A stretch of DNA of 64,000 nucleotides from Macrostomum lignano (taxonomy: Eukaryota). The stretch lies in assembly GCA_002269645.1 (NCBI GenBank), contig NIVC01000350.1, forward strand, positions 558,001-622,000. The letters are read 5' to 3'. Shown in pieces: positions 1 to 64,000 of the stretch (the first letter of the stretch is position 1; every line of letters begins with the position of its first letter). A model generated the notes under the pieces. That model made no database searches. It was not told the DNA's origin and was given only the letters and a program-made list of their open reading frames with translations. Both the position numbers and the translations under genes were made by a program.

Positions 1-36
1 GGTCCCAGGTTCGAGTCCACCTCGCTGCGAACAATT
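1..36 (+). other. tRNA-like 3' half (B-box/T-loop), truncated by the window edge; tRNA gene or tRNA-derived SINE head
   Basis: GGTCCCAGGTTCGAGTCC matches the GGTTCGANTCC B-box. It is followed by GAACAATT, as in the SINE head at ~48420-48480. The 5' half lies outside the window. Confidence 0.3.
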
Positions 37-699
37 AAATTTGAATTAATTTATATTTATTTGTAACTTATGCATCGACTAATTAGAACATCTTTCGATT
101 AATATTGATTAATAGCGATTGAAATTTTTTTATTAAGTAAAGCAATTAATTACGAATTTTTGCTAATCGGCACAAGCCACTAAGCAAATTTGATTTGTAA
201 AACTGCTTCAAGTCTGGCTGATCTCATCAATGGGTGTTGCCTAGCTCCATTTATAGTATGAAATTGCTAAAATGCAGACAATGCTGCTAAACTGCTGAAG
301 GCATAGGCACAGCTATAAATCCTGAGTTGTGCAAAAGTCCGCCGATATGTATCGAACACTGATTAATGAGTCGTACTAAATGCTGAGAAATGTTTTAAAT
401 TGTTGAAAGGATCATTGCAAGTTTGCTGAGACTGAGGAGCCAGCCGAGAGAACTGCAAAATGCTTGGGGATGAATGAGAATTCTTGAGGGAATAGTATAG
501 GCTTCTCTTCGAAAATAGCCGCGTTGTAGATGCAAAGCAGATGGTCGGCAATTGGAGTCTGCATTGAAGCTGAAAAGTATCCCTATAACTTTGAAATTTA
601 GAAATTTTCATTGAATGATATTATTCTGGGACTGCATTAATCTTTTAGATCAGTGCCAATCTATTGTGAGTATGTGCTAATTTGCAGAGAGCATTACTA

Positions 700-1830
700 A
701 TCTGGAAGAGTGGTGCTAATATGGAGGAGTAGTGCTAATCTTGGCAAAGTGTTGCTAATCTGGGCGGGGTGCTAATTATTAGGGGTAGTGGTGCTAATCT
801 GGGGGGGGGGGAAGTCTAGGGGCTCAGTAATGCTAATCCGAGGAGCGGTGCTAATCTGGGGAGCGGTGCTAATTTTGTATAAAACTGTGCTAATTTTTGG
901 CAAGTTCTGCTAATTTTTGGGGAGTTGTGCTAATCTGGGGGTGGTGCTGATTTTGTATAAAACTGTGCTAATTTTTGGGAAGTTCTGCTAATTTTTGGGG
1001 AGTGGTGCGAATCTGGGGGAGTGGTGCTAATCTGGGGGGAGTGATGCTAATCTGGGGGGAGTGGTGCTAATCTTAGGGAGTGGTGCTAATCTGGGGAGAG
1101 TGGTGCTAATCTGGGAGAGTGGTGCTAATCTGGGGGGAGTGGTGCTAATCTGGGGGAGTGGTGCTAATCTGGGGGAGTGGTGCTAATCTGGGGAGTGGTG
1201 CTAATCTGGGGGAAGTAGTGCTAATCTGGAGGAAGTAGTGCTAATCTGGGGGAAGTAGTGCTAATCTAAGGGAGTGGTGCTATTTTTTGGGGAGTGGTGC
1301 TAATCCGGGGGAGTGGTGCTAATCTGGGGGAGTTGTGCTAATCTGGGAGAGTGGTGCTAATCTCGAGAAAATGCAGGCTACTAAGAGATGACTGCAGTTT
1401 GTTTTCCGGGATTAGAAGGGTTAATTTCAGGTTGCTGTGGGGACAACTTCTGAGATGATAATAGTAGCCGCCTAATGGCTGTTTGGGAGTAGTGCTAATC
1501 TGTGGAAGTAGTGCTAATCTGGGCAGAGTGTTAATATCGGCAGAGTGTTTATCTGAGCGGTGCTAATTGGTGGGGGCGTGGGGCTAATATGAGGAGAGTA
1601 GTGCTTATCTGGAGGAGTAGTTTTAATCTGAGAGGAATAGTGCTAATCTCGAGAGGAGAATTGCTAATCTGGAAAGAAGTAGTACTAATTAGGGGGGAGT
1701 AGGGCTAATCTTTTTGGAGTGCTAATCTGGGAGAGTGGTGCTAATCTGAGGGAGTAGGGCTAATCTAGTGAGGATTGGTGCTAATCGGGGGGAGTGATGC
1801 TAAACTGGGGAGAGTAGAGCGAATCTGATG
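700..1830. repeat. Degenerate ~19-20 bp minisatellite (GTGGTGCTAATCTGGGGGA)
   Basis: Directly visible. Most homogeneous at ~1000-1370, with decayed flanks. Confidence 0.9.
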
Positions 1831-2814
1831 GTAGTCATCGTGTCAGGTTTTTCGCTCAAATATTGCACAATTCAATAATATTGCTATATTGCTAAATTCA
1901 ATCAATCAATAATGCTATTAATAACAAGACTAACTCATGAAATAAAATAACGAATAATGCTAAGAGGGCTATAAATGAATTAAAATTGCAAAGTTACAAA
2001 CATTGAGAAATGTAAATTTTTTGAGAGTTTTTTGTCTCTGTAAAATTGGTGTAAAACTACTTAGAGATTTGCTACTGTAGAACTGTTTGGACATTAGTGG
2101 TATTTGCTCAGCAACTGTGCAAACCTGCTTATAGTAAACAAGCGCTAAATTGCCAAGAAGCCACCCGGAGGGGGGCTAAATGGCTAGTCCTATATACTAA
2201 AAATGGTCTGTCTGTGTCTATCTATCTATCTATCTATCTATGTGATCGATTAGAGAAAAAATGGCTGGACCGATTTTGTTCGAACTTGCACTGTTCGATC
2301 AGAAATTTTCCCGTGACTGTACATGCATCGTGGCTAAGAAATTGCTCAATGCTAAAGGCATTAAATATTCGAAAAACATGCTTTTTTGCAAAGGTCAAGC
2401 AAACTTTTTGACTTGAAATGCATTGTAAGAATGCTAGAGAAAAAACTGACTGGTTGAATTCTGATTCTGAAATAGATTGCATCATAACTGAATTGTAACT
2501 CCGACTTGAATTGAAAATGCAGTGTGGAAGCGTAGCACCAGACTTGATTTAAATTGCGTAACCATATTGTTAACTGATACTGACTGACTGAGAAACTGAT
2601 TATGTCATAACTGCTTCGTGTGATTTACTCTATGCTTGGATTTTAAAGTGTTGAATTATATAAGTGCAAAATTTGATGTTATCAAAACGATGAGAGCTAG
2701 CCTAGAGGTGAACAGACTGAACTGCTAAATGCAGCGACGATGGTTCGAATTTTCATAGAGTATATATTTTTTAATTAAAGCTTTTCAACGTCAGGAAAAC
2801 TAAAAGACTTTTTA

Positions 2815-4510
2815 AAAAGAAGCGTCGTGTAAAAATCATAGAAGCGTCATTTAAAAAATCATAGAAGCGTCATATAAAAATCATAGAAGCATCATTTAAA
2901 AAATCATAGAAGCGTCATGTAAAAAATCGTAGAAGCGTCATATAAAAATCATAGAAGCGTCATTTAAAAAATCATAGAAGCGTCATGTAAACAATCATAG
3001 AAGCGTCATTTAAAAGATCATAGAAGCGTCATGTAAACAATCATAGAAGCGTCATTTAAAAAATCATAGAAGCGTCATGTAAACAATCATAGAAGCGTCA
3101 TTTAAAAAATCATAGAAGCGTCATATAAAAATCATAGAAGCGTCATGTAAACAATCATAGAAGCGTCATGTAAAAAATCGTAGAAGCGTCATATAAAAAT
3201 CATAGAAGCGTCATTTAAAAAATCATAGAAGCGTCATTTAAAAAATTATAGAAGCGTCATGTGAACAATCATAAAAGCGTCATGTAAACAATCATAGAAG
3301 CGTCATGTAAACAATCATAGAAGCGTCATGTAAACAATCATAGAAGCGTCATTTAAAAATCATTGAAACGTCATGTAAACAATCATAGAAGCGTCATTTA
3401 AAAATCATAGAAGCGTCATTTAAAAATCATAGAAGCGTAATTTAAAAAATCATAGAAGCGTCATGTAAACAATCATAGAAGCGTCATGTAAACAATCATA
3501 GAAGCGTCATGTAAAAAATCATAGAAGCGTCATGTAAACAATCATAGAAGCGTCATTTAAAAAATCATAGAAGCGTCATGTAAACAATCATAGAAGCGTC
3601 ATTTAAAAATCATAGAAGCGTCATTTAAAAATCATAGAAGCGTAATTTAAAAAATCATAGAAGCGTCATGTAAACAATCATAGAAGCGTCATATAAAAAT
3701 CATAGAAGCGTCATGTAAACAATCATAGAAGCGTCATGTAAAAAATCATAGAAGCGTCATGTAAACAATCATTGAAGCGTCATGTAAAAAATCGTAGAAG
3801 CGTCATATAAAAATCATAGAAGCGTCATGTAAACAATCATAGAAGCGTCATGTAAAAAATTATAGAAGCGTCATGTGAACAATCATAAAAGCGTCATGTA
3901 AACAATCATAGAAGCGTCATGTAAACAATCATAGAAGCGTCATGTAAAAAATCATAGAAGCGTCATTTAAAAAATCATAGAAGCGTCATGTAAACAATCA
4001 TAGAAGCGTCATTTAAAAATCATAGAAGCATCATTTAAAAATCATAGAAGCGTAATTTAAAAAATCATAGAAGCGTCATGTAAACAATCATAGAAGCGTC
4101 ATGTAAACAATCATAGAAGCGTCATGTAAACAATCATAGAAGCGTCATGTAAACAATCATAGAAGCGTCATTTAAAAAATCATAGAAGCGTCATGTAAAC
4201 AATCATAGAAGCGTCATTTAAAAATCATAGAAGCGTCATTTAAAAATCATAGAAGCGTAATTTAAAAAATCATAGAAGCGTCATGTAAACAATCATAGAA
4301 GCGTCATATAAAAATCATAGAAGCGTCATGTAAACAATCATAGAAGCGTCATGTAAAAAATCATAGAAGCATCATGTAAACAATCATAAAAGCGTCATGT
4401 AAAAATCATAGAAGGGTCAAGAAAAAATCATAGAAGCGTCATGTAAACAATCATAGAAGCGTCATGTAAAAATCATAGAAGGGTCAAGAAAAAATCATAG
4501 AAGCGTCATT
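2815..4510. repeat. 22-23 bp minisatellite (AATCATAGAAGCGTCATGTAAAC and variants)
   Basis: Directly visible tandem array with recurring variant blocks. Confidence 0.95.
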
Positions 4511-4689
4511 AAAAACTAATGAAAGTGTCATTTAAAAAATTAAGAAGCATCATGGTAGAATAAAAGAAGCGTCATGTCAGACATGAAGGGTGTCATGTAA
4601 AAGTTAAATGCAGCTATAATGCTGTGCTGGGGAGAAAAACTGAGACGTCAAGGCTCTCAGAGAATAACTGAGATTACGGGGGGGGGGGT

Positions 4690-6115
4690 TTCTGAGATGT
4701 CAAAGCAAAAGTCAGAAGCTACTTCAAAGTTCATGTACTTTACTCAATTTTTTTATTGCATTCTTTGTTGGCTCGCCACGGGGGGGATGCTGATAGAAGA
4801 AGAGTCATGTAAAAAATAAAAGTAGCACTATGTATACATAAAAGAAAAGTCATGTCGAAGTTAAAAGATTCATTTGGGAATTGCTACGATGTCAAAGCTT
4901 GGTGGAAATCGTTATAGTGCTGTGATTCTTAAAGAAAGAATCACTAAAATGTTAAGGCTTGGGGGAGAAGAATTGCTGAGATTTCAAGGCTTTAGGTTGG
5001 GTTAAAGTTAGGTTTAGGTCAGGTTTGGGTTGAGGGTTATATTTTATCGGGTTTCAAGGTTAACAGGGGATTTTTTAGATTTCAAGGTTTATGGGGGCCA
5101 TCGCTGACATGTCAAGGCTTACGGGGGGAATAGCTGAGATGTCAAGGCTCACGGGGGTATAAATGAGATTTCAAGGCTAAAGTCAGAAGCTACATGTAGT
5201 TTATTGAAAACTTATTGTAACTTTTTATTACATTATTTGATGCCTCCTCAGGGGAGGGATCGCTGATAATAAAAAAGCGTAATGTAAAAAATAAAAGAAG
5301 CTTCATGTCGAAGTTAAGAGATTCATTTGGGAATCCCTACGATGTCGAGGCTTGTAGGGAATCGCTATAATCCTGTAGTAGTGCTATTATGACTCTTAGA
5401 GAGAATTACTGAAATTTCAATGCTTTAGGGTTGGGTTAGGGTTAGGGTTAGGGTTAGGGTTAGAAGGTTGACAGATATTTTTATATTTCCAAGGCTTATT
5501 GGGGGCATTGCTGAGATTTCAAGGCTTTATGTTGGGTTAAAGTTAGGTTTAGGTCAGGTGTGGGTTGAGGGTTATATTTTATCGGGTTTCAAGGTTAACA
5601 GGGGATTTTTTAGATTTCAAGGTTTATGGGGGCCATCGCTGACATGTCAAGGCTTACGGGGGGAATAGCTGAGATGTCAAGGCTCACGGGGGTATAAATG
5701 AGATTTCAAGGCTAAAGTCAGAAGCTACATGTAGTTTATTGAAAACTTTTTATTACATTATTTGATGCCTCCTCAGGGGAGGGATCGCTGATAAAAAAAA
5801 GCGTAATGTAAAAAATAAAAGAAGCTTCATGTCGAAGTTAAGAGATTCATTTGGGAATCCCTACGATGTCGAGGCTTGCAGGGAATCGCTATAATGCTGT
5901 AGTAGTGCTATAATGACTCTTAGAGAGAATTACTGAAATTTCAATGCTTTAGGGTTGGGTTAGGGTTAGGGTTAGGGTTAGGGTTAGGGTTGGGTTAGGG
6001 TTAGGGTTAGGGTTAGGGTTAGGGTTAGGGTTAGGGTTAGGCTAGGGTTAGGGTTAGAAGGTTGACAGATATTTTTAGATTTCCAAGGCTTATTGGGGGC
6101 ATTGCTGAGATGTCA
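4690..6115 (+). repeat. ~535 bp tandem duplication (plus an older partial copy); each recent copy carries an interstitial (TTAGGG)n tract
   Basis: 4986-5520 aligns with 5521-6115. TTAGGG tracts at 5425-5463 and 5949-6057 share flanks (TGCT... and ...AAGGTTGACAGATATTTTTA). Confidence 0.9.
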
Positions 6116-6373
6116 AGGGGGGAAGTTGATATGTTAAAGCTTGTGGGGGGGGGGGAATTACTGACATGTCAAGGCTTACAAGGTTTGACAGGAGATTTTT
6201 TAAGATTTCAAGGATACATGTAGCTTATTAAAAAAACGTGTATTGCATTTCTTTGGCTCCCCAACGGGGGGCGTAGATTGCTAGTCATTAATTATTGCCA
6301 GTAATTATATTACTTGAGACAAAAAAAATTGCGTTTAAATAGCTGCATTCGATTCGCTTGATTCGATTTCCAG

Positions 6374-6875
6374 TCCTGCCAGCCGCACTATTTCAATGGC
6401 CATTCCACATGTGGGACAACAGCATGCCTTTGTGAGTAGCCGCTTCCTCTGATGAAACAATTTTAAATTGAGTAATCAACTATTCACACTTGGTTAGTTA
6501 ATTGCAACAGTGTCAGTAGGAAATATCTGCCTCCTGTTCATTATAGTTTGAACAAAAATAACAGAATTCGGCCAGCCAAAAGTCAGAAAAGTATTATAAA
6601 CTCTCAATGCAGTACTCCAATTTGCATACAAAATGGTCTTACATGCGGTGCGACTCTTTGAGAAAATTTCAGTTTTTGAGCTGCATGTCTTTCTGACTCC
6701 GTGTTTCCTGACCGTTGCCTGCCCAACCCCTCCGCCCGCGCCAGCTATCTCAAGTTCGGCATGCTGGGCACCGCCTTGGCAACTCGGATGGCAGCAGCTT
6801 TGGACTCTTTCGGTGAGCGCCGGCTCTGCTCTCCGCATGGCTGGCCGGGCCGGAATTTCTGATGGAGAAATTGAA

Positions 6876-6937
<62 letters not shown>

Positions 6938-9900
6938 GCAGTCAGTGTCCCGAGCTTCACAACTCCCATGAGCTCCGACAGAGTTCGCTGCTCGATCACA
7001 GAGCTTTCTCTAATGTTTCTATTCTCCTAATCGGCCATTTTCTTCTCCTAATCGGCCATTTTCTTCTCCTAATCTGCCATTCTTTTGTCCTAATCTGTCA
7101 TTCTCTTGTCCTAATCTGTCATTCTCTTGTCCTAATCTGTCATTCTTTTGTCCTAATCTGTCATTCTCTTGTCCTAATCTGTCATTCTCTTGTCCTAATC
7201 TGTCATTCTTTTGTCCTAATCTGTCATTCTCTTTTCCTAATCTGTCATTCTCTTTTCCTAATCTGTCATTCTCTTTTCCTAATCTGTCATTCTCTTTTCC
7301 TAATCTGTCATTCTCTTTTCCTAATCTGTCATTCTCTTTTCCTAATCTGTCATTCTCTTTTCCTAATCTGTCATTCTCTTTTCCTAATCTGTCATTCTCT
7401 TTTCCTAATCTGTCATTCTCTTTTCCTAATCTGTCATTCTCTTTTCCTAATCTGTCATTCTCTTTTCCTAATCTGTCATTCTCTTTTCCTAATCTGTCAT
7501 TCTCTTTTCCTAATCTGTCATTCTCTTCTCCTAATCCGCCATTTTTTTCTCCTAATCTGCCATTCTTTACTCCTAAGCTGCTCCTAATCTAACAACACTC
7601 TTGCCTGCTAATGTCTAAAGACCCATCGGAATGTTTCAGGATTCCCATAAAATGCCCCTCAGATACTACTAATAGTAAATGCTTAGGAAACGTCTCATTT
7701 TCAAATTGAAGGATCCGCCGTCTCCAGCCAAGGTCAGATCATTCGCGGTAGTCGCGTATCAGCCGCCACTCAGTCTGCCAGGCAGTGCCTTCGCAACCGG
7801 CTACAGCTGGTGCGCACCTGCTTTTTATGCTTTTCCTGCTTTTCACTGGGACTGTGTCGTTTCTTATCACTAAAATTAGTTGCTTCTTCACCCGCTATAA
7901 TTCCTAATTGCAAATGAAGATAGGTGTCTACAAAGGAATCTCTGCTACAGAGGGTACTCCTAGGAATCTCTGCTATAGAGGGTATTCCTATGAATCTCTA
8001 CTATAGGGGGTATTCCTATGAATCTCTGCTATAGAGGGTATTCCTATGAATCTCTACTATAGGGGGTATTCCTATGAATCTCTGCTATAGAGGTATTCCT
8101 ATGAATCTCTGCTATAGGGTCTATTCCTATGAATCTCTGCTATAGAGGGTATTCCTATGAATCTCTGCTATAGAGGGTATTCCTATGAATCTCTACTATA
8201 GGGGGTATTCTTATGAATCTCTGCTATAGAGGGTATTCCTATGAATCTCTGCTATAGGGGGTATTCCTATGAATCTCTGCTATAGAGGGTATTCCTATGA
8301 ATCTCTGCTATAGAGGGTATCCCTATGAATCTCTGCTACAGGGGGGTATTTCCATGATTTTTAAACTGTCATAAGTGGCTCCTGCGCATGATTCCGAAGT
8401 TGTGCAGAACTTGTTCAAGTAATTAAAACAAAAAAACAATTTCAGTCTGGCCAACAGGACGCCTCACTCGAGCTGGCCAACCAGGCATTCTCTAGCAGCC
8501 TGGGACTGCTGGTCACTGCTCAAGCGCTAAGAACTTACTTGCGCACCGGGCCTGAGCAACTCGCTTTGCCCACTGTCAGCTATGATATCGCACAGCTGTT
8601 GTTCATCTCTTATGCTCAAGTTGGTCACTTGTTCTCTTTCAGTATCGTTCTATATGATTTTTAGGTTTACAGTAGCTAATTGACATTTTTATTCTATTAG
8701 ACCCTGTGTACATTGATTGTGATTGACAGAGAGAGCTGGAGACCCTGTGTACATTGATTGTGATTTGACAGAGAGAGCTGGAGACCCTGTGTACATTGAT
8801 TGTGATTTGACAGAGAGAGCTGGAGACCCTGTGTACATTGATTGTGATTTGACAGAGAGAGCTGGAGACCCTGTGTACATTGATTGTGACTTGACAGAGA
8901 GCGCTGGAGACCCTGTGTACATTGATTGTGATTTGACAGAGAGAGCTGGAGACCCTGTGTACATTGATTGGGATTTGACAGAGAGAGCTGGAGACCCTGT
9001 GTACATTGATTGTGATTTGACAGAGAGAGCTGGAGACCCTGTGTACATTGATTGTGATTTGACAGAGAGAGCTGGAGACCCTGTGTACATTGATTGTGAT
9101 TTGACAGAGAGAGCTGGAGACCCTGTGTACATTGATTGTGATTTGACAGAGAGAGCTGGAGACCCTGTGTACATTGATTGTGATTTGACAGAGAGAGCTG
9201 GAGACCCTGTGTACATTGATTGTGATTTGACAGAGAGAGCTGGAGACCCTGTGTACATTGATTGTGATTTGACAGAGAGAGCTGGAGACCCTGTGTACAT
9301 TGATTGTGATTTGACAGAGAGAGCTGGAGACCCTGTGTACATTGATTGTGATTTGACAGAGAGAGCTGGAGACCCTGTGTACATTGATTGTGATTTGACA
9401 GAGAGAGCTGGAGACCCTGTGTACATTGATTGTGATTTGACAGAGAGAGCTGGAGACCCTGTGTACATTGATTGTGATTTGACAGAGAGAGCTGGAGACC
9501 CTGTGTACATTGATTGTGATTTGACAGAGAGAGCTGGAGACCCTGTGTACATTGATTGTGATTTGACAGAGAGAGCTGGAGACCCTGTGTACATTGATTG
9601 TGATTTGACAGAGAAAGACCTGGAGACCCTGTGTACATTGATTGTGCTTTGACAGAGAGAGCTGGAGACCCTGTGTCGTAAACAGGGAGTTTACAGTTTA
9701 TATTTGTTCAAAATTTGTTTTTGTTTACAGTCGAATTGCGGCTCTGAAGACAAAAAATTTCTCCGGCTCAACAAGCAGACCTACCTGTCCAGGCGAGAGC
9801 GGTGAGCAGCTGAACTTTCTGATAAAGTGCATGCAAAATTACGTGATCAAGTTGGGCTACACCATCAACAATTTGTTTTCTTTTGTAGCGTGAACACGGC

Positions 9901-10030
9901 AGTGCAAAATAACCGCTGGTTTCGAGAGCTCTTCAACTGCAAGGCTGAGTTGAAACAATCTGTTGCTGGGGGCGGCACAGCAGACCCTGGCAGCTGTCTG
10001 CAGCAATTCCATCTGCCTGATTGGCAGTGA
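6374..10030 (+). CDS. M13 (neprilysin/ECE-family) peptidase-like protein, C-terminal domain, probably non-catalytic. Exons 6374-6431, 6745-6812, 7712-7809, 8446-8619, 9731-9801, 9889-10030; 5' exons not resolved
   Basis: GT-AG junctions are phase-compatible and give LPAALFQWPFHMWDNSMPFYLKFGMLGTALATRMAAALDSFGSAVSSQGQ...ARQCLRNRL...DASLELANQAFSSSLGLLVTAQAL...LALPTVSYDIAQLLFISYAQSNC...RRERVNTAVQNNRWFRELFNC...C...W*. This follows the Peptidase_M13 motif order: PAgiLQpPF, yG.iG.vigHExxHgFD..G, C..QY, ENIAD.gG, LPg...QLFF..fAQ.wC, RVN..l.N...F...FnC. Confidence 0.8.
6881..6929. repeat. (GA)n microsatellite in an M13-like gene intron
   Basis: Directly visible. Confidence 0.95.
7025..7560. repeat. 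21 bp minisatellite (CTAATCTGTCATTCTCTTTTC), intronic
   Basis: Directly visible. Explains the LICHSLF-repeat ORF. Confidence 0.95.
7935..8350. repeat. 28 bp minisatellite (GAATCTCTGCTATAGAGGGTATTCCTAT), intronic
   Basis: Directly visible. Confidence 0.95.
8700..9676. repeat. 42 bp highly homogeneous minisatellite (GACCCTGTGTACATTGATTGTGATTTGACAGAGAGAGCTGGA), ~23 copies, intronic
   Basis: Directly visible. Lies between the GT donor at 8620 and the AG acceptor at 9730. Confidence 0.97.
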
Positions 10031-10086
10031 ATGCGTTGGCGATAGGGATACCTGCAAATACGCTATTCACTGCTTCTGTTGGACAC

Positions 10087-10742
10087 AGCTCACCTGTCAC
10101 ACAGCCCACCTGTCACACAGCCTGTCTGTCACACAGCCTGTCTGTCACACAGCCTGTCTGTCACACAGCCTGTCTGTCACACAGCCCACCTGTCACACAG
10201 CCCACCTGTCACACAGCCTGTCTGTCAGACAGCCTGTCTGTCACACAGCCTGTCTGTCACACAGCCTGTCTGTCACACAGCCCACCTGTCACACAGCCCA
10301 CCTGTCACACAGCCTGTCTGTCACACAGCCTGTCTGTCACACAGCCCACCTGTCACACAGCCCACCTGCCACACAGCCCACCTGTCACACAGCCTGTCTG
10401 TCACACAGCCTGTTTGTCACACAGCCTGTCTGTCACACAGCCCACCTGTCACACAGCCCACCTGTCACACAGCCTGTCTGTCACACAGCCTGTCTGTCAC
10501 ACAGCCCACCTGTCACACAGCCCACCTGTCACACAGCCTGTCTGTCAGACAGCCTGTCTGTCACACAGCCTGTCTGTCACACAGCCTGTCTGTCACACAG
10601 CCTGTCTGTCACACAGCCTGTCTGTCACACAGCCTGTCTGTCACACAGCCTGTCTGTCACACAGCCTGTCTGTCACACAGCCCACCTGTCACACAGCCCA
10701 CTTGCCACACAGCCCACCTGTCACACAGCCCACATGTCACAC
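10087..10742. repeat. 16 bp two-variant minisatellite (TGTCACACAGCCTGTC / TGTCACACAGCCCACC)
   Basis: Directly visible, just 3' of the M13-like stop codon. Confidence 0.95.
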
Positions 10743-11113
10743 GTAGCTTTTATTTTCTGTATCTTGCTGAATATTCAAACATGAAATCATGCTCATTAAG
10801 TTCCAGTGTGTTTGCTATCCTCATCAAAATTAGAATACCTTACTTAGTATTTTCCAGTTTTGCTTTTTGTTCGTTACGTCGTACATAACTTTTAGGAAAT
10901 AAGGTTGTAGTTTTGTAACTTTATCTTCAAATCTGCAGAAAATGTCGTGAAGTTGACTGCAGTCACAATTTTGTAAATAAGCATTAGAAATTTTTTATTG
11001 TCTCTTTTAAATTGACCGCTAATTCCTGGAAAATATATTATAAACTTTAGGTCCGTGTTATTGCAGCTCACCTAATGGTCTGTTGGTTTTTTATTGTTCA
11101 AGCATTCATTTAC

Positions 11114-12593
<1,480 letters not shown>

Positions 12594-12694
12594 TGGCTTT
12601 AACCCATCAATAGTCTATGGCAGCAGCTGCCTGAGCTCTATCTCAGAGGCACAACCCAGCGCTCACATTTAGCAAATTGAGTTTTGCTCAGAAT

Positions 12695-14837
12695 ATGAAG
12701 TCGGCCGCCCACAAGCTGTGCGCCGGCTGCCACTCGAGCATTGGCGGCGGTCGGGCCGTCCAAACTGACGACGACAGCCGCTTCCACTTGAACTGCTTCC
12801 GTTGCTGCGCCTGCGGAATTTCGTTGATTGGCAGTCCGAAGGTGCTCCGCCTCCAGGGCCGTGTGATGTGCGCCCCCTGCAGCTCCAGATTCGCGCCAAC
12901 CTGCGCCGGCTGCAGCCGCTCCATTCGCGACAAAGAGTTCCTCTACGTGGCGCCGGTGTTTTACCACGCCGACCATCTGACCTGTCGCGGCTGCGGCGAC
13001 ATCGAGCTCGCTAGTCGCGGCTTCGTCACCTTCGGCGGCAGCAGCGGTCCGCTGTGCGTCCAGTGCGGCCTGGCAAGCCGCGGCCTCGTCTGCTGCGGCT
13101 GCGGCTGCCTCATCACCGGGCAGTTTCTGCGACACGGCCAGCGCAACTGGCACATCGCCTGCTTCAAGTGAGACAGCGGCTGGTGGAGCTTCACTGAACT
13201 GCTTTTTCAGCTCTGCCCCTGCCGACTTGTTTCATGCCCTCTGACACCCAGCACTCTTTCTGACCTGCCAGAAACAGTCCTACACACCGACATCTGCTAC
13301 CTGACACCGGCATCCACTGTCTGACACACTAGAGACAAACCTGACACACTAGAGACAAACCTGACACACTAGAGACACACCTGACACACTAGAGACAAAC
13401 CTGACACACTAGAGACAAACCTGACACACTGGAGACAAACCTGACACACTAGAGACAAACCTGACACACACTGAAGACAAACCTAACACACTAGAGACAA
13501 ACCTGACACACTGGAGACAAACCTGACACACTGGAGACAAACCTGACACACTGGAGACAAACCTGACACACTGGAGACAAACCTGACACACTGGAGACAA
13601 ACCTGAAACACTAGAGACAAACCTGACACACTGGAGACAACCTGACACACTAGAGACAAACCTGGCACACACTGAAGACAAACCTGACACACACTGAAGA
13701 CAAACCTGACACACACTAGAGACAAACCTGACACACTGGAGACAAACCTGACACACACTAGAGACAAACCTGACACACTGGAGACAAACCTGACACACAC
13801 TGAAGACAAACCTGACACACACTAGAGACAAACCTGACACACTGGAGACAAACCTGACACACACTAGAGACAAACCTGACACACTGGAGACAAACCTGAC
13901 ACACACTGAAGACAAACCTGACACACACTAGAGACAAACCTGACACACTGGAGACAAACCTGACACACTGGAGACAAACCTGACACACTGGAGACAAACC
14001 TGAAACACTAGAGACAAACCTGACACACTGGAGACAACCTGACACACTAGAGACAAACCTGACACACACTGAAGACAAACCTGACACACACACTGAAGAC
14101 AAACCTACACACTAGAGACAAACCTGACACACACTGAAGACAAACCTGACACACACTGGAGACAAACCTGACACACTGGAGACAACCTGACACACTAGAG
14201 ACAGACCTGACACACTGAAGACAAACCTGACACACTGGAGACAAACCTGACACACACTGAAGACAAACCTGACACACCGACATCCCACCTGTCCAGGTGC
14301 AGCCGGTGCGACCAACCGGTGCAGCTGGGCACTCAGCGGCTGTGCATTGACACCGGCCAGCTGGCCTGCCAAGTTTGCTGCGCTGTGGCCGCGGTCAGCT
14401 CCCGCCTGACCCTGGCCGTGTCGATGCCGGCGGTTGCCGCACTGCTGGAGTCGAATCCCAACGATGCGGCGGTAGCGGCGCGGTCGCCCTGGGGTCAGGT
14501 GAGCGGCTGCGACCTGGCCGCGACCTGCTGCAACGGCAAGCAACAGAAGGACCAGCAGGAGCAGCCGCAGCAGTCCACCATACAGCAGCAGCTAATGGTA
14601 TCGGTGCTTCAGCAGCGGCAACAGCAGCAGGAGCAGCAAGGGCAGCTGGGGCAGCAATTAACTCCAGATGAAGCAATTCCACTGGAAAAACTGGAGCAGC
14701 ATCAGCAGCAGCATCAGCAGCAGCAGTCGGATCAGAAAAAGGGAATCCATGTCCATTACCAGCAGCCACAGAAGCAGCAGCAGCAAAAAGTGCAACAGCA
14801 AAAGCAGAAGACGGTGCAAAAGCAGACAAAAAAATAA
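12695..14837 (+). CDS. Three-LIM-domain protein with Gln-rich C-terminus. Exons 12695-13167 and 14297-14837
   Basis: LIM1 is CAGC..FHLNCFRCCAC..CAPC and LIM2 is CAGC..YHADHLTCRGC..CVQC. LIM3 is split by the intron: CCGC..WHIACF AA|gtgaga ... ccag|G TGC gives KCSRC..CQVC. The phase-2 junction joins two ORFs of the track. Confidence 0.9.
13320..14277. repeat. 20/22 bp minisatellite (CTGACACACTAGAGACAAAC) filling the LIM-gene intron
   Basis: Directly visible. Confidence 0.95.
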
Positions 14838-15445
14838 GTCTATGACCAGTTTATGAGGGACTCCTATAGGGCCATTTTTACTACTATGCTTAGATTGTAG
14901 TTAGATTTCAGTCAACTTTTAATAAAATGACGTAAGACTTTTTAAGTCTTTTGGACTCTTGAAGCTTAATATATGAGCAGCGAGATAGAGACAGACAGAT
15001 GGAGAGTAAATAGACTCAAATAGTGTAAACAACCATATTCCTAATGGTAAATAACAGCTGACCAAGGCCCAGTGCGAGTTCAAGACAAGACAGTCTCTCT
15101 GTAACGACATTCTCTGCGCTTGCAAACTTGAAGTGCCACATTCAAGGAGTACTGCTAGGGTAAACAGAGCATCTCTGGAGAGTAAAACCTACAGATCACT
15201 TTGCTGCCTTAAAAGTGCCATAGGTCTAGTAAAATATGTAGATTTTGCCCACGTCACAGATTGGCATAAAAACTTTAGCTTGACTTTGAAGTTGCTATTC
15301 TAGACTGGATTCGCACACCAGATTGTTTGTTGGGAGAGCTCCATGACCTGTCGCCAGAGCGGAAAGGTAAGAGAGAGAGAGAGAGAGAAAAAAACATTTG
15401 GTTAGACTTGGCTAAGGTTTGAGGTGTGGCGAAACAGACACACAC

Positions 15446-15487
<42 letters not shown>

Positions 15488-15742
15488 CAATACCGTCACT
15501 TCCACGACAGTTAAAGAGGCTGAGGGTGGAGAAACTGCACAACGATTGCTTGCAGACCCGCTAGGCTGCTGCCAGTTTGAGCACAGGCCCGGCCCGCCGC
15601 CTCATTCGCTCTCCGCTCCCTCATCTCTATGGCCACTTCTTTTATCATCTCTTCATTTTGGTATAACTCCAGTTCGGCCGCTGCCAGTCCTGCCAGCTCA
15701 CCGTCTCTGCTAACTCAATGGTAGTTCTCTATTAGCTCTGCG

Positions 15743-17179
15743 ATGCGACGACTCAAGTATACAGCTCTGCATCGGGCTATCCTGGACTGCCGGGTGGCCC
15801 AGGTTCGACTCCTGATTGAGCAGTGCGGCGCCGACGCCAACAGTCAGGATCTGTACGGCCGCACTCCGCTGATGCTGTGCTGCGCACTGGAGAACCAGCG
15901 GGCGGCCGCCGCCATGTCCCGACTGGTGCTGGCGGCCGGGCCCGACCTGACTCTGAAGGACCAGCTGGGCCGCACCGCCCTTGCATACGCCTGCCTGTTC
16001 AACCGGGAGTCTCTGGTGGCCCGCCTGGCCGAGTCGGGGGTCATTGACCCCACCGAGCCGGACAACGACGGCTGCACGCCGTTGCACCATGCGGCCGTGA
16101 TCGGCAACTCCCGGATCGTCTGCCTGCTGGTCCGCGCCTGCGCCGAGGGCCGGAGTAGCGTCGACTGTCGGAACCGTTTGGGCTGGACGCCGCTGATGCT
16201 CGCCTGCCGGCTGCGGCGCTACCACTGCGCCCTCTTCCTGCTGCTGGACGGCGGCGCCTCCGGCTTCCTGAAGGACGACGCGCACTTTCTAAGCGCTCTG
16301 GAATGGCTGAGATGCGACCAGCCGCTGCCGCGTAAACTGGCACCCCTGGCGCCGCCGCCACTGTCGGCGCCGCAGCAGCTGCGAAGAGCGGACACGGCGC
16401 CAGAGGTTGCCGCATCGACAACGCCGCGGCGGCAGCTCCAGCAGCAGCGGCAGCAGCCGATCACCTTCATCACCGAGTACTCCAGCCTGGACGCAGCTGG
16501 CGGCAGCGGACGGCTGTCCCGATCGAAGACTTTTGCCGGCGGCTTCGCATCGACCCTGCCGCCGCCGCCGCCGCCGCCGCCTCCGCCGATGATTGACGAA
16601 GACGTCGACGCGTCATCTTCCAGCCGGCCGACCACCTTCAGCGGCGGCAACAACGGCGGAGGTCGACGAAGCCGCTACACCAGCGCCTCCGGAGACACTG
16701 TCTACGTCAATGTCGACGAATTGTCGGTGAGGGAGGCGCGCGACCTCCTCGCGGAGCGGCTGCGCGCTCAGGCTGTGCAGTTTCCCTATCCGACGGTGCC
16801 GAAGCCGAAGCTGGCGCCAGCGGCCCAGCAGCGACAGCGGCAGCCACAGCCGCAGCAGCAGCGGCCAAACACGCGGGACCTGCAGGCGCTGCGACCGCCG
16901 CCCCGCTACAACGCGGTGTCGAACGCCTGCCAGCTGCTCGAGCTGTACCACGCCGCCATGTCGGCGCCGAAGCCGGCCACGGTGCTGCGGGAGGACACGG
17001 GTATCTCAGAGCTGACGATCGGTTCAGCGGACACCGCGGGAACGGCGGCGGCGGCAGCGGCGCAAGGAGAAGACGCAACAGCAAAGGACGGCGACGAAGC
17101 GAGAGGCTCCTCAGCAGCCGCAGGTGCAGCCGGCAGGGATCACAAGAAGAGCGTCAAGTTCAAGGATGTGTCCAAGTGA
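15743..17179 (+). CDS. Intronless ankyrin-repeat protein (478 aa): ~5 N-terminal ANK repeats and a low-complexity tail; resembles the ANKRD63/ANKRD34 type
   Basis: ANK motifs GRTPLMLC, GRTALAYAC, GCTPLHHAA, GWTPLMLAC in a long GC-rich ORF. Family resemblance is from memory, not a database search. Confidence 0.88.
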   Translation: MRRLKYTALHRAILDCRVAQVRLLIEQCGADANSQDLYGRTPLMLCCALENQRAAAAMSRLVLAAGPDLTLKDQLGRTALAYACLFNRESLVARLAESGVIDPTEPDNDGCTPLHHAAVIGNSRIVCLLVRACAEGRSSVDCRNRLGWTPLMLACRLRRYHCALFLLLDGGASGFLKDDAHFLSALEWLRCDQPLPRKLAPLAPPPLSAPQQLRRADTAPEVAASTTPRRQLQQQRQQPITFITEYSSLDAAGGSGRLSRSKTFAGGFASTLPPPPPPPPPPMIDEDVDASSSSRPTTFSGGNNGGGRRSRYTSASGDTVYVNVDELSVREARDLLAERLRAQAVQFPYPTVPKPKLAPAAQQRQRQPQPQQQRPNTRDLQALRPPPRYNAVSNACQLLELYHAAMSAPKPATVLREDTGISELTIGSADTAGTAAAAAAQGEDATAKDGDEARGSSAAAGAAGRDHKKSVKFKDVSK

Positions 17180-17240
17180 TGCCAGAGGATCGTTAACTAT
17201 GCGAACCACAGCTTGGAAAGACTTGTTGTACTGTACTCTC

Positions 17241-17821
17241 CTGGGGCGTCGCCACCGGGGGGAGACAGAGGGACATGCCCCCCCCCCCCAGTAAAATCTA
17301 TAGGGGGACATGCCAATGCTTTGTCTTTACTTTAGGGCGACAAAATATTGCGCCTGCGGCACCAAAATGAATGCCTGCGGCGCTAAAATGAGTGCCTGCG
17401 GTGCCAAAATGAGTGCCTGCGGTGCCAAAATGAGTGCCTGCGGCGCTAAAATGAATTCCTGCGGCGCTAAAATGAGTGCCTGCGGCGCTAAAATGAATTC
17501 CTGCGGCGCTAAAACGAGTGCCTGCGGCGCTAAAATGAATTCCTGCGGCGCTAAAATGAGTGCCTGCGGCGCTAAAATGACTGCCTGCGGTGCCAAAATG
17601 AGTGCCTGCGGCGCTAAAATGAGTGCCTGCGGCGCCAAAATGAGTGCGTGTGGCGCTAAAATGAGTGCCTGCGGCGCCAAAATGAGTGCGTGTGGCGCTA
17701 AAATGAGTGCTGACAACACCGATTCTGAAAATAATGTACATGTAGGAAATCAGTCATGTACATGTAGAATTCTTGGCTTTGTCCCTCCACCATAAAATCC
17801 ATGCGAGTAGCGACGCCCCTG
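17241..17821. mobile_element. Non-autonomous hAT-type DNA transposon (MITE), 581 bp, with an internal 21 bp minisatellite (GCCTGCGGCGCTAAAATGAGT)
   Basis: Termini CTGGGGCGTCGC ... GCGACGCCCCTG form a 12 bp inverted repeat with 1 mismatch. An exact 8 bp target-site duplication GTACTCTC lies at 17233-17240 and 17822-17829. Confidence 0.85.
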
Positions 17822-18657
17822 GTACTCTCTGAAATCTCAACTGTTCCTCACACGCAAATTCATAAAAATGTACTATGAGCTCTGTATGATTTACTGTATT
17901 TCATACTCAATACGCTGTAGAATTTGTAATGCTAGGAGTTTACTCGTTGAGAAAAATACATTTTATAAACATGTATATTTGCCTTTCTATACTAACAGCA
18001 GTAGTATGAAGCAGGTTTTTTTTCATATTTACAGGTTCAGATAAAGAATCCAGTTCACGTCTGCTTCCCAGGTGAGAGAGAAAAGGAAGAAGGAATCGAA
18101 GATAAGAGATGAGAGGAGAGGCGAGAGATCGGATGAGAGGAGAGAGAAGAGAGGGGAGACTGAGCTGGCCGGATTGTTGTTGAGAAGTTTCAAAAGACCC
18201 GAGGGCCGAATAGAGAGGCTTCGCGGGCCTCATGTGGCGCTCAAATCGCAGAAGGGTGGTGGGCACCATGGCACAGCCGCCGATGCTGTTCTCCGGCACA
18301 CGCTCACACAGGGTGCACAGCGGCCCCCGACTTTCTAATCGTCAGGCATGTACAGTCTCTGTGCCTTGGGGGTTGGCACTCGTGGGAATCGCACTCAGCC
18401 CCCTCCTAGGCCGATTTTTGTTCAGAAGCCCCAAATGAATTTTGCGGCGCGAGAGTCAGCCGCGGTTCACCGCTAAGCTGCCCTGCCTCCGACAGCTGGC
18501 GCTGCCGGGAGTCCAGATGCGGCTGTCTATGGCCGAAAGAATTACGTACGAGCGAGTATTGGACTCAGTGCCAAGTCACTGGTAAAATTGGTAAAAAAAG
18601 GACAGCTTTTTGAATTGATTTATCGACTTATATTTCCTATCTTCGCTAATTCACTAC

Positions 18658-19030
18658 TCAGTCAGTCAGTCAGTCAGTCAGTCAGTCAGTCAGTCAGTCA
18701 GGCAGTCAGTCAGTCAGTCAGTCAGTCAGTCAGTCAGTCAGTCAGTCAGTCAGTCAGTCAGTCAGTCAGTCAGTCAGTCAGTCAGGCAGTCAGTCAGTCA
18801 GGCAGTCAGTCAGTCAGTCAGTCAGTCAGTCAGTCAGTCAGTCAGGCAGTCAGTCAGTCAGGCAGTCAGTCAGTCAGGCAGTCAGTCAGTCAGTCAGTCA
18901 GTCAGTCAGTCAGTTAGTCAGTCAGTCAGTCAGTCAGTCAGTTAGTCAGCCAGTCAGTCAGTCAGTCAGTCAGTCAGTTAGTCAGTCAGTAAGGCAGTCA
19001 GGCAGTCAGTCAGTCAGGCAGTCAGTCAGA
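18658..19030. repeat. (GTCA)n microsatellite
   Basis: Directly visible. Confidence 0.97.
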
Positions 19031-22000
19031 CAGGCAGGCAGTTTGACAATCTGCAGACTGTTGGTGCCTCTCCGGCTGACGATCAGCCTCCGTCCAGCTT
19101 CATCATAGGCCAGGCCGTCGATGAGCAGCCGCGGCTGGTGCCAGCAGCCAGTGCAGCCGGCGAAGCAGCGGGCGCAGCGGCAGCGACACCCGACGGTGGC
19201 GAGCAGCCGCCAGGCCGAGCCGCGCCGCTGAAGCACTCGAATGCCGTTCGACGGGACGCCCTCCTGGCCGCCGCCCGCCGCTGAAGGGACCTCCCGGCCA
19301 GCCAGGAACAGCAGGCAGCTGCAGCAGCTGCTGTCTGCTGTCCGTTTGTCGTTAAAAAGTTGTGTAGCTATAAACCCTAATCCGTGTAGCTATAAACCCT
19401 AATCAGTGTAGCTATAAACTTTGATCCGTGTAGCTATAAACCCTAATCCGTGTAGCCATAAACCCTAATCAGTGTAGCTATAAACCCTAATCCGTGTAGC
19501 CATAAACTTTAATCCGTGTAGCTATAAACCCTAATCCGTGTAGCTATAAACTCTGATCCGTGTAGCTATAAACCCTAATCCATGTAGCTATAAACCCTGA
19601 TCCGTGTAGCTATAAACCCTAATCCGTGTAGCTATAAACCCTAATCCGTGTAGCCATAAACTTTAATCCGTGTAGCTATAAACCCTAATCCGTGTAGCTA
19701 TAAACCCTAATCCGTGTAGCTATAAACTCTGATCCGTGTAGCTATAAACCCCAATCCGTGTAGCCATAAACTTTAATCCGTGTAGCTATAAACCCTAATC
19801 CATGTAGCTATAAACCCTGATCCGTGTAGCTATAAACCCTAATCCGTGTAGCTATAAACCCTAATCCGTGTAGCCATAAACTTTAATCCGTGTAGCTATA
19901 AACCCTAATCCGTGTAGCTATAAACCCCAATCCGTGTAGCCATAAACTTTAATCCGTGTAGCTATAAACCCTAATCCGTGTAGCCATAAACCCTAATCAG
20001 TGTAGCTATAAACCCTAATTAGTGTAGCTATAAACCCTAATCCGTGTGGCTATAAACCCTAATCCATGTAGCTATGAACCCTCATCCGTGCAGCTATAAA
20101 CCCTAATCAATGTAGCTATAAACCCTAATCCGTGTAGCTATAAACCCTAATCAGTGTAGCTATAAACCCTAATCAGTGTAGCTATAAACCCTAATCAGTG
20201 TAGCTATAAACTCTGATCCGTGTAGCTATAAACCCCAATCCGTGTAGCCATAAACTTTAATCCGTGTAGCTATAAACCCTGATCCGTGTAGCTATAAACC
20301 CTAATCCGTGTAGCCATAAACCCTAATCAGTGTAGCTATAAACCCTAATCCGTGTAGCTATAAACCCTAATCCGTGTGGCTATAAACCCTAATCCATGTA
20401 GCTATAAACCCTAATCCGTGCAGCTATGTTTCTAAGAAACAAAGCCCCGCAGCGCATACCCTTCTCCCTGCGGCAGCCGCAGCCGGCAGTCATGGCCGAG
20501 CAGTCCACCAGGCCGAACTCCCCAGAGTCCAGCTGACTATCAGCGGGCACGTCGCATGGCTGTCCGGCCGCCTCTCCGCCGCCGGAAGTGCCTAGCGCCG
20601 AAGCGGCGCGGCGAAACCGGCGCAGCAGTTGACGCCGATCCAGCGCCGAGACGCCGTGGCGATGCAGAATCAGGATGAAGCTGCTAGGGCTGCCGTCTGA
20701 GCTGACGGCTGCGACTGCGCAGCGAAGGCCTGCGATGGAGCGGCCAGAGATGGCGGACACTGAGCCCAGGCTGGACAGACGGTCGGACTGGTCCCAGCCG
20801 AGCACCTGCCGTGCGGATTCGAGCCCCGGACCTTTGCGCTGTTACTCCTGCTTGTGTCTGCTAGCTACTCAATCCAGTGTGTTGTGTCTGCTAGCTACTC
20901 AATCCAGTGTGTTGTGTCTGCTAGCTACTCAATCCAGTGTGTTGTGTCTGCTAGCTACTCAATCCAGTGTGTTGTGTCTGCTAGCTACTCAATCCAGTGT
21001 ACAGTGTATTGTGTGTCTGCAAGCTACTCAATCCTGTCTGTTGTGTGTGTGCCAGCTACTAAATCCAGTGTGTTGTTTGTCTGCTAGCTACTCAATCTAA
21101 TGTGTTGTGTGTCTGCAAGCTACTCAATCCAATGTGTTGTGTGTCTGCAAGCTACTCAATCCAATGTGTTGTGTGTCTGCAAGCTACTCAATTCAGTCTG
21201 TTGTGTGTCTGCCAGCTACTCAATCCTGTCTGTTGTATGTCTGCCAGCTACTCAATCCTGTCTGTTGTATGTCTGCCAGCTACTCAATCCTGTCTGTTGT
21301 GTGTCTGCCAGCTACTAAATCCAGTGTGTTGTGTGTCTGCCAGCTACTCAATCCTGTCTGTTGTATGTCTGCCAGCTACTCAATCCTGTCTGTTGTGTGT
21401 CTGCCAGCTACTCAATCCAATCTGTTGTGTGTCTGCTAGCTACTCAATCCAATCTGTTGTGTGTCTGCTAGCTACTCAATCCAATCTGTTGTGTGTCTGC
21501 TAGCTACTCAATCCAGTCTGTTGTGAGTCTGCCAGCTACTCAATTCAGTCTGTTGTGTGTCTGCCAGCTACTCAATTCAGTATGTTGTGTGTCTGCCAGC
21601 TACTCAAGCCAGAAATTTGTGTCCTCCCACTCTCCTCAACGGTTGTGTTCGCTGCTTGCTCACCAGCAGTCCAGTGCCATCCCTGGTGGAGACCAGCGCC
21701 AGTTCCTCATCCGCCCACAGGCACTTGGGTCTGCTGCAATCTCTGTAAGTCTGCACGCAGCGGCCGGTGGACAAATCCACCACGTGAAACCGATCTCGGT
21801 AGCGATCTGCTGCTAGAAGATGCCGCTGCTCCTGCCCGTGCCGCCGCAGGCACAGGCTGGTGAGAGTTCGATCTTGTCTGAGTCCTTCGATTTGTAGGCT
21901 GGCGAGATGCTGGCCCGTGTCCGAGTCCACCGCCTCCACCTTTTCAATTTAAGTTGGAGATTGGCGCATTACGATCTAGTCTCATTTCTCACCAATAGCA

Positions 22001-24026
22001 GAACTCCATATTTTTGCTTTTCCCCATCAATTGTCATCTATGGGCACCTGCCCTCAGTTTCCAATCGGATCTAGTCTCATTTCTCACCGGATCTAGTGTC
22101 AATTTCTCACCGGATCTAGTCTCATTTCTCACCGGATCTAGTGTCAATTTCTCACCGGATCTAGTCTCATTTCTCACCGGATCTAGTGTCAATTTCTCAC
22201 CGGATCTAGTCTCATTTCTCACCGGATCTAGTCTCATTTCTCACCGGATCTAGTCTCATTTCTCACCGGATCTAGTCTCATTTCTCACCGGATCTAGTGT
22301 CAATTTCTCACCGGATCTAGTGTCAATTTCTCACCGGATCTAGTCTCATTTCTCACCGGATCTAGTCTCATTTCTCACCGGATCTAGTGTCAATTTCTCA
22401 CCGGATCTAGTCTCATTTCTCACCGGATCTAGTCTCATTTCTCACCGGATCTAGTGTCAATTTCTCATCGAATCTAGTCTCATTCCTCGCCGGATCTAGT
22501 CTCAGTTCCCCATCGGATCTAGTCTCATTTCTCACCGGATCTAGTCTCATTTCATCATTGGATCTAGTCTCAGTTTCCCATCTGATCTAGTCTCAGTTCC
22601 CCATCGGATCTAGTCTCAGTTCCCCATCTGATCTAGTCTCAGTTCCCCATCGGATCTAGTCTCAGTTTCCCATCGGATCTATTCTCATTTCTCATCGAAT
22701 CTAGTCTCATTTCTCACCGGATCTAGTCTCAGTTCCCCATCGGATCTAGTCTCATTTCTCACCGGATCTAGTCTCATTTCATCATTGGATCTAGTCTCAG
22801 TTTCCCATCTGATCTAGTCTCAGTTTCCCATCGGATCTAGTCTCAGTTCCCCATCTGATCTAGTCTCAGTTCCCCATCGGATCTAGTCTCAGTTTCCCAT
22901 CGGATCTAGTCTCAGTTTCCCATCGGATCTAGTCTCAGTTTCCCATCGGATCTAGTCTCAGTTTCCCATCGGATCTAGTCTCAGTTTCCCATCTGATCTA
23001 GTCTCAGTTTCCTATCTGATCTAGTCTCAATCTAGTCTCAGTTCCCCATCGGATCTAGTCTCAGTTTCCAATCGGATCTATTCTCATTTCTCATCGAATC
23101 TAGTCTCATTTCTCACCGGATCTAGTCTCAATTTCTCACTGGATCTAGTCTCAGTTCCCCATCGGATCTAGTCTCAGTTTCCCATCGGATCTAGTCTCAG
23201 TTTCCCATCGGATCTAGTCTCAGTTCCCCATCGGATCTAGTCTCAGTTTCCCATCGGATCTAGTCTCAGTTTCCCATCGGATCTAGTCTCAGTTTCCCAT
23301 CGGATCTAGTCTCAGTTTCCCATCGGATCTAGTCTCAGTTTCCCATCTGATCTAGTCTCAGTTTCCTATCTGATCTAGTCTCAATCTAGTCTCAGTTCCC
23401 CATCGGATCTAGTCTCAGTTTCCAATCGGATCTATTCTCATTTCTCATCGAATCTAGTCTCATTTCTCACCGGATCTAGTCTCAATTTCTCACTGGATCT
23501 AGTCTCAGTTCCCCATCGGATCTAGTCTCAGTTTCCCATCTGATCTGGTCTCGCACCAAAACAGTCTCTTCCCCACCTGCTGATTGTTCCAGTCTCGCCG
23601 CAGGCAGAGCACAGCCCGCCGCTTGGCCAGGTACTCGGGCGAATAGCAGGGCTCCCACAGTTCCAGCTGGCGCACCTGCGGCCTGTGGCTTCCACCAGTT
23701 GATCGCGTAGACCAAGCCAGCAATGTCCGCTGCTGCTGCGATGCCAGGTGCGCCAGCAGCCGGCCGATGCCTTCAACAGAGGCCGCGGCGTCGGCGGGCA
23801 GCCCGTCCGGCTTCTCCCGACAAGCCACTCCGCAGGTCGGGCAGACAACTCGACCGTTGGTTGCTAGGCGCCAGCGATTTGCGTAGCAACCAATGCAGAC
23901 AGCGTGGCCGCAAGCCGGCAAGCGCCGGACTTCCGTTATGGATGTCAGCGCCGAAAGAGTCCAGTCGGTGTCGCAGATGGCGCACCGAGCAGCGGCTCTG
24001 GCAGCGGCAACTGCCTGTGACAGCAT
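19006..24026 (-). CDS. C3HC4 RING-finger protein with C-terminal beta-propeller/NHL-like repeats (putative E3 ligase). Exons 24026-23577, 21939-21631, 20805-20460, 19337-19006
   Basis: RING motif CAIC..CGHAVCIGC..CPTC. Junction phases are 0, 0 and 1, all GT-AG and in frame with track ORFs. Strand-like blades include LLAADRYRDRFHVVDLSTG and IDGLAYDEAGRRLIVSRRGTNSLQIV. Confidence 0.78.
19362..20425. repeat. 22 bp minisatellite (GTGTAGCTATAAACCCTAATCC), intronic; the unit contains a telomere-like AACCCTAA
   Basis: Directly visible. Confidence 0.95.
20855..21605. repeat. 30-32 bp minisatellite (TGTCTGCTAGCTACTCAATCCAGTGTGTTG), intronic
   Basis: Directly visible. Confidence 0.95.
21975..23545. 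repeat. 23 bp minisatellite (GGATCTAGTCTCAGTTTCCCATC / ...CATTTCTCACC), intronic
   Basis: Directly visible. Includes a ~354 bp higher-order duplication. Confidence 0.95.
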
Positions 24027-24064
24027 GCTGAACGGGGTGCGGTGGATACTAGGGCAGACGCTAA

Positions 24065-24530
24065 GACGGACACTAAGTCCCTATAGGATAGACACTAAGT
24101 CCCTAGGATAGACACTAAGTCCCTATAGGATAGACACTAAGTCCCTAGGATAGACACTAAGTCCCTAGGATAGACACTAAGTCCCTAGGATAGACACTAA
24201 GTCCCTAGGATAGACACTAAGTCCCTAGGATAGACACTAAGTCCCTAGGATAGACACTAAGTCCCTAGGATAGACACTAAGTCCCTAAGAAAGACACTAA
24301 GTCCCTAAGACGGACACTAAGTCCCTAGGTTAGACACTAAGTCCCTAGGATAGACATTAAGTCCCTAGGATAGACACTAAGTCCCTAAGACGGACACTAA
24401 GTCCTAGGTTAGACACTAAGTCCCTAGGATAGACATTAAGTCCCTAGGATAGACACTAAGTCCCTAGGATAGACACTAAGACCCTAAGACAGACACTAAG
24501 ACCCTAAGACAGACACTAAGACTTTAAGAC
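24065..24530. repeat. 20 bp minisatellite (GGATAGACACTAAGTCCCTA)
   Basis: Directly visible. Confidence 0.95.
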
Positions 24531-24584
24531 CCAGTATTAGACACTGTGTACACTGAGATAGGTATTTGAGATCAGAAGACTCAC

Positions 24585-24907
24585 CTGTGATATTGAAGTG
24601 ATTCCCAATCCTGAATTAAAAGTGTTTCTTTTTCAACATGAGCAAGCAATCTTAAGATAAAACTGAGAACACGAGTGGCGCATACGTTTTGGGCTGCTCT
24701 TGCACAGCTTTTTGCCTTTTGGTTGCGTGCTGCATTGAATCTGATAAGGTTGCGCTTACACAACTCGTTGTCATAGCAGCAGTGGACATGACTGTTCAAA
24801 GTGTACAACAAGAACAGAGAATGTATGAACTGGCAACTCGTGTTTTGGTCTAGTTTTAATTTGCCAATCACCTTTGCCGAGCATGTTTTACTGCAGTTTA
24901 AACTCAT
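24585..24907 (-). other. Possible upstream exon of the RING gene (coding or 5' UTR)
   Basis: A strong donor CACAG|GTGAGT at 24585/24584 is phase-compatible with the acceptor ttcag|C ATG at 24027. The 5' boundary is undefined and the peptide is not recognised. Confidence 0.35.
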
Positions 24908-24964
24908 CAGATTCCCCTCTGCCTACTTAGGACTGCTGTTAGTAGTCTCATTTGAATATTAATG

Positions 24965-25730
<766 letters not shown>

Positions 25731-26752
25731 TCTCTCTACAGGAGTTATAAAAACAAGAGCCGGCAGTGAATAAGCGCATTAGCACATTTCAGCCGTGCAG
25801 CCTCAGCCTAGCGGCAGGCCAGTAAAATCGGTGTTAAATGCCAGCAGGCCACAGCAATAGCAAGGCGTGAATGCGGCTGAAGAAGTGTAGCGCAGTGATG
25901 CAGAGGCGGCCCCGGTAGATGGATGGCGGGGTTGGCTGTCAACTCTGGCTTCCCCATGGAAGCCCCCGAGGTCCTCACTCTCTCCATCTTGTCTGCCCCC
26001 CCCCTTGCCCTCCGGCGGCAGCCCCCCTCAGCTGCCGGGCAGTCGCCAGTCTGTCTAGGGGAGTTTTTGCCGTCCGCTAAAGGAAGGAAAAGAAACTGAA
26101 GCAAGCAAAGAACAAAAATTTTGCTTTTAGAAGCCAGGCGGCACTATTTTCTTTTATTGTTTTTTGTTCCGCCGATAATTTTCTGCTTGCATATAAAGTG
26201 CCAGTCCAAGCAATATAGCTGCCAAACAACACAGCAGTTGAAATCACTTTACAGCCACTCAGTTAGGCAAATCTGGCAGGCAAAATACCCCTTTGTCTGC
26301 TGCACTGCAGAAGTAAACGTGTAAGAGTGCTATTCGGGTAAGACAGGGTCTTCCGTACAGATTTCACCCTCGGATGAAGCAACATACCAACTTGCTTCAT
26401 CTTAAATTCGGAGGCTGCGAGATACGATTTAGCGGTTAAAAAAAACTGAAGACTTCCTATCTCGCCAGTGCATTTTTTACAGTTAAAACCGGCCAGATGC
26501 TCTCTTTAAAACTCCTTGAAAAAATCAGAGATTAATGATTCAGATTAGCCACAGGAACAGCACTGATAGAATCTTGGACACTGGCTTAGGCTTTACACCT
26601 TTGTGAAGAGAATTATGAAACTAGGGGGGGGGGGGACACATTCCAGAGTCCATGCTGGGAGGGATGAGGGGAGAGGGAGAGTGAAACACGATATGATAGA
26701 AGGTTCCAGAAGTAACAGTTGTTGCCTCGCGTAAATAGGGGGGCATTAGATT

Positions 26753-26794
<42 letters not shown>

Positions 26795-28344
26795 ACCGAG
26801 GCGTTAAAATAGAATTGTTGTTCAACGCTTCCCCCGCTGCCGTCAACTTTTTTCGTTTCTTTTTTCTTCTTTTTCTTCTCTGGCCGGGCAAAGTCCGGAT
26901 GCGTTGGGGATCGCTGGTGTAGCAACCAAGCTGCTCGGCAGCTGTTCAAGCATGCAGCGAATCCCTGCAAAGACAGGAATACACCTATAAATATCTGTAT
27001 CTATGCAACCGGAGGTGCAGCACATGATGGCAATGAAAATTAATGTATTTACATAGCGGAGATGGACATGGACAACTAAATAATGGAATAAATTATAGCG
27101 TCCTTCTGATTTATAGTTGCTGTCGTTTGGATGTGGGAGAGTTCGAACTCGCGACCATCTATTTCAATACATTAGATGTTTCAATACATCTATCTATACG
27201 ATTTCCTCAGCCATGGAGCTCTAAAGCTAGACACATGGATTGGAATTTTGGATTCGTTAGACTTGAAATCGTCTTTCTTAACTTTTCAACGACCGCTCTG
27301 AAAAAAGTCAGAGAAAGTCAATGAGTTTCTAATCCAGACGAAATTAATATTAGTAATCCACGGCCCCAAGCAACTCAGAAATCCAGTGTGTAGTTTTTTA
27401 CACGCTCCTTTTCACAAACAAAATCCTTGCGAAAATTTGATATTAAAAACTGGTTCTTATCCTTTATTTTAGGGCATAATTTTCACGCAGTTTTAAACAA
27501 TTCCTATTTTTTAAGTGCCTCTCATTAGAAAATAACGTTAGAAGAAATCCTCATTCTTTTCGTCTTAATATTGATAATTAAAAAACACAAACTGGGGAAG
27601 GCAGTGCTATTTAGGGCCATGATTGCGCAATCTGCACTGGGCAGAGTGGCCAAAGTTAAATATTTGAGAATCATATTGATTTCAAGAGTCTGAGCTGGTT
27701 GCTAAGCGGGCACGAAAGCCGTGCTGTTTCCAACCTGAGCACCTCTCGCAAATGTTTGCAATAGAGAATCTCATATATAGCCAGTGCGGGATTATACAAA
27801 ACTCTGCAGCTCTGCCCCGGGGGGAAGAGGTTTAGCGCTGAAATTGAAATTTATATGGCCTTGTCAGGCTCTCATAGCAGCTTCACACCCATTGCTCATC
27901 TTCATCTGTCCAAGTCTGAGATCACCCTTGTAGCAGAATGTTTTCGAACCCCTAAAGCAGACCACATCGACTGGAACAAACTTTGGGATTAATCTCTCGA
28001 GCTTTCGTTTCAGTCTGTCCGAAGTTAGTCCCTGGCGGGCCATCACTTGAGCAGAGCTCATCTCAACTTTTTACGACTCTGTCTAAATAGCCGACCGAAA
28101 TTTTCCTACCGACGAGGAGAATTCGAGAGAAGTTTATGCACGGGGGATAGCGATGACTGGAGGGAATCAAATACTGGGGAGGGGGTGTTCGATGGGTGAC
28201 TACGAGGGTAGCTATGCCAATTTCGCTGGTGTGAAAATTGGGCTGGGAGAGCCGGGATATGAAAAATCGATATGGGGACAGAATGGATTGCTAGAGTATG
28301 CTGTAGGGGCTGCCCAGCTTGAAAAGTTACTTGTAAAGTGAGTA

Positions 28345-28958
28345 GCAGAGTGATCCAGGGAGTGACTGGGAGAGTGATCTGTAGAGTGACTGGGAAAGTG
28401 ATCTGTAGAGCGACTGGGAGAGTGACCTATAGAGCGACTGGGAGAGTGATCTATAGAGTGACTGGGAGAGTGATCTGTAGAGTGACTGAGAGAGTGATCT
28501 GTAGAGTGACTGGGAGAGTGATCTATAGAGTGACTGGGAGAGTGATCTGTAGAGTGACTGGGAGAGTGATCTGTAGAGTGACTGGGAGAGTGATCTGTAG
28601 AGTGACTGAGAGAGTGATCTATAGAGTGACTGGGAGAGTGATCTATAGAGTGACTGAGAGAGTGATCTGTAGAGTGACTGGGAGAGTGATCTGTAGAGTG
28701 ACTGGGAGAGTGATCTGTAGAGTGACTGGGAGAGTGATCTGTAGAGTGACTGAGAGAGTGATCTGTAGAGTGACTGAGAGAGTGATCTGTAGAGTGACTG
28801 GGAGAGTGATCTGTAGAGTGACTGAGAGAGTGATCTGTAGAGTGACTGGGAGAGTGATCTGTAGAGTGACTGGGAGAGTGATCTGTAGAGTGACTTGAAG
28901 AGTGATCTATAAAGCGACTGGGAGAGTGATCTATAAAGCGACTGGGAGAGTGATCTGT
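28345..28958. repeat. 24 bp minisatellite (GAGTGACTGGGAGAGTGATCTGTA)
   Basis: Directly visible. Explains the RVTGRVIC ORF. Confidence 0.95.
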
Positions 28959-29639
28959 AATTTCAATAAAACCTCATTTGGCCTAAGATCTTTAGTGAGA
29001 AAATTTTCATGCGAGTGATCTTACAGTGAACCGCAAACCAAAAAGCAAAGGAACTCTGTGATACAAGCACAGAGACTCTGAGAGGCCCAGCAGAGAGAAC
29101 AAAGAGTTTCCCTGGGTTGGCTTTTGTACCGGATGAGCTGACACCCTTCAATGAGCAACTCGTGCTTCTGAATGACCACACAGAGCTACCTGGGCCCCAC
29201 AATGTACAGGAATTTGTGCCAGCCCACCTGCCGAGATCTCAGACGGACTCAAAAAGTCATTGTCGTTCAACTTCATTCGTTTTAGTTTTTTATTGGCTCT
29301 TTTAGTGTTGCTGCTGAGATCAACGGGCGTGTACAGAAATTGGGAAGCTGTGGCAGCTGCTTCATCCCATGGGAACATGGCATCCCCTATCCCCTATAAT
29401 ACCCAGACAATAAAAAAATCAGTCTTGCGTTGGAAAAAAATATCCCGCGAAAATCTGCTTCTTGAAAGAACACTGGTGCCAAGAATTCTAAAGAACCGCA
29501 AGTGAAATTCTCAGGACTTTTTTGGCCAAGAAGTTTGATCAGCCAGTTTAACAAGTCTGACAATGAACGAATGCAATTGTTAAACACGCGGAACTGTTAA
29601 ACCAAGTATTGGGGATAAATGTGTCTGGGTGAAAACTTT

Positions 29640-31870
29640 GGATGTCAGGAGCGTGAAGTTAGGATGTCAGGAGTGTGAAGATAGGATGTCAGGAGCATGA
29701 AGATAGGATATCAGGAGCGTGAAGATAGGATATCAGGAGCGTGAAGTTAGGATGTCAGGAGCGTGAAGATAGGATGTCAAGAGCGTGAAGTTAGGATGTC
29801 AGGAGCGTGAAGTTAGGATGTCAGGAGCGTGAAGATAGGATGTCAAGAGCGTGAAGTTAGGATGTCAGGAGCGTGAAGTTAGGATGTCAGGAGCGTGAAG
29901 ATAGGATGTCAGGAGCGTGAAGATAGGATGTCAAGAGCGTGAAGTTAGGATGTCAGGAGCGTGAAGTTAGGATGTCAGGAGCGTGAAGATAGGATGTCAA
30001 GAGCGTGAAGTTAGGATGTCAGGAGCGTGAAGTTAGAATGTCAGGAGCATGAAGATAGGATGTCAGGAGCATGAAGATAGGATATCAGGAGCGTGAAGAT
30101 AGGATATCAGGAGCGTGAAGTTAGGATGTCAGGAGCGTGAAGATAGGATGTCAAGAGCGTGAAGTTAGGATGTCAGGAGCGTGAAGTTAGGATGTCAGGA
30201 GCGTGAAGTTAGGATGTCAGGAGCGTGAAGTTAGGATGTCAGGAGCGTGAAGATAGGATGTCAAGAGCGTGAAGTTAGGATGTCAGGAGCGTGAAGTTAG
30301 AATGTCAGGAGCATGAAGATAGGATATCAGGAGCGTGAAGATAGGATATCAGGAGCGTGAAGTTAGGATGTCAGGAGCGTGAAGATAGGATGTCAAGAGC
30401 GTGAAGTTAGGATGTCAGGAGCGTGAAGTTAGGATGTCAGGAGCGTGAAGTTAGGATGTCAGGAGCGTGAAGTTAGGATGTCAAGAGCGTGAAGTTAGGA
30501 TATCAAGAGCGTGAAGATAGGATATCAGGAGCATGAAGATAGGATGTCAGGAGCGTGAAGATAGGATGTCAGGAGCATGAAGATAGAATGTCAGGAGCAT
30601 GAAGATAGGATATCAGGAGCGTGAAGTTAGGATCTCAGGAGCGTGAAGATAGGATGTCAAGAGCGTGAAGTTAGGATGTCAGGAGCGTGAAGTTAGAATG
30701 TCAGGAGCATGAAGATAGGATGTCAGGAGCATGAAGATAGGATATCAGGAGCGTGAAGATAGGATATCAGGAGCGTGAAGTTAGGATGTCAGGAGCGTGA
30801 AGATAGGATGTCAAGAGTGTGAAGTTAGGATGTCAGGAGCGTGAAGTTAGGATGTCAGGAGCGTGAAGTTAGGATGTCAGGAGCGTGAAGTTAGGATGTC
30901 AGGAGCGTGAAGATAGGATGTCAAGAGCGTGAAGTTAGAATGTCAGGAGCATGAAGATAGGATATCAGGAGCGTGAAGTTAGGATGTCAGGAGCGTGAAG
31001 ATAGGATGTCAAGAGCGTGAAGTTAGGATGTCAGGAGCGTGAAGTTAGAATGTCAGGAGCGTGAAGATAGGATATCAGGAGCGTGAAGTTAGGATGTCAG
31101 GAGCGTGAAGATAGGATGTCAAGAGCGTGAAGTTAGGATGTCAGGAGCGTGAAGTTAGGATGTCAGGAGCGTGAAGTTAGGATGTCAGGAGCGTGAAGTT
31201 AGGATGTCAAGAGCGTGAAGTTAGGATATCAAGAGCGTGAAGATAGGATATCAGGAGCATGAAGATAGGATGTCAGGAGCGTGAAGATAGGATGTCAGGA
31301 GCATGAAGATAGGATGTCAGGAGCATGAAGATAGGATATCAGGAGCGTGAATTTAGGATGTCAGGAGCATGAAGATAGGATGTCAGGAGCATGAAGATAG
31401 GATGTCAGGAGCATGAAGATAGGATGTCAGGAGCATGAAGATAGGATATCAGGAGCATGAAGATAGGATGTCAGGAGCATGAAGATAGGATGTCAGGAGC
31501 GTGAAGATAGGATGTCAAGAGCGTGAAGTTAGGATGTCAGGAGCGTGAAGTTAGGATGTCAGGAGCGTGAAGTTAGGATGTCAGGAGCGTGAAGTTAGAA
31601 TGTCAGGAGTGTGAAGATAGGATGTCAGGAGCATGAAGATAGGATATCAGGAGCGTGAAGATAGGATATCAGGAGCGTGAAGTTAGGATGTCAGGAGCGT
31701 GAAGATAGGATGTCAAGAGCGTGAAGTTAGGATGTCAGGAGCGTGAAGTTAGGATGTCAGGAGCGTGAAGATAGGATGTCAAGAGCGTGAAGTTAGGATG
31801 TCAGGAGCGTGAAGTTAGGATATCAGGAGCGTGAAGTTAGGATGTCAGGAGCGCCAAATCAAGGATGTCA
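29640..31870. repeat. 22 bp minisatellite (AGGATGTCAGGAGCGTGAAGTT/AT), ~100 copies
   Basis: Directly visible. A degenerate tail extends to ~31990. Confidence 0.97.
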
Positions 31871-32864
31871 GGAGCCCCATATTGAGGCTATCAGTAGCCC
31901 AATATTAAGGGTGTCAGGTGCCCCAAATTAAGGGTGTCAGGAACGCCAAATCAAGAGTGTCAGGATCGCCTATCGAGGGTGTCAGAACCGCAAATTTGAG
32001 GGCGTCAGTGCCGCGACAGTTACAACGCATTCTTACAGAACAGCCTATATATGAACAGAGGCTCATTGCGCAGGCCCTATACTCAGCATTGGAAGTCTCC
32101 GAGCACAGGCAGACAAAGAGCTGACTGCGTGTTGATAGACAGTCATTGAGATGTGCAATAACCGGTCTGATGGGGAAGCCTCAAGAGTCTGGCATAAGTG
32201 CCACCGTGAGAGCACTGAAACAGCGGCTTGACCGCTGGGTCTCCCCACCAGTCCAGTCCACTTGGGTCCCTCCGCATCGCCTCCGAATGCATTGTTTCAA
32301 ACAGCTTGACGACAGGATGCGGTCTTAAATTAGTGTGACTCCTTGAGCAGCGCGTCCTTGCCTCCGGGGCGAGGGGCCGCCCAGAAACCAATGCATATGT
32401 ATATATATATATATACATCAGATATGTATAATAATAGCGCGAAGGCGAACGGGCCGGTGACACAATTGTGAACTCATCATCGAACTTCAATAAAATGCTT
32501 TACTTGAGCACAAGTGAGCAGCGACCCAATAATAATGTGTATAACTCAATCTTTTATCCATTCCACCCACCCTGAAGCTCACTCAGGCCTGACAGGTGTG
32601 CGAGTGGAGCTATTAAGCCTTCAAACTCGGCCTTCTCACAAGCCCTTTGAAAATTTCTTTACGCGACCACGAAAAACAGTTTTTTTCCTATCCGCTCAGC
32701 CAGGGAGACTCTGGAATGAGATTCTGGAGCGCTAACTCTTCCCCATCAAAACCGGTGTCCAGTTTCTACTTAAGAGCGCCTCCAAAGCCTCCAAATGCAT
32801 TGTTTTAAACAGCTTGACGAAAGAATGCAGTCTTTAATTTATGACTCTGAGCGGCGCAGCCTTA

Positions 32865-33070
32865 TCCTTACCTTTCATATTTATCTTCTATCTTTATCCC
32901 TATCTTCTATCCTTATCTTCCATCTTTATCCCTATCTTCTATCCTTATCTTCCATTATTATACTTATCTTCCATCCTTATCCTTATCTTCCATCTTTATC
33001 CTTATCTTCCATCTTTATCCTTATCTTCCATCCTTATCCTTATCTTCGAATCCTTATAATTATCTTCTAC
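32865..33070. repeat. Degenerate 6 bp repeat (TATCTT/TATCCT)
   Basis: Directly visible. Confidence 0.85.
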
Positions 33071-33834
33071 CCAATTTCTAAGCTGGATGACATTTGAGTT
33101 CCGTATTTTCTGCAATTCATATTTAATTTGAAGCATCAATACTTTTATAATTATTGAGATGCTTGGGATTTCAAGACTTTCGTCTTTAATCAGTTTTCAA
33201 AGTTGAGTAAATCTGTAATCGCGGAGTCTGCAGAGTTCTGCAGAGACTTAGCAGTGTAAATGGTAGGGTAGAGATATCACTGTTTTACTCTTATTTGACT
33301 TTAAACTTTATCATCCTTGTTTTCAATTTTTGGCAGAGCTCTAAACTGAGCACATGGCAGTCAGTCTCATCCAGAACTCCAGTTTTAGCTCTCCTTGGCT
33401 GAGCTGCTTCGGTTTTGAGGAATTTTCGTTCAAACTCGACAAATTGAATCAAAGCGGCCCCGAGTAGGAGGGGGGGGGCAGAGGGGAAGCGGGAGAAAAC
33501 GGGGAGCCGCGCCTGAAAGCAATGGGAAAACAATTAGTTGGTGCAGTCAGCGCTGAAATCGGGGGGAGAGTGGGGAAATTTAATATTGAATCCCTTGACT
33601 ATGAGCAAATCAGGCGTGTCATCGATATATACAGGTTTGAGCCGACTTTATTAATTTGAGCTGGCGAGCCGGCTAAATTGGAAATGCCTTTGTTAAACTG
33701 AAAAGCGGACAAAGCTGCTGCGTGGACAGTCAGCCAGCCAGCCTTTTTGCTGCATTTGGTGAAAAAGGCAACAAGGAGCAGAAGTTGACACTGCTTTTTC
33801 TTTGAAAATAAAAGTGGCGAAAAGTTTCACTGTG

Positions 33835-34095
33835 GGCGCCGTACTTGGGCTGGGGGCGGTATGCTTGGACCGGGGGGCTCTATACTTAGATTGGGGGGGG
33901 TGCCATACTTGGACCGGGGGCGCCATACTTGGAACGGGGGCGCCATACTTCGACCGGGGGCGCCATACTTGGAACGGGGGCGCCATACTTGGGCCGGGGC
34001 GCTATACTTGGACCGGGGCGCCATTCTTGAATCGGGGGGCGCCATACTTGGACCGTGGGGCACCATACTCGGATTTGGGGGCGCCATACTCGGAT
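33835..34095. repeat. ~20 bp GC-rich minisatellite (GGGGCGCCATACTTGGACC)
   Basis: Directly visible, degenerate. Confidence 0.85.
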
Positions 34096-35139
34096 TGGGA
34101 CAATATCCGCAGAAGGCGCTGCTCCCAGCGAAGAGAAAACTGTAAATATATTTCTTAGAAAAGGCAGGCCCTTATAAACGGAGAGAAAGTCGGGGGCCCC
34201 CCTAAGGAAGACCCCGAAAGGACAGTTTTATGATTGTCACAGCGAGCGGTCCAGCGAAGACAATAAGGCTTACGGCAATAAAACTGCAACTGAAACAGTT
34301 CCAAAATGGAGTAATAATTATCGTACAGTTTATGCAATAGCGATCATTTCCGGACAGTTAGGAAGTGTGACGGAGGCCACCCACCCCCACCCCTAAAACA
34401 CCCTGCGCGCAATTAAAATGGTCAATTAGGTGATTTTGACCCTTCTGCTAAGTGGGGGTTGTGCGCGGTCTGCTGCGGCAGGCCAATCAGTTCAATATAC
34501 TGTAATAGCTGGAATCTCGAGAGGCGCCGCGAACACTTGAAAACTTCAAACACAGCGCCGCGCTTTGCACAACTGTATAGCGCGCAGGTTCTTAAAGAGC
34601 TTCTTTGTCAAGTTTTTGTCAACTTTCCTGTCAAATTGACTCGTTTATAACCTTCAACTATCAATATATGATTTACCTTTGGTTCCAGTTTGGTTCTCAG
34701 TCTTGATTTTGTGGTCTTTGTCCCCTCTTCCTCTTTTGGGAATAATTTCTGCCAGCATAATTTCCCGCCAAACAGGCCCGGGGTGCATGGTGTAGATGGT
34801 GCGAACTGATTGAGCGATCGATTCCGACTTTTCAATGGAGCGAATCTGGACGAGTGAAGAATGAGGTCGGGACTTCAATAGCCTTGTTCACTTGTTTGAC
34901 CTGCCCTGTCAAACTCTCATCTCACTAGCATTGGCATTGTGTGCGTCTCACTTGTTTCACTTGTTTGTCAGTAACACGCGACAGCCCGTATTGCACAGTA
35001 TTAGGTGGACGCCCTAATTATCCGCTTTGGACTCGAGTTTGGATCACCCGATTCCTATAGAGGGTGGGAGAGAGAGAGAGAGAGAGGGAGGGGATACCGA
35101 ATAGAGATAATTATCATTCGCCCAGCGTGCTCTTGAAAA

Positions 35140-36192
35140 TAGCTACTGTCTATGGCGAATAGCTACTGTCTATGGCGAATAGCTACTGTCTATGGCGAAT
35201 AGCTACTATCTATGGCGAATAGCTACTGTCTATGGCGAATAGCTACTGTCTATGGCGAATAGCTACTGTCTATGGCGAATAGCTACTGTCTATGGCGAAT
35301 AGCTACTGTCTATGGCGAATAGCTACTGTCTATGGCGAATGGCTACTGTCTATGGCGAATAGCTACTGTCTATGGCGAATAGCTACTGTCTATGGCGAAT
35401 AGCTACTGTCTATGGCGAATAGCTACTGTCTATGGCGAATAGCTACTATCTATGGCGAATAGCTACTGTCTATGGCGAATAGCTACTATCTATGGCGAAT
35501 AGCTACTGTCTATGGCGAATAGCTACTGTCTATGGCGAATAGCTACTATCTATGGCGAATAGCTACTGTCTATGGCGAATAGCTACTGTCTATGGCGAAT
35601 GGCTACTGTCTATGGCGAATAGCTACTGTCTATGGCGAATAGCTACTGTCTATGGCGAATAGCTACTGTCTATGGCGAATAGCTACTGTCTATGGCGAAT
35701 AGCTACTATCTATGGCGAATAGCTACTGTCTATGGCGAATAGCTACTATCTATGGCGAATAGCTACTGTCTATGGCGAATAGCTACTGTCTATGGCGAAT
35801 AGCTACTATCTATGGCGAATAGCTACTGTCTATGGCGAATAGCTACTGTCTATGGCGAATAGCTACTGTCTATGGCGAATAGCTACTGTCTATAGAGAAT
35901 AGCTACTGTCTATGGCGAATAGCTACTGTCTATGGCGAATAGCTACTGTCTATGGCGAATAGCTACTGTCTATGGCGAATAGCTACTGTCTATGGCGAAT
36001 AGCTACTGTCTATGGCGAATAGCTACTGTCTATGGCGAATAGCTACTGTCTATGGCGAATAGCTACTGTCTATGGCGAATAGCTACTGTCTATGGCGAAT
36101 AGCTACTGTCTATGGCGAATAGCTACTGTCTATGGCGAATAGCTACTGTCTATGGCGAATAGCTACTGTCTATGTCGAACGGCTACTGTCTA
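35140..36192. repeat. 20 bp homogeneous minisatellite (GAATAGCTACTGTCTATGGC), ~52 copies
   Basis: Directly visible. No spacers. Confidence 0.97.
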
Positions 36193-36477
36193 TAGCAAGA
36201 AGTCAGGCATGGGAGGAAAAACAATTTCTAAAAACAGTTTTGTGGTGTTATTTTTAATTTGGTGTATCTTTTTTGTTTTTTTTCAGTTGCACAGAACTAA
36301 TCTAGCGTTTGAGGCAATAAACCGTTTGAGACTGAATTGATTTTGTGGATCAAGCAATGCAATGACGCAAAAGTTAAATAATGGGAAAAGAGAAAACTGA
36401 TAGAAGATTGGGTAGAAGACTGGTGAAAGATGGAGAAAAGAAAGATAGACGGTTCGGTTCGTAAAAGACGATCGAAG

Positions 36478-37700
36478 ACAGATACAATACAAATAGAAGA
36501 CAGAAGACAGATAGAAGACAAATGCAAGTCAGATCGAAGACAGATAGAAGACAGAAGACAGATAGAAGACAAATGCAAGTCAGATAGAAGACAGATAGAA
36601 GACAGATAGAAGACAGATAGAAGACAGATAGAAGACATATGCAAGTCAGATAAAAGACAGATAGAAGACAGATAAAAGACAGATAGAAGACAGATAGAAG
36701 ACAGATAGAAGACATATGCAAGTCAGATAAAAGACAGATAGAAGACAGATAAAAGACAGATAGAAGACAGATAAAAGACAGATAGAAGACAGATAGAAGA
36801 CATATGCAAGTCAGATAAAAGACAGATAGAAGACAGATACAAGACAGATAGAAGACAGATAGAAGACATATGCAAGTCAGATAAAAGACAGATAGAAGAC
36901 AGATAAAAGACAGATAGAAGACAGATAGAAGACAGATAGAAGACAGATGCAAGTCAGATCGAAGACAGATAGAAGACAGATAAAAGACAGATAGAAGACA
37001 GATAAAAGACAGATAGAAGACAGATAAAAGACAGATAGAAGACAGATAAAAGACAGATAAAAGACAGATAGAAGACAGATAGAAGACAGATAGAAGACAG
37101 ATGCAAGTCAGATCGAAGACAGATAGAAGACAGATAAAAGACAGATAGAAGACAGATAAAAGACAGATAAAAGACAGATAGAAGACAGATAAAAGACAGA
37201 TAAAAGACAGATAAAAGACAGATAGAAGACAGATGGAAGACAGATAGAAGACAGATGGAAGACAGATAAAAGACAGATAGAAGACAGATAAAAGACAGAT
37301 AAAATACAGATGGAAGACAGATAGAAGACAGATGGAAGACAGATAAAAGACAGATAGAAGACAGATAAAAGACAGATAGAAGACAGATAAAAGACAGATA
37401 GAAGACAGATGGAAGACAGATAAAAGACAGATAGAAGACAGATAAAAGACAGATAAAAGACAGATGGAAGACAGATAGAAGACAGATGGAAGACAGATAA
37501 AAGACAGATAGAAGACAGATAAAAGACAGATAGAAGACAGATAAAAGACAGATAGAAGACAGATAAAAGACAGATAGAAGACAGATAGAAGACAGATAAA
37601 AGACAGATAAAAGACAGATAGAAGACAGATAAAAGACAGATAGAAGACAGATAAAAGACAGATAGAAGACAGATAGAAGATAGATAGAAGACAGATAGAA
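36478..37700. repeat. 12 bp minisatellite (AGACAGATAGAA/AGACAGATAAAA)
   Basis: Directly visible. Confidence 0.95.
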
Positions 37701-38288
37701 AACAGCCTCAGTGAGTATGCAATAGCACTGAGAGGGGTAACAAGACACTCAAAGTCAATCTTCCATTTAACAAGGCGACAGCGAACTCCAAAAGAATGGA
37801 CAAAGGAAACTTATGCGCACATTTTATTGAACTTCACGCATACATTAAACAGTTACAGTTTAGCAAGCAGAATGGTAAATCAACTATATAGAATCCATGG
37901 TAATCAATACTCGCTAATGCAGAACACGCTATATCCAATGGCTGTTGCTATTTCATATTTGAGTCTCGTTTTCTAAAAAAAAACAACTGGAACGGATCAG
38001 CCTGCAGTCGTTCGTACAGGTAGCAAGGAAAATTTAACATTAGGCAAATCATATTAATAGACAATAATAACAATAACAGTAATTAAGGTACATGGAAAAG
38101 AGACACGAGCACAAGCAGAGACCATATTAAGCTATTCCACAAAGCCCTGACAAATCATTTATATAAGAAATTAACCGAAGGAAAAACAGTTTTTTCTTAG
38201 CATTAGAAATGTCGTTTTCTACTGTAGAATATTCAAGATGTACAGAGCGGCGGCACTGGCAAAGCAGAGAATTTTATCCGAGCTGAGT

Positions 38289-39731
38289 TCAGCGAATCCA
38301 AGTCGGTGGCGGCAGGAAGGCGCCGCTGCGCAGCAGGCGATGGTAGGCTTCCAGATCGAACGGCGGGTGCTGATACGGAGGCGGCGGCGGCGGCGGCGGC
38401 GGTAGGAAAGGCGCCGAAAGTGCCGGCGGAGGCGCCTGGCGCGGCGGCGAGGAACTTGACGACGATGTTTGGCGCTTGCAGGCGCTGCTGCTGCTGCCGC
38501 CGCCGCTGATGAGGCTGTCGATGGTGAACCCGGGAGAGCCGCTCCGGCGCCTCCGCCGCTGCTGCTGCTGTGGAGATGCCGGCTGCTGCTGTTGATGAGG
38601 CTGGCTCTGGGGATGCTGGCTGTGATGGCTCAGGCTGAGGTTGAGCGGATGATTTGGCAGGCCGGCTAGAAGGGGCCCGAGGCCCGGCAGGAGGCTTGTC
38701 GGGGGATGTCGAGTCGGCGGATTCGACATTTGCGACGGAGGCGGCTGCTGCTGCGGAGGCGGCGGCAGGCCGGCCGAGTGAGGCGGCTGCTGCTGCTGGG
38801 AATGATGAGGCGAACTTTGGCTGCGACTGTGAAAAGCGGCGGCCGCTGCTGCTGCCGCTGCTGCCGCTGCCGCGGGAAACAGGCCCAGAGGCGGCGGAGG
38901 CGGCGGAGGCGGCAGCGGAGGCGGCGGCGGCGGATGCGACATGCCGACATGCGAATTGGCTGCCATAAACGAGGCGGCAGAGGCGGCAATGGGGAAGTAA
39001 AGGTCGGGCTGCGTCTGCCGCTTGTAGCGCTTCCGCCGGCGCAGGAAGCTGCCATTGTCGAACATGTCCTCGGACTGCGGGTCCAGCGTCCAGTAGTTGC
39101 CCTTGCCCGGGTTGCCCGGCTCCCTGGGGATCTTCACGAAGCAGTCGTTCAGAGACAGATTGTGCCTGATGCTGTTCTGCCAGGCAGGGAACCTGCGGTC
39201 GGAGTGAAGGTTTTATACATGTATATACAGTGTAGAGTAAACACCAGAAACACAATGGAAACTGTAGTGTTTCTAAGAAATAGCCTACCGCTCTTTGTAG
39301 TACGGGAATCGATTGATGATGAATTCGCAGATTCCGCTGAGCGTGAGCTTGCGCTCCGGCGACTGCAGGATCGACATGGTGATGAGGGCGATGTAGCTGT
39401 AAGGCGGCTTCACGTGATGCCCGCGCCGCTTCTGCTGCTGCTGCTCCTGCGGCTGCTGCTCCTGCGGCTGCTGCGATGCCAGCTCAAGCTCAGCATCCTC
39501 GTCGGAGTCTGCGTCTGCTGATGCGGAAGTTGAAGCAGCCGCAGCTGCAGCCGCAGCCGCCGCCGCTGCCGCGGAGAATTCTTCGTCGCAGCTGCTGTCG
39601 CCGCTGTAGTCCTCGGCCAAGTCGGCAGGCGGCGAGAGAAACAAGGAGGTGGTGGCAGCGGCGGTGGCGCCGGCGGCGGCTGCTGCAGACTTCCCGGCGG
39701 AAGCGCTCTCGGCTGAGGAAGCGACCGACAT
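38289..39731 (-). CDS. foxD: Forkhead box D transcription factor. Exons 39731-39289 and 39192-38289 (96 bp intron)
   Basis: The spliced domain reads [41 protein letters not shown]|[58 protein letters not shown], the FoxD class signature. A C-terminal eh1-like motif FTIDSLI is present. Junction CG|gtaggc...cgcag|G. Confidence 0.95.
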
Positions 39732-40991
39732 GTTTTGTTGATTTGTTGGAATTGGGAAGAGTTTGCTGACTGCTCGGAAATATTTTTATCCTTGGCGCCG
39801 AACTGTCTGCCTGGTGGCTCCTGTTTGACTTTTTCTTCCCCCTCAGGATCCGTCTAAGCTTCTGCTCTCTTAGCCTTTCTATTTTTCTTGCCCCAGAAAA
39901 AATGATTCTTCTGGCGTGGGGTGGGCGGCCGGGGTTGGGGAGGGGGAGGGGTGAAGGGGAAATAGGGGAGAAACGCCAGCAAGGGGAAGGAGTGTTTTTA
40001 GGGGTGGCAAGGGGAAGAATAATATTCAGGGGACTGATTGGATTGGTTTTGCCCATGGGTTGGGGATCTTAGCCGAGAACTGATCCCCTCCGTGTCGGCA
40101 GCGCCCAATTGGGGGCACCGCGGCTGATGGCGGAGGAGGCTGGGCGCGCGGCCGGGCCTCCCATCGGGAGAGTTTAGTAAACATTTTCTTGCCCCGCGAA
40201 GAGGCGGCAGAATCAACGGGAGCGGTGACACGGGGGGGGGGCTGGCGGATGACGGAACAGGGGAGGCTGGAGATGGACATTGGTAGTCAGTCAGGTTCTG
40301 AAAAATCCTTCCTATTCATTGCTGTAAAAAGTTTTAATCCAATAGGTTAATCAATCCACTCGAATGTCGTCTTCAAGGGTTTAGGGTAGAGTTGAGAGCC
40401 GTATCAGCAACGCAGTGGTCCTAGCAGTCAGCAGAAGTGGCTCCGCACGGTTACAATGAGTGTTTTAGCTATCATAAGTTTATTATTGCGAACTAGTTTG
40501 CTAATAATGACAGGAAAAACAGGCGTCGGGGGGGTCGACCCTCGGGCTCGCGCGGTTGACTATGGCTTCAAGTAGGTGCACACCGCGGAGGCCGGAGCTC
40601 CTTCAACCGTCGAGGGCTGGAAGAACTCAAACTGTTTCTAAAGATCTCACCCGAAGTTGTTAGGGGCAGCTCATAGAGAAGCAGTGAGCAAGGTAGAGGC
40701 TTCTTATCTGGAGTGTTTGCCAAACTTCGCTTTCAAAGAGCTTCAGTGATATTTGCACGCAGCTCTCTTTAAATATCCTTTTTTATTTATAACTCTCCTA
40801 CTCAAGCGAGAAGTCTGCCCGGAGGAGTGAGTATTATATTCAGCCGCGAGGAGCGCGAGCGAGTGCGGACACGGCCACTTTGGTCCATTATTTCTTCTTC
40901 CGTTAGCTGTTAGTTAAAAGGTGAAAAACTGGGCAAATTCTGCTGCAAAATTTTTACTAATTTTTATATAAAGCTTTTATGGGACTTTAAT

Positions 40992-42690
40992 GAGATCATA
41001 ACTCAGTCATGAGATCATAACTCAGTCATGAGATCATAACTCAGTCATGAGATCATAACTCAGTCATGAGATCATAACTCAGTCATGAGATCATAACTCA
41101 GTCATGAGATCATAACTCAGTCATGAGATCATAACTCAGTCATGAGATCATAACTCAGTCATGAGATCATAACTCAGTCATGAGATCATAACTCAGTCAT
41201 GAGATCATAACTCAGTCATGAGATCATAACTCAGTCATGAGATCATAACTCAGTCATGAGATCATAACTCAGTCATGAGATCATAACTCAGTCATGAGAT
41301 CATAACTCAGTCATGAGATCATAACTCAGTCATGAGATCATAACTCAGTCATGAGATCATAACTCAGTCATGAGATCATAACTCAGTCATGAGATCATAA
41401 CTCAGTCATGAGATCATTCTGTCATGAGATCATTCTGTCATGAGATCATTCTGTCATGAGATCATTCTGTCATGAGATCATTCTGTCATGAGATCATTCT
41501 GTCATGAGATCATTCTGTCATGAGATCATTCTGTCTTGACCGATCATTCTGTCATGAGATCATTCTGTCTTGACCGATCATTCTGTCATGAGATCATTCT
41601 GTCATGAGATCATTCTGTCATGAGATCATTCTGTCATGAGATCATTCTGTCTTGACCGATCATTCTGTCATGAAATCATTCTGTCTTGACCGATCATTCT
41701 GTCATGAAATCATTCTGTCATGAAATCATTCTGTCATGAGATCATTCTGTCATGAAATCATTCTGTCATGAAATCATTCTGTCATGAGATCATTCTGTCA
41801 TGAAATCATTCTGTCATGAGATCATTCTGTCATGAAATCATTCTGTCATGAAATCATTCTGTCATGAAATCATTCTGTCATGAAATCATTCTGTCATGAG
41901 ATCATTCTGTCATGAAATCATTCTGTCATGAGATCATTCTGTCATGAAATCATTCTGTCATGAGATCATTCTGTCATGAAATCATTCTGTCATGAGATCA
42001 TTCTGTCATGAAATCATTCTGTCATGAGATCATTCTGTCATGAAATCATTCTGTCATGAAATCATTCTGTCATGAGATCATTCTGTCATGAAATCATTCT
42101 GTCATGAGATCATTCTGTCATGAAATCATTCTGTCATGAGATCATTCTGTCATGAAATCATTCTGTCATGAGATAATAATTCTGTCATGACCGATCATTC
42201 TGTCATGAGATTATTCTGTCATGAGATTATTCTGTCATGAGATTATTCTGTCATGAGATTATTCTGTCATGAGATTATTCTGTCATGAGATTATTCTGTC
42301 ATGAGATTATTCTGTCATGAGATCATTCTGTCATGAGATCATTCTGTCATGACCGATCATTCTGTCATGAGATAATTCTGTCATGAAATCATTCTGTCAT
42401 GAGATTATTCTGTCATGAGATCATTCTGTCATGACCGATCATTCTGTCATGAGATTATTCTGTCATGAGATTATTCTGTCATGAGATTATCCTGTCATGA
42501 GATTATTCTGTCATGAGATCATTCTGTCATGACCGATCATTCTGTCATGAGATCATTCTGTCATGAAATCATTCTGTCATGAGATAATAATTCTGTCATG
42601 ACCGATCATTCTGTCATGAGATCATTCTGTCATGAGATCATTCTGTCATGAGATCATTCTGTCATGAGATCATTCTGTCATGAGACAATT
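40992..42690. repeat. Compound minisatellite: a 19 bp unit (TCATGAGATCATAACTCAG) switches at ~41410 to a 16 bp unit (TCATGAGATCATTCTG)
   Basis: Directly visible. Confidence 0.95.
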
Positions 42691-44219
42691 CTGAGACCAG
42701 ACTCAACCAGCTGTTCTCAATCCAGACCGAGCCAGTTCCAGATGAAGCGGTTTCGCTAGGCGCAGCACCAGTCTCCATGACGCAAAGAGCAATGCTACTC
42801 AACCCACATAATTAAAAGGCCAGTTGTATTTAAGGTCACTCGCACGGTAAGAGGATTAACCTACGCATATTTGCCAACTTATGGAAAAGCGAAATTGTCT
42901 AATGAAGTATGAAAATTCTTTTGTCCACCTTGAAGCGAAGTTTTGGCGAGCATATAACTGCGGGCATGGAGGGGTTTGAAAAAAATGGATGCATGGAACT
43001 CAATTATTCCACAAGCACAAAGCGAATTCCATCCGAGCTAGATGGAGACGGAGCTCGCTGAGCTAATCTGCTTGACCCGAGCACAGGTAGATTGGAGGAC
43101 TCGAGCAGAAGCTGTCGTTCGACTGTCGCGCTCACCCAGGCGTGACTGATGCCCCCAATCACTATACTTATATACGCATGTCAAAGGCTGTCAAGGTGCA
43201 TGTCCAGCCTCCTATTTATTCTCCATCAGTTCCCTCTCTCCTCGTCCCAATCCTTCATTGTAGCCCCCAGCTCCCGCATCATTGTGCGTGTCCGGTGATA
43301 TGTAGGGGAAAACAAGTTGAAGCAAATCAGATTTGATGGGAGTCCTACGAGGGACATTATACTCTACACAGCCGTCATCTTTTAGCGCTCTTGAAAATAG
43401 TTTTCAAATCTTCAAAACTGCAGACAATAGCGCAGCCCGTCAGCTATGGAGCTCCCCGCTGGGACAAGTTGGTTGCAATGTATATAGACATAGTATCCCA
43501 TCATCATCACCATCCTCATCATTACCCAGCATCCTCACAGCCTCATTACGTGAGCAGTCTCAGTATTTATTGGCATTAGGGTGGGAAAATGAAATAGGCT
43601 TGTATATAAAGAAGATGGCGGCAGCGGCGGCTTCAGTTGCTAACCGCTATAGCACAGGTGAAGAGGCCACTTAGCCACTGCTGTTGAGAAAAGAAGGTCT
43701 CAACACACGGCGCAAAGAAGGTAAAGCAGACAACCAATTTCCCCCCAAGCTGAAGAGGATAAAGAGATGAGAGAGAGAAACGAGCGCGCAAAAAGGAAGT
43801 GGCTTTAATTTTTTTCAACACAGCTAACGGAACCAGCCCGAGCAACTCCCAGCTCTCCCACGGTTAGGGAATTCGAGAAGAAGCCATTGATAATTTCCCA
43901 CCTCGATCGCTCACTCAGTCAGTGAGGCTTAGTATGTTAGCTATCAATGGACTAAACACCTCAATTAGCTATACTCACTTTCACACCGAGTCATCAACTC
44001 CAGGTGTGTTTGCTCACGCTTGGGCGCAGTCAGCGTAGCGCGTGTCAGCGTCTGATGAAGATTTAAATTGACAGTGGGAGGGTGCGGCGTGGTGAAGTTC
44101 CATGCCTCAAATCAGAGTGGACCATTGAGTCTGCAAACTTAAAGCAAACCCTTGATATCGGCACCTCACATGACGCACTTGGGAGTTCTTGACCCACTTC
44201 TGTCTCTAGAACTCACGAA

Positions 44220-44485
44220 CCCTCCAGAACCCTCCAGACTCTTTAGAACCCTCCCTCCCTCCCTCCAGACTCATTAGAACCCTCCCTCCCTCCCTCCAGA
44301 CTCATTAGAACCCTCCCTCCCTCCCTCCAGACTCATTAGAACCTTCCCTCCCTCCCTCCAGACTCATTAGAACCTTCCCTCCCTCCCTCCAGACTCATTA
44401 GAACCCTCCCTCCCTCCCTCCAGACTCATTAGAACCTTCCCTCCCTCCCTCCAGACTCATTAGAACCTTCCTCCAGACTCATTAG
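44220..44485. repeat. 31 bp minisatellite (CTCCAGACTCATTAGAACCCTCCCTCCCTCC)
   Basis: Directly visible. Confidence 0.9.
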
Positions 44486-45964
44486 GACCCTTGCGCAGCC
44501 ATAACGACCCATGGATCAGTCTTCAAAGTATGCCTAAACATTATATATCAGCACTATATGAAAACCAGCATGCATAATTAGTTGTAGAAAAAAGTTAAGC
44601 GAAATGTTCCTTGGACTAACAGTGTTGGGATTCTGGGCATCTGGTCTGCATGCAATAAGCGGGCAGGGGGTACAGCATGGCTGTAAATTGTGTAGTAAAA
44701 AGCATTGACAAACTGTTTATTCAGCACAAGGCTCGCCCCAACACACGGTTATTTTGCTAGGACAAGGTCGAACCTCTTGGTGGGGGGAGGGAATGCAAAA
44801 GTCTCTGTGCAAATATAGTGTAAATATATACATTTATCACACCCTCAGCACACCCATTAAAACGCGTACAACCCCTTCAGGTCTCCCTAATTAAGGTGAC
44901 AGAAATCAGCATCGAGGGCCAATTGGGTAGAGGGAGAGAAACGAACATCTTATTTGTATAGAAGGGCGGACTGCTGCAGGCAAAGTGTGCTACAGATAGA
45001 TAGGGATACGAGCTTGTTATAGTCGCACTCTATAATACTGCTGCTGCTGCAGAAGCTGTGTGTGTTTACACAGAGACGAACAACAAGAGGCAACAAGAGG
45101 TGATAGTTAGGATGGCGGGGAGGCGGAGGGCAGAAGAGGCCTCTCTCATTTGCCGCAGAAAAAAAGGATAAGAAGACGCAGCCAAAGCAGGGAAGTAAAG
45201 GCAGGACCGCCAGGAGCCGTCACTTTGGCTGCAATTTCATTAAAAGCAGAATTTGCAAAGGGGAGGACAGACACCATCCTCATTAGCGGCGAGTGAAAAT
45301 CACCACCGCCAAGAATTTTTGGCTACAAAGTGGTTTTCAGCGGTGCCAGAAAAAGAGAGGCAATGGGATCGGTAAACAGTTGGGAGAATTGGGACGCGAC
45401 ACGGCCCCCCCCCCGCTCTCAACAATAACAAACAGTAGCGCCAGAAACCTCTTTTCCTCTCTACGCTAAACCGTCTTTTAGAAGATGGGGCAAGAAGAAG
45501 CTACCAGAGGCGAAAAAATGTGTCAAAACATTTTCTGTCTGAGTTCTGGGCCCCAACAGATTGCCCGCTAATGACCATCCGAGCTTAAACTTTGCTTTTC
45601 TTGACTAGCCGATGCCGGGCACGAGACCCACACTCGGGACATTGTGCCCCGGCGAGGCTGGAGGCTCAGAGAGATGAAGCAGGGATGCGGCTGCAGCAGG
45701 GGCTGAAATCTGTACAAATCTTTAATCTTTATGCGCGTGTATCGAAAGTGAACAAGTGAACCACATTCCAGACCGTTGTGGGAATGTATAAAATCCTAAT
45801 TTCATTACGTTTCATTGGGAGACAAAAAGCTGAGGAATCTATGTGGCTCTAATTTATAAATTTGCTTGTAAATACTTTTTTGCACCGGCTGTGGTAGCTA
45901 ATTACTGATGAAGTGTCTGATGAGGCCCTTCCAGTTTCATCATCGGAACCTCTGATGCTGCATT

Positions 45965-46448
45965 CGTGATGATGGGATTCTGGGGGAATTAATTAGCTGG
46001 GATTTATGATTATGGGATTCTGGGGGAATTAATTCTCAGTTAGCTGGGATTTATGATGATGGGATTCTGGGGGAATTAATTCTCAGTTAGCTGGGGTTTA
46101 TGATGATGGGATTCTGGGGGAATTAATTCTCAGTTAGCTGGGATTCGTGATGATGGGATTCTGGGGGAATTAATTCTCAGTTAGCTGGGGTTTATGATGA
46201 TGGGATTCTGGGGAATTAATTCTCAGTTAGCTGGGATTCGTGATGATGGGATTCTGGGGAAATTAATTCTCAGTTAGCTGGGATTTATGAAGATGGGATT
46301 CTGGGGGAATTAATTCTCAGTTAGCTGGGATTTATGATGATTGGATTCTGGGGGAATTAATTCTCAGTTAGCTGGGATTTATGATGATTGGATTCTGGGG
46401 GAATTAATTCTCAGTTAGCTGGGATTTCTGATGATGGGATTCTGGGGA
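45965..46448. repeat. 47 bp minisatellite (GATGATGGGATTCTGGGGGAATTAATTCTCAGTTAGCTGGGATTTAT)
   Basis: Directly visible, ~10 copies. Confidence 0.92.
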
Positions 46449-48395
46449 ATTTCCAGGTGCTGAACTTCCGACACAAGAGAACATGCAGTTACACCTTTAC
46501 AAAAAGTCAAGACCGTCACAAAGAAGCCGCTGGGCAAGATATTTCACACCGAAGTTGCATCGATTTGATATTTTTGACTTCGTTGCCTCCGAAAAAAGCA
46601 GCATTGCACGCGCGCCAAGCCAAAAAAGCAAATGATTCGTGTGATACGCGATGCATCCATCATCAGCTGTCATCTGCCTGGCACCAACCAACCACCCCAA
46701 TTGCCACTCTTTACCCTCGGGGCAATTTTTTTAAAGTGACTAATGTAGAAGCCAAGAAAGGAAAGGACAGTCAGTCAGGAGCAGTGCGGATTGTCTCAAG
46801 CTATCCATGCTCCGCCTCCTGCCAGGTAGGTTGGGGGGGGAGGAAAGGATGACGGGGGCCACTTCAAACTGTGGAAAATTTTGGCAATAAAATATGCTCC
46901 TGGCCTCCCTCCTCAAGCTATTCTGTGCCAGCCAGTCTCTCACAAAAGCAGAGAAGGCAGGCGGGCGCGCGCACAGTGAGGGAGAAAGGAAGCGGAGGCA
47001 TCCGGGATGCCCGCTAGACAGCTGGGCGCCGCCAGGCCCTCATAGAATCCCCACTCCACTAAAGTTTCTCTCCCCCCCCCCTCAACAACTTCGGGTTGCC
47101 AGCTACAGGCTTTGATGATGCGAGGAATCTTCAATTGTCCCTTTCCCGTCTCTCTCTCCTTTCTCCTCAGCCCCCCATAAAGCTTCTGTTTGTCAAAAGC
47201 AGCAAAATACTGGGAGGTGTTGGCGGATTCACAAAAACACACACAGGACACAAAGCAAAGAAGAAAAAAATTTGTTCCCACAAATGGCGCTGAAGTAGGA
47301 GGAAGGCAGTTTCGCCTGTCAGGGCCGCAGCTGCTGCAGTCACTTACCAGCCAAGCCCTTTTGTCCTATTATAACGCTATAAGCTTATAGGGGATGCCTT
47401 GAAGGCGGGAGAGGAGGCGGGTTGGGGCTGGGCAAAGATCCTCCTGACTCCTCCAGCCCGCCTTTCCCTTTCCAGCCAGCCAGCCACGGCGCTCTCCGCT
47501 TGAAGGCCTTTGAATTGGCGGAGCATCGAAATTCTTTTTCCTTCAACAATCATGCACCCTTTCTGTCTGAGCAGCATTCAGCAGCTTCTCTTGGGAACAC
47601 AGTTTTTACACACCTGTCTTAGCTATTGCCAATTTTGTGGGAAACTGGCAAGCAGGCAGTCAGCTTTGACAGAAGCGTGATTGACAGGCAGCCAAGTGAG
47701 AGGAAGGAAGCGACGGTACCTGTTTGAGCATGTTGCAGAGTTTTGGATCGATTCTCTTCTTTGTTAGCATCTTTTTGAACTGGCAGACTGGAACTGCCTG
47801 AGAGAGAGAGTCAGAAAGATAAAGGAAATGCGACCCCGGCATAACTAAATTTTGACACCCGGGTTTAATGCCTTGTACCAAAAATGACTTTTATTGCTCG
47901 TTACTCAGCTCGTACTCGTTGTTTGTAGGCGAGTGGTCGTTGTGTGCGTGCCGGACGACATCGAGGCTGCGATTTAGGGCCGACGCGCTGACGGACAGGC
48001 GGCGAAAACTCCGCGATTTCTTCGGCAATTCGTCTACCTCAGCGGTCTAGTTCCACAGCAGCCAGGACGGACAGAGGGTGTGGCGCTGTTCTTGCTCAAA
48101 CAGCATGTCGGTACACGATGGCCTACGGCTGCACGGCGCCACCTTCAAGATTGGCGACGGCCGACGAGCGAGTTTCCAACGCGGCACTGTATCGACCGTC
48201 ATATCAAACTCGTACCAATTCGGTCGGGCATCACGGCTTTCGTTCCCCGCGAGTTTTGGAAGTCGATCAATCCGATGGAGACTATCCTCATAAACACGAT
48301 CCTCTAAATGCTCACGTGCCGGAAGTAATGTACATGTACGTACAGGGAAAGGAGAATTATGGAAATGTCTATGGCACATGTACACGAGCACATGA

Positions 48396-48700
48396 GGGGG
48401 CTGTAGCCCAGTGGTTCGAGCGTCGGACTCAACTGAAAGGTCGGGGGTTCGATTCCCGATAACACTAGAACAATTTGTATCCTTGAGCAAGGCAACTCTG
48501 CATTGCTTCAGTTCACCCAGCTGTAAAATGGCTGCCAGCATTAGCTGGGGTAATTGAGGGTGTGTGTGGCGACCCCCTTGGACTGAACAGCCGTACGCAG
48601 CCTTCAGATGCGCCGCGCAATAGCTGCGGCTGAGCTTTCGGTTGCACATCCGCCCGTTAGAGCAGGTGTAATCAATTATTAAATATTAATTATACGAGCC
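48396..48700 (+). mobile_element. tRNA-derived SINE with CORE/Meta-like central domain (copy 1)
   Basis: A-box-like TAGCCCAGTGG and B-box GGTTCGATTCC, then TCCTTGAGCAAG...CACCCAGCTGTAAAATGG and an AT-rich tail. A homologous copy lies at 56151-56444 on the minus strand. Confidence 0.85.
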
Positions 48701-49431
48701 CTATAACGTCGAACAAAACACAAACACTTGTTCCGTTTGTAAATGCCAATTCCCAGAAGCTGAAATATTGTGAATATATTTCCTTCTGCTGACTACACAT
48801 TTTTATATACAGCACTACTTTCAGTAGCAGCAAAGCCCGGCACCACTCAAAAATGAATCGAATTCAAACGAAAAAAATTCACACTCAAAGGAAGTGACTA
48901 CCACATTTTTAGCAAAAAAAGGAATTTGAATCAAATAGCGCAGTCAATTTTTTATTTTCCATAGGTTCACTTGTCTGTACTTTTAGAGCAGCATTTGTGG
49001 TGATTTTATAGTTCAACAAAACAGAGCCATCGTCATGCATGCAGCGAGAGACATGCGAGCACAAAGATTACATAACAGATAAGCAGTAATTAAATGTTAG
49101 AAAATTGAAATTGCTCAAAACTCAGTCGAGTACGGGATCGAATTTTTACTAACTAAAAAGAGCACACTGCACAAAAGCAAAGGCGGTGTAATGCATTTAA
49201 ATTCAGCCAATATAATTGTATCATTAAAAGTCATCAATTACATTTTCACCGTAATTTTTATTATCTAATCATTCTAAATACACCAACTATGATTAACGAG
49301 GTTGCAGAAAGCAAACCTTGATTTTTATGCATTCAGACAGACATTTTGAGAGAGCAGCGATATCAATATGTACATTTAGTAATATGTGAACACTTGAAAT
49401 GGGCAAGCACACGTCAATCGCAGTTCTATCT

Positions 49432-50240
49432 ACTAGTCAGTCTTATGTCTATCTACTAGTCAGTCTCATGTCTATATACTAGTCAGTCTCATGTCTATCT
49501 ACTAGTCAGTCTCATGTCTATCTACTAGTCAGTCTCATGTCTATATACTAGTCAGTCTCATGTCTATATACTAGTCAGTCTCATGTCTATCTACTAGTCA
49601 GTCTTATGTCTATCTACTAGTCAGTCTTATGTCTATCTACTAGTCAGTCTTATGTCTATCTACTAGTCAGTCTTATGTCTATCTACTAGTCAGTCTTATG
49701 TCTATATACTAGTCAGTCTTATGTCTATCTACTAGTCAGTCTCATGTCTATATACTAGTCAGTCTCATGTCTATATACTAGTCAGTCTCATGTCTATCTA
49801 CTAGTCAGTCTTATGTCTATCTACTAGTCAGTCTTATGTCTATCTACTAGTCAGTCTTATGTCTATCTACTAGTCAGTCTTATGTCTATATACTAGTCAG
49901 TCTTATGTCTATATACTAGTCAGTCTCATGTCTATATACTAGTCAGTCTCATGTCTATATACTAGTCAGTCTCATGTCTATATACTAGTCAGTCTCATGT
50001 CTATATACTAGTCAGTCTCATGTCTATATACTAGTCAGTCTCATGTCTATATACTAGTCAGTCTCATGTCTATATACTAGTCAGTCTCATGTCTATATAC
50101 TAGTCAGTCTCATGTCTATATACTAGTCAGTCTCATGTCTATATACTAGTCAGTCTCATGTCTATATACTAGTCAGTCTCATGTCTATATACTAGTCAGT
50201 CTCATGTCTATATACTAGTCAGTCTCATGTCTATTTACTA
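49432..50240. repeat. 23 bp minisatellite (TAGTCAGTCTCATGTCTATATAC)
   Basis: Directly visible. Confidence 0.95.
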
Positions 50241-50974
50241 CTGAATCTGATGTCTGTCTATTACTCATGCTTAAATACAAATTAATCTCTCAAATCTATT
50301 CTATTTTGCATACGTTATCTACTAATCAATGAGGGTATTAATTTGATTCTCTCAATCTTATTGAACGCAATAAATGAAAATAGTGACAATTTACTCATAT
50401 TAAAAAGAAGCATTTTTACGTAATTATGTGCATTTACAGTAAATAGACATTAAACCTCAATACATATTTTAATAAATATATGTACAAGCGCAGAGTTGCA
50501 AAAATAAAATAAATATCAGAGAGAGAGCTGCAGTTGAAATCAATAGCGTTATTTAATGATAACTACACAATTATTTTATACCGCTTCTCTAAATTCTATA
50601 ACAAGTGACGCAAACAATGGCTTCTTATATTCCATATACACAAGGTACAGCGAGTCTATCTCCATGCAGCCTAAGAGACACTGGAACAGGAGAGACCAGA
50701 CTACTTTAAACTCAAACTGAAGCCGGGAAGCCTTTAAGCTTTGTATCTCTTCAACCTGTAGGCAGATGGAGAATTGTTTATTTTTTGCTACTATTTTGGA
50801 ACACGATACTACTAACTGCAATAAGTAGAGCGCGGAACTGGACAGCAAAATAATAGACGAGAGAAAATAATTTAGGCTATACGGGAGAAACTGCATACAA
50901 TCAATGTTGATAGCTGATTATTCAAATTAACAGTATAAATACTGAGAGCCAACTTCCGCCGACCGCTAAACTTA

Positions 50975-52600
50975 ACAGTGTGAAATGTCACTCTCAACAG
51001 TGTGAAATGTCACTCTCAATAGTGTGAAATGTCACTCTCAACAGTGTGAAATGTCACTCTCAACAGTGTGAAATGTCACTCTCAACAGTGTGAAATGTCA
51101 CTCTCAACAGTGTGAAATGTCACTCTCAACAGTGTGAAATGTCACTCTCAACAGTGTGAAATGTCACTCTCAACAGTGTGAAATGTCAGTGTCAACCTCA
51201 ACAGTGTGAAATGTTACTCACTGGAGTGAAATGTCACTCTCAATAGTGTGAAATGTCACTCTCAACAGTGTGAAATGTCACTCTCAACAGTGTGAAATGT
51301 CAGTGTCAACCTCAACAGTGTGAAATGTCACTCTCAATAGTGTGAAATGTCACTCTCAACAGTGTGAAATGTCACTCTCAACAGTGTGAAATGTCAGTGT
51401 CAACCTCAACAGTGTGAAATGTCAGTGTCAACCTCAACAGTGTGAAATGTCACTCTCAACAGTGTGAAATGTCACTCTCAACAGTGTGAAATGTCACTCT
51501 CAACAGTGTGAAATGTCACTCTCAACAGTGTGAAATGTCAATCTCAACAGTGTGAAATGTCACTCTTAACAGTGTGAAATGTCACTCTCAACAGTGTGAA
51601 ATGTCAGTGTCAACCTCAACAGTGTGAAATGTCACTCTCAATAGTGTGAAATGTCACTCTCAACAGTGTGAAATGTCACTCTCAACAGTGTGAAATGTCA
51701 GTGTCAACCTCAACAGTGTGAAATGTCACTCTCAACAGTGTGAAATGTCACTCTCAACAGTGTGAAATGTCACTCTCAACAGTGTGAAATGTCACTCTCA
51801 ACAGTGTGAAATGTCAATCTCAACAGTGTGAAATGTCACTCTTAACAGTGTGAAATGTCACTCTCAACAGTGTGAAATGTCACTCTCAACAGTGTGAAAT
51901 GTCACTCTCAACAGTGTGAAATGTCACTCTCAACAGTGTGAAATGTCACTCTCAACAGTGTGAAATGTCACTCTCAACAGTGTGAAATGTCACTCTCAAC
52001 AGTGTGAAATGTCACTCTCAACAGTGTGAAATGTCAGTGTCAACCTCAACAGTGTGAAATGTTACTCACTGGAGTGAAATGTCACTCTCAATAGTGTGAA
52101 ATGTCACTCTCAACAGTGTGAAATGTCACTCTCAACAGTGTGAAATGTCACTCTCAACAGTGTGAAATGTCACTCTCAACAGTGTGAAATGTCAATCTCA
52201 ACAGTGTGAAATGTCACTCTCAACAGTGTGAAATGTCACTCTCAACAGTGTGAAATGTCACTCTCAACAGTGTGAAATGTCACTCTCAACAGTGTGAAAT
52301 GTCAATCTCAACAGTGTGAAATGTCAGTGTCAACCTCAACAGTGTGAAATGTTACTTACTAAAGTGAAATGTCACTCTCAACAGTGTGAAATTTCACTCT
52401 CAACAGTGTGAAATGTCACTCTCAATAGTGTGAAATGTCATTCTCAACAGTGTGAAATGTCACTCTCAAAAGTGTGAAATGTTACTCAATGGAGTGAAAT
52501 GTGGCTTTTAACAGTGTGAAATGTGACTCTTAAAAGTGTGAAATGTCACTCTTAACAGGGAAATCTGACTTTTAACAGGGAAATGTGGCTCTCAACGGTG
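50975..52600. repeat. 22 bp minisatellite (AACAGTGTGAAATGTCACTCTC)
   Basis: Directly visible. Ends ~130 bp from the SRF stop codon. Confidence 0.97.
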
Positions 52601-52698
52601 TGAAAGGTCACTTAACAGATTGAAGTGTGAATCCGCATAAGCGTCATTAAATGAGTGACGGGGTCAGCAATGACTGGCAGTAGTTTTACTGTTAATTC

Positions 52699-52727
<29 letters not shown>

Positions 52728-52729
<2 letters not shown>

Positions 52730-55700
52730 ACGCGTTGCGATCGGCGGCCAAGGAGTTGGGCGCGGCGTCCTGATGGTTGGGTATCGAATTGACGGAGATG
52801 GGCAGGAAGATGACGCTGTCCGGGCCGCGGACGGGCACGTAGCCTAAGCTGAACAGATTCGGCGAGTCCAGATTAAACTCGGTCGAAGTGAACGCCGACT
52901 GCGGTATCTGCAGGATCGGGGCGGAGCCGGGCGCCGGCGAGAATGTCGCGGAGGTTGGCGTGGCAGCAGAGCCGGCGGCCATGGCCAAATTGCTGAGATT
53001 GCTCAGGTCCAGCGAGGCTGGTATGTGGCTCTTCCGGTCTGATAGCGAGCTGCCGGCTGCGGCGGCAGCGGCGGCGGCGGCGCGACCGCCGGGCGACAGC
53101 AGGTCGCTGAGGCCCTGGTGGCTGAGCAATGGCAGAGGAATCTCGGGCTTCACTGTGGTCACAGAGCTCACGGAGACTACTGGCATAGGGAATTCCGAGC
53201 TCTGCTGCTGATGCTGCTGCGGCGGCTGTCGCTGTGGATGCTGCTCGGGCTGCTGGTGATGATGAAGATGCTGATGATGAAGCTGCTGATGATGATGATG
53301 ATGCTGCTGGTGATGCTGAGGCACAGAAGGCTGAGCTTGTTGCTGCTGTTGAGCCAGCGGATGTTGCGGGGGCGGCGGCGGTGGCTGCATGTGATGCTGA
53401 AGGTGCTGCTGCTGCTGCTGATGGTGCTGCACAGGCGAGACAGACGCCTGATCCTGCTGCTGAAATGGAAGCTGAGCCGGCGGCGGCGGCGGGGGCTCCG
53501 CTGGCATAGCAGCCGCGGGAGCACCGCTTCCGGCTCCGACAGGGGAAGCAGCCTCGCCCGGTGAGGGCATCATGCCGCCGCCGCTGCCTCCTCCGTCTAG
53601 CGACTTCTCCGAGCTGAGGCAGGCTTGGATCAGAGCCTTGCCATTGTTGGATTGCACCATGTTGTTCAGCTTCTCTGTAGTGTAGGTGTACACGTGGCCG
53701 GTCTCTGAGGCGACCAATAGGAGCACGTGGGCGCCTGCAGGGAATGCAGGAAAGTACAAGGATTTGAAACTATTATTGGCATTATGTAATGGTCGAATCG
53801 GGATTAGAATACCCGTGTTGAAAACGGTACCGCGACAAGAATCGCTAAAAAGTCGTTTTGTGATTTTTTAACGACTCAAACGCGTCTAATGCATTTAATA
53901 ATCGTTAAAAGTTAATAAACTTTCTACTATTCGGTTGGGGAGAAAGTTCCCGCGGTTTCTAGAACTTTCTGTCAAACTGAGTTTTTTTAAACAAAAAGCC
54001 AATTAAGAAATAAAATAATCACCATCACAATCGATCACCTTCTGCCATTTTTCGGGCAGACTCATAATACCGTCACTGTAAAATTTCTCTGGCTTTGAAG
54101 TGAAAAAGTTGTTCAGCCAGTTATCGAGCTCTTCATCATCAGCAAAGGTTTTGTTGTTCAAGGCGTTGGCCAGAGACAAAAACAGGTGATAGTCGCTTGG
54201 TGCCAAGTCTGGTGAATACGGTGGATGGGGCACCAATTCCCAGCCAAGGTCCAGTAGCTTTTGGCGAGTCACCCTAGCAGTGTGTGGACGAGCGTTATCA
54301 TGGAGGAATCGTACCGGGCCATGGTTCGGACGCTTCTGTGCGATGGCGGCGGCCAATCGGTCCAGCTGTTGGCAGTATAGGTCGGCCGTAATCGATGTGT
54401 TGGGTGGCAGCAGTTCGTAGTAGATGACGCCCTTGCAGTCCCACCACACGCACAGCATGACCTTGCGTGGGTGGAGTCCGGCCTTTGGCTGCAGCTCAGG
54501 CGTCGCGTCAGCATCAACCCATAATCGTCGACGTTTGATGTTGACGTACAGGCACCACTTTTCATCGCCCGTAACGATGGACTTCAGCCAGTTGTGCGTG
54601 CGCCTGTAGGAGAGGAGAGAAGTGGCCACCTCTGCCCTGCGCTCCTTGTCCCAATCTGACAATTGGTGGGGTACCCATTGTGCCAGCTTGTACACTTTGC
54701 CCAGCTGATGCAAATGACTGGTGACCGTTTTATGGTCTACATCAAGGACTTGCGCTAACTCACGCGTGGTTTGCCGAGGGTCAGCCTCTACGAGTGTGCG
54801 CAGCCGGTCATCATCAACCTCGGAGGGACGACCTGACCGGGGCAAATCTTCGAGGTTAAAATTTCCCTGGCGAAACCGCGCAAACCAGTCCTGGGCAGTG
54901 CGTTCAGACACGGTACCCGCACCAAATGCAGCGTTGATGCGACGGCTGGATTCTGTGGCTGACAGTCCAGATTTGAAGTCGTAGAGCAGGAGACTACGAA
55001 TATAGGCCCGAGAGAGATCCATAATGCTGGTGACTAGTGAGTACTCTCTTTGGTTTAAATAGCATGTTAGAATCACACACACCCACCCTCAATATATACC
55101 CACACAGCCGGGCTCTGGAATGTTCCAGAAAGTTCTTAGACAGAAAGTTCTAGAAACCGCGGGAACTTTCTCCCCAACCGAATAACTCAGTAGGCTAGTT
55201 AGAGTGCAATTAGAGTTCCATAGGCTATACCGAGTGTTTGTTGCGTAACTGTAACTCTGACTCTGTAACGCGCCCAGAGCGTCTCAGAAGTGACGCAATA
55301 AAGCGCTTCTTTTGCGACTTTTTAGCGACTGGAGAACGCCGCTAAATCAAGCGACGCAAATGCACTTTAAACCTGACTCTACAGCCCCAGAGTATAAGGC
55401 GACTTTTGGGCGACCTGAACTGTGACATTTCGTTGTTTTAAGACTCGTTAAGACTCAATTCTTTCCCTTTTTACCTATGCCATTTGCAACGACTCTGGGA
55501 GGCTTCTTGGCCTAGGTACCATTTTTATGGGGATAATTCTTGAGATTTATTGCAGTTGGGATTGTCTCTGGAGAATTTTTTATTATCGATAAGTAGGGTT
55601 GATATTTATATTGTAAAAAAGATCAGTGTGACGCAGCTTTAGATTGCGCACCGGTTAGAGAGGCCAGCTCGTACGCCTTCTTCATCAGTCCAGTCTTACG

Positions 55701-56006
55701 CTTCGAAAACGTAGTAAAGCGCCTATTCTTATCCTGTATGAATTCAATTTTAATTTTCTGCTTTCCGCGCGACTTCTTCTTCGGCGGCGGCTGGTCGGCG
55801 GCGCCGTCGATCCGCTGGTCGGGGCCGCTGGCGGGCAAGTAGGGCGACACCGACCGGGATCTGTCCTCGCCACCAGACGGCGACGGGCCCGGCGTGAGGT
55901 CGTCGCAGCAGTCCTCGGGATTCTCGGCATGAAATCGCCAACAGTTTGAGAAGGGCTGGTCGCCGTGCTGAGCGCACAGTTCGTCGCTTGAACCGGTGGC
56001 TGACAT
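52728..56006 (-). CDS. SRF: Serum response factor-type (type I) MADS-box transcription factor. Exons 56006-55652 and 53734-52728
   Basis: Spliced MADS+SAM region: KSRGKQKIKIEFIQDKNRRFTTFSKRKTGLMKKAYELASLTG|AHVLLLVASETGHVYTYTTEKLNNMVQSNNGKALIQACLS. The phase-1 junction ACC G|gtgcgc...cctgcag|GC restores the SRF motif order. Confidence 0.92.
53930..55182 (-). mobile_element. Full-length mariner (Tc1/mariner, DD34D) transposon, 1253 bp, in the SRF intron
   Basis: Perfect 44 bp terminal inverted repeats TTCGGTTGGGGAGAAAGTTCCCGCGGTTTCTAGAACTTTCTGTC, with TA duplications at 53928-53929 and 55183-55184. Confidence 0.97.
54003..55022 (-). CDS. Intact mariner transposase (339 aa from ATG at 55022)
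   Basis: N-terminal HTH, RSGRP, WVPHQL, TGDEKW, HDNARPH and YSPDLAPSDY motifs. No stops or frameshifts. Confidence 0.97.
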   Translation of the reverse strand: MDLSRAYIRSLLLYDFKSGLSATESSRRINAAFGAGTVSERTAQDWFARFRQGNFNLEDLPRSGRPSEVDDDRLRTLVEADPRQTTRELAQVLDVDHKTVTSHLHQLGKVYKLAQWVPHQLSDWDKERRAEVATSLLSYRRTHNWLKSIVTGDEKWCLYVNIKRRRLWVDADATPELQPKAGLHPRKVMLCVWWDCKGVIYYELLPPNTSITADLYCQQLDRLAAAIAQKRPNHGPVRFLHDNARPHTARVTRQKLLDLGWELVPHPPYSPDLAPSDYHLFLSLANALNNKTFADDEELDNWLNNFFTSKPEKFYSDGIMSLPEKWQKVIDCDGDYFIS

Positions 56007-56150
56007 GCTATTGTGCGGAGTCGGCTGCAATTACCAGCGGCTTAGTCTGATTAAATCAACTCAGCAGGTTAAAATGTGCACTGCCAATTATTAATGACTG
56101 TTTGTTAAGCGTAACCTGGGTTTTATTGTCATGATGACACACCAACTTTA

Positions 56151-56444
56151 ACTGATTACACTTGCCCTAATGGCCAGATGTGCAACCGACAGCTCAGCCG
56201 CAGCTATTGGGCGGCGCATCTGAAGCCTGCGTACGGCTGTTCAGTCCAAGGACTGGCGGGTCGCCACACACAGCCTTAATTACCCCAGCTAATGCTGATG
56301 CCCCATTTTACAGTTGGGTGAACTAAAGCAATGCAGAGTTAAGTGTCTTGATCAAGGACATAAATTGTTCCGAGTGGGACCAGGAAACGAACTCCCGACC
56401 TTCAAGTCGTGAGTCCGACACTTCTAACCACTAGGCTACAACCC
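56151..56444 (-). mobile_element. tRNA-derived SINE with CORE/Meta-like central domain (copy 2)
   Basis: The reverse complement reads GGGTTGTAGCCTAGTGGTTAG...GGGAGTTCGTTTCC...GTCCTTGATCAAGACACTTAACTC...CACCCAACTGTAAAATGGGG... and aligns along its length with copy 1. Confidence 0.85.
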
Positions 56445-56460
56445 TTAAACTGTTTTCCAA

Positions 56461-59400
56461 ACTGGATGCTATTTAATTTAAGTTCCATTTCTCTGTCATT
56501 CATATTTCACTTGAAGTATATCATTTTATATTTATCGGGATTCTAAAAAAATTGAAGACTTGAAACTGATGATTTTAAACTGAATCAAATTTTAGTATTC
56601 TGTAAACATAAAGTCTGCATACTTCTCCATGTAGGGTAAAGATGCTGGTGTTTTAATTGATTTTAAGCTTTTTATGTAAGCTGGCATCTTGAGCTATCAA
56701 TTTGGCCTCCTAAGTTTGAACTCAAAATTGAAAATGGCACAGCAATTGTCTTTTAAAAAACTCAAAGCATGTGACTGGTGGTTTTCTGTGTTGGAAATCC
56801 AATTGCCAATTGGCGAATGTCTCAGACCCAAGAACATAGTTAGTGGATTAGTGCCTCTGATATACAATGATGAATAAGGAAAGGATGAAGATGATAATAT
56901 TATTGGTGTTGGTGGGTTGATAATGGCAACTGTAATAGTGCAGCTATTTTAGCTATTTAGAAAGGCTGTTTAAGGGATGCAAATAATACTATTGAAACTA
57001 GTTTACCTTAGCTAAAATGTTAGAATCAGAAATGAGATTCAGTGTTCCCTAGATTGTGTATATTAAAGATGTAAAATAATGGGTGTGTGCCAAATATTTT
57101 CAAATCTGGAATAGTAAAATTAATTACTAATATGATTGCACAAAATATAAAGATTAGTGTAAGAGCCATTCTATGGGTTGATGCACTATAGACTTATCAA
57201 ATGGAAAAAATGCTAAATATTATATTTAGCATTTAGTATTCTAAATGAATGATAGATTCTTAAAATGGCACTAAAGAACAGTTATTTTTTTCAAAAAAAC
57301 CTAGGAAACTTCACTGAACTTTATGGTAACTAGCAGTCATTTCCATTATAAATGTCATGGTTTTTTTATTTAAATGCAAGATGCTACTAGAGTTATACTA
57401 AGACTTTACTAGCACCACTGCAGGCCTTCCTGCATCAACTGCCACACACAACCTCACTTGAACTGGCTCTCTTGAAGATGTTATTCTTCCTGAGCCAAGC
57501 TGCCCAAATGCCAGGCAAACTTAACTGCTTCCTCCACTATTAAAACAAAATTAATAAAACTGACATTAACACAACAGAAATTAGTAAAAGTCAAACTTAA
57601 CAACTTTTGCCACTCTTTTTACCATTTTCTAAATTAAAACTTTAATGTAAATTGGACAGTTGCATTCAAAATCAATATTTACTAATAATATTCATACTAA
57701 AACATGCATATGGCACTTATATACACTATCTTTTTAAAAGCACTAAGCAACATAAGTATATTATAAACCATATTTATCCCTACATTTTTTTCAAAAATCA
57801 TTTTGTTTTCAACAATCAATATATATATATTCTACAAAATCTGTGTAGTCTTGCCATTGCCATGACTTTACCACCTACCGTTTGCAATTTTCAAAAATAA
57901 ATTGCATCATTATGTTGCTGCTAAAATTTAATTTGGACAGGGATAATATAGTGACTGGCTATAAACTAGTTATTTAACAGCATTCACTAGCTTTCCTAAG
58001 GGCTTTGCATTCGGCTATACAGCAGCCTAGTCTATTTGATCTAGAGAAGGTTACCCCATGCTAGACCTAAGTGTTTATTGCCTAATGACTCATAGCCACA
58101 TACTATGATTTCCCTACCCACACTAAGGAGGCATAGCAGAATGATTTATCCCCTACCTTCATACACACATGGAATGCAAAGGCTGCCTATAGGGAGTAAA
58201 CAAGATGCCTCATCCACTTAAATCTATTTTAGCATATAAAAGCATGACAAGATTGCCTTATTTCAAAGTTGGCCTTGAGTCATGCCTATCTTGCATGACT
58301 CCAAGGTCCAAATAAGGAAGTTTAATGCACTTAGTTCATTAAACTTACATGACTTTTGGGGGGTCCACTCAGCTAAAAATATGGAGCACTTATGAGCTGT
58401 TTTTCCCCAGATTGCATTTTTAGGCTTTGTCCAGAGCTGCTTCAAGAAGAGGTGCACTTCTTGGTAGCAAATAGAAATTAATAAATTGATAGAAATCAAT
58501 GATACACTCAGCAGCTGTTACTACTGCTGCAATTATAGATGCTATTACAATTATTGAGCTCCTTACTATAGATGATGTATATGTTAACATTGAGCTATAT
58601 ACACAATCTGACCAAGTAAAGTGGCTTGTGCAATAAGCAAAGTGCAATGTCAGCTTGTACTCAATAGCTAGCTGTCATGAAAGTATATTGCAAATTATAT
58701 CTATATAGTCTATCTATTCAACTATCAAATAGATTGGGCATGAGTCTTGGCTAGTGCCTTGTATGATAGGCCCCATAGTCAATGTCACAAGTTATAAAAA
58801 CTCATTAAGTATATGTGAGCTTGGCCTTCATTTAAAAGTCATGTTGGAGTCTGGCAACAAGTTTTAATACCACCTAGATAAGGCTACAGTTTATGCCTTT
58901 ATATACAACAATCTACAAGTGTTTGAGCTAGCCAGCCAAGTATTTTATTGACTGCTTGATTACACTTTGCATTAAGGTGGCACTGGTGTGTGTAACGGAA
59001 ATAGTGCACATTTCTAGTTCATTCTTTTTAGTGATTCAATAATTTCATTCTATTCTATTCTATTCATTCAATAATGAAGATATAGTACATTTCTAGTAGC
59101 CAGGCTAATGCTATGCTTGAGCTACATGCTAAGCTTTATTAGATGCTACTAGGAATTAAAATGCCAGTATATGATCAGCTGCTCAATTGGGTAACATGCC
59201 TACTTTACAAGTGCATCTTGGCCTTTTCTTCTTTGATTTCTATGGTAAAGCATTGAAGAAATAAAATATCACCAAGGTTATTAACTGCCATATACATGCT
59301 CTTCTTGGCTCCTTATTTGTGGGCACTATGACCTAAATATAGATAGCAGCTATGATAATATGAGTAAGAGTATTTAGGAACAAGATATAACATATTTATT

Positions 59401-61020
59401 CAGCACAAATTTTATTATATAGCTTTACACATAGTACACACTTAAAAAAATAGACTAAAAAGTATTAGCATATACACATGACACCTTCCTAAGTAGGGAT
59501 TGACCAACCATGAATTTTATGCATGATTGGAATTAGACTATATGTGAACTGTGTGACTATGAATTTTTTATAATATACATTTTAATTTAAATGCAGAAAT
59601 ATTAATATTAATACTATTAAGACTAATAATTTTTATTGATTTTTAAGCTTTGTTTTATCATGTTTATTGATTGACTATATCTTATTATCTGTTGCAATTT
59701 TGGTTTGCTTTGGTTATGCTATGATTTAAAAAATTAAGGTTTATTTCACAAAATTTATTAATTGTGATTGGCAAAAAACTGTATACAACTTTTTTACTTG
59801 TGATCATATTTTTCGTGATTGTGACCATGATCATGGTCAATCCTTATTACTAAGTGTGGCTATAAGCTAGAGGGCCTATATTATAAAAAAGTTAACATAA
59901 AAGCAACTTATTCTTAGGATTAATTTTTTAAATAATAACATATATAGGACCTTAGAATAAATTAAAGCATATTGTTTAACAGCTAAGGAATAATATCTTG
60001 AATAAAATTTAAAAATATATCTGCTTCTAATTACAGAGTTATCAAACCATTACAATGCAATCTTTCTATAATTCCCTTTGTGCCAATTGAAATATTCAGT
60101 TTCCTTGAATATTCAATTCAATAAACCTTGAATATTCAGTTAGACTAATAACTTTAATATAGGAATTAGTCCAAGGCTTTGCATCTTTAAGTGGATAGTA
60201 TAAATGTAATTTAAAGTTGAAAATCATTTTGTTGGCAAACAAGAATATGTTGCTGCTATGAGAGCCAAGATCCTTACATAGCCAATGAACATAATATGAC
60301 AATTTAGTGAATGCAGCATTGTCTAATGCTAAGACAATGACAATTTAGATAATTTAGCTGTTTTTCTTATAACTTGCATTATGACAATCTTAAATATGAC
60401 AACTTTGACCAGAGCCATATATGGTTGCCATGACCATGATATAGACTATGAGCTCTAGAAACTAATAGGCTAACTAAAATCATTAAAAACTTGGAAAAGT
60501 TTAGAAATGACTAAATGAGTTGATAAAATAGGTTATTATTATAAATAAATCTCTAAACTGCAAAGGTAAAATTGGTCCTAGGTCAATTCAATAACAAGAC
60601 ATTTTGGTGACAACTTGGGACATTTTTATGACAATATTGCTAGTCAATTTGGTAACAAGTGTTGATAAATATTCAAATATAGCTTTTACTAAACTTGAGT
60701 GAAATGAAAGTAATAAAGGAAATTTGCTATGCTCTTATATGTATATATAGTTGACAATTACTTTGCAACATTGCTGCCTTTTTTACCTATGAATTTAGAT
60801 AAACCACCCTGCAGGGATCTGAATTGATGTAAGGCCAGGATCAATTGAAACATACTTTTCAAGGTGTGTGAACTTTATAAAGAGTCAAAAATATTGAAAG
60901 CCATTGTAATTTGCTTTAAAGCAATATACTACATTTTAAAATTCAATAACTCAATTGAAGCTTATAACTAGACAAAATAGAATCTGGTAAAGAAAACTCA
61001 TTGTCAAGGTAACTATAATG
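56461..61020. other. AT-rich block almost free of CpG, containing a decayed coding relic (minus strand, ~58990-57930)
   Basis: About 6 CpG counted by eye in ~4.56 kb. One minus-strand frame reads like protein but is interrupted by many stops. Confidence 0.7.
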
Positions 61021-61029
61021 GGTCTATGA

Positions 61030-61340
61030 AATTTGCTAGCAGGAAATCTGCTAGCCGAAGTTTGCTAGCAAGAAATTTGCTTGCTGAAATCTGCTAGCCG
61101 AAGTTTGCTAGCCGAAATGTGCTAGCCGGAATGTGCTAGCCAAAATGTGCTAGCCGAAATCTGCTAGCCAAAATCTGCTAGCCGAAATCTGCTAGCCGAA
61201 GTTTGCTAGCCGAAATGTGCTAGCCGAAATGTGCTAGCCAAAGTTGGCTAGCCAAAATGTGCTAGCCGAAATGTGCTAGCCAAAGTTTGCTAGCAGTAAT
61301 TTTGCTAGCGAGGATTTTGCTAGCCGAAATCTGCTAGTGA
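61030..61340. repeat. 14 bp minisatellite (GCTAGCCGAAATGT and variants)
   Basis: Directly visible. Marks the right edge of the CpG-free block. Confidence 0.9.
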
Positions 61341-62459
61341 TAATCTAACCAAAACCGGCAAACAGCAATTTACGAACTTGTAATTTGCTAGATTCATTTT
61401 TTCTTGTCCAATTTTGCAAGAAACTTTGCAGGACTTATCATGCAGGACAAATAAATTTGTGTTTTTCGCTCTAATGACTCTCTTCGCTCTAATGACTCTC
61501 TCAATCGTGTAAAATTTTGAGTTTCAAAGTTAATCCTGAGCGGTGCTATGCACTTTTAAAGTTAGGCTGTTTTTTTCAGCATAGCAACAACCCCAACCTC
61601 CACCCGCCTGCCTCTCTTTCCCGATCTGGGCCCAGATGTGTAAAAGGGTTTCAAAATTGACTAACTTTCAACTGCCATAAGTTTGCTCTACGTAAAGTGA
61701 TTGACTTCAAACTTGACACAATTCTTCATTGACTCATTCTCTGTCTAAATGTAAAGTTTCAACTCTGTAACTCATTCAGAACAGAAACTGTAATCATGTG
61801 AAGTTTGTCTGCTTTTTCTGTTGTTTGTGCCGCTCACTCATTCCCCCAGCCCAGACAAAGGGTCAGGCGATAGGGCTCAATGTACATAGCGAATGTACAG
61901 TGTTTTGGAATAACTTTTCAATAGCCTTCTCTGCACCCCCGCGAGTGGAGAGGCTACGTTTAGCAATGGCAGTTTAGTGAGAGATTCAAACTGCTGTCCT
62001 CTGTATGGACAAGTCTGTAGCAGTTTACAGTGGATGGCAAATCAAGGCGATGCGAGATGGTTTGTAAAAATAGCGAAAAATTAATGAATAACTGATTACA
62101 ATGCAATCTTACTAAATTAGTTACACCATGAAACTTTTAACATTAAGATTCGCATAAGGTACTTTAAAATTTAAATGGCCTCCTAAGAAATGCGTTTTTC
62201 CTTGGTTGTTAGACTGCTGCAGACTGTGGTGGTGGAGCTGGAGAATGGAGATACACAAATTCCTCTCAGGGCTGCTAATTGGCCAGAAAGATGACGTGAT
62301 TAAAGCATGATCGAGAAATGAAAACAACCATGATAGTACTACATCCCACAAACTGGCTTTCGAAGAAGGGATCGGCAGATTTTTATCTCAAAGGCCAGAT
62401 AAAGAATCCAGCTCATGGCTGCGGGCCAAATGAGAGTGAAAAGGAAAAGGAATAGACTA

Positions 62460-63715
<1,256 letters not shown>

Positions 63716-63960
63716 GAAGTAGAGGTCAGAGTTTGCCTGACATTCTGCGCACTGTGCGCAGCACCCTAGCCAACAATATCAATGCTTGCTTCAAATCCTA
63801 ATTTTACACAAATGTACACTATTTTATGTTTAACTCCATCATCCTAACTATTAACAAGTTTTTTTTTGAGTTTGACCTCAAATTTCAGAATACATGCAAA
63901 AATAATTCCGGGGAATGGAGTTCCCCGGGTTCAAAATCTGTGGGTTTCAACAGCTTGTAT

Positions 63961-63999
<39 letters not shown>

Positions 64000-64000
64000 T

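What the first reader, a model, noticed from the sequence alone, without database searches (positions are those of the whole stretch)
56461..61020. Sharply bounded CpG-erased island with a hypermutated gene relic: possible targeted (RIP-like or methylation-driven) inactivation
Seen: about 6 CG dinucleotides in 4.56 kb by eye, against roughly 100 expected at ~30% GC (rough estimate), while the flanking DNA and all genes and transposons here are CpG-rich. The edges are abrupt: the SINE on the left, the 14-mer array on the right. A minus-strand frame at ~58990-57930 keeps protein-like codons (ATC ATC, AAG GAG CTC, TTC) and reads ...KLVARLQHDF*MKAKLTYT**VFITCDIDYGAYHTRH*PRLMPNLFDS*IDRLYRYNLQYTFMTASY*VQADIALCLLHKPLYLVRLCI*LNVNIYIIYSKELNN... 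Inference: the stops and the excess of TAT/ATA/TAG could derive from CGN/CAN codons by C-to-T and G-to-A changes, including CG-to-TA double transitions. That would mean a once GC-rich element (transposon, virus or foreign gene) was selectively deaminated while the neighbouring intact mariner escaped. I cannot identify the original protein.
Basis: partly seen in the sequence, partly recalled or inferred. Interest (0 to 1): 0.75.

Follow-up and report, generated by a model that had tools for sequence, protein, structure and literature searches.

The report
CpG-erased first introns and outrons
This 4.6-kb stretch of old transposon fragments just in front of a flatworm gene has lost nearly all its CG steps, and similar CG-free zones lie in the first intron or upstream leader of most housekeeping genes examined but almost never downstream, which likely marks DNA methylation confined to the start of transcription units.

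Summary
In detail: 6 CG in 4,560 bases (o/e 0.054, about 111 expected). The reading as RIP acting on a minus-strand gene does not hold. The island is a nest of transposon relics: the 3' end and a partial LTR of a Ty3/gypsy element on the + strand, plus two MITEs. In the LTR, 17 of 17 family CG steps are gone, 14 to TG/CA and 1 to TA. CpG is still mutating among three genomic copies: 6 of 16 sites, against about 1% elsewhere. The mariner and the right-edge block are absent from both other copies, so they are young. The genome encodes DNMT1 and DNMT3. The island lies upstream of the spliced-leader acceptor of an SRF gene. Such zones occur within 10 kb upstream of 19 of 23 housekeeping-gene matches and downstream of 1 of 23. 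In three genes the zone is intron 1, between a CpG-normal upstream region and exon 2, while later exons are undepleted (median o/e 0.96). Best reading: germline 5mC restricted to first introns and outrons. Methylation itself was not measured.

The parts
56461..61020 (.). CpG-erased domain (6 CG, o/e 0.054); lies 0.4-5 kb upstream of the SRF trans-splice site, likely its outron
55623..56025 (-). First coding exon of an SRF (MADS-box) gene; a transcript contig ends at 56025 in a spliced-leader tail
   Evidence: Pfam SRF-TF; loose end and spliced contig in run X15; leader sequence as printed in PMC8629364
56151..56439 (-). High-copy SINE-like repeat (tRNA-type boxes seen by eye only); CpG-rich and stable, present in all three copies; left edge
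   Evidence: (0 of 26 CpG sites changed)
57424..57543 (+). Last 33-40 codons of the extra ORF that follows pol in a Ty3/gypsy family; the only coding relic found
   Evidence: (score 82 vs shuffles 23+-4)
57544..57946 (+). AT-rich spacer (does not align above shuffles) and, from 57888, family-matching sequence with the polypurine tract
57947..58418 (+). 5' part of the 3' LTR, with a 55-base internal deletion, truncated; all 17 family CG steps lost
58419..59050 (.). CpG-free DNA of unknown origin; not the LTR 3' half, no Pfam match, no copies other than the two homologous loci
59494..59846 (.). MITE with TAGGG-type terminal inverted repeats and an 8-base target duplication (1 mismatch); hAT-like by recalled criteria
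59930..60418 (.). 3' 490 bases of a ~620-base MITE-like family, CpG-depleted in all 16 other copies examined; 19 TG/CA split columns vs 1-2 in controls
61019..63955 (.). Block specific to this copy (14-mer array 61028-61337, high-copy repeat 61502-62449, GA-rich DNA); makes the right edge; already losing CpG (6 of 43 sites)
53930..55182 (-). Intact mariner with TA duplication in SRF intron 1; absent from both other copies, hence young

Best explanation
The island is a nest of transposon relics upstream of a trans-spliced SRF gene whose CpGs were likely erased by deamination of 5-methylcytosine, and this methylation is likely confined to the stretch between a gene's promoter and its first splice acceptor (first intron, or outron in trans-spliced genes). 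Shown: CpG loss to TG/CA; continuing CpG change among three copies; DNMT1 and DNMT3 genes; 5' polarity of such zones at housekeeping genes; coincidence with intron 1 in CCT3, CCT5 and PSMA6; undepleted later exons. Inferred: that the mark is 5mC in the germline; that the island is transcribed as the SRF outron; that a transcription-linked chromatin mark, perhaps read by the diverged PWWP domain of DNMT3, sets the limits. Any element that inserts in such a zone would start to lose CpG whatever its family, so sharp edges arise from young insertions and from the end of the zone near the acceptor.
For: LTR relic: 17 of 17 yardstick CG lost (9 CA, 5 TG, 1 TA, 2 other); non-CpG C>T 37 of 173; T>C 10 of 201. 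Three-copy comparison: 6 of 16 CpG sites changed in the island, vs 1 of 158 between island and mariner (p 1.5e-6) and 15 of 1,633 in four other blocks. DNMT1, DNMT3 and a likely DNMT2 each occur in 3 copies. Chaperonin genes: o/e<0.2 in 34 of 128 upstream vs 1 of 109 downstream windows. Replication predicted beforehand in the notebook, proteasome genes: 55 of 195 vs 0 of 163 windows, 12 of 14 vs 0 of 14 genes. Both sets together 19:0 by sign test, p 4e-6. Among windows below 36% GC: 75 of 153 vs 1 of 33. Intron 1 o/e 0.11 (CCT3), 0.04 (CCT5) and 0.34 (PSMA6, with CpG-rich patches), against 0.95-1.18 in the kilobase before exon 1. The likely first coding exon of DNMT3 has o/e 0.20 while later exons are 0.49-1.03. 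60 matched MCM and chaperonin exons (copies counted) have median o/e 0.96. The right-flank repeat changed 6 of 43 CpG sites here vs 7 of 385 in 9 other copies (p 7e-4); 12 SINE copies elsewhere show no CpG excess, 10 of 336.
Against: No methylation data were seen. The SRF transcription start is not known. Low-depth cover of the island in runs X11 and X15 cannot tell pre-mRNA from DNA. 4 of 23 genes have no zone within 10 kb upstream. In CCT4 only the last 3.5 kb of a 9.8-kb intron 1 is erased. In several genes the zone lies 4-9 kb upstream, beyond GC-rich DNA that I took for another gene of the same operon without testing it. The zones show no strand skew, but neither do the three proven first introns. 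The CpG-normal patch at the far edge in the other two copies is unstable (13 invariant, 7 changed), unlike a protected promoter. In a second gypsy relic 25 kb away the LTR decays while the GC-rich ORF keeps o/e 1.1-1.2. LTR CpG loss does not correlate simply with flank o/e (rho -0.29, p 0.27, n 16), though the CpG/CpH ratio does (rho -0.62, p 0.011; copies not independent). All 23 test genes are housekeeping genes from two families.
Confidence: 0.6

Rival explanations
1. Transposon-directed 5mC (as in chaetognaths, nematodes and fungi) with local spreading. First introns and upstream spacers are simply where old elements accumulate, so the 5' polarity is secondary.
For: At least a third of the island is recognisable repeat. 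All 16 other MITE copies are CpG-depleted. LTRs of young gypsy copies show some CpG excess (3 of 26, 4 of 33). An old copy on C29 decays across pol (11-20% of CpG vs 1-3% of CpH). Coding exons are undepleted, as in Paraspadella.
Against: SINE copies and other copies of the right-flank repeat show no CpG excess. AT-rich downstream windows are undepleted, 1 of 33. Zones start at the first donor and end at the first acceptor in three genes. A unique coding exon of DNMT3 is depleted. I did not test how much of those first introns is transposon-derived.
Confidence: 0.25
2. The island is untranscribed spacer upstream of the SRF promoter, methylated as an intergenic or promoter-flanking domain. The intron-1 cases would then be a separate or overlapping class.
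For: No strand skew. In PSMA7, PSMA1 and others the zone is 5' of the exon with the start codon. SRF and a vWA-like gene appear to be divergently arranged around it. PMC5730564 reports that 2 kb upstream of the TSS sufficed for the genes tested.
Against: SRF is trans-spliced, so some outron must lie upstream. In the three cis-spliced genes the DNA upstream of exon 1 is CpG-normal.
Confidence: 0.1
3. A RIP-like, homology-triggered burst of C-to-T mutation, or a CpG-specific mutator other than 5mC, inactivated this block.
For: Non-CpG C>T exceeds T>C about fourfold (p 2e-6). There is a weak CpA preference: 18 of 62 vs 19 of 111 (p 0.08) in the LTR, and 27 of 564 vs 19 of 715 (p 0.049) among the three copies. 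TA stands at 24 of 242 cells of ancestral-CG MITE columns.
Against: CpA+TpG is enriched, not consumed (1.52). Decay is graded among copies. Young near-identical copies, which RIP would hit hardest, are almost untouched. The three methyltransferase types found are DNMT1-, DNMT2- and DNMT3-like.
Confidence: 0.05

Closest known systems
Invertebrate gene-body methylation (mosaic 5mC on housekeeping genes; arthropods, annelids, molluscs)
   Same: CpG-specific decay in sharply bounded kilobase domains, tied to housekeeping transcription units, sparing the region just upstream of exon 1; DNMT1 and DNMT3 with ADD present.
   Different: In arthropods methylation is exon-enriched (PMC7343188, passages). 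Here later exons are undepleted (median o/e 0.96) and the loss sits in the first intron or upstream leader.
Transposon-only methylation of the chaetognath Paraspadella gotoi, early-diverging nematodes and ctenophores (PMC12460157, passages)
   Same: Trans-splicing animal; coding exons show no methylation scar; LTR relics are heavily hit.
   Different: There DNMT3 lost PWWP and ADD and methylation follows transposons. Here DNMT3 keeps ADD and a diverged PWWP, and CpG loss follows position more than family.
Repeat-induced point mutation of ascomycetes (RID/Masc1)
   Same: Massive C-to-T change in repeat DNA; weak CpA preference.
   Different: Context is CpG, CpA is not consumed, decay is gradual and continuing, young identical copies are spared.
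Ty3/Mdg4 (gypsy) LTR retrotransposons of Macrostomum lignano (PMC12801592, passages)
   Same: Intact relatives have gag with zinc knuckle, RT-RH-IN order, LTRs and a polypurine tract.
   Different: Only the tail of an extra post-pol ORF and half an LTR remain in the window; the clade was not determined.

Membership tests
RIP | CpA-to-TpA as main change, with CpA+TpG depleted | tested here: not met
   (CpA+TpG)/(ApC+GpT) 1.52 and TpA/ApT 0.94; CpG is the main context
RIP | Near-identical duplicates are hit hardest | tested here: not met
   Young gypsy copies at 95-97% identity: internal CpG change 0-4%; SINE copies 10 of 336
RIP | RID/Masc1-type methyltransferase | tested here: inconclusive
   12 PF00145 matches from 15 candidates fall into DNMT1-, DNMT2- and DNMT3-like loci; the search gives lower bounds
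5mC-driven CpG decay | CG to TG/CA far above other transitions | tested here: met
5mC-driven CpG decay | DNMT1 and DNMT3 encoded | tested here: met
5mC-driven CpG decay | 5mC present at these sites | not testable with these tools
   no bisulfite or nanopore modification data; reviews report only low overall 5mC in M. lignano
Canonical gene-body methylation | Housekeeping coding exons CpG-depleted | tested here: not met
   median o/e 0.96, range 0.70-1.24, 60 matched exons with copies counted; first exons lower in DNMT3, PSMA6 and CCT5, on few sites
Canonical gene-body methylation | Domain inside the transcription unit, promoter side spared | tested here: met
   CCT3, CCT5 and PSMA6 intron 1; for the window's own island only inferred
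Canonical gene-body methylation | DNMT3 with PWWP and ADD | tested here: inconclusive
   ADD passes Pfam; PWWP is missed by Pfam but its second half matches DNMT3B by phmmer, E 6e-10; the first half gave no hit alone
Transposon-only methylation | Copies of transposon families are hit wherever they lie | tested here: not met
   SINE, right-flank repeat; LTR; copies were chosen by likeness to the window copy and may be young
Ty3/gypsy LTR retrotransposon | gag, RT-RH-IN order and LTRs in intact relatives; homology of the relic to them | tested here: met

The most novel reading that the evidence does not exclude
This flatworm has moved its DNA methylation from gene bodies to the interval between promoter and first splice acceptor: near-saturating germline 5mC on first introns and outrons, none on later exons. 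A DNMT3 with a remodelled PWWP domain would set the limits, turning gene 5' leaders into mutational traps for transposons. This would be a third animal pattern beside exon-rich gene-body methylation and transposon-only methylation.
Probability: 0.45. Interest if true: 0.78.

Novelty: new variant of a known kind. Interest (0 to 1): 0.6.

Why it matters
[quoted passage not shown] My searches found no Macrostomum methylome or CpG-depletion paper (open-licence library only; Wasik et al. 2015 was not held, and may bear on this). The mutational scar gives a precise, testable map: intron 1 or outron methylated, later exons not. If true, it bears on the proposed link between trans-splicing and loss of gene-body methylation (PMC12460157). 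It would also explain why CpG o/e screens on coding sequence class flatworms as low-methylation (PMC6336885, passage), and it would give a sequence-only way to locate promoters of trans-spliced genes in a transgenic model animal. The single island alone is ordinary CpG decay.

Tried and rejected
Minus-strand protein: three frames and all six frames with X at stops gave no Pfam family. Extending the LTR beyond 58418: score 38 vs shuffles 34+-6, rejected; the tail of the long alignment printed is therefore not trusted. 'DNMT3 lost PWWP': suggested by 0 of 59 PWWP matches on the three DNMT3 contigs, rejected after a diverged PWWP was found. Strand skew as a test of transcription: none in the zones, but none in proven first introns either, so uninformative. 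A protected promoter at the island's far edge: the patch is unstable between copies. RNA: no RNA holder was listed on record; low-depth cover by two guessed-RNA runs is not used as evidence. Copy comparison for two first introns gave too few sites: 3 of 6 CG changed to TG/CA in introns vs 3 of 27 upstream of exon 1, other changes left out. The same comparison for about ten more genes could not be run, and CpG-poor patches of the arbitrary sample were not scanned with Pfam; tblastn with 8 natural transposon proteins found no hit inside their most depleted parts. Dropped rows: 16 of 40 arbitrary stretches did not exist. Of 32 LTR cut-outs, 23 were distinct and 6 more were dropped as duplicates or near-identical, leaving 17, of which 13 formed the yardstick. 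Windows with more than 30% tandem repeat were excluded from all o/e counts. Earlier findings of the scan concerned other genomes and were not used.
Full report
Observation. 56461-61020 has 6 CG at 31% GC (o/e 0.054), against 0.70 in the rest of the window to its left; TpG/CpA o/e is 1.27 and TpA 0.94. The block and its flanks recur at about 97% on two other contigs. Many single genes also come in about three copies, so I treat these as homologous copies from a genome duplication. Contigs from 3 of 4 laid runs bridge the left edge. A chimera or contaminant is unlikely.

Organism. A transcript contig of the neighbouring SRF gene ends at 56025 in a tail that matches the 3' part of the Macrostomum lignano spliced leader printed in PMC8629364 (passages). 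The organism is therefore likely that species or a close relative, which is described as a hidden polyploid (PMC10468722, passages).

What the island contains. 57888-58418 matches many dispersed repeats at 67-82%. Longer stretches showed these to be LTRs of a Ty3/gypsy family with gag, RT-RH-IN and an extra ORF after pol. The window keeps, on the + strand, the tail of that ORF (57424-57543), a spacer, the polypurine tract and the first 470 bases of the LTR from 57947. 58419-59050 has no identified source. 59494-59846 is a MITE with an 8-base target duplication, and 59930-60418 is part of a second MITE family.

Mutation spectrum. Against a column-wise yardstick from 13 CpG-rich LTR copies, the window copy lost 17 of 17 CG steps (9 CA, 5 TG, 1 TA, 2 other). 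CpA changed at 18 of 62 sites, CpT 13 of 66, CpC 6 of 45 and T>C 10 of 201. Other copies range from 0 to 0.41 per CpG site. In the MITE family, 19 of 563 columns are split between TG and CA, against 1-2 for four control pairs. CpA+TpG is enriched (index 1.52). This is CpG decay on top of an AT-biased background with a weak CpA preference (p 0.05-0.08), not RIP.

The process is recent and local. Among the three copies, 6 of 16 majority-CpG sites in the island differ. The figures elsewhere are 0 of 26 in the SINE, 1 of 132 in the SRF 5' part, 0 of 172 further into SRF, and 15 of 1,633 in four other blocks. With three sequences and no outgroup, direction is not certain, but only 3 of 14 positions with CG in any copy are CG in all three. 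The mariner is absent from both other copies, and so is 61019-63955. The repeat inside that block has changed 6 of 43 CpG sites, while 9 other copies changed 7 of 385. DNMT1 (with RFD and BAH) and DNMT3 (with ADD and a diverged PWWP) are encoded. By a comparison I recall rather than ran, the PWWP lacks one residue of the usual aromatic cage.

How common, and where. 36 of 304 non-tandem windows from 24 arbitrary stretches have o/e below 0.2, and 8 of the 24 hold a run of at least 1.1 kb. Housekeeping exons are not depleted: median 0.96 over 60 matched MCM and chaperonin exons, copies counted. The few low flank windows in that call lay on the 5' side, so I took 10 kb on each side of 9 chaperonin genes: 34 of 128 upstream vs 1 of 109 downstream windows. 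I then recorded the prediction and repeated the test on 14 proteasome genes: 55 of 195 vs 0 of 163 windows. Together 19 of 23 genes have a zone upstream and 1 of 23 downstream, and the asymmetry holds among AT-rich windows (75 of 153 vs 1 of 33). 'Upstream' was measured from the first Pfam-matched exon. In PSMA6, CCT5 and CCT3 the true exon 1 lies 4.2, 3.4 and 2.4 kb further up. There the zone fills intron 1 (o/e 0.34, 0.04, 0.11), the kilobase before exon 1 is AT-rich but CpG-normal (0.95-1.18), and the zone ends at the acceptor. These gene names rest on recalled N-terminal motifs. In others the zone lies 5' of the start-codon exon, as for SRF. The likely first coding exon of DNMT3 is itself depleted (5 CG in 525 bases). 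24 later introns gave o/e 0.72 over 2.6 kb of non-tandem sequence.

Mechanism. The most economical account is germline CpG methylation limited to the first kilobases of a transcription unit, ending near the first acceptor. For a trans-spliced gene that interval is the outron, and the island would be the SRF outron. This last step is inferred: the start site is unknown and the RNA cover is ambiguous. Several results do not fit well: 4 of 23 genes have no zone; most of CCT4 intron 1 is CpG-normal; the candidate promoter patch beyond the island is unstable; a GC-rich ORF in a second relic keeps its CpG while its LTR decays; and flank o/e does not predict raw LTR CpG loss. Transposon-directed methylation, with first introns as the place where old elements collect, remains the main rival.

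Comparison. It works like invertebrate gene-body methylation but fails the exon-depletion test. It resembles the transposon-only methylation of Paraspadella in leaving exons clean, but DNMT3 keeps its reader domains and position matters more than family. It fails the RIP tests. Papers were seen as search listings and keyword passages only: PMC11292947, PMC10658182, PMC9246332, PMC8629364, PMC10468722, PMC12460157, PMC12801592, PMC5730564, PMC6336885, PMC7343188. No supplements were opened. Wasik et al. 2015, the source for low 5mC in this species, could not be read and may already describe where methylation lies.

Verdict. The island is one instance of a common, 5'-polarised, CpG-erased compartment. 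It is a new variant of a known kind, with moderate to high interest because it predicts an unusual and directly testable methylome.

Noticed in passing
window 53930-55182: Intact mariner inserted in the intron that splits the SRF MADS box, in only one of three gene copies; DNA just left of it also differs from the other two copies.
   Followed up: partly
L071:6457-9589 (G000:C350, about 25 kb beyond the island) and its copy L069: Second 3' fragment of the same gypsy family, again antisense and 5' of a minus-strand gene (TBP-like). Its LTR is losing CpG while its GC-rich ORF is not; L071:3000-6000 is CpG-free.
   Followed up: partly
L061:6572-7687: The gypsy family carries a 370-residue proline/arginine-rich extra ORF after pol with no Pfam match, and a long insert between RNase H and integrase.
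   Followed up: no
L253:4516-5873: DNMT3 PWWP domain is split by an intron, diverged below Pfam detection, and preceded by a CpG-poor exon.
   Followed up: partly
window 56461-61020 vs flanks: Non-CpG divergence among the three copies is also higher in the island (T>C 1.7%, 64 transversions in about 4,100 sites) than in most flanking blocks (0.1-1.4%).
   Followed up: no
window-equivalent A 76800-82000 (L071): Two of the three copies are 99.5% identical over about 5 kb here but 96-98% elsewhere, suggesting recent conversion or exchange.
   Followed up: no
window 5425-6057: Interstitial TTAGGG arrays inside a repeated unit; similar sequence occurs in L295.
   Followed up: no
window 1-52600: Dozens of minisatellite arrays (units of 16-47 bases) between compact genes (Forkhead 38289-39785, ankyrin 15725-17179, LIM- and RING-like ORFs); most housekeeping introns examined were also tandem arrays.
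   Followed up: no
L075-L071 (A 70305-76801): Short vWA-like gene pieces arranged as a 462-base inverted duplication.
   Followed up: no
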